The notes under the pieces were generated by a model. That model was not told the origin of the DNA, made no database searches, and was given only the letters and a program-made list of their open reading frames with translations. Shown here in pieces: positions 1-64,000 of a stretch of DNA of 64,000 bases. Position 1 is the first letter of the stretch. Every line of letters begins with the position of its first letter. The stretch comes from Desulfatiglandales bacterium. GTDB taxonomy: Bacteria > Desulfobacterota > DSM-4660 > Desulfatiglandales > Desulfatiglandaceae. The position numbers were made by a program, and so were the translations under genes. Location of the stretch: NCBI GenBank assembly GCA_963666345.1, contig OY762721.1, positions 864,001-928,000 of the forward strand, given 5' to 3'.

Positions 1-11
1 AAGGAGGTTGT

Positions 12-158
12 ATGATGGGAACGTTAAGAGATCAGATGCTGATGGATTTACAGTTGAGCGGGGCCAAACCGACGACACAAGCGGCCTATCTGCGGGAAGT
101 AGGGAACCTGGCAAAATACTTTAGGCGCTCCCCGGCGGAAAAGGACAAGGGGTCATAA
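12..158 (+). pseudogene. Truncated N-terminal (SAM-like) domain of a tyrosine recombinase/integrase, 48 aa
   Basis: RBS AAGGAGG at 1-7, then MMGTLRDQMLMDLQLSGAKPTTQAAYLREVGNLAKYFRRSPAEKDKGS*. Resembles the N-terminus of integrases usually paired with IS91-like transposases; no catalytic domain follows. Confidence 0.7.
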
Positions 159-234
159 GGGGTGGCGCAATCCTTCGGAATCACATGTCGGTTTCATCGG
201 AATAGGCAACAAGAGCAGGCTTGACTCTTTGCGA

Positions 235-870
235 CTATTGTTTACGTTTGAAAAGCCGTGGATTGCCTTTAATGAACGCTTGAATCCACCGTTCAAGGAA
301 TGACCGGTCTCTGGCGGTTTTGACGTAGCCGTACCCCAGCACACTGATTGCCAAGGCTCCAAGAGTATCGACTATTAAGTCCCACATTGTGTCGGTCAAC
401 CCGGAAGGATCACCGAGCATTTCTTTTTGCATGTTCATGCTGAAGAAACTATCCATACTAAATTCAAAGATTTCCCACAAGGCGCCTGTTCCAACAGCAA
501 ACAAAAAGGCAAAAAATGCAACAAAGCCCGGCTTCATGTGTACTTCAATGTCTTCCGTTTCGTTTAATACATGCACCAGTAGAAAACCGATAATCCCGAG
601 TAAAAATCCGGAGCCGGAGTGAAGAGCTATATCCCACCACCAGAAACGAGTATAGTATCCACGGATTTCACCCAGGAACAGCGATGCAAAAACAAATGCA
701 ATCGAAAGCAGTAAAAACACGGGAGGAATAAAGACGTGAAAGAGCTTTCCGAAAAAAAAGGGGCCAAGCGTTACTATGATTATCCCGGTGGTGGTCACAG
801 CTGCAAGCCACTGATGCTCCCACACGGCAACGCCTACCTCAACAACCAGTATTGCCTGGAGGATTACCTG
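235..870 (-). pseudogene. Predicted membrane protein (DUF2238-like), apparently 5'-truncated
   Basis: ORF 235..825 is hydrophobic with WWWDIALH...ALWEIFEF...DTMWDLIVD motifs. The frame stays open and hydrophobic upstream (QVILQAILVVEVGVAVWE) to a TGA near 871 with no ATG or RBS. Confidence 0.55.
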
Positions 871-1193
871 TCAAAATAGCGCCCAGGTTCGCAGGGCCTT
901 CGGTTCTCCACAAATGCAATTGAGCCAACAAGGACATATACTATAACTTCAATCAAAAAAAGCAATAATAAAACGTATTTATACCGGAAAAATGCATTTT
1001 CAACATTTTTGAAAAATATTATCGCAATAATTGATTAAAAGAGGAAAGGCGGTTGATTCTTATAGCGGTTATGCAAGCACAAACAGAGTGAGGCAGAAGG
1101 TTATCAGTCTTATCGTAAGGTGCCTGAAGCCCCTTATACGGCACGGCTAACAGGCCGGCCTTGTTAAACCGGGTGTTTCATGAAGTTCACATC

Positions 1194-1222
1194 TTGACTA
1201 AATTAGCTAAAAAGCCTATTAT
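1194..1222 (+). promoter_or_regulatory. Sigma70-type promoter of the TA operon with palindrome TTAGCTAA
   Basis: TTGACT (1194-1199), 17 bp, TATTAT (1217-1222); TTAGCTAA at 1203-1210 lies in the spacer. Confidence 0.55.
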
Positions 1223-1247
1223 AGCTTAATTTAACAGGGAGATTATT

Positions 1248-1484
1248 ATGCAAATAACCGCCACAGAACTTAAAAACAGACTCGGCCGGTATTTGGATGC
1301 CGCCGAAACATCTCCTGTAATAGTCGAGAAATCAGGGAGAATAAAATCCGTATTAATATCAAATGCCATGTATGAAAAATTCCTTGCCTATGAAGATGCC
1401 TATTGGGCCTCCAAGGCCAAGGCCGCCGAACAAGAGGGGTATTTAGGTGAAAAGGCCTCTGAAGCGCTTCTGGCAGGGAATTGA
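1248..1484 (+). CDS. Phd/YefM-family type II antitoxin
   Basis: MQITATELKNRLGRYLDAAETSPVIVEKSGR matches the Phd/YefM N-terminus; directly upstream of a RelE-like gene. Confidence 0.85.
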   Translation: MQITATELKNRLGRYLDAAETSPVIVEKSGRIKSVLISNAMYEKFLAYEDAYWASKAKAAEQEGYLGEKASEALLAGN

Positions 1485-1486
1485 TA

Positions 1487-1759
1487 ATGCATAAGATTGA
1501 TATTACAAAGGCTGCCGGTAAATTTATCAAAAGATTACCAGCCAAACAATATCGACAAGTAGTCAGTACCATACTTGAACTCAGGAAAGATCCAACGCCT
1601 AATGATTCCAGGCTGCTGGCAGGCTATACAGAATACCATCGTGTTGATATCGGAGAATACAGGATAGTTTATCGTTTTGATGATGATACGGTCTATATCG
1701 CTATTGTCGGCAAAAGAAACGACGATGAAGTTTATAAGCAAAAGTCTTCTCCCAATTAG
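1487..1759 (+). CDS. RelE/ParE-family type II toxin
   Basis: ...YHRVDIGEYRIVYRFDDDTVYIAIVGKRNDDEVYK is a RelE-type C-terminal pattern; the last codons derive from a repeat element. Confidence 0.85.
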   Translation: MHKIDITKAAGKFIKRLPAKQYRQVVSTILELRKDPTPNDSRLLAGYTEYHRVDIGEYRIVYRFDDDTVYIAIVGKRNDDEVYKQKSSPN

Positions 1760-1828
1760 TTGGGAGAAAGGGTCCAAGGACCCAAGGGGTCAAGGATTCA
1801 TTTAGATCAACTCTTTTGGAGATGATCC
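1742..1828. mobile_element. Short (87 bp) empty copy of the TIR/8-mer-array element
   Basis: Left end aagtcttctcccaattagttg, 8-mers ggtccaag-gacccaag-gggtcaag-gattcatt, right end caactcttttggagatgatcc; both ends match those of 52374-52912. Confidence 0.75.
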
Positions 1829-1941
1829 AAAAATACCGGTCTTATCGCACAAAATGCCTGACAACCCTTGCCTCCTCCGCCTCAAGCCCCTTCCCCCTTG
1901 AGTAGTTTCCTCATTTGAAGAAAAAGACAACCAAGAACCAC

Positions 1942-1969
1942 TTGACAAACGTGTCAAAATAGGTACATT
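1942..1969 (+). promoter_or_regulatory. Promoter with palindromic operator for the second (broken) TA module
   Basis: TTGACA-aacg-TGTCAA perfect inverted repeat covering the -35; TACATT at 1964-1969. Confidence 0.55.
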
Positions 1970-1975
1970 AAATCT

Positions 1976-2044
1976 ATGGATAAATTCGAAAAAGTAATGG
2001 AAGTTTACTTTATTCAATCTGATTCCGGCAGGATATATGAATGA
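1976..2044 (+). pseudogene. Remnant (22 aa) of a RelE/Gp49-like toxin
   Basis: MDKFEKVMEVYFIQSDSGRIYE*; resembles the V.F..T.SG start of such toxins. Its stop overlaps the ATG of the downstream HTH gene (ATGA). Confidence 0.45.
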
Positions 2045-2337
2045 ATACCAAGGATATGAAACATAAAAACATAGGCCAAAGCCTTGATGATTTTCTGGAA
2101 GAAGAAGGAATCTTAAAAGAAGTAGAAGAAGTTGCAATTAAGCGGGTCCTTTCTTATCAAATAGAGCAATTGATGAAAGAGCAAGGGCTTACAAAAACAA
2201 CCATGGCTGTCAGGATGAAAACAAGCAGGTCTGCGCTCAATCGATTACTGGACCCGGAAAATGAATCGGTCACACTGCAGACATTAAGGCGGGCCGCAAG
2301 TGTACTAGGCAGGCGAGTGAGCCTAAAGCTGGCTTGA
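2041..2337 (+). CDS. XRE-type HTH antitoxin-like regulator
   Basis: NIGQSLDDFLEEEGILKEVEEVAIKRV...TSRSALNRLLDPENESVTLQTL is typical of HTH antitoxins paired with upstream Gp49/RelE-like toxins. Confidence 0.8.
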   Translation: MNTKDMKHKNIGQSLDDFLEEEGILKEVEEVAIKRVLSYQIEQLMKEQGLTKTTMAVRMKTSRSALNRLLDPENESVTLQTLRRAASVLGRRVSLKLA

Positions 2338-2407
2338 TTAGATATGCAGGCAAAGCGTATGCGACTTTCACCAAACGTTTAATTCTCTATAAGATCCTTG
2401 GGAACCC

Positions 2408-5400
2408 TTATACAGCACGGCTGAAAGGTCTCTGTTTCCCGATCCTGTCAAGAGATCCTATCCATCTGACCGTCATGGTAACGGCGCCTGAGTCCTCCTC
2501 CACCCGTCCCTTTATGAGATAGGAGCGCATAGGCTCAAGCATGTGGCAGAACCTCTTGTAGGTATCAGGGAAAAACAGGGTCTCATAAAGGCCTGTCTGA
2601 TCCTCAAATGAGACGAATTTCATTAGATCCCCGCCTTCCGTGTGGATGGTCTTGCCTGCTATGTAAAGCCCCAGGGTAGTGACATCCTTTCCTATGAAGC
2701 GCCCGAGCTGATCGGCGCGCACGTGCCTGATGCCCCTACAGGCGTCCCTGTAAAGATCAAGCGGGTGCACGGACAGGATGAATCCGAGTGTTTCAGCCTC
2801 ATGCTGAAGTAGCTGCTTCTTTGAATAGGGTCCGGGATCGCATCTTTTCATTTTGGCCTTGGATACCCCCCTTCCCTTTACAGGTACCGTATCAAAGAAA
2901 AGGCTTGTCTGAGAAGGCTCTTTTGAATGAAAAAACTCCATTGCCTCCCACAGAAGAGCTGCCCTTGAAGCCCCCCCTGAAACGGCATCAAGGCAGCCTG
3001 CCTTTATGAGAAGCCTTATATCCTTCAGGTGCACCCTCAGCCCTGTCCTTGAAACAAGGTCTCCTAAAGATAAAAAATCCCCCCTTTTCTCCCTTTCATC
3101 GATAATGACTTCAGAGGCCGCCACGGAAAGATCTTTTATCTGCATGAGCCCGACCCTGATCTTCCTTCCCCTTCCCTTGTACTTTATCCCGCTTCTGTTT
3201 ATATCGGGGGGAAGGACAGCAAGCCCCATCCTCCTTGCCTCTGATATGTACCCGTAGGTGGAGTAATAGCCGCCTCCGTTTGATATGACGGATGCCATGA
3301 ATTCCGCCGGGTAGTGGGCCCTTAAAAAGGCGGACTTGTACGCAACCATTGTATAGCTTGCCGAATGGGGCTTACAGAAGCTGTAGCCGTCAAATCCCAT
3401 CATCATCTGCCATACCTTTTCTATTGTCTCATCCGCCACCCCCTTGCTCCTTGCCCCTTTTAAAAAGCGGTTGTAAAAATCTGCAAGCCTTTTTCCGCGC
3501 GCCTTTTTGCTTACCACCTTTCTCAAGGTGTCCGCCTCTGCCGGATCAAAGCCTGCGAGATGTATGGCTGCAAGGCTCAACTGCTCCTGAAAAACCATTA
3601 CCCCGAGCGTCTCCCTGAGCACGGGTCTTAAAAGGGGGTGTGGCGCGTCCCACGGCTCACCCTTGAGCCTCGATATCCACGCGCGTATGCCGGCGCTTGA
3701 TGCGGGCCTTATGATGGAGGTCACGACCACGTTCATCTGAAAGTGATCCGCATTGAGATATTTCCCAAAGGAAAAGGCAGAGCCCACCTTACAAAGCAGC
3801 TGCCTGGTTGCAGGGCTTTCAAAGTAGAACACACCGAATGTGTCCCCGTTATAAAACATGCGCACGGTCTCTGGGTCATCAACAGGATTGAGTTCAGCGT
3901 ACTCGATCCTTTTGCCGTAGTTTTTCTCAACCATAAAAAGGGCGTCCCGAATGACGGCAAGGCTGCGGTTTCCCAGGATATCTATCTTTACAAGGCCTGC
4001 CGCCTCAACCGATTCCTTTTCCCACTGAAGCACCTGAACCCCTGAGGCCGATATCTCAACCGGGCAGTATCTCCTTATCTCGTCAGGCACCACCACAAAG
4101 CCCCCGCAGTGGGTGGAAAGGTGGTTGAAGCGCCCCTCAAACAGGGCTGCAGCCTCTATTACCTCCTTCCACGGCCCTTTTAGATCAACCCCTTTGAGCC
4201 TCGGGTGACGGGAGATCTCATCTTTTATCTCTTTTAAGCGCATGTTAAACCCGATCCTGCCCGTCACCTTCCCGATCTCGCCTTCGGTCAGGCCGAACAC
4301 CTTTCCCGCCTCTCTTAAGGCACCCCTTGCGGCATATCTGTTATGATTCGCCACCATGGCGGCCCTTCTGTGGCCGTATTTCGAAAAGACGTAATCCAGG
4401 ACCTTTTCCCTTTCATCCCAGGCAAAATCGATATCTATGTCGGGCGGGTCCTTTCTTCCCCGGTTAAGAAACCTTTCAAAGAAAAGATTGTGCCTTATAG
4501 GGTCCACATGGGTTATGCCGAGCGCGTAGGAGACGATGGAGGCTGCGGCGCTTCCCCTTCCGCATGAGCGGGCGGCCTTTGATGTGATATCCGCCACCAC
4601 AAGAAAGTAGTGTGAAAACCCCTTCTCCTTTATGATCGCCATCTCGCGGGCGACCCTTTCTTTTACAGGTACTGTTATTTCGCCGTATCTCTTCCCGCAC
4701 CCTTCAAGGGTCATCCGGTAGAGCCTTTCATATGCCTTTTTATCCGTGTCTTCTTTAAAGCGGGGAAAGATAAGCCGTGAAAAATCCCAGGTTCTAAGGC
4801 AGGCATCAGCCACCTTTACGGTGTTTTCAAGAGCGGCAGGCGCGTGCGGGAACTGATCGCACATCGCAGAAGCCGGTTTCATAAAGCAGGTCTTCCTGCA
4901 TGTGTCATCGTGGGTAAGGCGGGATATCTTGCTGTTTGAGCTGACAGCCCTTAGGATGAGGTGCAGCCTGAAATCCTCTTTCTTTAAGAAATAGACCCTG
5001 TTTGTTGCAAGGGGGGGGATCTTGAACTTCCTTGAAAATGCGTAGCATGCGGCCATCCGGTAGCCGGGTGAGATCTCCACAAACAGGTCGCGGCCGGAGT
5101 CTTTTTTAAGGGCCTTAAGGAGCGTAAAATCATCCGTAAATATGACAAGCCCCCGCCTTTTCTCCCTGATCGCGCGGACAAGGTCAAAATCTGTGCCGCA
5201 TTTCATCTCGGAGATTATCCTGCACAGGTTTTTGTAGCCCTCGACTGTCTTTACAAGGGCTATTGCGCGGTTTTTGCCTGATATGAGTTCCGAGCCCAGA
5301 ACAGGCTCTATCCCCATATCACGGGCGGCCTCTATGAAAAAGACGGCCCCGTAGAGGCAGTTTGTGTCTGTAAGGGCAAGCCTTTTCATGCCAAGAGCGC

Positions 5401-5494
5401 AGGCGGTCCTGCACAGATCCTTTACCCCTGCCGTGCCCCACCCCCTTGAAAAATGCGAGTGCGTGTTAAGATGCACAAAGGGGGGAGCCGGCAT
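2408..5494 (-). CDS. dnaE2: Error-prone DNA polymerase III alpha subunit (DnaE2-like)
   Basis: PHP domain (HLNTHSHFS...ALTDTN), GRGSAAASIVSY, catalytic PPDIDIDF, GLVKIDILG, C-terminal OB fold; lies in an operon with lexA and a Y-family gene. Start could be 5506. Confidence 0.9.
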   Translation of the reverse strand: MPAPPFVHLNTHSHFSRGWGTAGVKDLCRTACALGMKRLALTDTNCLYGAVFFIEAARDMGIEPVLGSELISGKNRAIALVKTVEGYKNLCRIISEMKCGTDFDLVRAIREKRRGLVIFTDDFTLLKALKKDSGRDLFVEISPGYRMAACYAFSRKFKIPPLATNRVYFLKKEDFRLHLILRAVSSNSKISRLTHDDTCRKTCFMKPASAMCDQFPHAPAALENTVKVADACLRTWDFSRLIFPRFKEDTDKKAYERLYRMTLEGCGKRYGEITVPVKERVAREMAIIKEKGFSHYFLVVADITSKAARSCGRGSAAASIVSYALGITHVDPIRHNLFFERFLNRGRKDPPDIDIDFAWDEREKVLDYVFSKYGHRRAAMVANHNRYAARGALREAGKVFGLTEGEIGKVTGRIGFNMRLKEIKDEISRHPRLKGVDLKGPWKEVIEAAALFEGRFNHLSTHCGGFVVVPDEIRRYCPVEISASGVQVLQWEKESVEAAGLVKIDILGNRSLAVIRDALFMVEKNYGKRIEYAELNPVDDPETVRMFYNGDTFGVFYFESPATRQLLCKVGSAFSFGKYLNADHFQMNVVVTSIIRPASSAGIRAWISRLKGEPWDAPHPLLRPVLRETLGVMVFQEQLSLAAIHLAGFDPAEADTLRKVVSKKARGKRLADFYNRFLKGARSKGVADETIEKVWQMMMGFDGYSFCKPHSASYTMVAYKSAFLRAHYPAEFMASVISNGGGYYSTYGYISEARRMGLAVLPPDINRSGIKYKGRGRKIRVGLMQIKDLSVAASEVIIDEREKRGDFLSLGDLVSRTGLRVHLKDIRLLIKAGCLDAVSGGASRAALLWEAMEFFHSKEPSQTSLFFDTVPVKGRGVSKAKMKRCDPGPYSKKQLLQHEAETLGFILSVHPLDLYRDACRGIRHVRADQLGRFIGKDVTTLGLYIAGKTIHTEGGDLMKFVSFEDQTGLYETLFFPDTYKRFCHMLEPMRSYLIKGRVEEDSGAVTMTVRWIGSLDRIGKQRPFSRAV

Positions 5495-6644
5495 GCGCCC
5501 TTCCATAACCTATGGCCTCATCTCCGTAGCGTTCGCGCACGCGGTCAAGCGCGCGCACAAGCGCGTGCCTTTCACCCGTGCCGCCCTGGGAGGAAAAAAG
5601 TGAGAGCTGACCTGATCCGGGCGCAAGATCAAAGAACCACACCCTCATGTACCTTATACGCACGCGCCTTGTGCATGACTTCAAAAAAAGCGCCTCAAGC
5701 GGGGTGAAAAGATCGGCCGCAAAGGGGTCGGTTACTTTAAGGCTTATCCTTTTTGTCTCCTCCATGCCGTCTGAATACCTGATCAAAAGCCCCGCCTTTT
5801 TGGGTACAAGTCCCCTTTTGCGGATCTTAAATGCGCATTTTTCAACAAGGGCAAAAATGATTGAAAGGAGTATTTGATCGTCGTTTTCATCCGCGCTTAG
5901 CACGACCTTTTCACTTACCGAGGGGCTTGAAGGGGCCGGATAGACAGGCCTTGGATCGATCCCGAGCGCCCTTTCATGTATGAGGCGCGCCCTTTTACCG
6001 AAGACCATTCTCATATCCCCCATATCAAGGCAGGCAAGGTCGCGCACAAGCCTTATATTCAGCTCAAGCAGGATGTTTTTGCCTGAAGCCCCGATTCCCG
6101 GGACCACACCCACCCTTAAAGGCGCCATAAAGGATTTTTCCTGTCCATGATCGATGTCCGTTACCCCGCATGAGGCCATCCTTGACGCAATGCTTGATAC
6201 CATCTTGTTTCCCGCCACCCCTGCGGTGCCTGTAAGTGAGAACATGTCCCCGATCTCTTTTCTCAAGGTGCCGGCCGCGTCCCTTGCCGCCCCCCAGAGC
6301 CTGCCTGTGCCTGTAAGATCCATGTAGATGTGCCCGGGCCTTGCCGATTCCCACACGGGCGTGTACCTTGAAACGGTCTTTGAAACGGAGGACGCGGCCT
6401 TTATGGTGAGTGCCGGGTCAGGTGCGATTACCTTGAGGCCCGGACATCGCCTGACTGCCCTTGAAACGGACATACCCTTTAAGACCCCCTCTTTTTTCGC
6501 CTCAGGGGATGCTGAAAGGATAAGGGAGCGGGCAGAACCCGGCTGGGCCGCAGCCACCGGTCTTCCCTTTAGGCCAGGATCGATGCTCCTTGAAACGGCT
6601 ATAAAAAAGGCCGGGATATGAAGGTGGATGATATCTCTTTTCAA
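5466..6644 (-). CDS. imuB: Y-family polymerase-like protein, probably catalytically inactive (ImuB-like)
   Basis: DinB-like layout, but motif I is HLHIPAFF (no Asp) and the SIDE motif is replaced by ARPGH; clamp-binding motif QLSLF near the C-terminus. Confidence 0.8.
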   Translation of the reverse strand: MKRDIIHLHIPAFFIAVSRSIDPGLKGRPVAAAQPGSARSLILSASPEAKKEGVLKGMSVSRAVRRCPGLKVIAPDPALTIKAASSVSKTVSRYTPVWESARPGHIYMDLTGTGRLWGAARDAAGTLRKEIGDMFSLTGTAGVAGNKMVSSIASRMASCGVTDIDHGQEKSFMAPLRVGVVPGIGASGKNILLELNIRLVRDLACLDMGDMRMVFGKRARLIHERALGIDPRPVYPAPSSPSVSEKVVLSADENDDQILLSIIFALVEKCAFKIRKRGLVPKKAGLLIRYSDGMEETKRISLKVTDPFAADLFTPLEALFLKSCTRRVRIRYMRVWFFDLAPGSGQLSLFSSQGGTGERHALVRALDRVRERYGDEAIGYGRAHAGSPLCAS

Positions 6645-6660
6645 GGGTCTTCTCCGGCAT

Positions 6661-7266
6661 CTACCTGTAATACCTTATGACCCCGACCACCCTGCCTTTT
6701 ATGCGAAGATCGCCCGCAGAAACCATTATCGATTCCATGCCCTTGTGGGCGGGCCTTAATTCCACCTGGCCCTTTTTGCGGTAATATTTTTTGACGGTCG
6801 CCTCATTTTCCATCAGGGCCACCACGGTCTGGCCGTTTTCGGCGGTGGGCTGCCTTTTTACCACCACAAAGTCCCCGTCGAGGATTCCGTCATCCTCCAT
6901 GGAATCGCCTGCCACCTGGAGCACGAAGTGATCGCCCCCGGCCGTCATGGAAGGGGGAATCTCGATCGGTCTTTCATCCTCGATCGCCTCAATCGGCCTT
7001 CCCGCAGCCACCTTTCCGAGAAGCGGGACCTCAAAGCGGTTTGTCTCGACAGGGCTTATGACCTCAATTGCCCGCTTTTTGTTCTTTTCGGCGGGAAGCC
7101 TGATATAGCCCTTTCGCTCAAGGATCCTGAGATAGTTTGTGACCGTGTTATAGGAGGCAAAACCGAAGTTTTCCCGTATCTCGTCAAAGCTTGGAGAATG
7201 CCCCCACTGCCTGATGTAGCCTGACAGATATGAAAGAAAGGCCTGCTGCTTTTCCGTGAGCTTCAT
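6661..7266 (-). CDS. lexA: SOS repressor LexA
   Basis: wHTH (SPSFDEI...LERKGYI), VAAG cleavage site, GDSM catalytic Ser, ATVKK catalytic Lys. Confidence 0.95.
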   Translation of the reverse strand: MKLTEKQQAFLSYLSGYIRQWGHSPSFDEIRENFGFASYNTVTNYLRILERKGYIRLPAEKNKKRAIEVISPVETNRFEVPLLGKVAAGRPIEAIEDERPIEIPPSMTAGGDHFVLQVAGDSMEDDGILDGDFVVVKRQPTAENGQTVVALMENEATVKKYYRKKGQVELRPAHKGMESIMVSAGDLRIKGRVVGVIRYYR

Positions 7267-7285
7267 TGTGATTACTCCTGTTTTT

Positions 7286-7533
7286 GGTCCTTCGCCCGAT
7301 TAGTTAAAAGAAAGGGTTCAAGGATTCAAGGATTCGAGGGTTCGAGGGTTCTTTGCTTCGCTCAGTCCCACCCCTCGACAAGCTCGGGGCGGGTTCCCGG
7401 TTTCACAAAAATCGAGAAAATACGATTTCCGCCGAGCATTTAACCCTCCATAATTTTTAAGTATTTCACTTGAATCCTTGACTCCTCGGCCCCTTGACCC
7501 CTTCATTTGTTTCAGATCTTCCGGAAACAATCC
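7286..7533. mobile_element. Degenerate copy of the TIR/8-mer-array element with a four-helix-bundle gene remnant
   Basis: Left end ggtccttcgcccgattagtta; array ggttcaag-gattcaag-gattcgag-ggttcgag; minus-strand peptide ILKNYGGLNARRKSY; inverted array cttgaatc-cttgactc-ctcggccc-cttgaccc; right end cagatcttccggaaacaatcc; flanks ctgttttt/ctgcttcc. Confidence 0.7.
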
Positions 7534-7540
7534 CTGCTTC

Positions 7541-7581
7541 CTTACACATAAATCTATACTGTAAGTTTTTATGAAAGTCAA
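7541..7581 (-). promoter_or_regulatory. Candidate lexA operon promoter overlapped by inverted repeat CTTACA-N13-TGTAAG
   Basis: Minus-strand TTGACT (7581-7576), 17 bp, TATAGA; the palindrome at 7541-7565 covers the -10. Confidence 0.45.
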
Positions 7582-7665
7582 CCCTCTGACGGGGCCTTTG
7601 GATGGATCATGGTGATGAAAAAAAGCGGGGGAATTAAACGAGTAAAGGAGTGAGAAAAACATGAC

Positions 7666-7702
7666 ACCCTGACACGGGCCGGGAGGCTGTCCGTATCAGG
7701 GT
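7666..7702 (-). terminator. Hairpin downstream of the mod operon, probable terminator
   Basis: accctgacacgg...ccgtatcagggt inverted repeat just after the DUF364 stop. Confidence 0.5.
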
Positions 7703-7722
7703 AAAGTCATCCGCAGGTAGTG

Positions 7723-8505
7723 CTAGTGTCCCTTATGGCAGTACTGCGGACACCCGGTAAGATAGGCGATTCCCGATACGGTCACCCCGTAGAAAACAAG
7801 CGGGCGGTCGCGAATGAGGGACCGGTAGGTATTGTTTACCAGCGTGCTTCCGGTGGCAAACACGACATCCCCCCACTCTATTACCTCCTGGGTCTGATCC
7901 ACAGGCTCGATCATTACTCCATACTTCTCCTTGCCCAGGGTGTCAGGGTCCATGTCGGTCACGCGGATTTTGTAGCTCCTGGCAAGGTTGTCCACCATGG
8001 CCGGCTGAAGACCTATAAAGGCTATCTTGGGCACTCCGAACTGCTCCGAGACATATTCCACAAGGTGCTGGGCGCACTCCTCCGGTTCCTCATCCTTGCA
8101 GTGGATGGTGCAGTCCAGGGCCCCTATATATCGAAGAACGGCATTTAGAGTCGAGATAAAAACGGCACGCTCAAAATTATCACCAAGGCCCATCTTCAGC
8201 ACTTCGTCTATGGTCCCCTCGAAATCCCCGGGCATATCGGTGAAGGCCTGGCCCTTGTGGCCGTTGAAATCCGCTTCCACCATAACCTCTCGTCCCTTTA
8301 CAAGGGGGAAATCTTTTCGTTCCGGGTTGCCGATCGATTCCTCAGGTTTGAGAGTGCGGGCGGATATGACATTTACGTGCTGGCCCTCAAGGCAATGCTC
8401 CTTTGCAATAAGGGCGAGTTTTTCCTTGAGCTGCTCATAGGTCAGATCGGCTATCTTAAGGCATCCTTTGTACTTGTCATTCATTTGCTGTTTTCCTCTT
8501 ATCAT
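7723..8505 (-). CDS. DUF364/Rossmann-like domain protein (putative metal-chelation), last gene of the Mo/W operon
   Basis: AIG/SIGNPERKDFPL-type motif, GQAFTDMPG, TIHCKDEEPEECA, ATGSTLVNNT; a family often found next to molybdate transporters. Confidence 0.7.
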   Translation of the reverse strand: MIRGKQQMNDKYKGCLKIADLTYEQLKEKLALIAKEHCLEGQHVNVISARTLKPEESIGNPERKDFPLVKGREVMVEADFNGHKGQAFTDMPGDFEGTIDEVLKMGLGDNFERAVFISTLNAVLRYIGALDCTIHCKDEEPEECAQHLVEYVSEQFGVPKIAFIGLQPAMVDNLARSYKIRVTDMDPDTLGKEKYGVMIEPVDQTQEVIEWGDVVFATGSTLVNNTYRSLIRDRPLVFYGVTVSGIAYLTGCPQYCHKGH

Positions 8506-8611
8506 TCGATTATTTTTTATCTTTCTCTTCTCTATTAAGTCGCACGATTCGTGCCCGGTTCGGCAAATGATTTGACGACAAAAGCCCCGATACCGGTTCC
8601 CGATCCGTTTC

Positions 8612-9676
8612 TCAGCAGGGGTGAACGATGTTTACATTCTCCTTTTTTATCAACGCATACAGATTCCCGCCCTTGCGCAGATCAAGGCTTTCGATTGCCC
8701 TGTTGCTCATGAGCGCGCTTATCTCTATGCCTTTTGCCTTCATATCGAGAATCGATGCCGGCCCCTCAGGCACCACGTGCCTAAGCGTTCCTTCCACCAC
8801 GTTAAATCCGTTATTATCGGAAGGCCTTCTTGTCGTAACGCTGATGTCTTCATAGCGTATGGCCACATCCACCTTTTCACCTTTTTCGGCCCGGTCAAGA
8901 CTCGTCAGATATATGCCTCCAACGTCTATCTTGCTTGCGTCCCCTTCGCAGGAGACGACTGTTCCGCTGAAAAATTCAGCCCCCACGAATTCTGCGACAA
9001 ATTTGGATTGCGGACGGCAGAACACCGACTTCATGGGCCCGAACTGAAGAAGCTTTCCCTTGGAGAAAACAGCCAGCTTATCGGCCAGTGCCCACGCGTC
9101 ATCGAGGTCGTGGGTTATGTGGATAACCGTTGTGGACCTTTCCCGGACGGCTTCCTTAAGCATTATACGGGCGCGCCGCCGCGTCTGCTGATCGAGCGCG
9201 GAAAAGGGCTCGTCCATGAGAAGGAGCTGCGGCTCCACTATGAGCACGCGGGCAAGTGCCGCCCTTTGCTGCTCGCCTCCCGACAGGGTCCCGGGTTTTC
9301 TGTGCAGGAGGTGATCGATATTAAGTGATTCGGCCATATCGCGTATGGCCTCCTCCATTCCATCCGGCCTGTGTTTTTTGAGCCCGTACGCGATGTTATC
9401 CCGCACGGTCATATGTGGAAGCAGGGCGTAATCCTGGTATACTATGCCGATATGCCGCTTTTCAGGCAGTTCGTCCGTGATGTCCCTGTCTTTCAGGAAA
9501 ATCCGCCCCCGGTCCGGATGCCAGAACCCCACAATGCTCTCGAGAAAAATGGTCTTACCCGCGCCGGTGGGACCTATGATGGTCAGATAATCCCCCCTGT
9601 CGAGTGAAAGCGAGACATCTTCAAGATTGAATTCGGGCAGTTTTATATTGAGATCTTCGACTTTAAAGAAGCTCAT
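8612..9676 (-). CDS. modC: Molybdate/tungstate ABC transporter ATP-binding protein with TOBE domains
   Basis: GPTGAGKT, LSGGEQQR, LLMDEPF, C-terminal TOBE-like repeats. Confidence 0.85.
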   Translation of the reverse strand: MSFFKVEDLNIKLPEFNLEDVSLSLDRGDYLTIIGPTGAGKTIFLESIVGFWHPDRGRIFLKDRDITDELPEKRHIGIVYQDYALLPHMTVRDNIAYGLKKHRPDGMEEAIRDMAESLNIDHLLHRKPGTLSGGEQQRAALARVLIVEPQLLLMDEPFSALDQQTRRRARIMLKEAVRERSTTVIHITHDLDDAWALADKLAVFSKGKLLQFGPMKSVFCRPQSKFVAEFVGAEFFSGTVVSCEGDASKIDVGGIYLTSLDRAEKGEKVDVAIRYEDISVTTRRPSDNNGFNVVEGTLRHVVPEGPASILDMKAKGIEISALMSNRAIESLDLRKGGNLYALIKKENVNIVHPC

Positions 9677-10455
9677 GCACGAACCTCCGCCCTCTCAAAG
9701 AAATAAATGGCCACAAAAGACACCGCCGTCAGGACGATACCGCTTGTAAGCGCCATGCCCATATTTCCGTAGGAGATATTGAGATACAAGGTCATGGGCA
9801 GCACTTCGGTCTTCATATAGGTCCCGCCTGCAAGTATCAGTACCGTTCCGAATGTGCCTATGCACCGGGCAAACGAGATCACCGTGGAGGCGAGAATTCC
9901 GTTTTTTGCAAGAGGCATGGACACGTGAAAAAATGTCTCCACCTGAGAGTAGCCCAGGCTGCGTGACACAAATTCCAGCCTCGGGTCGATATAGTCAAAT
10001 GTCGATTTCATGATGCGGCTGGCATAGGGAAGTGCCGTGAAAAACTGGGCCGCGACAACCCCCTGCTTTGTAAAGACAAAGTTAAGCCCGATTGCCTTGA
10101 AAAACTCGCCTACAAACGTATTTCCGAAAAGAAGCAGGAGGCAAAGCCCCAGCACAAGTTCCGGGAAGGCCATCGGCAGATCAAGGATCGTTTTCACAAA
10201 ACCTTTCAAGGGAAAGCTGAAACGGGAAAGTGAGTACCCGATCGGCAAGGCAAAAATCATCACAAGCAGGGTCGAGATTATCCCTGTAACCATGGAAAGC
10301 TTGAGAGAAAAACGCATCTCTTCGCTCCACAGGTTTTTCCATACATCGCTCAAGTCAGGCACCAGGAAAAGAGCCGCAATGGAAAAGACAAGCAGAAAGG
10401 TAACCAGCAGGGACAGCCCGACACAGCAGATATAAAATGCCCCTACTCTGCGCAA
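9673..10455 (-). CDS. modB: Molybdate/tungstate ABC transporter permease
   Basis: LDLPMAFPELVLGLCLLL, ISFARCIGTFG; multiple TM segments. Confidence 0.85.
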   Translation of the reverse strand: MRRVGAFYICCVGLSLLVTFLLVFSIAALFLVPDLSDVWKNLWSEEMRFSLKLSMVTGIISTLLVMIFALPIGYSLSRFSFPLKGFVKTILDLPMAFPELVLGLCLLLLFGNTFVGEFFKAIGLNFVFTKQGVVAAQFFTALPYASRIMKSTFDYIDPRLEFVSRSLGYSQVETFFHVSMPLAKNGILASTVISFARCIGTFGTVLILAGGTYMKTEVLPMTLYLNISYGNMGMALTSGIVLTAVSFVAIYFFERAEVRA

Positions 10456-11201
10456 GGTTTAAAACCCCATTTTTCCCAGACGGAAAGACCTTCGGCGGAT
10501 GCGATATAATCATTGAACTTTACGGCCAAGGCCTTGTTTTTCGCGCGGGTGCAGACAGCCGTCGGTATGGTCTTGATGATGTTTCTCTTTTTGTCTATGT
10601 CGATGACCTCGATTTTCCCTTTTGCCTCGGCCCAGCTGGTAAGATCATCCCATATGATGGCCGCGTCGACCTGGTTTAGCGCCACATAGATGAGCAACTG
10701 GTTGACCGTTGGGGCAAGGACCGTGATATTGGGCTGCACGTCTTTCCAGAGACCGGCCTTGGTGAGCATCTTTTTTGAAACCCTTCCTATGGCAGGGGCC
10801 TTGGGATCGCCTATGGAGACCCTGACGCCTTTCCTGGTGAGATCATCAAGACCCTTGATCTCGGCCGGATTTCCCTTGGGAACCGCAATCGATGGAAGAT
10901 GAAGGACCAATTTGCGGATCGTATCCTTTTCAATCCAGCCGTTTTTGAGCGCATCCATGGTGTATTTCTCGGCACCCGGAATAAGGACATCGCAGGGCTG
11001 GCCGGCGGCCACCATGCCGAAGATTTCCCCGGAGCTTCCGTAATGCACATCCACCTCGACGGAATGTTTTTTCTCGAAATTCTTCCGCATCTCCTCCATC
11101 GGTTTGATGAGGCCCGCACCGCTGAATACCATAAGATCGGCTGCAAGTGACGGAGCCGCAAATAACAGAACAGCAGTCGCAAATATCAAGATCCGTTTCA
11201 T
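10443..11201 (-). CDS. modA: Molybdate/tungstate-binding periplasmic protein
   Basis: Signal peptide, VFSGAGL, YGSSG, IGDPKAPAIG. Confidence 0.9.
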   Translation of the reverse strand: MKRILIFATAVLLFAAPSLAADLMVFSGAGLIKPMEEMRKNFEKKHSVEVDVHYGSSGEIFGMVAAGQPCDVLIPGAEKYTMDALKNGWIEKDTIRKLVLHLPSIAVPKGNPAEIKGLDDLTRKGVRVSIGDPKAPAIGRVSKKMLTKAGLWKDVQPNITVLAPTVNQLLIYVALNQVDAAIIWDDLTSWAEAKGKIEVIDIDKKRNIIKTIPTAVCTRAKNKALAVKFNDYIASAEGLSVWEKWGFKPCAE

Positions 11202-11287
11202 ATCCTAATCCTCCTTTAATTTTTGAAATCTTGAGACCAAAAACACACAGGGCCAAATCAGGCCGAACCTTTTATGGCGCGCCTGAC

Positions 11288-11382
11288 TTATGTCCCAGTT
11301 GATACAAATATAATCCAAAAAAAAGACCACAAATCAATAAGTTGGGCCAGTATTTCATAAGGTTATATCAGGTTGGAAATAA
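11288..11382. promoter_or_regulatory. Two ModE-like operator candidates upstream of modA
   Basis: TTATGTC-N6-GATACAA (11288-11307) and TTATATC-N6-GAAATAA (11363-11382). Confidence 0.45.
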
Positions 11383-11652
11383 AACACAGGAACCTGTTTT
11401 TGTCAAGTTTATTCAATAATCTATTATTATTATAATGATTATAGCATTTTTTATGACATAAGTTATTAATAAACCTCTAGATGCTATCAAATTGCATTGC
11501 ACGAAGCAAAATATGATCCCGACTCAACCTGCTGTTTTGATCCATTTCCATGAAAATCGAATTTGCCTCTGCCTCCTCATTACTATATGCTTGAACCTGT
11601 TTTTCACCTGCAAAAGACCGATAAGGAGTCAAACAGCGGAAGGAATGACCGT

Positions 11653-12969
11653 ATGAAAAAGGTGAAAAAGGAGGTGTGGGGTTGGGCCATGTACGACTGG
11701 GCCAACTCTGCCTTTGCCACAACCGTGATGGCGGGGTTTTTCCCGCTTTATTTCAAAAAATACCTGAGCTTCGGGGCCGATGTCACCGTCAGCACGGCCC
11801 AGCTTGGGTTCGGAAACTCCGTTTCAAGCCTCCTTGTTGCCCTGCTTGCCCCCCTTCTCGGGGCCGTCGCGGACAGGAGATCGGCAAGGAAGGCCTTCCT
11901 CCTTTTCTTTGCCTACCTCGGGGCACTCATGACATCCTGCCTGTTTCTTATCCAACAGGGTCAGTGGGTATGGGCCATATTCATATATGCCATGGGAAAT
12001 ATCGGTTTTTCAGGCGCAAACATATTCTACGATTCTCTGCTTCCTGAGGTTGCCTCGGAAAGCGATATCGATTTCGTATCAGGCCTCGGTTTCGGCATGG
12101 GTTATCTGGGAGGCGGAATCCTTTTTGCGGTAAATGTCTTTATGACCATGAAGCCCGCCCTGTTCGGTCTTTCAGGTGCGGCCCAGGCGGTAAGGTTTTC
12201 CTTTTTGAGTGTGGCCCTCTGGTGGGGGGGATTTACCCTCTTTACCCTCTTCTGGGTAAAGGAGGAGAAAAGGGAGCCTGCTGCACGCAGCCTTAAAAAG
12301 ACCTTTTCAGAGGGTCTTTCAGAACTTGTTGAAACATTCCGAAAGATCAGGGTGCTCAAAAAGGCCTTTTTGTTCCTTATCGCCTACTGGTTCTACATAG
12401 ACGGAGTGGATACCATAATAAAAATGGCGGTCGATTACGGCATGTCGATCGGATTTGACTCAAACGACCTTATCCTTGCGCTCCTGCTGGTCCAGTTCGT
12501 GGGCTTTCCCTCTGCCATCCTGTTCGGGAAACTGGGCCAGAGCTGGGGCATACAAAAGGGCATCTACCTTGCCATAGGGGTCTACATATTGGCCACCATC
12601 TGGGGCGCGATGATATCTCAAAGATATGAGTTCTACATACTGGCCATCATCATAGGCCTTGTTCAGGGGGGCATCCAGGCGCTCAGCCGCTCCTACTACT
12701 CAAGGCTCATACCGAAGGGCCAAACCGCCCAGTTTTTCGGTTTCTATAATATGCTGGGAAAATTTGCCGCCATCCTTGGTCCCGCCCTTATGGCGGCGGT
12801 GGCCCTTGCCGCAAGGACCATGCTCATGCCTCAATCCCCCTCCCCTTTAGAGATGACCGAAGCGGGAAGGCTTGCATCAAGACTCGGCATAGCGTCCATC
12901 TCCCTTCTTTTTATAATAGGCGGACTGCTCTTCCATGTTGCAGATAAGGCTCGAGCAGAAAGCCGATAG
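11653..12969 (+). CDS. MFS transporter, UMF1/Atg22-like family
   Basis: WAMYDWANSAF...QALSRSYYSRLIP...FFGFYNMLGKFAAILGP; about 12 TM segments. Confidence 0.85.
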   Translation: MKKVKKEVWGWAMYDWANSAFATTVMAGFFPLYFKKYLSFGADVTVSTAQLGFGNSVSSLLVALLAPLLGAVADRRSARKAFLLFFAYLGALMTSCLFLIQQGQWVWAIFIYAMGNIGFSGANIFYDSLLPEVASESDIDFVSGLGFGMGYLGGGILFAVNVFMTMKPALFGLSGAAQAVRFSFLSVALWWGGFTLFTLFWVKEEKREPAARSLKKTFSEGLSELVETFRKIRVLKKAFLFLIAYWFYIDGVDTIIKMAVDYGMSIGFDSNDLILALLLVQFVGFPSAILFGKLGQSWGIQKGIYLAIGVYILATIWGAMISQRYEFYILAIIIGLVQGGIQALSRSYYSRLIPKGQTAQFFGFYNMLGKFAAILGPALMAAVALAARTMLMPQSPSPLEMTEAGRLASRLGIASISLLFIIGGLLFHVADKARAESR

Positions 12970-13006
12970 CCGGCAGTCCGTGAAACAGGGGGGGGCACTT
13001 TCTTCA

Positions 13007-13035
13007 TTGACAGGCAACCGGGCCTATCCTATACT
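13007..13035 (+). promoter_or_regulatory. Sigma70 promoter of the amino-acid ABC operon
   Basis: TTGACA, 17 bp, TATACT. Confidence 0.65.
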
Positions 13036-13099
13036 CACGAGGCTTAAGTCTGGATTTGCGTGATTTTCAAAATAGATGGGATGAAAGGAGAGTTTTCTT

Positions 13100-13864
13100 A
13101 TGGGAAAAAGGATTTTCTGGGGGATTGCATCTTTATTGTTGTTGGTTTCCGTCTTTGCCGTAACTCCCGCCGCATTTGCAGGGGAAAAGGTCTACATAAA
13201 CGGTATTGACGCCAACTTCCCACCCTTTGCCTATGTCAACAAGAACGGAGTGGCGGATGGCTTTGATGTTAAAGCGGTAGACTGGATCGCCAAGGAGATG
13301 GGATTCAAGGTAAAACACAAACCTATTGACTGGGACGGCATCATTGCGAGCCTCATGGCAAAAAAGATCGACCTCATAGCTGCAGGCTTGAGCATGAACG
13401 AAAAGAGAAAACAACAGGTAAATTTCACCAATCCCTACTGGAGGATCAAACAGGTCCTGGTGGCGCCTGTAAAAGACACCAAGACCGTGGACGAACTTCT
13501 CAGCAGCGGCAACAAGGTGGGTGTGCAGAGGGGCACGACAGAGGCCAAATGGATAAATGAAAATCTCATCAAGAAGGCCAAGAAAGACTTCAAGCTGATC
13601 TACTACGATTCAGCCCCGCTCGCGGTTGAAGACATTTTAAACGGCCGCATAGTCGCAGCCGCCATGGACGATGCCCCCGCCAATGACGCGGCAAGGAAAA
13701 AACCTGTAAGAGTAGTGGGTACATTCGGCATGAAAGAGGAAAACTTCGGATATGCCGTGAGAAAACAGGACAAGGAATTCCTGGCCACCCTCAACGAAGG
13801 TCTCAAAAGACTTCAGGCATCACCCTACTGGGAAGAACTCAAGACGAAATATGAGCTCAAATAG
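13100..13864 (+). CDS. Polar amino-acid ABC transporter substrate-binding protein
   Basis: Signal peptide, DANFPPF, GFDV, GVQRGTT (SBP family 3). Confidence 0.9.
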   Translation: MGKRIFWGIASLLLLVSVFAVTPAAFAGEKVYINGIDANFPPFAYVNKNGVADGFDVKAVDWIAKEMGFKVKHKPIDWDGIIASLMAKKIDLIAAGLSMNEKRKQQVNFTNPYWRIKQVLVAPVKDTKTVDELLSSGNKVGVQRGTTEAKWINENLIKKAKKDFKLIYYDSAPLAVEDILNGRIVAAAMDDAPANDAARKKPVRVVGTFGMKEENFGYAVRKQDKEFLATLNEGLKRLQASPYWEELKTKYELK

Positions 13865-13893
13865 GTTTGCGCTCTTAAATTAAGTTGCATATC

Positions 13894-13924
13894 GAAGGCA
13901 TCAGGATATTCTTCTGATGCCTTC
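13894..13924 (+). terminator. Intercistronic hairpin after the binding-protein gene
   Basis: gaaggcatcag-gatattctt-ctgatgccttc followed by a T-rich run. Confidence 0.6.
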
Positions 13925-13968
13925 CCGTTTTGTGAAATGGGTTATCTTACTTTTTTTATTGAAAAGGC

Positions 13969-14637
13969 ATGACAGATCAATTTGTAGCCATCTTAGACGC
14001 CCTTCCCAGCATACTCCAGGGCTCGCTCGTGACCATAGGAGTGGTTGTGGGCGCCATGCTGCTCGGTCTGATACTGGGTATAATCATTGCCGTGGCACAG
14101 GTATATGGAAACAGGGTCTTAAGATTCATTGTAGCAATCTACATCTGGTTTTTCCGCGGCATACCGCTTCTGGTACTCCTGTTTCTGTTCTACTTCGGGC
14201 TGTTCTCATTTCTCAATATCAATCTGTCCGCCTTCACCGTGGCGGTAATCGTGCTCGGGCTCATAAGCGCCGCATACCAGTCCCAGATATTCAGAGGATC
14301 CATTCAATCACTGCCCGAAGGCCAGCTCAAGGCGGCAAGGGCTCTGGGGATGAGCGACAGGAAGGCCATCCTGAACATAATACTTCCCCAGGCACTGCGC
14401 CTTTCAATACCGGGCTGGTCCAATGAATACTCAATCGTCTTAAAGGACTCGGCGGTAGTCTATGTCGTGGGTGTCGCCGAAATCATGGCCCGGGCGCACT
14501 TTGTGGCGACCAGGACCTATCAGCATCTGCCCCTGTATTTTACGGCTGGACTGATCTTCCTCTGCCTTACCTTTATCGGAACAAAAGCGCTCAGGATATT
14601 CGAGGAAAAGGTCAGGATTCCCGGATACACAAGATAA
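13969..14637 (+). CDS. Amino-acid ABC transporter permease
   Basis: FFRGIPLLV, EAA-like GQLKAARALG. Confidence 0.9.
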   Translation: MTDQFVAILDALPSILQGSLVTIGVVVGAMLLGLILGIIIAVAQVYGNRVLRFIVAIYIWFFRGIPLLVLLFLFYFGLFSFLNINLSAFTVAVIVLGLISAAYQSQIFRGSIQSLPEGQLKAARALGMSDRKAILNIILPQALRLSIPGWSNEYSIVLKDSAVVYVVGVAEIMARAHFVATRTYQHLPLYFTAGLIFLCLTFIGTKALRIFEEKVRIPGYTR

Positions 14638-14639
14638 GG

Positions 14640-15413
14640 ATGTCTCTTATGGGAGAAAACAACACCCTCTTAAGGGTGGAAAACATCTCAAAACGATACG
14701 GCCGAAAAGAGGTCCTCAAAGGGGCGTCCCTTTCAATAAACGAAGGGGAGATCAAGCTGCTCGTGGGGCCTTCAGGCGGAGGAAAGAGCACTCTTCTTCA
14801 GTGCATAAACTTTCTCGTGACCCCTGATGAGGGTCGCATATGGCTGGACGGCGAGGAGATAATACATACCCGCAAAAGCGAGCTCTATGAATACAGGCAG
14901 AAGGTTGGAATGATATTCCAGGATTTCAATCTCTTTGATCACCTCACCGCTCTAAAAAACGTCATGATAGCCCTTATAAGGGTAAAGGGGTGGAGCAAGG
15001 AAGAGGCAAGGGAGCGGGCCGTAATGGAGCTTGAAAGGGTAGGGCTGAAGGAGCATGTGCACAAATACCCGGCACAGCTGTCTGGCGGCCAGAAACAGCG
15101 GGTCTCCATTGCCAGGGCCCTTGCCATGGACCCGGCCATCATGCTGCTTGACGAGCCCACTTCGGCCCTTGACCCGGAACTGATAACAGAGGTCCTTGCC
15201 GTCATTAGGGATCTTGGGAAAAACGGGATGACCATGATACTGGCCACCCATCAGATTGGATTTGCAATCGACATGTCGGACGAACTCATCTTCATGGAAG
15301 ACGGGGTAATCGTGGAATCGGGGCCGCCCGCCAAGATACTTTCTCAGGCCGACCGAAAAAGGACAAGAGAGTTCTGCCGTAAACTTGCAGACCTCTATGG
15401 AGATTCATTTTGA
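14640..15413 (+). CDS. Amino-acid ABC transporter ATP-binding protein
   Basis: GPSGGGKST, LSGGQKQR, LLDEPTSALDPE. Confidence 0.9.
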   Translation: MSLMGENNTLLRVENISKRYGRKEVLKGASLSINEGEIKLLVGPSGGGKSTLLQCINFLVTPDEGRIWLDGEEIIHTRKSELYEYRQKVGMIFQDFNLFDHLTALKNVMIALIRVKGWSKEEARERAVMELERVGLKEHVHKYPAQLSGGQKQRVSIARALAMDPAIMLLDEPTSALDPELITEVLAVIRDLGKNGMTMILATHQIGFAIDMSDELIFMEDGVIVESGPPAKILSQADRKRTREFCRKLADLYGDSF

Positions 15414-15414
15414 C

Positions 15415-16080
15415 ATGCAGGAATTGATCTTCATACAGCAGGAGGTCATACCCTCCCTCATGCGGGGGCTTGTCGTCAGCATAAGGCTGATAATCCCCTC
15501 GGCCTTCATGGGCCTTGCCGTGGGCGTGTGTATCGGTGCCGCGAGGGTATACGGAAATCCCGCCCTCAAGAGGACAGCCGACTTCTATGTCGCCATATTC
15601 AGGGGATTTCCGCTGGTGGTACAGCTCTTTATCTGGTATTTCGGCCTTCCCCACATAGGGATCTACCTGAGCCCTTTCTGGGCCTCGGTCATGGGATTTT
15701 CCCTTTGCAGCAGCGCCTATCACTCCGAATATGTCCGGGGGGCGTTTCTGTCCATAAAAAGAGGGCAGATGCTGGCGGCCCAGGCGCTCGGCTTTTCAAA
15801 GCTTCGCATGATCGGTTCCATAATGCTCCCGCAGGCATTCAGAAAGGCCCTTCCCGGTTGCGGAAACGAGATCATCTATCTCATAAAATATTCCTCCCTC
15901 GCCTATATGGTCACCTGCATCGAGCTAACCGGAGAGGGTAAGATCATAGCCTCTGAGACCTTTAAATACACCGAGATATTCTTTATTGTAGGGATAGTCT
16001 ATCTTCTTTTGACCACGGTCGCCACCTGGATTCTCAACAGGCTGGAATCTTCAATTCGACTGCCCGGTTTTAATCACTAG
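15415..16080 (+). CDS. Amino-acid ABC transporter permease
   Basis: IFRGFPLVVQL, GQMLAAQALG. Confidence 0.9.
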   Translation: MQELIFIQQEVIPSLMRGLVVSIRLIIPSAFMGLAVGVCIGAARVYGNPALKRTADFYVAIFRGFPLVVQLFIWYFGLPHIGIYLSPFWASVMGFSLCSSAYHSEYVRGAFLSIKRGQMLAAQALGFSKLRMIGSIMLPQAFRKALPGCGNEIIYLIKYSSLAYMVTCIELTGEGKIIASETFKYTEIFFIVGIVYLLLTTVATWILNRLESSIRLPGFNH

Positions 16081-16107
16081 ATCATGCGGATCTAAGGGTT
16101 CGGACAA

Positions 16108-17514
16108 ATGCAGACAAAAAAACCGATGCATGCCTATTCTCCTGTTACCCCGTATATCGCCCGCGAGATAGAGGCGGCGGTTGCACCCGCACGCGTCATA
16201 AGGGGCAGGGAAAGGCTTGCGGAACTGGGCAGGGACTCGGGTGAGATCGATCATCCGCCTGAACTCGCAGTAGAGGCCACATCCACTGAACAGGTACAGG
16301 CCCTTTTGCGGCTTGCCTGCAAGTACAGGTTCCCCGTAACCCCGAGGGGATCGGGAACAGGGCTTGCAGGGGGATCGGTCCCTGTGTCAGGCGGAGTGGT
16401 CCTTTCTCTGGCCGGGATGAACAGGATACTTTCAATCCAGGAAGACAACCTCATTGCCGTGGTTGAGCCGGGGGTAATAAACCTTGACCTCAAAAACAGG
16501 ACAAGGGAAAAGGGCCTGTTCTATCCGCCCGATCCTGTGAGCCTTGACACATCATCGGTGGGGGGAAACGCGGCCACCAACGCGGGCGGGCCTTCATGCA
16601 TAAAATACGGCACTACGAAGGATTACATCCTGGGTCTTGAGGCGGTGCTGGCATCGGGTGAGATAATAGAGGCGGGCGTTCAGACCAGAAAAGGCGTGGT
16701 CGGCTATGATCTGGTGCATCTGCTGGCAGGCTCGGAAGGGACCCTGGGGGTCATAACCAAGCTCATCTTAAACCTCATCCCTCATCCCAAGTCGATAAAC
16801 ACCATGGTCGCGCTGTTTCCAAGGATCACATCCGCGATGGAGGCGATACAGTCAACCCTTGCGGGCGGTCATGTGCCGTGCGCAATGGAGTTCATGGACC
16901 GCAGGTGCCTTGATCTTGTAGGAGACCTTCTTCCCTTTGAAGGCCTGGATCAGGCAGACACCTTTCTCCTGGTTGAAATCGACGGTCACCCGGAATCCCT
17001 TGTCAGGCAGATGGAAGAGATAGGCGAAATCCTCATGGACTCAGGCGCGCTGAATGTCCTGATGGCCCCTGATTCACAGAAAAGGTCCAGGATGTGGGAC
17101 ATAAGAAGAGAGGTGTCTATCCGCATAGAGAATGACTCGCCCATCTGGATCCCTGAAGATATAGTGGTGCCTATCGGAAAGATAGCCGATCTGGTGGCAT
17201 GCCTTCCAGGCTTTGAAAGGCAATACGGGATCAAGATCTATTCTTTCGGCCATGCGGGCGACGGTAACATCCATCTCAACATAACGGCCAGGGATACCTC
17301 CAGGAGAAAAAAAGTGGAAAGCGGTATAAGGGAGATAATCAAACAGGTGCTTTTAATGGGCGGCACCATGTCGGGTGAACATGGCATAGGCATCGTCAAA
17401 AGAGATCTTATTTCTCTTGAGCTTTCTTCCGAAAGCATAAGGATACAGAAGGGGATAAAAAAACTCTTCGATCCCCTTATGATTCTCAACCCGGGAAAGA
17501 TTTTTGAAACCTAA
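16108..17514 (+). CDS. FAD-linked oxidase, GlcD/D-lactate dehydrogenase family
   Basis: PRGSGTGLAGG, FYPPDP, GHAGDGNIH, SGEHGIG, DPLMILNPGKIF. Confidence 0.9.
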   Translation: MQTKKPMHAYSPVTPYIAREIEAAVAPARVIRGRERLAELGRDSGEIDHPPELAVEATSTEQVQALLRLACKYRFPVTPRGSGTGLAGGSVPVSGGVVLSLAGMNRILSIQEDNLIAVVEPGVINLDLKNRTREKGLFYPPDPVSLDTSSVGGNAATNAGGPSCIKYGTTKDYILGLEAVLASGEIIEAGVQTRKGVVGYDLVHLLAGSEGTLGVITKLILNLIPHPKSINTMVALFPRITSAMEAIQSTLAGGHVPCAMEFMDRRCLDLVGDLLPFEGLDQADTFLLVEIDGHPESLVRQMEEIGEILMDSGALNVLMAPDSQKRSRMWDIRREVSIRIENDSPIWIPEDIVVPIGKIADLVACLPGFERQYGIKIYSFGHAGDGNIHLNITARDTSRRKKVESGIREIIKQVLLMGGTMSGEHGIGIVKRDLISLELSSESIRIQKGIKKLFDPLMILNPGKIFET

Positions 17515-17549
17515 TGGGCTGTCGAAAAACTGTAACCCGCTAAAATTTC

Positions 17550-18905
17550 ATGGGGCGTTTCATGCGTGAAAAAAACCCCGAGGGATATTACGTATATTAC
17601 GGACCCAAAAGGCAATATTTCAACCTGCCGTATGGCTGGAAGGTATTAAAAAACAGCACGGTCGACAAATTGAACGCGGATCTTCCTCCTGTGGAGGAGC
17701 TTGTACAAAGTGCTCTTCTTTCTCCCACCTCATCGGCCAGGCTGAAAGACATGGTCAATAATGAAACGAAGATCGTCGTAATTGTGGATGACGGCACCCG
17801 CTCCACGCCTGTTTCAAGGATTTTGCCCATAGTCCTGAGCGAGCTTGAAAAAGGCGGCGCAGACAGAGACAACATAGATATCCTCATAGCCCTCGGCACT
17901 CACAGAATGATGGATAAAGACGACGCTGTCCAGCGGATAGGTAAGGATATCCATGACACCTGCAGGATAAATCAACACGACTGCCGGGCGGACGATCTGG
18001 TATCCGTGGGCAGGCTTTCGACAGGAGGACAGACAAAGATAAACCCCCTGGTTGCAAACGCCGATGTCAAGATCGCCATAGGCTCGATTCTCCCCCATGT
18101 AATGAACGGTTTCGGGGGAGGGGCAAAGCTTATAATGCCCGGGGTAAGCAATTATGAAGCCATAAGGGAACATCACCTCAATTTCACACCTGACCCGAAT
18201 TGTTATATAGGAAATCTCAAATCCAACCCCTTCTACCTGGAGGTGGTAAGGGTGGCCGAGGCGGCTGGCCTCGATTTCATCATAAACTGCGTGTACGACT
18301 CACTCGAACAGATCGAGCATGTAGTCGCCGGAAGTCTCAAAGAGGCACACGGAAAAGGGGTCGAATTGAGCATGAAAAACTATGCCTTCACCCTTGATCA
18401 GGAGGCCGATATAACCATTACATCAGCCTTTCCCTACAATGAAGGCCCCCAGATAATAAAACCCCTGGTGCCTGCGGCGCTTCTTGCGACAAAACCGGGC
18501 GGCTCCGTCATAATGACCGCTACATGCAGGGAGGACATACCTGAAGGCATGCTGAGCGCCTTTGACAGGGTCTACAGGCAAAATCCTCCACACGCGGGAT
18601 TGTATGCAAGGGAGACCTTCAGGCGGGACCGGCTCTTTATTGAAGGGGCGATTGATTTCAACTGCGCCATATATTTTGCCCTTGTCTGTGCCGCCAGGAA
18701 CAGGATCACGGTCGTAAGCAGGGATCTCAAGAGTCAGGGAATCGAAAGAATGGGTTTCACCTATGCCGAAAGCCTTGAAGAGGCCCTGGAGGATGAAGCA
18801 GCAAGGGTACCGGACGCCGGTGTCAACATCTTTCCGGTGGGCGGGCTTACGCTTCCTCTGAAAGGGGGCCCGCCCGATCTGTTCGCCACGGCGGAAACGA
18901 CCTGA
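17550..18905 (+). CDS. larA: Nickel-pincer-dependent lactate racemase family protein (LarA homolog)
   Basis: DDGTRSTP, ALGTHR, PHVMNGFGGGAKLIMPGVS, IREHH motifs. Confidence 0.8.
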   Translation: MGRFMREKNPEGYYVYYGPKRQYFNLPYGWKVLKNSTVDKLNADLPPVEELVQSALLSPTSSARLKDMVNNETKIVVIVDDGTRSTPVSRILPIVLSELEKGGADRDNIDILIALGTHRMMDKDDAVQRIGKDIHDTCRINQHDCRADDLVSVGRLSTGGQTKINPLVANADVKIAIGSILPHVMNGFGGGAKLIMPGVSNYEAIREHHLNFTPDPNCYIGNLKSNPFYLEVVRVAEAAGLDFIINCVYDSLEQIEHVVAGSLKEAHGKGVELSMKNYAFTLDQEADITITSAFPYNEGPQIIKPLVPAALLATKPGGSVIMTATCREDIPEGMLSAFDRVYRQNPPHAGLYARETFRRDRLFIEGAIDFNCAIYFALVCAARNRITVVSRDLKSQGIERMGFTYAESLEEALEDEAARVPDAGVNIFPVGGLTLPLKGGPPDLFATAETT

Positions 18906-19300
18906 AACATATAATAACCATGGCTTGCCTAAATTAAACTTTTCCATTTTCATTAGCTTATCGCTGTTGTTTTCATATTCAAATAAAACATAGCGTATGA
19001 TCATCAATTTAATTCCGGCTCGACATGAAATTATGTTTACAATAGCATTTTTTTTGGAATATATTCCTTGGGTATTAACCGCTATCAAAATTGACGACCT
19101 TGGCGTTTCTGTGCAAAAAAACGGAATCTTCGCTTCCCGCTGCTCACCTTTCGCTAATAATTCTCAAACGGACCGGTGCAGAAAACGCCATTACCAGGAA
19201 TTTCGCATATCATTGATGCCTCAAAGGCAGCTGTAGTTTTTTTTGTCATGGTTATGGCGATCCGCGCCTATCGTAAAAACAATCATAGGGAGGTAAAAAA

Positions 19301-20335
19301 ATGAAAGCTAGAATTTCGGTTGTCACTGTCATGGTTCTGTTCGCGTTCTTCATTCTGCTTCCTGCCGGCTCCGCAACGGCAGGTACGCAGAAGATAAAGT
19401 TCGGACATGTCGCCCCCCCCTTTCACGGACAGAGTAAAGGCGCTGATGCCTTTGCCGCCTATGTAAAGGACAAAACCGGCGGAAAGATCGAAATAGCCAC
19501 TTTCCCGATGGGCCAGCTCGGTAACGAAAGATCCATGGCGGAGCAGGTCCAGGCAGGCACTCTTCACATGGCTGCAATAACCTCCGCGGTTCTTCAGAAC
19601 TTCGTGCCTCAAATGGCCATCCTGGATATGCCCTTTATATATCCTGACAGGAAGACCGCCTATGCAACCCTTGATGACCCTGAAGTCCAGGAAAAACTCT
19701 TTTCCTACTTTGCAAAAAAGGGTTTTGTAGGTATCGGTTTTACGGAAAACGAGTTTCGTGACATCACCAACTCCAAACGCCCGATCCGCACCCCCGAGGA
19801 TGTGGCAGGGCTCAAGATAAGGGTCATGAATTCACCAGTTTACCTGGACACATTCAAACAGCTCGGTGCCTCATCGGTCGGAATCCCTTTTCCGGAGGTC
19901 TATAACGCGCTTCAGACCGGAGTCATAGACGCACAGGAAAACCCTGTTCTCACCTCAGTGCTGATGAAATTCACCGAAGTCACGAAATATGCGACCGTCA
20001 CCAATCACTGCCTGACCGAATGCCCGATAATAGTAAACCCGGACTACTGGGCCTCCTTGTCCGGCAATGAAAAAGATATCTTCAGGCAGGCGGCCAAGGT
20101 ATGCATAAAAACCAACAGGGATGTAAACGCGGCTATCCACAACAAACTGCCCAAGCTCAATGTCTCAATCGATGAACACTGCAGGAAAAACGGCATCGAG
20201 CTGATTCGTCTTTCTCCCGAGCAAAGGGCGGTTTTCCGGAACGCAACGGCTCCGGTATGGGATAAATACCGCAAAAAGATAGGAGATGAGATCTTTGATT
20301 TCTTCCTGGCCAAGATAAAGGAACACCAGAAGTGA
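19301..20335 (+). CDS. dctP: TRAP transporter substrate-binding protein DctP
   Basis: Signal peptide, GQLGNER, GLKIRVM, EVYNALQTGVIDAQENP. Confidence 0.9.
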   Translation: MKARISVVTVMVLFAFFILLPAGSATAGTQKIKFGHVAPPFHGQSKGADAFAAYVKDKTGGKIEIATFPMGQLGNERSMAEQVQAGTLHMAAITSAVLQNFVPQMAILDMPFIYPDRKTAYATLDDPEVQEKLFSYFAKKGFVGIGFTENEFRDITNSKRPIRTPEDVAGLKIRVMNSPVYLDTFKQLGASSVGIPFPEVYNALQTGVIDAQENPVLTSVLMKFTEVTKYATVTNHCLTECPIIVNPDYWASLSGNEKDIFRQAAKVCIKTNRDVNAAIHNKLPKLNVSIDEHCRKNGIELIRLSPEQRAVFRNATAPVWDKYRKKIGDEIFDFFLAKIKEHQK

Positions 20336-20428
20336 CGGGAAAACCGATTACTATCCGCCAAAGCCGATAGTTTGAGAATTTAAGGACTCCAGGGATCTTC
20401 TAATATCAACATTTCAACTAAAAGGAAA

Positions 20429-20463
20429 AGGCCCCTTCACCATGATAAAGGTGAAGGGGCCCT
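20429..20463 (+). terminator. Strong hairpin between dctP and dctQ
   Basis: ggccccttcacc-atgataaa-ggtgaaggggcc. Confidence 0.55.
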
Positions 20464-20466
20464 AAA

Positions 20467-20976
20467 ATGAAACGCATACTGGGATATATCGACAGGATTG
20501 AAAGGCTCACCCTTGTCTGGATCATTCTGGGCCTGGCGGTAATAGGCTTTGTGCAGGTCTTTTCACGCTACATATTCAATTACAGCTTTACCTGGTTTGA
20601 GGAGCTTGGCCGCTACCTGGGTGTATTTATCGCATTTCTGGGCGCAGGACTGGGCGTAAAGCACGGCACTCATTTTTCAATGGATCTGCTGGTGGCGAAT
20701 CTTCCAAGGCCGTGGAAAGAGCTGCTTACTACCGCCACAAACTCGGTTTCAGCGACCTTTCTTCTCATTATAGCCTATTATTCCTGGAAAATAGTGATAA
20801 AGATGCATGGCTTCGAGACAACCTCGGCAGCCATGCAGATTCCGATGTATCTTGCCTATCTTCCGATCCCGGTATTCTGTATGGTAATGAGTGCCCGCTT
20901 CTTTTTGTGCAACATCGAGCCGATATCATCCCTTTTAAAGAGGGGAAACAACCGGTCCGAGGGGGCTGTGCCATGA
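20467..20976 (+). CDS. dctQ: TRAP transporter small permease DctQ
   Basis: Four TM segments, QVFSRYIF...WFEELGRY. Confidence 0.9.
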   Translation: MKRILGYIDRIERLTLVWIILGLAVIGFVQVFSRYIFNYSFTWFEELGRYLGVFIAFLGAGLGVKHGTHFSMDLLVANLPRPWKELLTTATNSVSATFLLIIAYYSWKIVIKMHGFETTSAAMQIPMYLAYLPIPVFCMVMSARFFLCNIEPISSLLKRGNNRSEGAVP

Positions 20977-22250
20977 CCCTCACCCTGATCCTCTGTTTCG
21001 TTATTCTGTTACTGGCCGGCACACCCATAGCCCTGATCCTGGCTATCAGCACCACCATGGCCCTCTTCTTTCACACCACGACTCCCCTGCATATAATCAC
21101 GCAGCAGCTCTTTAACGCGCTGGACAACTTCGTCCTGCTCGCGGTCCCCTTCTTTATTGTTGCAGGCTCCATTATGACCAAGGGAGGCATAGCCAAGCGG
21201 CTCATCAATTTCGTGAACGCGCTGGTAGGATGGTTTCCGGGAGGACTTTCAATCGCCGGGGTACTGGCCTGCATATTCTTTGCAGCCATATCAGGTTCTT
21301 CACCGGCAACGGTTGTGGCCATAGGCTCGATAATGATCCCCGCCCTTGTAAAGGCAGGTTACGGACCGAGATTTTCCCTGGGGCTCATTACGGTATCAGG
21401 GTCTCTCGGAATCGTGATTCCTCCATCCATTCCGATGATTCTCTACTGCCTGGTCATGAATGTATCGGTTGCCGAGCTTTTCATGGCAGGAATTTTACCC
21501 GGCCTTCTCATAGGCGGCTGTCTTATCGCTTATTCCTATATCATAGCCAAACGTAATAACTGGCGGATCGGGGAAAAGCCCTCGCTGAGACAAGTGGGCA
21601 AGGCGGCCCGGGAGGGGATCTGGGCGCTCCTTCTGCCTGTCATAGTCCTGGGAGGCATATACACGGGCATCTTTACCCCCACGGAGGCGGCCGCTATAAG
21701 TGTAATATACGCGCTGGGGGTGGAGATTCTGATCTACAAAGAATTCCGGATCAGGGACATTGCAGCCGTTTGCGAGGAATCGGCCATCTTGTCGGCATGT
21801 CTGCTTTTCATACTTTCCTGCGCCATGACGTTTATCTGGCTTTTGACTTCGGAGCAGATTCCGCTGAAGCTTGCCGACATCATAATAACCAACATCCACA
21901 GCCCCTGGATGTTCCTTCTTACCGTAAACATCCTGTTCCTTATACTGGGATGTTTTATGGATGATGTAAGCGCGATGCTCGTGCTCGCGCCCATCTTTCT
22001 TGAGACGCTCAACCGCTACGGCATAGATCTGGTACATTTCGGGATCGTGATGGTCCTCAATATCCAGTTCGGAATGCTTACCCCGCCCTTCGGATTGAAC
22101 CTGTTCGTCTCAATGGGAATAACCGGCAGGCCCCTCACATTTGTGGCAAGGGGTGTACTTCCATTCCTGCTGATAATGCTTTCCTGCCTCATGGTAGTGA
22201 CCTATGTACCATGGATATCGCTTCTGCTTCCCGATCTGTTTTTGAGATAG
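20973..22250 (+). CDS. dctM: TRAP transporter large permease DctM
   Basis: LLAVPFFI, AAISGSSPA, IPPSIPM, GMLTPPFGLNLF. Confidence 0.9.
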   Translation: MTLTLILCFVILLLAGTPIALILAISTTMALFFHTTTPLHIITQQLFNALDNFVLLAVPFFIVAGSIMTKGGIAKRLINFVNALVGWFPGGLSIAGVLACIFFAAISGSSPATVVAIGSIMIPALVKAGYGPRFSLGLITVSGSLGIVIPPSIPMILYCLVMNVSVAELFMAGILPGLLIGGCLIAYSYIIAKRNNWRIGEKPSLRQVGKAAREGIWALLLPVIVLGGIYTGIFTPTEAAAISVIYALGVEILIYKEFRIRDIAAVCEESAILSACLLFILSCAMTFIWLLTSEQIPLKLADIIITNIHSPWMFLLTVNILFLILGCFMDDVSAMLVLAPIFLETLNRYGIDLVHFGIVMVLNIQFGMLTPPFGLNLFVSMGITGRPLTFVARGVLPFLLIMLSCLMVVTYVPWISLLLPDLFLR

Positions 22251-22292
22251 GACTTACACACCGGGGCATAGAAGGAAATGCCGAACCTCGAC

Positions 22293-22346
22293 GGATCATC
22301 TCCAAAAGAGTTGAGCTAAATGAAGGATTCATGGAAGGGTTCGAAG
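22293..22346. repeat. Isolated end of the TIR/8-mer-array element
   Basis: ggatcatctccaaaagagttgagctaaatgaaggattc is a near-exact reverse complement of 1797-1828 and 52875-52912; lies between convergent genes. Confidence 0.75.
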
Positions 22347-22368
22347 TATGGGAGGACAACCACCTTGA

Positions 22369-23157
22369 TTATCTTTGAGGCAGGGATAAAAGCCCGGGCC
22401 TTCGATCCTTTAAAAACGGCATTGAAGCGCGAATATCTTCCACCCTGTTTTTTTCTATTCCTGCGATAAGAAGACCTTCTTCATCTCCGCCGAAGGCAAG
22501 CAGTTCACCCAAAGGATCGATTATTGCGGACCCGCCCCTGAATTGGCTCCCTCCGCCCTCTCCGATCCTGTTCACCCCGACCATATAACACTGACTTTCA
22601 ACCGCCCTGGCCCTTAAAAGGATATCCCAGTGGCTCTGGCGCAAGGCAGGCCATGAAGCTATCACCATTATGAGTTCACAATCATCCACGACCGCACGGA
22701 ACAGTTCGGGAAATCGAAGGTCATAGCAGATAAAGCAGGCAGTGCCGATCCCCTCGATGCCGAAGGTGACGGGATCCGTTCCCGGGGCATAGTGTATGTC
22801 CTCTTCAAGGAGCCCTATCTGGTGTATTTTCGAGTAAAGGGCCAGATCCCTTCCTTTTCCGTCCACTGCAAGAGATACGTTCCTGGGCCCTGCCGCCTCC
22901 CCTGATTCAAGCACGAAACCGCCCACCAGGGCCATATCCGTCTCAGAGGCAAGAGACCTCAGAAAGGCCGGGGTCCGCCCATCTATCTTCTCGGCCGTTA
23001 CATTTGTATCCATTGAAAAACCGGTTGCAAACATCTCAGGCAGGACCAACAGGCCGGCCTGTTGGTCCCTGGCCCTCAGGGCATATTCACGCACCTTTCT
23101 GAAATTCTCGTCCCGGTCGTGCCAGGCTATGTCCATCTGAAGTGCCGCGATTTTCAT
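22369..23157 (-). CDS. Nitrilase-family omega-amidase (YafV/MtnU-like)
   Basis: Catalytic triad LPEMF / YSKIH / ICYDLRFPE. Confidence 0.85.
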   Translation of the reverse strand: MKIAALQMDIAWHDRDENFRKVREYALRARDQQAGLLVLPEMFATGFSMDTNVTAEKIDGRTPAFLRSLASETDMALVGGFVLESGEAAGPRNVSLAVDGKGRDLALYSKIHQIGLLEEDIHYAPGTDPVTFGIEGIGTACFICYDLRFPELFRAVVDDCELIMVIASWPALRQSHWDILLRARAVESQCYMVGVNRIGEGGGSQFRGGSAIIDPLGELLAFGGDEEGLLIAGIEKNRVEDIRASMPFLKDRRPGLLSLPQR

Positions 23158-24314
23158 CCTCTCCACCTCCTGAGCCTGTCTATTGCCTCATCAAGGGTTT
23201 TTTCCTTCTTGCAGAAACAGAACCTTACAAGTTCACGCCCCATACGCCTGTCTTTCCAGAAAAACGAACAGGGGATGGCCGCAACTCCCGCTTCCGCCGG
23301 CAGCATCCTGCAAAATTTCAGGTCATCCTTAAAACCGACAGACCTGATGTCCACCAGGATATAGTAGGTCCCCTCGGACAGATATGTCTTGAACCCAATA
23401 CCGGTCAAGGCCTCGTAAAACCTGTTCCTCCTTGTTTCGTAACCCTGCCTGAGCCCTGTAAAATATCGGTCCGGAAAATCAAGGGCAACCGCCATTGCCT
23501 CCTGAAGCGCGGGCTGACCGCAGAATACTATGAACTGGTGGCTCATGCGAACCGCCCTGGAAAGACCGGGAGAAGCCACAACGTATCCTATCTTCCATCC
23601 GGTCATGGAAAATGTCTTTCCTGTCGAAGATATCACAAAGGCCCGGTCCCTCAACTCAGGTATGCTGAGCAGTGTTTCATGGCGCCTTCCGTCATAGACA
23701 AGATGCTCGTAGACTTCATCACCGATGGCAAACGCATCATATTTACGGCATAGCCTGCCGATCAGGGAAAGATCATCCCTGTTGAAGACCTTTCCGCACG
23801 GGTTCTGCGGGTTGTTGACAATCACGGCCTTTGTGGCGTCTGAAAAGGCGTTTTCAAGTTCCCCGTAATCCAGCCTGAAATCATGCCCCCGGAGCGAGAC
23901 ATATCTTATCTCTGCGCCGGCAAGCGCGGCCACGGGCGCGTACGTGTCAAAACAGGGCTCAAGCAGAATGACCTCATCGCCCGGCTCAAGTATGCCCAAA
24001 AGGGTTGAGCACAACCCTTCGGTTCCGCCGGATGTAACGGTCACCTCAAGGTCAGGGTCCACATCCACCCCGTAAAAACGCCTCATATTTTTCGACACCG
24101 CCCTTCTGAGTTCAGGGATTCCGATTGAGGGGGCATACTGATTGGGGCCCCGCATAATAGCCTCGGCGGCCCTGGCCCTGATCTGTTCAGGCCCGTCCGT
24201 ATCGGGGAAGCCCTGGGACAGGTTGATGGCGCCGCAGGAATCGGCCAGTGCCGTCATTTCCGTGAATATTGTCGTACCAAAAGGTTTGAGAGCTGAAGTT
24301 ACCGCTTCCGTCAT
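23154..24314 (-). CDS. PLP-dependent class I aminotransferase (YbdL/methionine aminotransferase-like)
   Basis: AINLSQGFPD, DEVYEHL, STGKTFSMTGWKIG, VRFCFCK. Confidence 0.85.
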   Translation of the reverse strand: MTEAVTSALKPFGTTIFTEMTALADSCGAINLSQGFPDTDGPEQIRARAAEAIMRGPNQYAPSIGIPELRRAVSKNMRRFYGVDVDPDLEVTVTSGGTEGLCSTLLGILEPGDEVILLEPCFDTYAPVAALAGAEIRYVSLRGHDFRLDYGELENAFSDATKAVIVNNPQNPCGKVFNRDDLSLIGRLCRKYDAFAIGDEVYEHLVYDGRRHETLLSIPELRDRAFVISSTGKTFSMTGWKIGYVVASPGLSRAVRMSHQFIVFCGQPALQEAMAVALDFPDRYFTGLRQGYETRRNRFYEALTGIGFKTYLSEGTYYILVDIRSVGFKDDLKFCRMLPAEAGVAAIPCSFFWKDRRMGRELVRFCFCKKEKTLDEAIDRLRRWRG

Positions 24315-24503
24315 ATTAAAATCCCTTTCATTTTCATTACGAAAAAGTGAAGATGTTTTAATACTCAGTAATATAAGGGATGCAAGCCGAAGGGGTCAAG
24401 CCCGGATATGCAAGGAATAAGCCTGCGCCCCGGGTAATGGCAGATTGTGTCTTGATCGGACGGAAGATTCCGGCAAGTTGAAAGCAGGAATCGGTTTTTT
24501 ACC

Positions 24504-24532
24504 TTGACTGAAACGCCCGATATATCTATACT
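24504..24532 (+). promoter_or_regulatory. Sigma70 promoter of rplU
   Basis: TTGACT, 17 bp, TATACT. Confidence 0.65.
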
Positions 24533-24566
24533 CCATAATTTACAAAATTTAGAGGAGTAATAAACT

Positions 24567-24875
24567 ATGTACGCTGTTATTAACACGGGCGGTAAACAGT
24601 TGAGGGTTTCCCCGGGTGAAAGTGTCAGATGTGAAAAGATCCCCGGAGAGATAGGGGAGGCCATCAGTTTCGACAAGGTCCTTCTGACCTCTGACGGTGA
24701 AGAAATAAGCATCGGAAAACCTTACCTGGAGTCAAAGGTGACCGGTCATATCATTCGGCAGGGCAAAAGCAGAAAGGTTGTCGTTTTCAAATACAAAAAA
24801 AGAAAAGGATATAGAAGGAAAAGAGGGCATCGTCAAGACTTTACCCTGGTAAAAATTGACGGGATTGACTCCTGA
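24567..24875 (+). CDS. rplU: 50S ribosomal protein L21
   Basis: MYAVINTGGKQ...KRGHRQDFT. Confidence 0.97.
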   Translation: MYAVINTGGKQLRVSPGESVRCEKIPGEIGEAISFDKVLLTSDGEEISIGKPYLESKVTGHIIRQGKSRKVVVFKYKKRKGYRRKRGHRQDFTLVKIDGIDS

Positions 24876-24927
24876 CCTTCTTTTAGTCTTCTAATTTTCA
24901 TTAAAGAAAACAGATAGGGTATATGCA

Positions 24928-25182
24928 ATGGCACATAAGAAAGCAGGTGGAAGTTCCCGTAACGGAAGGGACAGCGCCGGCCAGAGATACGGCATAAAGA
25001 GGTACAGCGGCCAGGTGGTCAAGGCCGGCAATATTCTGGTCAGGCAAAAAGGGACGAAGATACACCCCGGAAACAATGTCGGTCTTGGAAAAGACTACAC
25101 GCTTTTTTCAAAGATAGACGGCACCGTTACCTTTGAAAGACTCGGAAGAGACCGCAAAAAGGTCAGCGTCTACGCATCCTGA
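24928..25182 (+). CDS. rpmA: 50S ribosomal protein L27
   Basis: [16 protein letters not shown]. Confidence 0.98.
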
Positions 25183-25217
25183 AATGGCGAACATCTCCTC
25201 CTGTCTCGAGTTAAATT

Positions 25218-26216
25218 ATGGGCTTTCTTGATGAAGCGGTTATTACGGCAAGATCCGGGGACGGGGGAAAGGGATGCGTCAGTTTCAGAAGAGAAAAATT
25301 CATCCCAAAAGGAGGACCTGACGGAGGCGATGGGGGTGACGGGGGCAGCATAATAGTGCTGGCCACAAAAAACCTCCAGAATCTGTCGGGCTTTAACTCC
25401 AGAAGATATTTCAGGGCACCCAATGGAGAACATGGAAAAGGAAGGAACCGTTCGGGCCGAAACGGTGAGGACCTTTTACTCATGGTTCCGTTGGGAACGA
25501 TAATAAGTGATCTAAATACCGATGAAATATTTGCAGATCTTACCAGAGACAACCAGAAGATAACCCTGCTTCCAGGAGGAAAGGGAGGCAAAGGGAACCA
25601 GCGCTTCGCAACCTCAACCAACAGATCCCCTCATTTCGCTCAGCCCGGAATTCCGGGCCATGAACTGCAACTCAGACTTACACTCAAGGTCCTTGCCGAT
25701 ATCGGCCTGATAGGCTTACCCAACGCAGGTAAATCCACTCTCCTTTCCCGCCTCAGCATGGCACGGCCGAAAGTAGACAGTTATCCGTTCACCACCCTGT
25801 CTCCAAACCTGGGAGTAATGGATATTGACGAAGAAAGATCGATCGTTATCGCCGATATCCCGGGATTGATAAAGGGAGCGAGCAGAGGCAGGGGTCTGGG
25901 GCTGAGATTTCTCAAACATATTGAAAGGACAAGGCTTCTTCTGCACCTTCTTGACATTACATCCACCGGAGGTGATGATATATTGTGGGATTTTCATACA
26001 ATAAGAAGGGAACTGGAAGAATACAGCCCTGAATTGGTGGACAAGCCTTTTCTGGTATTAATAAACAAGGTCGACCTGAAAGAAACAGGCGGCAGGGATA
26101 TGGATCGGATCAAAAAGGCGTTTGATGATATCGGGGTCAAAAGCATTTTCATTTCAGCCCTTACAGGGAAAGGGATTGAAAGGGTCAAATCGATCATCTC
26201 TGAAATAGCCCGTTAG
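25218..26216 (+). CDS. obgE: GTPase ObgE
   Basis: Gly-rich Obg fold, GLPNAGKST, DIPGLI, NKVD. Confidence 0.96.
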   Translation: MGFLDEAVITARSGDGGKGCVSFRREKFIPKGGPDGGDGGDGGSIIVLATKNLQNLSGFNSRRYFRAPNGEHGKGRNRSGRNGEDLLLMVPLGTIISDLNTDEIFADLTRDNQKITLLPGGKGGKGNQRFATSTNRSPHFAQPGIPGHELQLRLTLKVLADIGLIGLPNAGKSTLLSRLSMARPKVDSYPFTTLSPNLGVMDIDEERSIVIADIPGLIKGASRGRGLGLRFLKHIERTRLLLHLLDITSTGGDDILWDFHTIRRELEEYSPELVDKPFLVLINKVDLKETGGRDMDRIKKAFDDIGVKSIFISALTGKGIERVKSIISEIAR

Positions 26217-26262
26217 CATTGCAGTGTATTGATTTTAAGTAAAACCAAAGGCAGGTGCGGCA

Positions 26263-27435
26263 TTGGAAAAGACTTCAAGAAAACAGATACTGAGAAAGAT
26301 AAAAAGGGCCGTTATCAAAGTGGGAAGCGGGGTCCTCACCAGAGAAGACGGACTTAACACGGATATAATAAAGAGTTTTTCAGATGATATCTGCAGACTT
26401 TCAAACAGGAATATCGACATCATTCTGGTTACATCCGGTGCCATAGCCTCAGGCTTGAAAAAGGTCGGGTTCACAAAAAGGCCGCAGTCTCTCTCCCAGC
26501 AGCAGGCAGTGGCCGCTATCGGGCAGAGCAGCCTGATGATGGCCTATGAGGAGGCCTTCGGCAGGCATGGCAGAAAGGTTGCCCAGATACTCACTACCAG
26601 GGACGACCTTACTCACAGGCGCCGGTATCTGAACGCCAGGAACACAATCCTCACTCTGCTTTCCTGGAAGATTATCCCCGTTATAAACGAAAACGACACG
26701 GTCGTGGTGGATGAAATCAAGTATGGCGATAACGATAACCTGAGCGCGATGATAACCAACCTGATAGATTCCCAGCTTCTGGTTAATCTGACGAATATCG
26801 ACGGACTCTTTGACAAGGACCCAAGGGACAATAAAGACGCCAGGCTTATAAAGGAAGTTGAAAAGGTCGACAGAAAGGTCCTGAAATTTGCCGGTAAAAT
26901 CCCCGGGTTTCTAGGCACGGGCGGTATGGAAAGCAAGATAAGGGCCGCCAAGAAGGTGGCACTCAGAGGGGTGCCCACTATAATCGCAAACGGGCTCAAG
27001 CCCGGTATCATATGGGATATATTTGACGCAAAGGAAGAAGGCACACTCTTTCTGCCGGGTGAGGTATCACTTTGCAGCAGAAAGCACTGGATCGCCTTTA
27101 CAAAATCTCCCAAAGGGGAGATAGTCATCGACAGGGGAGCGGAAAAGGCGATCGTCTCTAATGGGAAAAGTCTCCTTCCCTCAGGGATTTCAGAGGTAAG
27201 AGGCCGATTCAGCCAGGGCAATTCGGTTATTATCCTGAATGAAGCGGGAGAACAACTTGCGGTGGGCATGGTAAATTATCACTCAGGTGATCTGAAAAAG
27301 ATAGCAGGAGCCAAGACCGTGGATATTGAAACCCTGCTGGGCTTCAAACATGACGACGAGGTTATTCACAGAGACAACCTGGTTCTTGCCTCTCATCTGG
27401 ATGAGGGGGAAGACCTCTGCCGTCTGAGGGGATGA
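26263..27435 (+). CDS. proB: Glutamate 5-kinase
   Basis: VIKVGSGVL, INENDTV, GDNDNLSA, C-terminal PUA domain. Confidence 0.95.
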   Translation: MEKTSRKQILRKIKRAVIKVGSGVLTREDGLNTDIIKSFSDDICRLSNRNIDIILVTSGAIASGLKKVGFTKRPQSLSQQQAVAAIGQSSLMMAYEEAFGRHGRKVAQILTTRDDLTHRRRYLNARNTILTLLSWKIIPVINENDTVVVDEIKYGDNDNLSAMITNLIDSQLLVNLTNIDGLFDKDPRDNKDARLIKEVEKVDRKVLKFAGKIPGFLGTGGMESKIRAAKKVALRGVPTIIANGLKPGIIWDIFDAKEEGTLFLPGEVSLCSRKHWIAFTKSPKGEIVIDRGAEKAIVSNGKSLLPSGISEVRGRFSQGNSVIILNEAGEQLAVGMVNYHSGDLKKIAGAKTVDIETLLGFKHDDEVIHRDNLVLASHLDEGEDLCRLRG

Positions 27436-27471
27436 ACCCTGTATCGCGCGCATTGAACGGAGAGGTTAATT

Positions 27472-28104
27472 GTGAGAGTAGGGATATTCGGAGGCACATT
27501 TGATCCGATCCACCTTGGGCATCTGCGAACCGCGGAGGAAATCGGCGAAGGGCTGAATCTGGACAGGGTCTATCTTATTCCATCAGCCAACCCTCCTCAC
27601 AAGGATAATGAAGAAGTGACCCCTTTCAATCTAAGGCTTGAAATGGCCCGGATAGCAAAGGGAGATTCTCCGCTTCTCGAAGTCCTGGATCTGGAGGGGG
27701 AAAGGGCCGGTTTTTCCTACAGTATCGAGACGCTGAAGGAAATCGATTCAAAACTGGGTGAAAAGGCCCGGCTCTTTTTTATAATAGGTGAAGACGCGTT
27801 TCTGGAAATCAGGACCTGGAAGGATTACAAGTCTCTCTTCGATTATGCCCATTTTGTGATAATCAGACGAACAGGGACCCGTAAAGGAGATATAGAAGAG
27901 ATTATTTCAGGCATGGGAGCGACGATCAAGGGCCCTGACATTTACACGATGCCCTCTAAAAAAGAGCTTATACGTTTCTCCACCACTGCGCTTGATATAT
28001 CTGCGACACGGATCAGGACTATCTTCAGGCAGGGAGGGTCGATCAGGTTTCTGGTCACTCAAAATGTCCTGGACTACATAACCGAAAAAGGCCTGTACAG
28101 GTAA
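27472..28104 (+). CDS. nadD: Nicotinate-nucleotide adenylyltransferase
   Basis: GGTFDPIHLGH, ISATRIR. Confidence 0.95.
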   Translation: MRVGIFGGTFDPIHLGHLRTAEEIGEGLNLDRVYLIPSANPPHKDNEEVTPFNLRLEMARIAKGDSPLLEVLDLEGERAGFSYSIETLKEIDSKLGEKARLFFIIGEDAFLEIRTWKDYKSLFDYAHFVIIRRTGTRKGDIEEIISGMGATIKGPDIYTMPSKKELIRFSTTALDISATRIRTIFRQGGSIRFLVTQNVLDYITEKGLYR

Positions 28105-28106
28105 AT

Positions 28107-28481
28107 ATGAAAACCATCGATAAGGCGAAACTCTGTCTTTCCATAATCAATGAACGTAAAGCGCTTGATCCGATCCTTTTCCATGTCGAGGGACTTACCA
28201 GCATAGCGGACTACTTTATTATCGCAAGCGGCAACTCCAGCCGGCAGGTCCAGGCCATAGCCGGACATCTTGAAAAAACGATGAGGGAAAAGGGACTCAA
28301 ACCGGGCGGGGTGGAAGGCGGACAGGAAGGACACTGGGTACTGCTCGACTACGGAGATGTTATCATACATATATTCTATCAACCATACAGGGAGTTCTAC
28401 GACCTTGAAGGTCTGTGGATCGACGCAGCCAGGATCGATATGGATGAACCTCCCGGGACACCAAAAGACCTTTCAAAATGA
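28107..28481 (+). CDS. rsfS: Ribosome silencing factor
   Basis: IADYFIIASGNSSRQVQAI, WVLLDYGDVIIHIF...FYDLEGLW. Confidence 0.95.
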   Translation: MKTIDKAKLCLSIINERKALDPILFHVEGLTSIADYFIIASGNSSRQVQAIAGHLEKTMREKGLKPGGVEGGQEGHWVLLDYGDVIIHIFYQPYREFYDLEGLWIDAARIDMDEPPGTPKDLSK

Positions 28482-29887
28482 AAAGGATTCCATTTTTTTT
28501 AGCCGCAATAACCATCTTTTCCCTCTTGATATCCTCCGGAGTCTCCTGTCTTTTTGACTCGAAGGCTTACGCGATCTCCATCAAAGAGGAGGAGGACCTG
28601 GGGAAAGAGTTTTTAAGAAGCATTAAAAGACAGTATTCCCTTGTTGAAGAGGATTTTTCCAACAGGTTCATCAATGATCTGGGTGGGTATCTTTCAAAAT
28701 CGCGCGACCCAAAGCACTTCCGCCTGAAATTTTACATACTCAAGCACAATACGCTGAATGCATTCGCAGCCCCGGGAGGACATATCTTCATCTTCTCAGG
28801 CCTCATAGAAACCTTTGACGATATAGACGAACTGGCCGGAGTAATAACTCATGAGATAGGGCATGTGGCGGCAAGACACCTTTCCCAGCGTATCGAACAG
28901 GGTAAGAGGATCGGATATGCCACGCTCGCCGGTGTGCTGGCCGGTGTGCTCATAGGCGGTGAGGCGGCCGAAGCGCTTATTACCGGGTCCATGGCCGCGA
29001 ATCTGCAGGCGCAGCTTCGATACAGTCGTACCGATGAACGCCAGGCGGACCAGCTGGGATTCAAATATATGAAGGCGTCCGGCTTTGAGCCGCAAGGGAT
29101 GATCAGCACCCTGAATAAACTGGAAAAAGGCAGCTGGTACGCCTCGGGACAGGTCCCTGCCTACCTGCTGACACACCCTACAGGCCCTGAGAGGATGGCA
29201 AATCTTGACGCGATGATCAGTTCATTCAGACCCGGGGTGGAAAAGCATGAAGAGGTTACCCGTTTTACCGAGATGTTTCCCATCTTCAAGGCGGTGGTAA
29301 GGGCGACCTGTCTTGATTCCTTTGAGGCTGAAAGGTTGTTCAGGCTGGATCTGGAAAAGGACCCTGAGGCGCTTCTTCCCAATTTTGGTCTCGGCCTGGT
29401 TTACAAAGAGGGCGCAAGGTATGAAAAGGCCGTCTATCATTTTAAAAAGGCGCTTGAAAAAGATCATGACAATATCCCTGTCCTGACCCATCTGGGAGAG
29501 GCATACCGTATGAGCGGTGACAATCGGACGGCCATCGTCTTTCTGGAAAAGGCGTTGAGACTGGATAACAAGAGCGACTCAGCCCGTTTTCATCTCGCAT
29601 TTGCCTATGAGAAGATGGAAAACTATGAAAAGGCCATACCCCTTTTTGAAAGGCTTGCCCTTCAAAAGGGCGCCGAAAATGAGGTCTACTATCACCTGGG
29701 GCTTTCCTACGGAAAAAGCGGCAGGCTCCCGCTTGCTCATTACAATTTCGGCCGCTATTTCATGAAGATTCACAGCCCGGAAAAGGCGAGATTTCATTTC
29801 GAAAAGGCGGAAGCGCTGGCTGAAGGCATGCCTGAACTGGCAGATAAAGTAGCCAAGGAAATTAGGGAACTTGACAAAAAAAAGTGA
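28478..29887 (+). CDS. M48 metalloprotease with TPR repeats (BepA-like)
   Basis: NAFAAPGG, HEIGH, ERQADQLG, YLLTHP, C-terminal TPRs. Confidence 0.88.
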   Translation: MKRIPFFLAAITIFSLLISSGVSCLFDSKAYAISIKEEEDLGKEFLRSIKRQYSLVEEDFSNRFINDLGGYLSKSRDPKHFRLKFYILKHNTLNAFAAPGGHIFIFSGLIETFDDIDELAGVITHEIGHVAARHLSQRIEQGKRIGYATLAGVLAGVLIGGEAAEALITGSMAANLQAQLRYSRTDERQADQLGFKYMKASGFEPQGMISTLNKLEKGSWYASGQVPAYLLTHPTGPERMANLDAMISSFRPGVEKHEEVTRFTEMFPIFKAVVRATCLDSFEAERLFRLDLEKDPEALLPNFGLGLVYKEGARYEKAVYHFKKALEKDHDNIPVLTHLGEAYRMSGDNRTAIVFLEKALRLDNKSDSARFHLAFAYEKMENYEKAIPLFERLALQKGAENEVYYHLGLSYGKSGRLPLAHYNFGRYFMKIHSPEKARFHFEKAEALAEGMPELADKVAKEIRELDKKK

Positions 29888-29899
29888 CTATCAGTCGAT

Positions 29900-30724
29900 T
29901 CATTCTGTACCATTGCCCCCTGTTTCATCGGTTAAGCCATTTAAATTCGTCAGATATGAATCCGGGTCATTCAAAAAGTCTCTGTAAAATTTGAAGCTTT
30001 TGGTTTCTTCATATGAAATCTCCGTGATCGGGACATGGTCGAAGCTGAGGGTCTGCGCACCCGGATACCCCAAAATAATGGGTGAGTGAGTGCATATGAC
30101 GAACTGCACCTTTGAAACCGTTTCCACGATACCCCGGAGGACCTTGAGAAAAGTCAGCTGATTTGCAGGGGAAAGTGCCGCCTCAGGTTCATCCAAAAGA
30201 TATAATCCATTTAGGACGCACCTGTTTTTAAAAAAAGAGAGAAAGGCCTGGCCGTGAGACTGCTCATGAAGTGAAACTCCACCGTAGTAGTCAAGAATCC
30301 CGGGATCCGTCATAACTATATCGTCCAGGGAGGAGGCATAATTGAAAAAATTCTCCGACCTGAAAAGAAAACCTTTCGTAACACCCTGCCTCGGCCAAGA
30401 ACCTTTAAGGGAGATAAAATCACTCAATCTTGTCTCAAAGGGGTTCCCGTGCAATATGTGGGTCTTCTCCCCTCCCCATACCGTGAGGCCGTAATTCCTT
30501 GCTATCGCCTCCAGGACAGATGATTTTCCACTGCCGTTGTCCCCCACAAAAAAGGCGACCCTCCTTTTCAGATCCATACGCCCTGTCTTCTTCAAAAGAC
30601 TTATGTTGAAGGGGTAGTTGTCCCTTGCAGGAAAATGATTGTTATGTATTACAATGGAATCGACATACATCTGATTTGACCTGAAAACGTTGTCAGCTGT
30701 CTCTGCCGGGACCAGGTTTTCCAC
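29900..30724 (-). CDS. Stand-alone ABC-type ATPase of unknown function
   Basis: GDNGSGKS, HEQSHGQAF, LLDEPEAALSP, CTHSPI. Confidence 0.8.
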   Translation of the reverse strand: MENLVPAETADNVFRSNQMYVDSIVIHNNHFPARDNYPFNISLLKKTGRMDLKRRVAFFVGDNGSGKSSVLEAIARNYGLTVWGGEKTHILHGNPFETRLSDFISLKGSWPRQGVTKGFLFRSENFFNYASSLDDIVMTDPGILDYYGGVSLHEQSHGQAFLSFFKNRCVLNGLYLLDEPEAALSPANQLTFLKVLRGIVETVSKVQFVICTHSPIILGYPGAQTLSFDHVPITEISYEETKSFKFYRDFLNDPDSYLTNLNGLTDETGGNGTE

Positions 30725-30747
30725 GATACAACAAAGCCTGATACGTC

Positions 30748-31176
30748 TTAATCCGCCTCCGGTAGCTTTTTTTCGATCAGGAGGGCAATCATCTTTTTGT
30801 CGGCCGGCGGGAACCTGTATGCGGAAAGTTCACCGGGTGCGACCCATTTAATCTCTTGGCATTGAATCGGCCTAGGCTCTCCGCTAATGTACTCGCAGGA
30901 AAAAAAATGAAGTATTACGACCCTGTCTTTGTATTCATGTGATACGCTGAGAAGTGCCTTTTCAGCCCTTATCCGGAATCCGAGTTCCTCTTCCACCTCT
31001 CTTTCAAGGCATTGCTCCAGGGTTTCCCCATTTTCCAGTTTGCCGCCGGGAAACTCCCAGTAATCTTCAAGATGACTGCCTTTCGCCCGTTTTGATATCA
31101 GAAGTTTGCCTTTATCCCGGATCAGAGCCGCCGTAACATGAAGGCTGGGTTTCTGGGGCCCTTTTCTATTTACCAC
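30748..31176 (-). CDS. mutT: 8-oxo-dGTP diphosphatase (Nudix)
   Basis: WEFPGGKLENGETLEQCLEREVEEELG Nudix box, FPPAD. Confidence 0.85.
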   Translation of the reverse strand: MVNRKGPQKPSLHVTAALIRDKGKLLISKRAKGSHLEDYWEFPGGKLENGETLEQCLEREVEEELGFRIRAEKALLSVSHEYKDRVVILHFFSCEYISGEPRPIQCQEIKWVAPGELSAYRFPPADKKMIALLIEKKLPEAD

Positions 31177-32968
31177 CCGTTACCCCCTCCAGTCTGAGTT
31201 TGAGATAGGCCTCCTCAGCCTCCTCATGACCGGGTGACAGGGTCACCACCTTCTTATATGCATCAAGCGCCCCTTTAAGCTCACCCTGCTTTTCTTTGAG
31301 CCTGGCCAGATTCAGCCAAAGATTCACGTCCCCGGGTCTTTTCTTGAGTATTTCCTGAATCTGTTCGGCCGCTTTTTGTTCCTGACCTGTCTTCAGATAG
31401 GCAACCACCATATACTCTCTCAGCTCACCGCCGTCCTCAAACAGATCCAGATTATTTTCCATCAGGGAAATGACCCCCTTGAATTCGCCCTGCCCGCTCA
31501 GCCGGTCGAAGGCATATTGATAAGGGGATATATCCTTTGATTTCATTGAGATCAGGGTGGCGGCCTCCTTAAATGCCTCAGACGGCATCTTGAGCCTTTT
31601 GTAGAGCTCAAAGACTATTTCGTGTACCTTCCGATCCCCCGGCTGCAGCTTGAGATATCTTTCGAAAAAGTCCCGGCTTTCGGTCAAATCACCCATGCCG
31701 TATTCAAGGGCGCCGAGGTTATAGAGCACGGTCTCATTTTCCGGCTCCTGATCAATAATTCTCTTATATATTTCACTCAGTTTTTCATCCTTTTCCTCTT
31801 GCTCCAGTATCCGGGCCATAAGGACAAGAGCCTCGATCCTGTTTTTGTCCTTTTCAAGCACCTCTGACAGATACTTTTTTGCATCCTCATTGTCGCCTTT
31901 TTCCATAAGGCGCTGAGCCAATGCGATTCGTCCCTCTTCATCCTCCCTGTTGAGGGTTACGGCATTGGCCAGGTAAAAATCGGCCTTCTTCTTTTCACCG
32001 ATCTTCCCGTAAAGAAAGGAAAGGTTATAATATATATTCGCGTCGTTTTGTTCCAGCTTTGCAGCCTTCAGATAATGGGATACGGCCTTACCGTAACTGC
32101 CCTGTTCGCTGTACATATAGCCGAGCAGTTTGTGATAGGGGAGCCTGTCCTCCTGGTCCGTTCTCTCAAGGACAGCCTCATATTCCTTGATGGCCGCGCT
32201 TCTTTCCCCTTTCTTTTCATAGAGCTCCGCCAGTCTTATTCTTGAATCAAGATCATCCGCATTCATTGATATAAGTTTTTCGAGAACAGCTTCCTTGCCG
32301 TCGGTACGCGACATTTCGGAGTAGACATCGAGAAGTTCGGTAAGTACTCCCTGGTCAGGCTCCATCTGCTCCAGCATTTTTGCAGCCTCTTTCCACATGC
32401 CGAGCGACTTATATTCATCAATCAGTCTGCGCCGCAACGGCTCATATTCAGGCAGCAGTCTTATTCCTTTTTCCAGCAGCGCCAGCCGCTGTTCCCTGTT
32501 TATCTTCCTGTCGGCCTTATCAAGCCAGTCCCCGGGATCAGGCCGGACAATCCATCTTATCATGCCCAGATTTTTATTACGTTGTCTTATGGAGATGTCG
32601 AAGCGGTAGTGATCGAATGTTTCCTCGCCGGGCAGAAGTTCGGATACGGACATCTCATCAAAGCGGAGCGCATTTACGTCAAAGCCTTGCGACAGCAGAC
32701 GAACACCGAAATTGAATGGAACGCTTGTGGAAATGGAAAGGACCTTTACCTTATCCCTGGGATGGAGGCTGACGGTTTCGCCGGGAAGGATCTTCCGCGT
32801 CTCACCGTTAATGCAAACAGTTATGGAATTGCACCTTTGAAAAGGGTTGGTGATGCCACGCCATACCCACCAGCCTGATGCAATTGCAGCCAATATGATC
32901 AGATAAAGAAACAGGCGAAGGAGACTAGCTGATATTGTCCTCTTTCTCTTTTTCAGCAATCGGGGCAT
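31166..32968 (-). CDS. Membrane-anchored TPR repeat protein
   Basis: N-terminal TM segment followed by many TPR-like helices. Confidence 0.8.
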   Translation of the reverse strand: MPRLLKKRKRTISASLLRLFLYLIILAAIASGWWVWRGITNPFQRCNSITVCINGETRKILPGETVSLHPRDKVKVLSISTSVPFNFGVRLLSQGFDVNALRFDEMSVSELLPGEETFDHYRFDISIRQRNKNLGMIRWIVRPDPGDWLDKADRKINREQRLALLEKGIRLLPEYEPLRRRLIDEYKSLGMWKEAAKMLEQMEPDQGVLTELLDVYSEMSRTDGKEAVLEKLISMNADDLDSRIRLAELYEKKGERSAAIKEYEAVLERTDQEDRLPYHKLLGYMYSEQGSYGKAVSHYLKAAKLEQNDANIYYNLSFLYGKIGEKKKADFYLANAVTLNREDEEGRIALAQRLMEKGDNEDAKKYLSEVLEKDKNRIEALVLMARILEQEEKDEKLSEIYKRIIDQEPENETVLYNLGALEYGMGDLTESRDFFERYLKLQPGDRKVHEIVFELYKRLKMPSEAFKEAATLISMKSKDISPYQYAFDRLSGQGEFKGVISLMENNLDLFEDGGELREYMVVAYLKTGQEQKAAEQIQEILKKRPGDVNLWLNLARLKEKQGELKGALDAYKKVVTLSPGHEEAEEAYLKLRLEGVTGGK

Positions 32969-33103
32969 CTCTCATGACAAACATGTGATATCCATTAATA
33001 CAAAGTAAACTTCGACAAACTATAACTTGCTTTTTATTAAGGCCTTTACCCCCGGCCGGGCCCGGCATTGATTCAGCCGGCTTTTATATCTTTTTTCGTC
33101 TGT

Positions 33104-34189
33104 CTAGACAGGCAGGATTCTGCTCAACAAATCCTTTTCCTGCTTTCCGCTCTTTTCAAACCGCCCCTCCCACAGAAGAAGGATCGGACTGGCCACAAAA
33201 ATTGATGAATAGGTACCCACAACAACTCCTATCATCATGGCAAAGGCAAAATCATGTATCACGCCGCCTCCGAAGACATAAAGAAAGATGATTACAACCA
33301 GCGTGGTAATCGATGTAAGTATGGTTCTGCTAAGGGTTTCATTGATGCTGGTGTTCATCAGCTCGGGGAAAGGCCTTTTGCGGAACCTCTTCGAATTCTC
33401 CCTTATCCTGTCAAAGACTATGATCGTGTCATTAAGTGAATATCCCACTATCGTGAGAAAGGCGGCAATAATGGAAAGGGATATCTCCCGGTCTGTTAAG
33501 GCAAATACGCCTATTGTTATGATCACGTCGTGCATAAGGGCTATAAGTGCCCCCAGGGCGAATTTCAGCCGAAGCACAAAACAGAGACCCACGGTTACTA
33601 TCAGCGCGATAAATATAAGCCATGTGACACTCATACCGATGCTGGAGGTAATATAGACGACAAATGCAAGGGATAAGGCCATTACTATACTCATGAGCCA
33701 TTTGAGTTCAAATCGACCCGATATGTATATCGCGATAAAGAGCATGGCGTAAAAGATGGCAAACAGGGCCTTCTGCCTCAGATCCTCTCCGACCTTGGGG
33801 CCCACCATTTCGACCCGCCGCATATCGACTGAATGCCCGAATTTATCGGTCAGGGCCTTTTCGATCTTAGTTGAAAGTCCGCTCAGCTCTACACCTGTGC
33901 CTCTTATCCTGATAAGGTATTCGAACTTTCCCTTTTCACCGAATTCCTGGATTATGCTGTCGCCGAGGTCGACGGGAACAAGCGCCTCTTTTATCTCCTT
34001 AGGACTGTGCTCCTGGGCAAGTTTTACCTGAGCCAGCACGCCTCCGGAAAAATCAACACCGTAATTCGGACCACCGCGGTATATCAGGAGGATAAAGGTC
34101 GCGATAATCATTGTCAGAGACAGCGCAAATGCCATCTTTTTTTTCCCGATAAAATTTATGTTGCTGTTCGGTTTTATGAATTGCATCAA
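33104..34189 (-). CDS. secF: Protein translocase subunit SecF
   Basis: GVDFSGG, VGPKVG, GYSLNDTIIVFDRIRE. Confidence 0.95.
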   Translation of the reverse strand: MMQFIKPNSNINFIGKKKMAFALSLTMIIATFILLIYRGGPNYGVDFSGGVLAQVKLAQEHSPKEIKEALVPVDLGDSIIQEFGEKGKFEYLIRIRGTGVELSGLSTKIEKALTDKFGHSVDMRRVEMVGPKVGEDLRQKALFAIFYAMLFIAIYISGRFELKWLMSIVMALSLAFVVYITSSIGMSVTWLIFIALIVTVGLCFVLRLKFALGALIALMHDVIITIGVFALTDREISLSIIAAFLTIVGYSLNDTIIVFDRIRENSKRFRKRPFPELMNTSINETLSRTILTSITTLVVIIFLYVFGGGVIHDFAFAMMIGVVVGTYSSIFVASPILLLWEGRFEKSGKQEKDLLSRILPV

Positions 34190-34237
34190 TTGTCTCCAAA
34201 AAGCATATCTTGTAAAAGCTTAAAGCCGGTTTTCCGC

Positions 34238-35812
34238 TCAGATACTGATTCGCTTGATTCGTCGATTTACGTAAAGATAATCAAAGACTATCCTTGTCAC
34301 AAAGATGGCGGTAAAAAGACTTGAAAGTATTCCTATACTCAACGTTACGGCAAATCCCCTGACAGGCCCTGTACCGAATTGAAACAGCACCAGAGCAGCA
34401 ATCAGAGTCGTAACGTTTGCATCAAGGATCGTCACCAGCGCCTTTGAATACCCGCCTTCGATAGAAGTCCTGGGCGTTTTGCCGACACGGAGTTCTTCAC
34501 GAATCCTTTCAAAAATCAACACGTTTGCATCCACCGACATACCGATCGTAAGAATGATACCTGCGATTCCAGGCAGGGTAAGAGTGGCTCCGAAAAAGGC
34601 GAGCCCCGCCATAATGAACAGCATGTTAAGAAGAAGAGCCATATCGGCTACAACACCGGACAACCCGTAATAGAGCGCCATGAACAAAATCACTATGACG
34701 CCGCCGATCAACATCGACTTAAAACCTTTTTCAATAGAGTCCTTTCCAAGGGAAGGTCCTACAGTGCGCTCTTCTATGATCTTTACCGGAGCCGGCAGAG
34801 CCCCGGCCCTAAGTACAATCGCCAGATCCCTTGCCTCTTCCATGTCGAAACGCCCGGTGATCTGTGCCCTTCCCCCTGATATACGGTCCTGGATAACGGG
34901 GGCGGAATTGACGGTATTGTCAAGTATGATTGCCAGTCTCTTTTTGATATTATCGCCGGTAACTCTCTCAAAAAGCCTTGAACCCACTGCGTCAAAGGAA
35001 AGAGAAACGTAAGGCTCATTGTACTGGCTGTCTATCTGAACCCTTGCATCCGTTATATACTCCCCTGTCAGCATGGTCCTTTTCTTTAAGAGATACGGCT
35101 GCTTTTTATCATTGTAAAGGATCTCGGAACCGGGCGGTATATCGCCCTTAAGTGCCTCCTGGACACCGTGATCCTCATCCACAAGCTTGAATTCAAGCAG
35201 CGCCGTCCTACCGATAAGGGCGATCGCCCTCTGCGGATCCTTGACGCCCGGGAGTTGAATCAGTATCCGGTTGTCCTTCTGGGGCCTTATGTCAGGCTCA
35301 CTTACGCCAAACTGGTCGATTCTGTTCCTTATGGTCTCCAGGGCCTGGTCAACGGCCATCTTGGTTATTCTGTTTCTAGGCCTGGTTTCCAGAATCAGAT
35401 GAAAGTCGGATCTTTCACCTTCCGAAGAGATCTCCTTTACCTCAAAATCGGGATAATTGGCCGCAGCCATCTCCCTGAAAACCGCCCTGTCCCCCTGCCG
35501 CATCAGGGATATTTGGATACCCTCGTTTTTAAACCTCTCAAGGCTCATATATCTCAATTTGCTTTTGCGAAGATCCTGTTTGAGTTCCTCCACAACCAGT
35601 TCCAGATGGCTTTCCACCGCCTTGGCGGCTTCCACCTCCAACACAAGGTGCATTCCTCCCTGAAGGTCCAGGCCGAGGTTTATCTTCTCATCAGGAAGGA
35701 AACCTGTCCACCAACCGGGAAGGCTGGAAGTAAGCGTAGGGGTTAAATAAACGAAAGAAAGGACTACCACGCATAAGGCCAAAACACCACGCAAGGTTAA
35801 GCTCTTTGACAC
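34238..35812 (-). CDS. secD: Protein translocase subunit SecD
   Basis: LGLDLQGG, RNRIDQFGVSEP, GMSVDANVLIFERIREE. Confidence 0.96.
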   Translation of the reverse strand: MSKSLTLRGVLALCVVVLSFVYLTPTLTSSLPGWWTGFLPDEKINLGLDLQGGMHLVLEVEAAKAVESHLELVVEELKQDLRKSKLRYMSLERFKNEGIQISLMRQGDRAVFREMAAANYPDFEVKEISSEGERSDFHLILETRPRNRITKMAVDQALETIRNRIDQFGVSEPDIRPQKDNRILIQLPGVKDPQRAIALIGRTALLEFKLVDEDHGVQEALKGDIPPGSEILYNDKKQPYLLKKRTMLTGEYITDARVQIDSQYNEPYVSLSFDAVGSRLFERVTGDNIKKRLAIILDNTVNSAPVIQDRISGGRAQITGRFDMEEARDLAIVLRAGALPAPVKIIEERTVGPSLGKDSIEKGFKSMLIGGVIVILFMALYYGLSGVVADMALLLNMLFIMAGLAFFGATLTLPGIAGIILTIGMSVDANVLIFERIREELRVGKTPRTSIEGGYSKALVTILDANVTTLIAALVLFQFGTGPVRGFAVTLSIGILSSLFTAIFVTRIVFDYLYVNRRIKRISI

Positions 35813-35893
35813 TTGTTACTCCATGCATATTTTTTTCAGTCTGTTAACTAAAATCGGGCATATCCAAGACGCCCTTTTACCCGCATATGCCTA

Positions 35894-36211
35894 TTACTGC
35901 CCCTTCTGCATCACGGCGGTTATAAAACTCCTCGAAACCTTCACCCTCACCTTAGGGGCGACCTCCATGGTCACGGTATCATCGGTCAGTCCTGTAACAG
36001 TACCATGAAGCCCTCCGGAGCTGACTACCCTGTCTCCCTTTTTCATCGAGGAAATCAGCGCCTTGTGCTGTTTTGCCTTTTTCTGCTGAGGCCTGATAAG
36101 CAGAAAGTAAAAAATGGCAAACATAAGTATCAGCGGGACAAAGGCCCCAAAACCGCCGCCCCCTCCGGCACCGGTACCACCGGCACCCATAGCGTACGCC
36201 AAAGAATTCAT
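35894..36211 (-). CDS. yajC: Preprotein translocase subunit YajC
   Basis: FYFLLIRPQQKK, GDRVVSSGGLHG. Confidence 0.95.
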   Translation of the reverse strand: MNSLAYAMGAGGTGAGGGGGFGAFVPLILMFAIFYFLLIRPQQKKAKQHKALISSMKKGDRVVSSGGLHGTVTGLTDDTVTMEVAPKVRVKVSRSFITAVMQKGQ

Positions 36212-36222
36212 CTTAAACCTCC

Positions 36223-37401
<1,179 letters not shown>

Positions 37402-38454
37402 CTATGCAATAAGCATCGCATCGCCATAACTGTAAAACCTGTACCCATTTTCAATCGCGAATCTGTATGCCTTTCTTATCCGTTCTGTTCCGGCTAAGGC
37501 GGATACCAGAAAGAGAAGAGAGCTTTTCGGAAGATGGAAATTGGTTATCAGGGCATCAACCACCTTGAACGAGTATCCGGGTGTCACCAATAATCCCGTC
37601 ATTCCCTCTCCCTGTCTCACAAGTCCCCCTGGAATACCTGCTGTCTCCAGGGTTCTCACAACGGTGGTGCCTACGGCAATAACCCTGCCACCATTTTTCT
37701 TGGTACGATTAATCGCCTCGGCCGCATCTGCTTCGATCCTGTAAAATTCCTCATCAAGCCTGTGCCCCCGTATGTCCTCGGTTCGCACGGGTCTGAATGT
37801 GCCGTATCCCACATGAAGAGTCAATTGAGCAATGTCTACGCCCTTTTTACCAAGCCTTTCCGACAACTCCCTGGTAAAATGAAGGCCGGCTGTGGGGGCT
37901 GCAACAGCACCTCTTTTTGATGAAAAGACGGTCTGATAACGTTCCCTGTCAAGTTTCCTCAGGGAAACTCCGTCTCTCTTTATATACGGAGGAAGCGGCA
38001 TGACCCCGCTTCTGTCAAGCAGGGAATCGATGTCCGTTTTTCCGCTGAACTCGATTCTTACCTTGCCGTCGCCCAGAACCTCCTTGACCTGACCGGTAAG
38101 GCCACCGGCAAAATGTAAAACAGATCCCGTTTTAGCACCTTTTGACGATTTAAGCAGGCAAATTCTGCTTCCGTCGCCGTCTTCGACAGATTCGGGGTGC
38201 TCCAGCACCAGCAGTTCGACCCTTCCGCCAGTATCTTTCCTGCCTCCGATTCTGGCGGGAACAACGCTGGTATTGTTGACTACAAGCAGATCTCCGGATT
38301 CAAGCAGATCGGGAAGATCAAAAAAATTCATCTCCCGAAACTCTGGTCTTAGGCGATCCACAACAAGTAACCTGGAATGGTCGCGGCTTTCAGCAGGAAC
38401 CTGCGCGATCAGTTCACGGGGCAAATCAAAGTCATAAGATTTAAGGTCATACAT
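37402..38454 (-). CDS. queA: S-adenosylmethionine:tRNA ribosyltransferase-isomerase
   Basis: PLPPYIKR, AVAAPTAGLHF, TNFHLPKS, YRFYSYGDAM. Confidence 0.96.
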   Translation of the reverse strand: MYDLKSYDFDLPRELIAQVPAESRDHSRLLVVDRLRPEFREMNFFDLPDLLESGDLLVVNNTSVVPARIGGRKDTGGRVELLVLEHPESVEDGDGSRICLLKSSKGAKTGSVLHFAGGLTGQVKEVLGDGKVRIEFSGKTDIDSLLDRSGVMPLPPYIKRDGVSLRKLDRERYQTVFSSKRGAVAAPTAGLHFTRELSERLGKKGVDIAQLTLHVGYGTFRPVRTEDIRGHRLDEEFYRIEADAAEAINRTKKNGGRVIAVGTTVVRTLETAGIPGGLVRQGEGMTGLLVTPGYSFKVVDALITNFHLPKSSLLFLVSALAGTERIRKAYRFAIENGYRFYSYGDAMLIA

Positions 38455-38544
38455 AAAAATTCAGATCGTATAAGCTAGTCGTGATTCTCAATAAAGTCAA
38501 ATAATTTAATTGATTCAAAATCCGCAATCCAAACTGATAAACAG

Positions 38545-38637
38545 CCTATGACTTAGGGTTTTGGCTTACCTCCCGGCACAATGAAGGATATCACGTGCAG
38601 GGCACTAAGGAACAAGAATTGATGGGCATGTACTATA
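38545..38637 (-). repeat. Degenerate third copy of the ~110-bp leader repeat
   Basis: 38587-38637 matches 50629-50679 at 33/51 without gaps; ctatgacttagggttttggctt resembles ccatgacttggaattttgactt. Confidence 0.5.
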
Positions 38638-38666
38638 TACACTTCGCATTGTTTCCCGATGTCGGA

Positions 38667-38855
38667 TCATGGCCTATTAAAAAAATATGCCACTAACAAC
38701 CCCGTGCACATCGCGATGAATCCCATTGCCCTCAGTTGCTTGTCAGGCACCCTGCTTACGGCGATCATCCATTTTTTCATTTTTGAAGGAAATGCAAAAT
38801 AGGGAAGACCTTCAAGAATAAGCACAAGCCCCAGCAGACAAAAAAGATATTTCAT
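38667..38855 (-). CDS. DUF2065-family small membrane protein
   Basis: LGLVLILEGLPYFAFP...LRAMGFIAM. Confidence 0.8.
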   Translation of the reverse strand: MKYLFCLLGLVLILEGLPYFAFPSKMKKWMIAVSRVPDKQLRAMGFIAMCTGLLVAYFFNRP

Positions 38856-39026
38856 ACGGAAAATCTTTCTCTTACTATTTTTTTAGTGCAACAAAAAAAT
38901 AGAGCACACCACCCTGAAACGGCTTGATGCTGCTCTAGAGATTCTTAAAAATTTTATTATAATCTTAATAATTTACACTGTCAATAAACGTATAATAAAT
39001 CCGCCACCAAAAAGAGATTCGCATCA

Positions 39027-39133
39027 GCTCATGGGAGTCAGTCGTCGCTCCCCGGCGCCTTGCATCTAAGATCTTGCCGGTGTCCGAGATTCAAAACCCC
39101 GGGTCATGGCTGATTCCGGCTGAATCAGGTGGT
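39027..39133 (+). repeat. ~110-bp dispersed repeat upstream of alr
   Basis: Gapless 84/107 hand-counted match to the reverse complement of 50569-50675. Confidence 0.85.
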
Positions 39134-39315
39134 AAATTCCGGTATAATAGTAAGGATCACGGCGGCTTTATCCTTTTTTCCTCCCGGTGTCCGCCTGCTT
39201 TGGTTAAATATCTGAGGGAATTGGGCTTGATAACCTGCCCTTCAACAAAGACATAGCGCTTGATCTATAAAAAAAGATGAGATAGGTTAACTCTTTGTTT
39301 TTAAATATACTGCAT

Positions 39316-40437
39316 ATGGTCAAGAAGATGGAAAACATACTGGAAATAGACCTCTCTTCAATAGAGCACAACCTGTCTCAAATAAGAGGACATGTCGGGC
39401 ATGGATCAAGGATAATGGGGGTGGTCAAATCAGATGCATATGGTCACGGTCTTTTGGAGGTATCAAAAAGCCTTGAAAAAAACGGAATCGATTGTCTTGC
39501 AGTGGCCCATATCCACGAGGCCCTTGAGCTCAGAAAACAGGGGATAGGACTGCCTGTTGTGATCCTATGCGGTCTGCAATCAAGGTCTGAGGCATGCGCT
39601 GCGGTTGAAAACGGACTTACGCCTGTAATTTTTGATTTCGAGACAGCTGAAATTTTATCGTCTGAAGGCCTGAGACGCGGCAAGAAGATATCCGCCTATA
39701 TCAAGCTGGACACCGGCATGGGCCGGCTGGGGATCTATCATGAAGAGGCATTGTCGCTTCTTGGAAAAATAATCCCGCTCCGGAATATCGAGGTTTCAGG
39801 TTTTTTTTCACATCTTTCATCCGCGGATGAGGACACCGACCTGTTCACGGAAAAACAGATAGGATATTTCAAAAATGTCGTAAAGGCGGGACGTTCCATG
39901 GGCGCCGGCCTGCCTCTCAACAGCCTTGCAAACAGCGCCGGTCTTATCTCCTTTAAGGGTGCACAGTGGGAAATGGTTCGACCGGGAATAATCCTTTATG
40001 GAGGTCTTCCCCGCCCCGATTTTTCCAGCCCCATACCTTTGAGACCGGCCATGCGTTTTAGGAGCAGGATCATCCAGATCAGAGAAATGCCTGGAAAAAC
40101 GCCGATCAGCTACGGTCGGACCTATTACACGCAAGGGCCCCGACGCATTGCCGTAGTATCTGCTGGCTATGGTGACGGTCTGCCCAGGGGCATGTCAAAT
40201 CGAGGCAGCATACTGATAGGCGGGATACCGGCTCCCATTAGAGGAAGGATATGCATGAATCTGACCGGTTGCGATATAACAGGCATACAGGGAGTTCGGC
40301 AGGGTGATGATGCGGTATTTCTAGGAACCCAGGGAGACAACAGGATATCAGCCGATGATATGGCCCGATGGGCATTAACCATTTCATATGAACTGTTCTG
40401 CTCGCTGGGACGGGCGAACAAAAGGATTTATCTGTAA
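39316..40437 (+). CDS. alr: Alanine racemase
   Basis: GVVKSDAYGHG, KLDTGMGRLG, GYGDG, GRICMN. Confidence 0.95.
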   Translation: MVKKMENILEIDLSSIEHNLSQIRGHVGHGSRIMGVVKSDAYGHGLLEVSKSLEKNGIDCLAVAHIHEALELRKQGIGLPVVILCGLQSRSEACAAVENGLTPVIFDFETAEILSSEGLRRGKKISAYIKLDTGMGRLGIYHEEALSLLGKIIPLRNIEVSGFFSHLSSADEDTDLFTEKQIGYFKNVVKAGRSMGAGLPLNSLANSAGLISFKGAQWEMVRPGIILYGGLPRPDFSSPIPLRPAMRFRSRIIQIREMPGKTPISYGRTYYTQGPRRIAVVSAGYGDGLPRGMSNRGSILIGGIPAPIRGRICMNLTGCDITGIQGVRQGDDAVFLGTQGDNRISADDMARWALTISYELFCSLGRANKRIYL

Positions 40438-42113
40438 TGAAAGACAGACTTATCAATATTATCAAGGAGACCTACCAAGAATGCATCAGGAAGGGACTGC
40501 TTAAAGACATCCCTTTGCCTGAATTCGTACTGGAGGTGCCCAACAATCAAAATCATGGACATTTCGCCACAAACCTTCCTCTCCTGCTGGCTGCCGGCCA
40601 GAAAAGCGCCCCCAGGCAAATCGCTGATATAATGACCTCCAACATGGGTGACGCAAAGGGTATTTTGGAAAAGACAGAGGTGGCGGGCCCCGGTTTTATA
40701 AACTTCTGGATAAAGGACGAACAATGGCACCGCCTGCTTTCCGACATTGTGACCGGAGACGAATCATTCGGGGGAAGCTTTATCGGCAACGGGAAAAGGG
40801 TTATGGTGGAGTTTGTCAGCGCGAATCCTACCGGCCCTCTTCATCTCGGCCATGGAAGAGGTGCAGCCCTCGGTGATACCCTTTCAAGGATACTCTCCTT
40901 TTGCGGATATGATGTTGACAGAGAATTTTACATAAATGATGCGGGCCTTCAGATTCGCCTGCTTGGGGAATCCGTTTTAAGCCGTTACATGCAGATTGAT
41001 GAACCTGATTTTCCGTTTCCGGAAAACGGTTATCATGGCGAATATGTTTCCGAACTGGCAGAGGATATTTCCAGGCAGTACGATCTCAAGAAAATGTCCA
41101 GGCAAGAGGCAGTTGAACTTTGCTCCTCAAAAGGCAAGGAGATTCTGCTGTCCAGGCTCAAGGATGATCTTTCCGGTTTCAGGGTCTCTTTTGATAGATG
41201 GTACAGTGAGAGCGAGCTTCACGAATCGGGATTTCTCCGCAATACCCTTGATGAAATAGAAACAAAAGGCCATCTTTACGAAAAGGATCAGGCCCTCTGG
41301 ATAGATACATCACGATTTGGAGACGACAAAGACAGGGTCATCCGCAAAAAAGACGGCTTTTTCACCTATTTTGCCTCGGATATCGCCTACCATCTCGATA
41401 AAAATGCCAGGGGCTATGAATGGGCCATAAACTTATGGGGTGCCGACCACCATGGCTACATACCCAGGATGAAGGCGGCCCTTTCGGCCTGCGGCCTTGA
41501 TCAGGATTGGCTGTCGGTTATACTCATTCAACTCGTTAAGCTCTGGAAAGGAGGGCAGGAGATCAAGATGTCCAAGAGGGCGGGGACTTACGTCACCCTC
41601 AAGGAATTGTGCGAGGAAGTCGGGGTAGATGCGGTGAGATTCGTCTTTTTGAGCAAAAACAGTGACTCGCCTCTGGATTTTGACATAGACCTGGTCAAGA
41701 GACGGGACAGCGAAAATCCGGTCTATTACGTTCAATATGCCCATGCAAGGATATGCAGCATCTTCAGGAAGGCTGAAGCAGAAGGAATCGGACTCCCCGA
41801 GGTCCCTTTCAAGGTGCTCAAACATATAAGGCTTGAAGAGGAAATGGCCCTTTTAAGAACCATGGCGGCTTTTCCCTTGCTTTTGCAGGAGATATGTCTG
41901 AAACTTGAGCCCCACCGCCTGACATATTACCTCACAGAACTTGCGGCATCCTTTCACAGGTATTTCAATCTTGGTACCAAACACCCCGAGCACAGGATAA
42001 TATCTGAGGATGTGGAAAAATCGGAGGCCAGGTTGGTGCTGGCCCAGGCGGTCAGGATCGTGATAGCGAACGGACTTAACCTGCTTGGAATCAAGTCTCC
42101 GGAGAGGATGTAA
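40437..42113 (+). CDS. argS: Arginine--tRNA ligase
   Basis: EFVSANPTGPLHLGHGR, KMSKRAG, YVQYAHARI. Confidence 0.97.
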   Translation: MKDRLINIIKETYQECIRKGLLKDIPLPEFVLEVPNNQNHGHFATNLPLLLAAGQKSAPRQIADIMTSNMGDAKGILEKTEVAGPGFINFWIKDEQWHRLLSDIVTGDESFGGSFIGNGKRVMVEFVSANPTGPLHLGHGRGAALGDTLSRILSFCGYDVDREFYINDAGLQIRLLGESVLSRYMQIDEPDFPFPENGYHGEYVSELAEDISRQYDLKKMSRQEAVELCSSKGKEILLSRLKDDLSGFRVSFDRWYSESELHESGFLRNTLDEIETKGHLYEKDQALWIDTSRFGDDKDRVIRKKDGFFTYFASDIAYHLDKNARGYEWAINLWGADHHGYIPRMKAALSACGLDQDWLSVILIQLVKLWKGGQEIKMSKRAGTYVTLKELCEEVGVDAVRFVFLSKNSDSPLDFDIDLVKRRDSENPVYYVQYAHARICSIFRKAEAEGIGLPEVPFKVLKHIRLEEEMALLRTMAAFPLLLQEICLKLEPHRLTYYLTELAASFHRYFNLGTKHPEHRIISEDVEKSEARLVLAQAVRIVIANGLNLLGIKSPERM

Positions 42114-42114
42114 G

Positions 42115-42810
42115 TTGGTCGCTAAGAAGGCTCCTCCTTCTCAGGAAACAAACAGGAGAAGGGCAAAACAAATCAGGGTGGAACTATCCTTAATTTCCAT
42201 GTTTTTCTGGGGGTTAGGTCTCTTTTTTCTTCTTGCCTGGATCTTCATACTGGGTATCCTCGTAGGCAGGGGTTTCTTTCCGAACGGGGTCAAGACACTG
42301 ACCGAGATGAAAGACCAGATCACAAAACTTCAGGATATGGTAAACAGGGAAAATCCCTCTCAATTCGATTTTATTGAAAAAATTGAAAAAGATCCTGATT
42401 TTGAATTTTACAAAGAGCTGGAAAAAGGCCGGAGTGAAGTTGAAAAGAAGGCTCCCCCTGCCCGGAAAGGGCCTTCAAAATCCGAGGGCGAAAGGCCTTT
42501 GAAAAGCGTGCCGGAGGACAAAATCGCCTCGATTGAAAAAAAGCCTGACAGATCGGAACCGGTTTCAGATAAAGGATCTGCATATGTGGTTCAAATAGCC
42601 TCCCTTGAAAATAGGACCAAGGCTGCCAAGATGACTGAAAGGCTCAAACACAGAGGTTATCCCGCCTATTTCTACAAGATCTTTTTAAAGGGAAGGCCCT
42701 TTTACAGGGTAAGATGCGGCACCTTTAAGACCAGAGAAGAGGCGGACAGGATTAAAATCAAAATGGCCGATAAGGAAGGCATGTCAGGATTTGTAACTAC
42801 TTCGGAATAA
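42115..42810 (+). CDS. SPOR domain-containing membrane protein
   Basis: One TM segment, linker, YVVQIAS...YRVRCGTF; typical argS neighbour. Confidence 0.85.
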   Translation: MVAKKAPPSQETNRRRAKQIRVELSLISMFFWGLGLFFLLAWIFILGILVGRGFFPNGVKTLTEMKDQITKLQDMVNRENPSQFDFIEKIEKDPDFEFYKELEKGRSEVEKKAPPARKGPSKSEGERPLKSVPEDKIASIEKKPDRSEPVSDKGSAYVVQIASLENRTKAAKMTERLKHRGYPAYFYKIFLKGRPFYRVRCGTFKTREEADRIKIKMADKEGMSGFVTTSE

Positions 42811-42824
42811 AGGCGGATTAATTC

Positions 42825-43286
42825 ATGAACATAAGAAAGGCAATAATAGGCGAGGTTGGGGAAATTCAACAGATCCTTAACTATTATGCTCACCAGGATC
42901 TCCTGCTCCCCAGATCTCTGAATGAGCTCTATCGTCACGTGAGGGACTACTTTATCATTTCAGATGAAGATGAAGGGGGCAAGGTATTGGGAGTCTGCGG
43001 GCTCGGAATCGTATGGGAGGATCTGGCTGAGATAAAATCCCTGGCAGTGGATAAATCTTCAAATGGCAAAGGCCTCGGCTCCATGCTTGTTAAGGAGTGC
43101 CTGGATGAGGCCCGAAAACTGGGTCTTAAAAGGGTCTTCACCCTTACATATGTACCATCTTTTTTTGAAAAGCATGGATTTAAAGAGGTTGACAAATCGA
43201 TACTGCCTCACAAGATATGGGCCGATTGTCTGAATTGTCCCAAATTTCCGGACTGTGACGAGACTGCCTTGATGATAGACCTCTGA
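42825..43286 (+). CDS. GNAT N-acetyltransferase (short ArgA-like)
   Basis: LLPRSLNELY, LAEIKSLAV, LPHKIWADCLNCPKFPDCDE. Confidence 0.85.
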   Translation: MNIRKAIIGEVGEIQQILNYYAHQDLLLPRSLNELYRHVRDYFIISDEDEGGKVLGVCGLGIVWEDLAEIKSLAVDKSSNGKGLGSMLVKECLDEARKLGLKRVFTLTYVPSFFEKHGFKEVDKSILPHKIWADCLNCPKFPDCDETALMIDL

Positions 43287-43521
43287 TTTTTCTCGTGCAG
43301 AGAGACAACTTTCAGGCCTTTTGTTTCACAACTCTTTGATATCTTGGCTAAAGACGGGGCCCCTTGAACTCTGGAATCCTGATATGTTGCACCGTGTAAG
43401 AAAAGATACAGTAATCGACCGACTAATCGGGAGAAAATCCTTATTTTTTTACTGTAAGGTGTTGATTAGATAACCCCTCACTTGAGGAATTGACCTGCCC
43501 GGTCAATACATGGAGGAAAAA

Positions 43522-43899
43522 ATGTTTGGGATAGGTATGCCGGAACTGATCATAATAATGGTCGTGGCTCTCATTGTAATAGGTCCTAAAAAACTACCTG
43601 ATCTGGCAAGGTCTCTGGGAAAAGGCATGGCTGAATTTAAAAAAGCCACCCAGGATATAAAGGAAACCCTCGATGTTGAAGAAGACCTGGCTGAGGCAAA
43701 GGATCAATTGATTGATTCCGTCAGCGGTCTGGATGAAAGGGAATCGGAGGAAAGATCAGATACCGGACAGGAAGATGAAGACAACCCAAAGGAAATCGAA
43801 CCGGACACAACTCTTTCTGAAAAACATGAGGATATTTCTACCGGACACGAACCTGAAGAAAACGCAGTGGTAGCGGAGGAAAAGAAAGAGGATGAATAG
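43522..43899 (+). CDS. tatB: Twin-arginine translocase TatA/TatB-family subunit
   Basis: [12 protein letters not shown]...[16 protein letters not shown]; upstream of tatC. Confidence 0.8.
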
Positions 43900-44635
43900 C
43901 AGCGAAAAACAGCCTTTCTGGGGGCACCTGGAGGAGTTGAGAAAGAGGCTGGTTATCTGTGCCGTTGCGGTGGGAATAGGGTTCGTATTGTCCTATATTT
44001 TTGCCGAAAACCTGTTTCAGGTCCTGGTTGCACCGCTGAAAGACGTGATGCCTGAAGGAGACAGGCTGATTTTCACAAATCTCCCCGAGATGTTTTTCAC
44101 CTACCTAAAGGTATCTTTTATCTCAGGACTTCTTGCCGTTGCACCGGTTATCTTCTACCAGCTCTGGATGTTTGTCGCCCCGGGGCTTTACCGAAACGAA
44201 AGAAGGCTCGTAATCCCCTTTGTTTTGATATCCACGATTCTGTTCGTGGGGGGATCCCTTTTTGGTTATTTTATAGTTTTTCCATTCGGCTTTAAATTTT
44301 TCATGGGTTTTTCAAACGATTTTGTACAGGCCCTTCCCTCGGTAAAGGAATATTTCGCCTTTTCAATGAAACTCCTTTTCGCCTTCGGGTTTGTTTTTGA
44401 ACTTCCAGTTGTCATCTACTTTCTTACTAAGGTGGGGCTGGTTACCACTGATATGCTCAAGAAGAACCGCAAATATGCGATTCTTCTGACCTTCATTATT
44501 GCATCCATACTGACTCCGCCGGATGTAATAACTCAGTGCATGATGGCGGGTCCACTGATTGTTCTCTATGAAATCGGCATTATTGTCTCGATGACCGCAA
44601 AGAAGAAAAAGACAGACGATGAAGAGGAAAAATAG
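43892..44635 (+). CDS. tatC: Twin-arginine translocase TatC
   Basis: [26 protein letters not shown]. Confidence 0.95.
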
Positions 44636-44659
44636 ATTCAATGGGCGGGTTCAGCGCTA

Positions 44660-46609
44660 TTAATCGAGGATCTTCATCTTTTTCCCTGATATCGTCAAAA
44701 GCAGAGGCCGCTTCTTGGCCTCTCCCATACAGTCGAAAGATATACTGCCTGTAACCCCCCTGAACCCCTGCGTGGCTAAAAGGGCCTCTTTCAGATCATG
44801 GCTGTTCAGGATATCGTCTTTCGACAAGGCATGCGCCAAAAACCTTAAAGTATCGTAACCGGTTGCCGCCAGTATTCCCGGATAGGATTCAAAATTTTCC
44901 TCGTATTTATGGACGAAATCCTCTACCAGGGGATCTTTGGACCCCTCGAAAAATCCTGAAGGGAAAATGGCGCCCTGGGCGTATTCACCGGCCAGTTCCA
45001 TCAACTCCCGGGAATGCCACAGGCTGGTTCCCATGACCAGCGGTTCCGTAATATCGTGGTAAACCAGCTGGGGAACGATCATGGCTATTGTTTGATAATT
45101 ATCAGGCATGAATATGGCATCAAAATCGATTATCTTATCAGAGCCTTGAGGATAAATCTCCGCTTCCTCCTGTTGCGGGCTCCACTCATCTTTAAACCTT
45201 TCGATTACTGAAGCAGGCCTTGGATAGTAGGCGCCGGAGAGTTTTTTTATCTGTTCCGCAAAATCGGTTAATCCCGGTTCATATGATTCGGCAGCTGTGA
45301 CCTTCTTTCCCTTTTTCTCCAGTTCATCCCAAAACAGATTCATGAAAAAACGGCCATATGAATTCTCAGGGTACAGGATGGCAAATCTATCCAGATCAAG
45401 TTCATCACTCGACCTTTCAAGGAGACGGGAAACCTCATGTAACGGCGTGAGAAAATTCCTGAATATCATCTCCCCTTCCCTGGCGACATCCTCTTTCTGG
45501 GTCAGGGTAATTATCGGAACCCCCATCAGGCTGCCCCGTTTTGCAACCGCTTCGGCAGACCTGCTCGATAACGGCCCTATGACCGCCACCACCTTTTCCT
45601 TATAAACCAGTTCTTCAAGGGCTGACACGGCAGTGCCCGGATCACCTTTGGTATCCTTTATCAAGATTTCCAGATCAATCCGGTCAGAGCCTCCATCCAG
45701 CACTGCAATCTGAATCCCGTTCAACAGCTCTTCACCATAAATGGAAAATGGGCCGGAAAGCGGGACAAGACACCCTACGACGCCTTTTCTGAATGATTCG
45801 GATTCGGCTATCTTCTGGAGAAGCTGCCGCCCGAGATCGACCCAGAACTGCTGGGGAGTGGAACGGACCAGTGCCATTGCGGTCTTTTTTGCGGAATCAA
45901 GTTCTCCCCTGTCCAGAAGCATACCTGCGATTCTGTGAAGGATAACCTGTTCGTATTCACCTGATCCGGCCTGAGCATAAAATGTCTGAAGATCCCTTAA
46001 GTCCGCCTTCCTGATAAGCAGCTCTATCCGTTCACCCACCTGATTCCGCAGATCTTCATCATTGCGTAACCCCCTTTTCGCCTCCAACCACCAGACAAGC
46101 GCGCTGGGCCGTTGCCCCAGGGCCATGTAACTGTCGCCCATATATAGCAGCAGATTGATTTCAAGAGGGTTACCCGTGTAGGTGGAAAGCCATTTTCGAG
46201 CCTCATCAATAGTAGACCTGTAATCTTTCAGATCAAATAGAGCCTTGGCCTTCGAATACCTGACCTCAATTATGCCTTCATATTGAGGAAACAGCCTCTC
46301 TATCTCACCATAAGTCTGCACGGCCTTTTGCAGATCTCCCCTGTTCGAATATATATCGGCAACCCTGTGCATCGCCACTTCGACGCCTTGCGCTTCCGGA
46401 TGAGCCTCGATAAAGGAATTATAGGCGATAAGCGCCATTTCCAGATCGCCACTTCGCAGATATGAATTGGCGTCAGCCAGAGGATCTAAAGGTGCCGGTT
46501 CATGAGCGGTCTTTTTGGGCAGACCTGCCTGGCATCCTGACATAAAAAAGGCTACTCCCACCAGTAAAGCGGGAATAGCCTTTTTAAAACGAAATGATTT
46601 TATAATCAC
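44660..46609 (-). CDS. Lipoprotein, penicillin-binding protein activator (LpoA/LppC-like) with N-terminal TPRs
   Basis: Lipobox FMSGC, TPRs, periplasmic-binding fold VGCLVPLSG...AVIGPL. Confidence 0.75.
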
Positions 46610-48519
46610 TTGTTGACTTCCTCAAAATCGGCATCAACCACATCGTCATCCTTTGGTCCCTCAGCTGTTTCCTGGGCACCGCCTGCAGCTGCCCCGTCGG
46701 ACTGAGACTGCTGTGAGGCATGTGCATACATAGTCTCAGCCAGCTTGTGGGATGCCTGGGTTAAATCTTCCGTATATTTCTTTATTTCTTCAGAGTTATC
46801 ACCTTCCATCGCCTTTTTCAAGTTCTCTATGGCCTGTTCGATACCGGTTTTGGTTGTCTCATCAAGCTTGTCACCTATCTCTTTGACGGACTTTTCCGTT
46901 GTATAGATAAGGGAATCAGCCGTGTTTCTGGCATCCACCAGTTCACGCCTCTTTTTGTCTTCTTCCGCATGAAGCTCGGCATCTTTTACAAGGTTGTCGA
47001 TTTCCTCTTCACTCAGCCCGCTCGACGCGGTTATCTTTATGGACTGTTCTTTACCGGTACCCATATCCTTTGCGGAGACGTTGACGATTCCGTTGGCGTC
47101 GATATCAAAGGTTACCTCAATCTGAGGCAATCCTCTGGGAGCGGGAGGGATCCCTACAAGCTGAAACCTGCCAAGGGTCTTATTGTACCCCGCCATTTCC
47201 CTTTCACCCTGCAGCACGTGAATTTCCACAGCAGGCTGGTTGTCGGCTGCCGTGGAAAAGACCTGACTTTTCTTGGTAGGAATAGTCGTATTCTTTTCTA
47301 TAAGCTTGGTAAATACCCCACCCAGTGTTTCAATCCCGAGTGAAAGCGGGGTAACATCCAGAAGAAGCACATCCTTAACATCGCCCTTTAGCACCCCTCC
47401 CTGGATTGCAGCCCCTATGGCCACGACCTCATCAGGATTTACTCCCTTACTCGGTTCCTTTCCGAAGATATCCTTTACCCGTTCCTGAACCTTGGGCATC
47501 CTGGTCATACCGCCGACCAGTATTACCTCATCTATTTCACTGGCCTTAAGGCCAGCATCCTTCATTGCCATGTTGCAGGGAGCCACCACTTTTTCTATGA
47601 GCCCGTCTACAAGCGCCTCCAGCTTCGATCTGGTCAGTTTTATGTTCAGATGCTTCGGGCCGCTGGCATCGGCAGTAATAAACGGCAGATTGATATCCGT
47701 TTCCATAGACCCTGACAGCTCCATTTTTGCCTTTTCAGCGGCTTCCTTTAGCCTCTGAAGCGCCATCTTATCACTCCTCAGGTCTATGCCCTGATCCTTC
47801 TTGAATTCATTGGCAAGGTAGTCGACAACGACCAAATCAAAATCCTCACCTCCCAGGTGAGTATCACCGTTTGTGGATTTGACCTCGAAAACCCCGTCGC
47901 CTATCTCCATGATTGATATGTCGAATGTGCCGCCTCCCAGATCAAAGACGGCAATTTTTCTATCACCCTTTTTATCAAGACCATATGCAAGTGAGGCAGC
48001 GGTAGGCTCATTTATGATCCTTTCGACCTTCAGCCCTGCTATTTTACCGGCATCCTTTGTCGCCTGTCTCTGACTGTCGTTAAAATAGGCAGGAACGGTA
48101 ATAACCGCTTCCGTGATCTTTTCTCCCAGATAATCCTCAGCTGTCTGCTTCATCTTCTGAAGTATCATGGATGACACCTCAGCGGGGCTGTATTCCTTGC
48201 CCTTTATCGATACCTTTGCATCCCCGTTCTCACCCTTGGTCAGTTTGTACGGCAGGACCTCTATATCCTTTTTTATTTCAGCCGATTCGAATTTTCTTCC
48301 GATCAGTCTTTTTACTCCGAAGACCGTGTTCTCAGGATTGGTTACTGCCTGTCTCTTGGCGGTCTGTCCGACAAGTCTTTCATCGCCGTCTGTAAAAGCC
48401 ACCATGGAAGGCGTTGTCCTTGTTCCTTCCTGATTTACAATTACAACCGGATCACCGCCTTCCATTACGGCAACGCATGAATTAGTAGTTCCAAGGTCTA
48501 TTCCGATTATTTTCCCCAT
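46606..48519 (-). CDS. dnaK: Chaperone DnaK
   Basis: [30 protein letters not shown]. Confidence 0.98.
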
Positions 48520-48593
48520 ATCCTAGCCTCCTTATAGAAACAAATCTTAAAATATAAAAATTTAAAATATTCTCAGGTATATTAAAATCCCCG

Positions 48594-49208
48594 TTAATCC
48601 TGTTTTGAACGCTTACTTACGGCTACCATCGCCGGACGTAACAATCTTTCATTGAGCAGGTAACCCTTTTGAAGTTCTTTGACAACCGTCCCCGGTTCGG
48701 CCGAGTCGTCTTCCAGCTCAAACATCGCTTCATGATAATTCGGGTCAAAGGACTCACCGAGTGAGGTTATCACCTCAAGGCCCGACTTTTTCAATATATT
48801 CTTAAGGCCTTTATGGGTAAGCTCCACACCCTCAATTAAACCCTTAAGGTTGTTTTCATCTTCCCCATGCTCAACCGCCTTTTCAAGGTTGTCGATTACA
48901 GTAAGAAGTTGTTTTATGAGAGTATCATTTGAAAATTTTATCAGGTCGCCTTTTTCCTTCTGAAATCTCTTTTTTAGGTTCTCGATATCTGCCTGACCGC
49001 GCAGATAAAGACCGTAATTCTTTTTCTCCGATTCCCGCAGATCAACGATCTTTTTTATAAGCTCTTTTTTACTCATTTTTTCGAGAGGTATGTCCTTTTC
49101 TTTATCCGCCTCGACAGCTGTTTCAGAATCCTTCACTTCCTGATCGGAAACGCTTCCCGCCTCTTCCGATTTATCTTCATTTTTATTAAAGACATTTATC
49201 TGTACCAC
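48594..49208 (-). CDS. grpE: Nucleotide exchange factor GrpE
   Basis: FDPNYHEAM, KGYLLNERLLRPAMVAV. Confidence 0.95.
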   Translation of the reverse strand: MVQINVFNKNEDKSEEAGSVSDQEVKDSETAVEADKEKDIPLEKMSKKELIKKIVDLRESEKKNYGLYLRGQADIENLKKRFQKEKGDLIKFSNDTLIKQLLTVIDNLEKAVEHGEDENNLKGLIEGVELTHKGLKNILKKSGLEVITSLGESFDPNYHEAMFELEDDSAEPGTVVKELQKGYLLNERLLRPAMVAVSKRSKQD

Positions 49209-49265
49209 GACATGCCCCTTTCACAGAAATAATCATCAATCCTCTTTTACGATACTACGCAAACG

Positions 49266-49291
49266 TTAAGCATGGATAGGGCTTTGTCAAG
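49266..49291 (-). promoter_or_regulatory. Candidate heat-shock promoter of grpE-dnaK
   Basis: Minus-strand CTTGAC-N14-GCTTAA; same pattern as upstream of clpB. Confidence 0.5.
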
Positions 49292-49597
49292 GTGCTCTGA
49301 GACAGGTTTTTCTTGCATTTCGGCGGAATTCACGCATGCCTTTAGGGCAGATCCGGGACTCGCTCATATTTCATGTTTCTTCAACCGGAACTTTTACAAA
49401 AAAAGGCAGGAAAAAGCCGAAAATCTAAGGGGGGATAGGGATACTGTTTTCCCTATCAGGCAGGATGGATATGATCTTTTTCAGGTCTGCTATCAGTCTG
49501 GGCGCATGTGGCGATCTCCTCTCTCACCGGAGACTGTTCAAAGGAAGAGTCATCGATGAAGCAAATGATCGGTTTCACCCCTGCCTGTCATGCCTTA

Positions 49598-50497
49598 TTA
49601 GTCAACAAGCCCTTTACCTGTCAGGCGCTCGAGGGCCTCCAGATACTTTTCCCTTGTCTTCTCAATTATTTCCTGCGGGAGGTTTGGTGGGGGCGGTTTT
49701 TTCGGCCATTTTATATCAAGGAGATAATCCCTCAAAAACTGTTTATCAAAGCTCTTCTGCGGCCCACCCGAACTGTAGGAATCTGTGGGCCAGAACCTTG
49801 AAGAGTCAGGGGTTAAAACCTCATCTATGAGTATTATACGATCCTCAAAAAAGCCGAATTCGAATTTTGTGTCCGCAACGATAATCCCTTTTTCCGCCGC
49901 AAGGTCCCTGCCCTTTTCATAGATCTTAAGGCTAAGCCGGCTTACCTTATCAGCCACATCCCGCCCAAGAATCGAAACCGCCTTTTCAAAGGATATGTTT
50001 TCATCATGCATCCCTTTCTCAGCCTTGGTCGAGGGAGTAAATATCGGATCAGGCAGTTTTTCAGATTCCTTCAGGCCCAGGGGCAGGGAAATTCCGCATA
50101 TGCTTCCCTGAGAGACATATTCATTCCAACCGGAACCTGAAATGTAACCCCTCACGATACACTCGACCAGAAGAGGTTCCGCCTTTTTGACAAGCATGCT
50201 TCGACCTTTGAGCTGTTCGGCAAATTTTTTGCATGGTTCGGGATATTGTTCCGGATCACTGCTGACGATATGATTTTCCACAATGGATTCCATTGTTTTG
50301 AACCAGAATAAAGAGATCTGGGTCAGGATCTTACCCTTGTCCGGGATAGTATCATCCATAACCACGTCAAAGGCCGACATTCGGTCGCTGGCTACTATAA
50401 GAAGGTAGTCCTCAATCTCATATACATCCCTTACCTTTCCCTGGCGTACGAGCTTGAGTCCTTCAAGATCGCTCATTTGCATAGCACCTGCATTCAT
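49598..50497 (-). CDS. purC: SAICAR synthetase
   Basis: [35 protein letters not shown]. Confidence 0.96.
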
Positions 50498-50568
50498 CGC
50501 TAAAACTCCTTGTTTATTAAAAAGTTACATCCAGGACACTCACCCATTGAAACCGACTACCCAAATCC

Positions 50569-50675
50569 ACCGCCTGATTCAGGCGCAATCAACCATGACT
50601 TGGAATTTTGACTTCCGGGCGCCGGCAAGATGTTAGATGCAAAGCGCCAAGGAGCAAAGACTGAGGCCTATGACC
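50569..50675 (-). repeat. ~110-bp dispersed repeat upstream of purC
   Basis: Partner of 39027-39133. Confidence 0.85.
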
Positions 50676-50906
50676 TATAGGTCATAAATCTCTTATTGAT
50701 GGTGGTTCAGGGTACTACAAGATCATCTTTTACATATCTTTGGTGATATTGTAAAATATGAAAGGCGTCACGACAAGACAAAAAGAAACGGCTGAGGTGT
50801 TGAGATTGTTTCTGTGCATCATCGGCAGTAGCCGGAAGGTTTTTACTGTAAAGAGCGGAAGGCATCGCAGAGATTGAAATCTCTCATGATTAAGGGATGT
50901 CGCCAA

Positions 50907-52340
50907 TCATCTGCTCAGGCTGTGCAGGTAGTCTCTGTAATATCTCAGGACCCTGTTTCTGAAAGTGATGGTTTCCTTATATGGGGGGATGCCCTCGTAC
51001 TGAGCAACCCTCTTTGGTCCTGCGTTATAGGATGCCAGGGCAAGGCTTATGTCTCCATCCTGGATCCTCATCATCCTTGAAAAATATCTGAACCCGAAAT
51101 CGATAGCCTTTCGGGGGTCCAGACGGTCATCGGTCCCGTCCTTCAAGAGTTCCTTTTTATAACGATGAAAAAGGTTGCGTCTTGTGCCGGCGAACTCAAG
51201 GGAATCGAGCATATATTTTCTGGCCAACGTTGCATGACTTTCTTTGTTTTTATCCGTAATGCCTAATATGAGATTAACGGCCTTTTTTCTTAACCTCCTC
51301 TCCTTGGAAAAACTGGTCTGGGCCTCATTGAAATAATCGGGCATGAAGATATGCTTCATTCCAAGTCCCTTGCCGGTCATCGGCATTATCTGGGTTAGTC
51401 CGGCCGCTCCCACATAAGAAACCGCCTTTGAGTCGAAATTTGACTCTCGCCTCATCAGGGCCATAAACAGTAAAGGATCTACGGGGTAATGCCCCTTATC
51501 ATCCGAGCCTAAGATATCATTGAGAAAGTCGGCATAACGGGACTCGTTCCTTCCCAGTGCCCTTTGCCAGTCATCCTTGCCATGTAGCCCGTTTGCCTCA
51601 CCGCCCCTTTCCATATCAAAAAGTTTCAGGTCCTGTCCTGAGGCCCTTTCGGTAAATTCATTAAATATATGATTGACGAAACGCACATTGCGCGTATTCA
51701 AAGGTCCGTCGGAATCATTCATGCCCTGGCAGCGGTTGTAAAAGGATGCCAATCCGTCCCTGAGGTTATATGAACAGGCCTTCATGCTCTCCTCAATCAA
51801 GACCTCCATCAGCTTCAGGCAATTCGGCCTGTCCAGCCTGTCGTCAGAGGCCTTCTTTATCCCGGACCTGTATGATGCCAAAAGAGCCCTGGCCTTTTCG
51901 ACCGCATGATTATGGCTGAGAGCGAGTTTACCTATTTCCCCTATTTCTTCCCTTGAAAGCTGAGTCCTCCTGTCTGAAGAGATCTCTTTTATTATCCTGT
52001 CAAGGATTTCTTCCGCATCCTCGAAAATTCTGACAGCAGCCTCATAATCCTCGTATTCAGGCAGCTTCAGTCCGAAAGAGCGTGCCACATCGGGCCGAAG
52101 TCTGAGTACGCCCTCCTCACCCTTATAGGAATTATCTGAGAGGCTTTTTTTGTGCTGCTCCAGATTCCAGGCTATTATACTTTGTTTCAAGATCTCTTGA
52201 GAATCGGAAGCCGAAACGGAGAAAGGGGATAAAAATAGTATAAGGACACAGAAAAAGAAAATCTTGATGATTGAATTTACATAAATGCCCATGGAAGATG
52301 CCCTTAAAGGATCACATATATAATCTGATTTTTCCGGCAT
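50907..52340 (-). CDS. Exported lytic transglycosylase (SLT domain)
   Basis: ALMRRESNF, GAAGLTQIMP, ALASYNAG; start uncertain (possibly near 52289). Confidence 0.85.
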   Translation of the reverse strand: MPEKSDYICDPLRASSMGIYVNSIIKIFFFCVLILFLSPFSVSASDSQEILKQSIIAWNLEQHKKSLSDNSYKGEEGVLRLRPDVARSFGLKLPEYEDYEAAVRIFEDAEEILDRIIKEISSDRRTQLSREEIGEIGKLALSHNHAVEKARALLASYRSGIKKASDDRLDRPNCLKLMEVLIEESMKACSYNLRDGLASFYNRCQGMNDSDGPLNTRNVRFVNHIFNEFTERASGQDLKLFDMERGGEANGLHGKDDWQRALGRNESRYADFLNDILGSDDKGHYPVDPLLFMALMRRESNFDSKAVSYVGAAGLTQIMPMTGKGLGMKHIFMPDYFNEAQTSFSKERRLRKKAVNLILGITDKNKESHATLARKYMLDSLEFAGTRRNLFHRYKKELLKDGTDDRLDPRKAIDFGFRYFSRMMRIQDGDISLALASYNAGPKRVAQYEGIPPYKETITFRNRVLRYYRDYLHSLSR

Positions 52341-52373
52341 AAGTCCCCTGTTTTTTTATATCCTTATAAAAAT

Positions 52374-52912
52374 GGTTCTTCTCCAACTTAGTTGTCGAAG
52401 AGGGTCCAAGGGTCCAAGGATTCAAGGATTCAAGGGTTTTCTCTCCAGGGATCATCGCTTTGGACATTGCCCCGACATCCCCTATTTCCCTTCTTAATCT
52501 CTGAAGCCGCTCTTCTTTCAAATAACCCAGGTCAGCTGATGTCATGTCCCGGGTTTCCAATTCACAGGCTGAACCATATGCAATAAAGAAAAATTGCATA
52601 TACTCTATAGCCGTTTTTTCCCATACCCTCAGGCGGTATCCCTTGACATGAAAACAGCGGATCTTCTGATTCGGGAGGTAAAACAGTATTGCTCATCTTT
52701 AAAAAAACGTTTCGTTTCTTTATACATATGCAAACAAGGTGTATACGATTTTCCCCTAACGTTTAACTGCCTATGATCTTTAAGCTTTTCACTCGAACCC
52801 GCGGCCCCTTGACCCCTCCAAGCCGGGAACCCGCTGCGAAGCAGTGGGACTGAGCTGAGCTAAGCGAGGGCGAAGAATCCTTCATTTAGACCAACTCTTT
52901 TGGAGATGAACC
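52374..52912. mobile_element. Non-autonomous element with TIRs, 8-bp target duplication and four-helix-bundle cargo
   Basis: Left end ggttcttctccaacttagttg vs reverse complement of right end ggttcatctccaaaagagttg (17/21). ATAAAAAT directly flanks both ends (52366-52373, 52913-52920). Confidence 0.85.
52440..52790 (-). pseudogene. Four-helix-bundle protein (23S rRNA IVS-protein/Avd-like family) pseudogene
   Basis: LKDHRQLNVRGKSY...YKETKRFFKDEQYCFTSRIRRSAVFMSRDTA*GYG, then a frameshift into YMQFFFIAYGSACELETR...DLGYL. Follows the family pattern L.VW.KS...FP..E.YGLTSQIRRAAVS...NIAEGYG...IAYGS..ELETQ. Confidence 0.85.
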
Positions 52913-53303
52913 ATAAAAATATCCATCAAAATCCTGTTCATGACAGGCAGACTAACAGAAGATATCACCAATTTAAAGCCCTTTGAAATGTTCCGAAGCC
53001 ATAAAACAGGTTAGTTTGCCGATAACATTATGATAATTGGCTTTTCCAGACCCATTTTTATTTTATTATGGCAGTCCTGCCTCTCTTAGCCGGCTGAGAA
53101 AAGCAGGCTTTCATTATTGAAGTAACAGGATGAGTGCTCCTCACCCATACCCCTTTCTCCTTATTCCCTCCGGTCTCATCTGTTCATCCCTGTCCAAAAA
53201 AAATCTTCCATTCCAGTTACTGATAATATAGTCTGATTGTTCAATTAATGCCCATCCGGAAATTAGGACATACGAACATTAAACTTCAGAGGATATCAAA
53301 AAG

Positions 53304-54086
53304 ATGCCTTCTTTCCTCATATACCTGCTGGTTTTTCTCCTCGGCATTTGTGTTGGAAGCTTTTTAAATGTTTGCATATTCAGACTTCCGTCTGAAGACT
53401 CAATAACAAATCCCCCCAGATCAGTATGTCCTCATTGTCGAAACAGTATCCCCTTCTACGACAATATACCCCTTTTCAGCTATTTCTGGCTAAGGGGCAA
53501 ATGCCGCAGTTGCGGCGGGAAGATATCGTTTAGGTACCCTATGGTTGAATTAATGGGCGGAATCTTCGCCCTTGCCATTTTTAGGCATTACGGTTTTTCA
53601 CTTCCCGCGCTCATCTACTTTGTACTCATATGTTCCCTTGTTGTAATAACCTTCATAGACCTGGATTACGGGATCATACCGGATGTCATTACCCTTCCCG
53701 GGATACCGATAGGTCTGGCGGCATCATTGGTCCTACCATCCATTTCCATTTTCAACGCCCTGCTCGGAATACTGGCCGGAGGAGGGACCCTTTTTATGGT
53801 TGCGTGGATTTACAGCCTCATAACCGGCAAGGAAGGTATGGGCGGGGGTGATATAAAACTACTTGCAATGCTCGGTCCCTTTCTGGGTTGGAAAGGGGTG
53901 TTCTTTACCATATTCGCGGCATCCGTGGTGGGAATGCTGGCTGGAATCATAGAGATGATAAGGCATAGAGAGGGGATGAAGCTTGCGATCCCTTTCGGGC
54001 CTTTTATATCGATTGGAGCTATCCTTTATATCTTTTACGGACCAGGGCTAATGACATGGTACTGGAATTTTATCAGAGCCGTATGA
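53304..54086 (+). CDS. pilD: Prepilin peptidase (A24)
   Basis: GSFLNVCIFRLP, two CxxC motifs, GMGGGDIKL, IPFGPF. Confidence 0.93.
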   Translation: MPSFLIYLLVFLLGICVGSFLNVCIFRLPSEDSITNPPRSVCPHCRNSIPFYDNIPLFSYFWLRGKCRSCGGKISFRYPMVELMGGIFALAIFRHYGFSLPALIYFVLICSLVVITFIDLDYGIIPDVITLPGIPIGLAASLVLPSISIFNALLGILAGGGTLFMVAWIYSLITGKEGMGGGDIKLLAMLGPFLGWKGVFFTIFAASVVGMLAGIIEMIRHREGMKLAIPFGPFISIGAILYIFYGPGLMTWYWNFIRAV

Positions 54087-54264
54087 GGCCAAATCCGCCT
54101 TCCCTTTCATCCCGGGCTCAATTCATTTCTTTCCACCGCACCCTTTCCACCCGTTTGGCCCTTACATATTCAAACGGCTTCAAGATAATCACTGTCCCTG
54201 AAACTGATCCATCAAAAGGTCAAGTCCATTTTTTTGCCAGCTATTTTTCCCTCAGAAGCGGACA

Positions 54265-54289
54265 TTGACTTATTTCCGATCAGGCTTAA
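54265..54289 (+). promoter_or_regulatory. Candidate heat-shock promoter of clpB
   Basis: TTGAC-N14-GCTTAA. Confidence 0.5.
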
Positions 54290-54595
54290 TTTTTTCATGT
54301 ATATGGAATGCTGTTCTTAGGCCCAGGAAAAATTCCCGGCCCTGAGGACCAGGCTCCGGTTTTCATCTCAAAAGTACGAGGTTTCAAAGCCGGGTCTTAG
54401 GATTTCCGACCGAATGCGATGCATAAGGTCTCGGAACGCTTACATCTGAAAAGGCGGCGGAACTGAGAAAATCAAGGGATTACTGGGAGGCGCACTACAA
54501 TAGGCCGCACAAGTGATTCCGCAGGTTGGCGCCGAGATTGTGAAAAACGGCCATTTACGTATGAAAACTATCTGGATAATCGGAGGACAACATAT

Positions 54596-57178
54596 ATGAG
54601 ATTTGACAAATTGACCCTTAAGGCACAAGAAATCGTGCAAAATTCCCTGAAACTCGCCGAGGATAAAGGGCACCAGCAGATAGAGCCTGAGCATATTCTC
54701 AAGGCGATATTGGATCAGCAGGACGGAGTTATACCACCACTTTTGGCAAAGATAGGAGTGGACCGCAATCAGCTCCTGAACTCGGCTGATTCCGCTCTCG
54801 AGAAGATACCGCGTGTCTCAGGCGCAGGTCATGAACAGGCCTACCTCTCCCGCCGCTCCAAGTCCATCCTGGATAACGCCTCTTCAGAGGCGGAACAGAT
54901 GAAAGACGAGTATGTAAGCCTTGAACATATACTCCTTGCCATTGCCGCCGAAGGCAGGGGGGAAGCGGCACGGATCCTTTCTCTCGCAGGCCTTGGGAGG
55001 GATTTCATCCTGAAGGCCCTTGTTGATATACGAGGAGGGCAGAGGATCACCGACCAGAACCCTGAAGACAAATATCAGGCCTTGGAGCGTTTCAGTCAGG
55101 ACCTCACCGCAAGGGCCTCAAAAGGTGATCTTGATCCTGTCATAGGAAGGGACGATGAAATCAGAAGGATCATTCAGGTTCTTTCAAGAAGGACAAAGAA
55201 TAATCCAGTCCTCATAGGGGAGCCGGGCGTAGGCAAAACCGCCATTGTGGAGGGGCTGGCCCAAAGGATCGTTCATGGGGATATCCCTGACACCTTGAAG
55301 GACAAAAGAGTGGTTGCCCTTGACATGGGAGCCCTCATAGCGGGAGCCAAATACCGCGGGGAATTCGAAGACCGCTTGAAGGCAGTGCTCAAGGAAGTGA
55401 CCGGCTCGCAAGGACAGATCATACTTTTCATAGATGAGATGCACACCCTCGTTGGAGCAGGCGCGGCGGAAGGTGCGGTGGATGCCTCAAACATGCTTAA
55501 ACCGGCGCTTGCCAGAGGAGAACTCCGATGCGTAGGGGCCACCACCATAAAGGAATACAGGAAATATATCGAAAAAGATGCGGCGTTTGAAAGACGATTT
55601 CAGCCCGTTATGGTTGAAGAGCCTACAGTGGAGGACACTATCTCCATCCTCCGCGGGCTTAAAGAAAAGTATGAGGTTCACCACGGGGTCAGGATTAAGG
55701 ATTCGGCGCTGGTGGCTGCGGCGAATCTTTCTCACCGTTATATAACCGACCGATTTCTTCCCGATAAGGCGATCGATCTCATAGACGAGGCCACCTCAAG
55801 GCTTCGAATTGAAATCGACAGCATGCCTGCGGAGATAGACGACGTTAAGAGAAAGTCCACGCAACTCGAAATTGAAAGAGAGGCCTTGAAAAAGGAAAAG
55901 GACCCCGCTTCCAGGGACAGGCTCAAGAAGCTGGAGCAGGAGCTTGGAGATCTCAAAGCGAGCACCGAGGAGATGGTATCTCACTGGAAAAGGGAAAAAC
56001 AGGCCATTTCAAAGATAGGTGAAATCAAGGAAAGGCTTGAGTCGACAAGGTCTGCGGCACAGGCTGCGGAACGGCAGGGGGACTTGTCAAGGGCTGCCGA
56101 ATTGAAATACGGCACCCTTATACAGCTGGAAAAGGACCTCAAAGAACAAAATGAGAAACTGGCAGAACTTCAGAAGGATAAAAAAATACTGAAAGAGGAG
56201 GTGGAAAGCGAAGACATAGCGGAGGTATTGGCCAAATGGACCGGGATTCCCGTATCCAGGATGATGGAAGGTGAAAGGGAGAAGCTACTCAAGATGGAGG
56301 AACGTCTGGGCAGGCGCGTGGTCGGGCAGGAAAAGGCCATAAACGCGGTTTCCAATGCCGTCAGAAGAGCCAGGTCAGGCCTCCAGGATCCTGACAGGCC
56401 GATAGGATCTTTCATATTCATGGGTCCTACGGGAGTCGGCAAGACCGAGCTTGCAAGGGCCGTTGCCCAGTTCTTGTTCGATGACGAACAATACATGGTA
56501 AGGATCGACATGTCCGAATACATGGAAAAGCATTCGGTCGCCCGTCTGATCGGAGCCCCCCCGGGATATGTCGGTTATGAGGAAGGAGGGTATCTGACAG
56601 AGGCGGTCAGAAGGCACCCTTACTCAGTGGTACTTTTCGATGAAATCGAAAAGGCCCATCCCGATGTATTCAACGCCCTTTTACAGATACTGGACGACGG
56701 ACGGATGACGGATGGAAAAGGCAGGACCGTGGACTTCAAAAACACGGTACTGATAATGACATCCAATGTGGGAAGCCAGTGGATACGGGAACTGGGAATC
56801 AGCGACAATGCCGAGATGGAAAAAAGGGTCATGGAATCGCTCAGGGCCACATTCAAGCCTGAATTTCTGAACAGGATAGATGAAATCGTGATCTTCAACT
56901 CACTCGGAAATGAAGAGATAAAGAAAATCGTTCAGATCCAGATCGGGCTCCTGGCAAAACGCCTCTCAACCAGCAAGATTTCAATCGAATTGAGCAACGC
57001 GGCTGAAAACTTCATGGCAAAAACAGGGTTTGATTCCCTCTACGGAGCAAGACCGCTTAGAAGATCGATCCAGCAACTGATTCAGGACCCTCTTGCGGTA
57101 AAGATACTTGAGGGCTCTGTTAAGGAAGGCGACCTTGTCAAGGTGGATGTAAAGGGGGGTGATCTTGTCATTGAATAG
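54596..57178 (+). CDS. clpB: Chaperone ClpB
   Basis: Two AAA+ modules ([16 protein letters not shown]) and a coiled-coil middle domain. Confidence 0.97.
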
Positions 57179-57202
57179 GTCTGAAATTACCGGTTTTTGA
57201 TT

Positions 57203-57236
57203 TCAAGGCCCTCCCCTTTTACGGGAGAGGGCCTTG
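57203..57236. terminator. Hairpin between convergent clpB and the IHF-like gene
   Basis: tcaaggccctc...gagggccttga. Confidence 0.65.
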
Positions 57237-57260
57237 ATCACGGCCGGTGAGAAAGTCGCG

Positions 57261-57605
57261 CTACCTTGAATTCATGTGATCCCGCAGTTTTTTTGACACC
57301 TTGAACGTGACGGTTCTGCGTGGTCTTATCATAATCGTTTCACCTGTCTGGGGATTTCTTCCCCTTCTTGCCCATTTAAATCTTACCTGAAATTTTCCGA
57401 ATCCCTTTATCTTTACATCCTCGCCGCCTTCAAGTGTATCCTTGATCTTATTGAAAAGGCAGTCTACCAGGGTTGCGGCCCTTTTTTTCTCAAGCCTTAT
57501 ATAATCCATTTCAGGGAAGAGATATATCTGCCTCGACTTACCACGCCTTTTAAGGTGTACCTTGTCGATGATGCTTGTGACAAGATCCGTCTTTGTGAGT
57601 GACAT
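57261..57605 (-). CDS. HU/IHF-family DNA-binding protein (IHF-alpha-like, with insertion)
   Basis: MSLTKTDL, IKGFGKF, RRGRNPQTGE. Confidence 0.88.
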   Translation of the reverse strand: MSLTKTDLVTSIIDKVHLKRRGKSRQIYLFPEMDYIRLEKKRAATLVDCLFNKIKDTLEGGEDVKIKGFGKFQVRFKWARRGRNPQTGETIMIRPRRTVTFKVSKKLRDHMNSR

Positions 57606-57709
57606 ATCGGATTCAAACCCAGTGAAAGATATTTATAGTTTCATGCCGGATCCCTGAACACGCCCTTCCGAACGGAAGGATCTCTTACATTCCGTCTCTT
57701 ACGACATTA

Positions 57710-58861
57710 TCAAAAAGCGCCTATAAGTCTTGCGATAACAAGGCGCTGAACCTCAGAAGTTCCCTCCCCTATCTCAAGTAGTTTCTGGTCCCTGTAAAAC
57801 CTTTCGACGTCATATTCTTTCATGAGCCCGTATCCTCCGTGCAGTTGTACCGCATGATTGGCACACCGGTACATGACCTCAGAGCAGTAGAGCTTTGCCA
57901 TTGCCGCCTCTTTTGAAAATGCTCTGTCATTGTCTCTCAACCAGCACGCCTTGTAAAGGATAAGTCGGGCGCATTCGATCTCCATGGCCATATCGGCCGT
58001 CTTAAAGGCATTCACCTGGAAATTCAGGATCGGTTTGCCGAACTGAACCCGTTCCTTTCCATATTTCAGGGCAAGCTCGAAACAGCCCTGAGCCCCGCCC
58101 AGGCCCATTGCTCCTATGGACAGACGCCCTCCGTCAAGGGTCTGCATCATCTGATAAAAGCCGTGTCCTCTCGGACCGAGCATGTTTTTCTTCGGTACGG
58201 CACAATCGTCGAAGTAGAGTTCACTGGTGTTTGAGCCTCTCCACATAAGCTTTCCATGCATCTCCCTTGCCTCATATCCCTTGGTGCCCGATTCGACAAG
58301 GATACACGAAAGCTCAGGCCTTTTATCCTCCCTTGTGCCTGTTCTACACAGGGCTGTCACCCCTGAACTTATCTTTGTGGAGGCGTTCGTAATAAAAATC
58401 TTACTCCCGTTGATAACCCACTCATCGCCTTTCATATTTGCGGTCGTCTTTGAATTGCTGGCGTCTGACCCTGCATTCGGTTCGGTAAGCCCGAACCCCC
58501 AGAGGCCTTTTCCGCTGCAGAGGGAAGGAAGATAGCGCTGTTTCTGATCTTCACTGCCGAAATAATAGATCGGTCCTATACCCAGTGAATTACCGGCTGC
58601 CACGGTAGCGGCATGAGACCCGTCGACGCGTGCTATCTCTTCGGTAGCGATAATGTATGAGATATAATCCATCCCCTGTCCGCCATATTTTTCAGAGACA
58701 AACATCCCGAAAAGCCCGAGATCAGCCATCTTCCGCATGGTTTCATAGGAAAACTCTTCTTTTTCATCGAGTTCCCCAGCAACCGGCTTTATCTCATTTT
58801 CGGCAAATTCACGCACTGAATTTCGCAGAATCTCCTGTTCCATGGAAAGGCTGAAATCCAT
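57710..58861 (-). CDS. Acyl-CoA dehydrogenase
   Basis: FGLTEPNAGSDA, INGSKIFITN, QLHGGYG, IGEGTSEVQR. Confidence 0.93.
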   Translation of the reverse strand: MDFSLSMEQEILRNSVREFAENEIKPVAGELDEKEEFSYETMRKMADLGLFGMFVSEKYGGQGMDYISYIIATEEIARVDGSHAATVAAGNSLGIGPIYYFGSEDQKQRYLPSLCSGKGLWGFGLTEPNAGSDASNSKTTANMKGDEWVINGSKIFITNASTKISSGVTALCRTGTREDKRPELSCILVESGTKGYEAREMHGKLMWRGSNTSELYFDDCAVPKKNMLGPRGHGFYQMMQTLDGGRLSIGAMGLGGAQGCFELALKYGKERVQFGKPILNFQVNAFKTADMAMEIECARLILYKACWLRDNDRAFSKEAAMAKLYCSEVMYRCANHAVQLHGGYGLMKEYDVERFYRDQKLLEIGEGTSEVQRLVIARLIGAF

Positions 58862-59647
58862 ATCGACTCCTTTGATTTAGATTGTATTGTAAATAGAATA
58901 GATCACCTTTTTTTTGATAAACAAAAAAATGCCGGCTATTTCGCCAGAGATATTCCTTAAGAAAATTCAGTCTAATCAAGGATCTTTTTGATATCGAAAA
59001 ATTTTGAACGAAAATCTATACAGAGGCCGCAGTAAAAAGGAACGTCTTGTCTCAGTTCGATAATGACGGTAATTGGATAGACTGCACATGGCAGGCTGTT
59101 TTCAGGTTTCCATAACCAGAAGGCAATTTTTTCAATAATAAGGGAGGCAGGCCTTTTCTGCTCTACCGTCAAGGCATAAGCTTTTGCCGGTATTTGTCGC
59201 TTGCCGATATTTACTATAGATTAATTTATTTCGGCATGTCAACCCATTGCATGTTATCCCGAAACCGACTTCGGTAATATGACTGATAATATATCTTTTC
59301 AATTACAAGAATAATGCAGTCGCCCCTCAAAAACTTCATACACGCCCAAAAAGCCTCATTGTATATGCCAGGGCCTGCATGCGGATAAAAAAAAGAGCTG
59401 AACACGAATCCCACCCGAGGCATAAAGAAATGACAGCCGAAAATCAGCTTGACAAAAGTTATAGACTTAAGCACTAGTTAATATTTATGGATAATCTTTC
59501 CATAAGTTGAAGTTGATCAGACAAGACAGTTAAATCACCTCCGGCTTGGTGGTTGTAATCCCGGAGGTTTCAAGGCTTCGAGATGACATGGGCTATAAAC
59601 AAATCGATATTTGCCATATTTTCGATAGACAGGATGGTAATACTTAA

Positions 59648-60193
59648 ATGAACCTTGGGTTAATGATTCGCAAGTGTCGAAAAGAGAGAAAGCTGACATT
59701 GAAAATTGTGGCGCAGAAGGCCGGGATCTCCGAGGGTTTTCTGAGTCAGGTCGAAAACAGAGTAAAATCACCCTCTGTGGAAACCCTTATCAATATCTGC
59801 AATGCCATAGGTATTAATGCGGGTGATCTACTGAACAATATAGAAAAAAGTGAAAGACTGGTTCTCATTCGCAGGGCTGAGTGGGACGACATCGATTTGC
59901 CTCACACCGGCTTTGTGACCAGACGTTTTTTTCCACCTGAAGACAGGAAGGTTATTGACAGCGCCATACTGGTAATAGAGCCTGAAAAATCGATACCTGT
60001 GCGAAAAAACCTGAAAGACGTTCAGGAGGCCCTGTGCATACTGAAGGGTTCGGTCGAGCTTGTACACGGCTCCCGTATCATAGAACTTGGAGAGGGAGAT
60101 GCCGTGCACTACTGGTCAAACAGTGAAAAGCAGAAGATCACAAACCGCAGCGGGGAAATTGCGATAGCTTTCTGGGTAGGAACCATTCAGTAA
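59648..60193 (+). CDS. XRE-family regulator with cupin sensor domain
   Basis: N-terminal HTH (SEGFLSQVEN...PSVETL) and a C-terminal cupin. Confidence 0.88.
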   Translation: MNLGLMIRKCRKERKLTLKIVAQKAGISEGFLSQVENRVKSPSVETLINICNAIGINAGDLLNNIEKSERLVLIRRAEWDDIDLPHTGFVTRRFFPPEDRKVIDSAILVIEPEKSIPVRKNLKDVQEALCILKGSVELVHGSRIIELGEGDAVHYWSNSEKQKITNRSGEIAIAFWVGTIQ

Positions 60194-60228
60194 GGCCCCA
60201 AGAGGGTATTCCGGATGGAAACCGATCA

Positions 60229-61311
60229 TCATGTCTCCGAAGTATTGAGAAGATATATCCCCAGGGGGAAAAATACGAGATTCGCAGTCCAGGCGGATAT
60301 AAATGGGGGCAGAACGCCTGACAAACCGAGCGACCTGGTAAGACCCAGCAGCACAAGATAGAGGAAACAGGCACCTATGCCCGCGGCAACGGCAAGAGGC
60401 GTCCCCCCTCTTTTGAGGTTCATCACTATGGCTACACCCAGTATTGCCATAACTATATTGATGAACGGAAACGCCAGTTTCACGTTCATGTCAACTCGGT
60501 ATCTGGTAGGGTCATAACCCTCCCGTTTTATTTTTTCAGCATATCGTTTAAGCTGCCAGTAGCTCATTTCTTCAGGATTTCTTATCTTTTTCACAAAATC
60601 TTCAGGCCTTTCACGTATATCCAGCCTGTAATCGGAAATCCTTTCCATTCCGTATTCGTTCTGTTCAGTGGGTCTTTGAATAATCCCCTCCGCCACAAAC
60701 CACCCATTCCCCTTCCAGGCCACCCATGATGAATCGATTCTTGTCTTAAGCCTGAAATTTTCATCGAAGAAATAGAAGGTGCAGTCATGCATCTCCATCT
60801 TTTCAGGGTCAAAATGATTTATCCAGTAGATGGAATCATCACCCTTGTACCAGATATTGTTCTGACCGTAGAGTCTGGGCTGCCCCCGCCTGTTGACCGA
60901 TATATCCCATATCTCATTGCTTTTTGAACTGCTGAAAGGCACGATGAGTTCGGAAAAAAGAAAGAGGAACAGTGCAAGCCCGGCAGATAGGATTAATACG
61001 GGCCTGGTCAAATCGAATACACTCACGCCGCATGATTTCAGGGCGGTTATTTCATTTCTCTTTTCCATGAGGCTGAGCATGACTATGACGGACAGGAGCG
61101 CAGCAACAGGAAGCATCTGGATAATTATGAAAGGAGTCTTGTAGAAAAAGTAGGCGAACATGGGGCCGATGGACGCGCCCGACTCCACAAAGTTATCCAC
61201 CTTCTGGATAAAATCTATTATCAGATATATGGAAACAAAGATCAGCAGAAAAAAGACGAGATATCGAAGCAGCTCTCTTGAAATATACCTTGCTATTACT
61301 CCCGGTTTCAT
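60229..61311 (-). CDS. lptG: LPS export permease LptG
   Basis: YjgP/Q-family layout, RNEITALKSCGVS, AWTANL. Confidence 0.85.
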   Translation of the reverse strand: MKPGVIARYISRELLRYLVFFLLIFVSIYLIIDFIQKVDNFVESGASIGPMFAYFFYKTPFIIIQMLPVAALLSVIVMLSLMEKRNEITALKSCGVSVFDLTRPVLILSAGLALFLFLFSELIVPFSSSKSNEIWDISVNRRGQPRLYGQNNIWYKGDDSIYWINHFDPEKMEMHDCTFYFFDENFRLKTRIDSSWVAWKGNGWFVAEGIIQRPTEQNEYGMERISDYRLDIRERPEDFVKKIRNPEEMSYWQLKRYAEKIKREGYDPTRYRVDMNVKLAFPFINIVMAILGVAIVMNLKRGGTPLAVAAGIGACFLYLVLLGLTRSLGLSGVLPPFISAWTANLVFFPLGIYLLNTSET

Positions 61312-61317
61312 AACGCT

Positions 61318-62469
61318 CTACCTTTTTCTCAGTCTCATAAAGACGGCCTCGAGGATATTAATCGACTCTTCGCGCTCGGCTCGTCTGATAAGCACAATAA
61401 AGGCCGCCATAAGTAATATGACCGGCATAAAGGCCCCTATTACCGGGCTGACCATCCCTGTTTCACATATGCTTTGTGCCCCCGCGAGGCAGAAATAGTA
61501 AAGCATAAACACACCCAGGCTGACTCCTATGCCGGTGGACATACCGCTTGATTTCAGCTGAGCACCCAGCGGCAGGCCCAGTAGACCCATAAAAAATACG
61601 GCAAGCGGCATGGAAATCTTTTCGAAAAATACGATCAGCACCTCATTTAGACTTGTATTTCCCTTATCATGGGCCTTTATGTGAGAAATCAGTTCCCTCA
61701 CTCCGAGCTCCTTTGGCCCTTTCTGCCTCCTTTCCAGCGCGGCCATTATATCCTTAAGGCCCATGTTGAGATCGTAGGTGGAAAACTTTATCGATCTGGC
61801 CGAGGCCAGCTTCTTGTCAACCATAAAAATAGTGCCGTTTACAAAGTGCAGGTTGATCATCTTCTTTCCCTCAATCGGGGCAATCATTCCCTCCTGAGCC
61901 ACAATCGTGTAAGTCACCTTATCATCCCGCCTGTCAACGACAAAGACCTCTTTCATGGAATTCTCTCTGCTTGAAAAACTTTTGACGTAAAAGGTGACGT
62001 TATCAAAGGGCTGAGAAAAGATTCTTTCCTTTATACCCATATTTGTTTGAGACTGAACTACCTGAAAAAGCAATCCCTTATAGGATCGGTAGCCCCAGGG
62101 GACCGCAAAAATTCCTGTAAAAAGTGAGATCAAAAGCCCTATGGATGCGATGATCAGGGTAGGCTGAAGCAACTGATAGATACCGATTCCACACGATTTC
62201 AGGGCGATTATCTCATTGTCGGACGAAAGCCTGAGAAACGCCAGCACCACCGACATCAGAACCGTGGCAGGAAGCGCGAAGGCAATCATATCGGGCAGCA
62301 GATAAAGAAGCATCCTCAGGACATACCCGGGGTTTACTCCCCTGTCGACGATCATTTCGGTAATGGAAAGCATTCTTGTGGTCAGGAGTATAAAGACCGC
62401 TACAAGCAGACTTACCACGAAGGTGGGGGCAATCTCCCGCAGGATATATCTATTGAGAGTTTTTCTCAT
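61318..62469 (-). CDS. lptF: LPS export permease LptF
   Basis: RLSSDNEIIALKSCGI; paired with lptG. Confidence 0.85.
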   Translation of the reverse strand: MRKTLNRYILREIAPTFVVSLLVAVFILLTTRMLSITEMIVDRGVNPGYVLRMLLYLLPDMIAFALPATVLMSVVLAFLRLSSDNEIIALKSCGIGIYQLLQPTLIIASIGLLISLFTGIFAVPWGYRSYKGLLFQVVQSQTNMGIKERIFSQPFDNVTFYVKSFSSRENSMKEVFVVDRRDDKVTYTIVAQEGMIAPIEGKKMINLHFVNGTIFMVDKKLASARSIKFSTYDLNMGLKDIMAALERRQKGPKELGVRELISHIKAHDKGNTSLNEVLIVFFEKISMPLAVFFMGLLGLPLGAQLKSSGMSTGIGVSLGVFMLYYFCLAGAQSICETGMVSPVIGAFMPVILLMAAFIVLIRRAEREESINILEAVFMRLRKR

Positions 62470-62488
62470 TGCTCATTTTCCGGCATAT

Positions 62489-63010
62489 TTAGTTGGAGTC
62501 ATGAAGCTTTTCGAGTGCCCAGGAATCTATCTCAACGGATAGAGAACGATTCAGCAGCTCTACGGAGACAACCACCTTTTCTTTCTGAAACCTGTGCCTT
62601 ATGTAGAAACCGGTCAGTCCTCTGAGTGGTCCCTCCATTATCATGACCCTGTCGCCTTTGTTCATGTATGAACGATTTTCAACGGTTCGATCGGTACCGT
62701 CCAGTATCATCAATGATTTTATCTCTTCCTCGTTGGCCGGAACAGGGCGGCCCTTAAACCCGAGCATCCGGACTATCCCCACTGTCTTGAGAATATTCAG
62801 ATGCTCATGCGGTTCAAGACATGAACGGACAAAGAGGTAGCCCGGAAGCATGGGGACGTAGATCTTTTTAGGGCGGTCCCTGCGCCTGCTTATCACCTGA
62901 ACCTGAGGAAGGAACGCCTCCAAAGACTTGCCCCTGAGTCCATCGTAAACCTTCTGCTCAAAATTGCTTCGAGTGTGAAGAGCATACCATTTTGTTTCTT
63001 CATCAGTCAT
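62489..63010 (-). CDS. NusG-paralog transcription antiterminator (UpxY/LoaP-like)
   Basis: WYALHTRSNFEQKV, PMLPGYLFV, KOW motif GDRVMIMEGPLRG. Confidence 0.85.
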   Translation of the reverse strand: MTDEETKWYALHTRSNFEQKVYDGLRGKSLEAFLPQVQVISRRRDRPKKIYVPMLPGYLFVRSCLEPHEHLNILKTVGIVRMLGFKGRPVPANEEEIKSLMILDGTDRTVENRSYMNKGDRVMIMEGPLRGLTGFYIRHRFQKEKVVVSVELLNRSLSVEIDSWALEKLHDSN

Positions 63011-63195
63011 GCTTAACTGTTGTGATAAGATTTCCCGCCGTGGAGTCAAAGGTTAAAAGGTCTGTTATTTATCTGACTATAATAAAAATATTACACTTTT
63101 TGTCCAGGAAGGCAGAATCTGATCAAGCAAAAAAATCCTGCCCCACGGGGCCGGGCAGTTTACCCCTGAAAGGGGGCGTGCCGTGCCGGGCTTCT

Positions 63196-63320
63196 GAATG
63201 CCCAAAGTGAGCTAAAAGGGCTGAAGTGCCTGAATTCAAGGAAGTCCGCCTCATCAGAAAAAGAGCCGAAACAATTCCGCAATTTCAGTCATTTTCAATT
63301 TTAGCGCATTATAGGCACTT
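63196..63320. repeat. Inverted pair of degenerate short-repeat arrays
   Basis: gaatgcccaaagtgagctaaaa vs reverse complement of ttttagcgcattataggcactt (16/22). Confidence 0.5.
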
Positions 63321-63588
63321 ACTCATTTTCATTCAGGACGCCCTCTTTTAAAAGAGACTTTGCCACTTCAATATCATAGGCCCTTTTGGGGTCGAAGTTT
63401 TTGCCGTCATACATCTCCATCGCGGCATTGACGGCCCCGTAGGGTATCCAGCCATGTTCTTCCCAAAGTGAAGGGACATCGATATTCCACAGTCTGAACC
63501 AGATCATTTCATCCTTTTCCATTACGTACATGCGTACGCGCTTATTTTGCGGGAAAGGGAAATAATAGAGTCCCATTTCATCTTTCAT
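63319..63588 (-). CDS. Hypothetical protein
   Basis: 89-aa ORF with an RBS (ggag); GLYYFPFPQNKRVRMYV...LWEEHGWIPY looks like a real protein. Confidence 0.7.
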   Translation of the reverse strand: MKDEMGLYYFPFPQNKRVRMYVMEKDEMIWFRLWNIDVPSLWEEHGWIPYGAVNAAMEMYDGKNFDPKRAYDIEVAKSLLKEGVLNENE

Positions 63589-63623
63589 TTATTTTCTCCG
63601 AAGCAATATAACGATTTTACCGG

Positions 63624-64000
63624 TCATTGACGGTCCTTTTTTCCTTCGAGTCTTTCAAGGTTCTCCCTTGCAAATTCTATGGTCGGATCCAGTTCAAGGG
63701 CAATACGGTAAAAGTGAACAGCCATGCCTGTATCGCCCATATCACGGTAATTTGAGGCTATGTTGGCATAATCGATTGCAGAACCTGGATTCAGCTCTAT
63801 AACCTTTTGAAAACATTCGATCGCCTTCGCATGTTCTTTCATCTTGAAATAGCTGAATCCCATGAGATTATAGATATCTGTTCTTTCATTATCAATTTTT
63901 TCCGCCTTCTTGAGGACCTCGATGGTTTCCTCGTATCTCTCCATCTCTTTGAGACAGACCCCGATGTATGAATATATGGTAGGAATATCCTGCTGCTCCG
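63624..64000 (-). CDS. C-terminal TPR region of a protein running off the window (possibly YcaO-TPR)
   Basis: Frame open to the window edge with TPR motifs; the YcaO suggestion is from recollection of similar C-termini and is unverified. Confidence 0.7.
   Translation of the reverse strand, partial: EQQDIPTIYSYIGVCLKEMERYEETIEVLKKAEKIDNERTDIYNLMGFSYFKMKEHAKAIECFQKVIELNPGSAIDYANIASNYRDMGDTGMAVHFYRIALELDPTIEFARENLERLEGKKDRQ

Follow-up and report, generated by a model that had tools for sequence, protein, structure and literature searches.

MICs and MITEs are transposase-less derivatives of insertion sequences that are moved in trans, and the ISL3 insertion sequences include forms that carry passenger genes, for example ISPpu12 (PMC4133298). 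A second group of small elements is formed by the ORF-containing intervening sequences (IVSs) of 23S rRNA, described from Leptospira and from helix 45 of Coxiella burnetii, where the IVS has terminal inverted repeats, GACAGAT heptamers beside its ORF and signs of ORF decay; that IVSs derive from transposons is an old conjecture, taken up in the discussion of the same paper (PMC4990558). The proteins that these IVSs encode have so far neither a function nor a known means of spread. Avd, the DGR accessory protein, belongs to a homologous four-helix-bundle fold family (PMC10053308). Finally, in Geobacter metallireducens inverted pairs of sites made up of tandem octanucleotides (24 pairs), nonanucleotides (21) or heptanucleotides (8) are described between the genes of operons, where they were annotated as ‘putative global regulator binding sites’ and tied to regulators of the IHF/HU type (PMC2700814). 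Our literature search found no four-helix-bundle or IVS-protein gene that lies in an element with terminal inverted repeats and a target-site duplication, or that is flanked by arrays; such genes are just listed in PMC8491059 and PMC8700078.

The window that we analysed, that is the whole stretch of 64,000 nucleotides from a Desulfatiglandales bacterium (contig OY762721.1, positions 864,001 to 928,000), contains at 52374-52913 an element of 540 bp, which is bounded by 21-bp terminal inverted repeats and a perfect 8-bp duplication and holds a decayed four-helix-bundle gene. We consider it very probable that this is a dead, non-autonomous ISL3-family element, which was moved in trans with a four-helix-bundle cassette as its passenger. 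Similar to MITEs and to MICs (mobile insertion cassettes, an example of which is MIC231 from Bacillus cereus), it has terminal inverted repeats of an IS family, a duplication of the length of that family, many copies and passenger DNA, and it has no transposase. Three sequence features of an ISL3 MIC or MITE are found: its terminal inverted repeats match those of an autonomous element, its duplication is identical at 8/8 positions and it is multicopy without a transposase. It differs from described MICs and MITEs in that the passenger is a ready-made array-gene-array cassette for an IVS-family protein, in that the family spans several genera, and in that most copies in the host genome spread after the passenger gene had died. 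With ISL3 insertion sequences it shares GG(Y/A)TC ends and AT-rich 8-bp duplications, and two elements of about 1.35 kb (L230 and G066:C62, below) carry the same end types; unlike ISL3 insertion sequences it has no transposase, and the resident ISL3 copies of its own genome have different ends.

The likeness to 23S rRNA IVSs lies in the protein family (S23p/PF05635), in an ORF placed inside terminal inverted repeats, in the short tandem repeats that adjoin it and in the decay of the ORF; unlike these IVSs, the window element is outside an rRNA gene, is enclosed by ISL3 ends as a shell and is flanked by an 8-bp duplication. An identification as a 23S rRNA IVS, which would lie in helix 25 or 45 of a 23S rRNA gene and be removed from the rRNA precursor, was considered and rejected, with the element sitting between an SLT-domain gene and pilD at a locus with no rRNA match. 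Its likeness to Avd is a weak NF033474 match of an intact paralogue of its gene, which at 25.6 bits against a cut-off of 80 led us to reject an identity as Avd as well, and unlike a DGR the 540-bp element has no room for a reverse transcriptase. The inverted pairs of G. metallireducens resemble the arrays described here in having 3-5 tandem units of 7-9 bases at a variable distance, for example at nifD/nifK and proB/proA, although in the parts of PMC2700814 that describe them they are not tied to four-helix-bundle genes or to transposon ends. An ISL3 MIC or MITE is a known kind of element, and the interest of this one is the pairing of a well-understood vehicle with a long-orphaned IVS-family cargo, together with the clear sign that this cargo was dead weight while the family expanded: an IVS-family gene within a transposon shell that has all DNA-level footprints of DDE transposition, together with a matching ISL3 transposase, provides a concrete and testable vehicle.

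The 540-bp element and its decayed gene

The initial annotation of the window had proposed terminal inverted repeats, inverted 8-mer arrays and a perfect duplication at this position, and on re-reading the sequence we find all three to be real. The octamer ATAAAAAT is present twice, at 52366-52373 and at 52914-52921, and immediately inside it lie the left end GGTTCTTCTCCAACTTAGTTG (52374-52394, plus strand) and the right end CAACTCTTTTGGAGATGAACC (52893-52913, minus strand; reverse complement GGTTCATCTCCAAAAGAGTTG). These two 21-bp ends are alike at 17/21 positions, and a repeat search of the element gave terminal arms of 23 nt with 83% complementarity, as well as a 27-nt pair (74%) corresponding to the inverted 8-mer arrays. 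The left end is of the ‘GGTTCTTC’ type, which is the right end (IRR) of autonomous ISL3 elements, and the right end differs by one base from the commonest type, ‘GGATCATC’, which is their left end (IRL). Between these ends four tandem 8-base units (ggtccaag twice and gattcaag twice; 52403-52434, plus strand) are located by the repeat search directly 3’ of the gene on the gene strand, overlapping its lost stop codon, and their inverted partners (ctcgaacc, cgcggccc, cttgaccc and ctccaagc; 52792-52823, plus strand) directly 5’ of it. The array type of 52403-52434 is also seen in element copies from other genera and around genes of the family that have no transposon ends. Inserted in the right array is a hairpin module of about 69 nt (52814-52882, plus strand), a separate small repeat with 42 matches in the genome (24 inside paired elements and 18 outside), which in other copies is found on either side and in either orientation. 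There is no transposase within the 540 bp, whose sole coding remnant is the four-helix-bundle gene, and a promoter and terminator scan around the element gave nothing above shuffles. The window copy itself is described here as a relic without evident present function.

The gene remnant (52432-52788, minus strand; PF05635/TIGR02436 type) is readable in two frames. One half matches PF05635 with 25.7 bits (E 1.4e-5) and the other with 22 bits (E 2e-4), and the 33.8-bit cut-off of that model is reached by neither. By tblastn they span 97% of an intact paralogue at 60-66% identity, and this paralogue gives 136 bits on TIGR02436 (cut-off 24), 136 bits on PF05635 (cut-off 33.8) and 152 bits on NF008911 (cut-off 137), and matches the solved Xanthomonas protein of PDB 2gsc at E 4e-28, which supports the four-helix-bundle family first proposed for the gene. 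It had also been proposed that the gene carries one in-frame TGA and one frameshift. Both of these stand, but the damage goes further. The TGA (52629-52631, minus strand) replaces the invariant Glu codon of the AEG motif and is followed, just past it, by a 1-nt deletion; moreover, the former ATG start codon is now AAG (52786-52788, minus strand), a second deletion of 5 nt lies near the 3’ end, and the stop codon is gone.

Copies, target-site duplications and empty sites

The host genome is complete, as a single contig of 4.16 Mb, and a search of it with the window element gave 113 matches in 85 clusters, which start and stop exactly at the boundaries given above. When four variants of the 21-bp end were searched with up to 4 mismatches, 165 matches to the end consensus were obtained and none with reversed patterns as a control, and these could be assembled into 53 pairs of 87-603 bp, leaving 59 matches unpaired. 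The 8-bp duplication is perfect in 27/53 pairs and has one mismatch in 15/53, so that 42/53 have at most one mismatch, with at least two mismatches in the other 11; in a shifted control, using the next 8 nt outward, none of the 53 was perfect and 1 had a single mismatch. The duplicated octamers are 83% A+T, compared to 52% for the genome. These family statistics exclude chance as the source of the footprint at the window element, and the footprint of the copy family is that of DDE transposition. Whether other copies have target duplications had been named as a check by the initial annotation, which saw the cassette as moved in trans by a DDE transposase, and this proposal now has the support of the copy family, of its duplications and of the paralogous empty sites described next.

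Pre-insertion sites of all 53 pairs were reconstructed by script and searched in the genome, giving 21 junction-spanning matches from 4/53 sites. The copy at 2900311-2900756 interrupts another small repeat and has AGATTTCT on both its sides, and the four uninterrupted paralogues of this repeat that were inspected have a single (A/G)GATTTCT. An empty site, for which the initial annotation advised a search at the window locus, can thus be seen for this member of the family. As for the window locus, PilD orthologues (44-54% identical) are found in 23/25 relatives, and in none of the 13 relatives’ loci compared is pilD a neighbour of the SLT gene. In contigs from two public runs (X1 and X3) both unique flanks run into the ends of the element, and those samples therefore carry the insertion; in a third (X5) the right-flank contig reaches the element end and the left one stops about 50 bp short, and among the joints listed for contigs of the public runs there was none that skips the window element. 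A joint described as ‘goes back 542’ occurs in three runs, and the runs listed as holders of the element include none of RNA. Elsewhere in the genome a pair of gene-less copies (1465503-1465848 and 3006784-3007129) shows 100% identity along all 346 bp, with unrelated flanks and different duplications, and two gene-bearing copies are 99.2% identical. Near-identical copies at different sites argue that the elements moved until recently.

Considering the gene within this family, an open copy is present in 1 of the 53 paired elements, a full-length but broken one in 19 and a partial one in 8, and in the other 25 no similarity to it could be detected. The Glu codon of the AEG motif is a stop in 18/20 aligned copies (TGA in 11, TAA in 7), and the start codon is AAG in 15/20 aligned gene-bearing copies, with ATG kept in 5. 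Lesions that are common to many copies at different sites must already have been in the copy that multiplied. Furthermore, gene-less mini-copies of 70-105 bp still have duplications, including a 70-bp copy (L076) that is also without arrays, and so the protein is not needed in cis. Most copies multiplied after the cargo gene had lost its start and gained a stop, and the gene is a passenger. In many gene-less elements the last helix of the protein is still encoded where the middle part stops, and the short forms for this reason look like deletion derivatives. That the gene is unneeded for movement separates what moves the gene from what the array-flanked gene does. With about 50 copies per genome, the family also explains many short ‘four helix bundle’ pseudogenes and assembly breaks in these sediment bacteria.

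The family is not confined to this genome. In 19/60 relatives there are matches of 75-91% to its ends and first array, though not to the body of the gene, and the end pattern has 21-45 matches in each of 5 related genomes (control 0-1). All 18 elements from three related genomes that we looked at have the order end, 8-mer array, variable middle, inverted array and end; a duplication with at most one mismatch was counted by eye in 12/18 of these, and is present in 16/27 elements on metagenome contigs. Gene remnants are kept in 6/18 and 9/27 of the two sets, respectively. One metagenomic element of 559 bp (L203, 3501-4059) has both a perfect duplication (taatttaa) and an open four-helix-bundle gene. 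This family of small elements is old and widespread; no match was obtained when the PLSDB plasmid collection was searched in distant mode.

ISL3 elements with the same two end types

GG ends and AT-rich duplications of 8 bp fit the IS1595, IS1 and IS6 families, and it was an enzyme of one of these types that the initial annotation favoured. That such an enzyme moved the element now seems extremely improbable to us: Pfam models of IS1595 (PF12762), IS1 (PF03400), IS6 (PF13610) and IS256 transposases have no match in the complete 4.16-Mb genome, and elements with the same ends as the small ones encode ISL3 transposases. Of the five families (IS1595, IS6, IS256, IS1 and ISL3), ISL3 alone was detected in the host genome, as three resident copies of 1349 bp that are 99.9% identical. 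These have perfect 24-bp ends (GGTTCATCCGGCAAATGCCGGGGT) and their own AT-rich 8-bp duplication in 3/3 cases, which is also found for the ISL3 of L042. Their ends share just the first eight bases, GGTTCATC, with the right end of the window element, and agree with it at 12/21 positions. As the resident ends differ from those of the window element, we scanned metagenome contigs with the end pattern, which marked more than 128 stretches, and 80 loci were retrieved.

Among these is a 1346-bp autonomous ISL3 element (L230, 3501-4846) with the ends GGCTCTTCTCCCGATTAGTTG and GGTTCTTCTCCCGATTAGTTG. Both are variants present on small elements, and in the host genome the copy at 1215248 has precisely GGTTCTTCTCCCGATTAGTTG as its end. 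Its ORF of 400 aa has the Zn_ribbon_ISL3, HTH_Tnp_ISL3 and DDE_Tnp_ISL3 domains (the last with 234 bits), and the stop codon falls inside the right end. A second ISL3 element, of 1344 bp (G066:C62, 333-1676), was found when 209 genomes from the taxonomic order of the host were searched. Its two ends are GGATCATCTCCAAATTAGTTG and GGTTCTTCTCCGAATTAGTTG, so that it combines the two end types asymmetrically, as the small elements do, and it has a frameshifted transposase that is 61-68% identical to that of L230. In two further contigs (L208 and L185) an end is followed by the start of a related ISL3 transposase. The left end of the window element agrees with the L230 right end at 18/21 positions and the window right end at 16/21, while other small elements agree fully, with 21/21 for copy 1215248 against the L230 right end and for the right end of copy 1465503 against the G066 left end. 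Moreover, the four-helix-bundle gene of the small elements is oriented as the transposase is in the full ISL3 element. Autonomous ISL3 elements that carry the same two end types therefore exist, and the transposase bounded by matching terminal repeats that the initial annotation recommended looking for is found in both L230 and G066:C62. Similarity of their ends argues that an ISL3 transposase probably moved the small elements.

Neither complete autonomous copy has an 8-bp duplication around it (atatttga/aaaaagtt for L230 and atttactt/aattttta for G066). When the L230 transposase was used as a tblastn query against the host genome, just the three resident ISL3 copies were hit, at 33% identity, and by this search the cognate L230/G066 lineage is absent from it. 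Of the 209 genomes of the order that were searched, 1 has the cognate lineage (E <= 1e-90), in a set in which many genomes are incomplete and insertion sequences often unassembled. All 27 ISL3 loci from the 60 nearest relatives have transposases with at most 36% overall identity to the cognate lineage, and the ends of the small elements were found at 0/14 of the ISL3 loci scanned in these relatives. Two histories may be considered, in which either the resident ISL3 cross-mobilises the small elements or the cognate element was lost recently. That the three resident copies are the enzyme source, despite their different inverted repeats, is a possibility that we would entertain with some doubt. 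ISL3 is the sole transposase in the genome among the tested families that duplicate 8 bp, the resident copies were recently active as judged from their near identity and individual duplications, the pair of small elements with 100% identity indicates that some enzyme was recently available in the genome, and the resident terminal GGTTCATC is that of the window’s right end. However, resident ends agree with small-element ends at just 10-12/21 positions, the resident transposase has only the above 33% identity to the lineage whose ends do match, and no small element with resident ISL3 ends was found, except for a solo end at 1166953.

The reading that we prefer, a dead non-autonomous ISL3 element moved in trans, is then as follows. 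The element is a mobile insertion cassette or MITE made of two ISL3-type terminal inverted repeats and no transposase, and as cargo it has a self-contained array-gene-array cassette, the four-helix-bundle protein of which is of the 23S-rRNA-intervening-sequence-protein family. Both ends would have been recognised by an ISL3 transposase acting in trans, and ATAAAAAT would have been duplicated on insertion at an AT-rich target of 8 bp that lies 5’ of the SLT gene. The cargo gene took no part in this movement, and by the time most of the family multiplied it was already without a start codon and interrupted by a stop codon. Mobilisation in trans is suggested indirectly, by the paralogous empty sites and by identical copies at different sites. 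It was proposed at the outset that travel as MITE cargo would help to explain why such genes are scattered, and the copy family and the matching ISL3 elements provide one concrete route by which this could occur.

The array-gene-array cassette and its outer shell

The other PF05635 genes of this genome, which have no ISL3 ends, are also bracketed by inverted arrays with repeats of about 8 bases, and at these genes the array unit differs from gene to gene (GGAACGCG, CTAAAGTG, TTGATTGA and CGGTAATC). The array type of the window element itself is found with two intact genes that remain in the genome, 3089063-3089543 and 2066743-2067057, the latter of which has no transposon ends. Arrays around family genes without transposon ends argue that the array-gene-array unit is a cassette in its own right. 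Thus the 8-mer arrays belong to the cargo cassette and not to the transposon ends, and the cassette was captured by the ISL3 ends, which form a shell around it.

These observations bear on a different role for the protein, in which it would be part of the mobility machinery, supplied in trans, and would bind the 8-mer arrays and help to synapse the ends or recruit them. A role of this kind was proposed for IVS ORFs by Ralph and McClelland in 1993 (as cited in PMC4990558), and it would fit with the arrays being kept in nearly all copies, gene-less ones included, with the two intact genes of the same array type in the genome, and with an association of shell and cassette that is old, crosses genera and has intact copies elsewhere. 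We nevertheless regard it as unlikely, considering that the array-less 70-bp mini-copy still has its duplication, that the cassette is not multi-copy where it has no transposon ends, and that the autonomous ISL3 elements with these ends have neither arrays nor such a gene.

To survey the cassette more widely, we used a three-protein alignment as query and collected 80 relatives from many phyla, of which 76 were analysable. The flanks are complementary (score >= 16) in 40/76 loci, as compared to 0-1/70 in displaced controls, and although the sequences themselves vary, the complementarity persists from phylum to phylum. Strong tandem arrays are present in 14 and 15 of 76 flanks (1 and 0 of 70 in controls), with a period that is mostly 7 and then 8, and the upstream array is purine-rich on the gene strand in 68% of the 38 arrays scored. 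Mismatches in the arms that are G-U-compatible on the gene strand number 77 vs 83, which is no bias, and hence there is no specific support for a stem in the sense-strand RNA.

The same survey is pertinent to the view that the element is an intervening sequence at the RNA level, whose long hairpin is cut out by RNase III as in 23S rRNA and whose flanking octamers match by chance or otherwise. An ORF closed by inverted repeats is indeed the layout described for ORF-bearing IVSs (PMC4990558), and flank complementarity across phyla would suit such a hairpin. Against this, 8-bp duplications are a property of the whole family and empty sites exist, the window element is outside any rRNA gene at a locus with no rRNA match, the wobble comparison shows no bias, and a search of 12 loci against Rfam at a permissive E-value returned one irrelevant sub-threshold match. 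We judge this view to be very improbable.

What the cassette does when it has no ISL3 shell is a subject on which we can offer a tentative proposal. Possibly the array-gene-array unit is a selfish cassette in itself, independent and spread over many phyla, with arrays of tandem 7-9-base units that would be putative cis sites of its own pentameric four-helix-bundle protein, and with the ISL3 shell as one of several vehicles. It might settle at places that tolerate a hairpin, and rRNA IVSs and the Geobacter sites might be other faces of it. If this is true, such places would comprise the junctions between genes of operons, the middles of palindromic mini-transposons and the tips of 23S rRNA helices.

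As a separate observation, one of the cassettes without transposon ends separates cheR from cheB and is joined to each of them by an ATGA overlap of stop and start codons, and in a relative with a 57% identical CheR the cheR and cheB genes overlap directly.

The resident ISL3 element and further family members

The resident ISL3 element of this genome is 1349 bp long and present in three copies that are 99.9% identical (genome 1172257-1173605, corresponding to 905-2253 of fetched locus L021, 3211806-3213154 and 3541257-3542605), with perfect ends of 24 bp and 8-bp AT-rich duplications (tcttttat, attaaaaa and aagatttt). We found in addition a solo end of this element at genome 1166953, approximately 0.8 kb away from one of the small elements. 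Within the window, the family of the 52374-52913 element is further represented by three members or fragments, namely an 87-bp mini-element (1742-1828), an array-bearing stretch (7285-7505) and a solo right end (22293-22330).

Palindromic left end and hairpin module

The left end of the element (window 52374-52402) is one half of a local palindrome. An inverted partial copy of it follows within 30 nt, and in other variants we observe a perfect version of this palindrome (TTCTCCCAATT/AATTGGGAGAA). A GC-rich hairpin module of ~69 nt, with a predicted folding energy of -26 kcal/mol, occupies window 52814-52882. This module is an independent repeat with 42 matches in the genome, 24 of them within small elements and the other 18 outside, and it occurs in the arrays of either side and in both orientations. 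Moreover, it is also contained in an array of the intact four-helix-bundle gene that lacks transposon ends (genome 2066743-2067057).

End-to-end joint and position relative to the SLT gene

In contigs of three public sequencing runs (X1, X3 and X5) the right end of the element is joined to its left end (window 52373 / 52914, a step back of 542), at a depth close to that of the single-copy flanks. This joint could stem from a circle with abutted ends, from copies arranged in tandem at another place, or from an assembly error caused by the shared octamer. At window 52292-52340, the adjoining SLT-domain ORF probably starts not at its first ATG but at an internal Met before a signal-peptide-like stretch, which would place the element ~75 nt upstream of the start and, given that start, likely inside the promoter region.

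The cassette at other loci

In locus L182 (1287-3177), cheR and cheB are separated by a four-helix-bundle gene that has GGAACGCG arrays and overlaps each of its two neighbours by an ATGA. The C-terminal tail that CheR has gained is encoded by these arrays, as is the tail at the N-terminus of CheB. Further arrays of the GGAACGCG kind occur at the CheB C-terminus and also upstream of cheR, in a remnant, so that invasion seems to have affected several junctions within this operon. Of loci L093 and L150, that of a Planctomycetaceae member carries the cassette in tandem duplicate with arrays common to both copies, and that of Chloroploca has inverted array pairs lacking a gene of their own on both sides of the four-helix-bundle gene.
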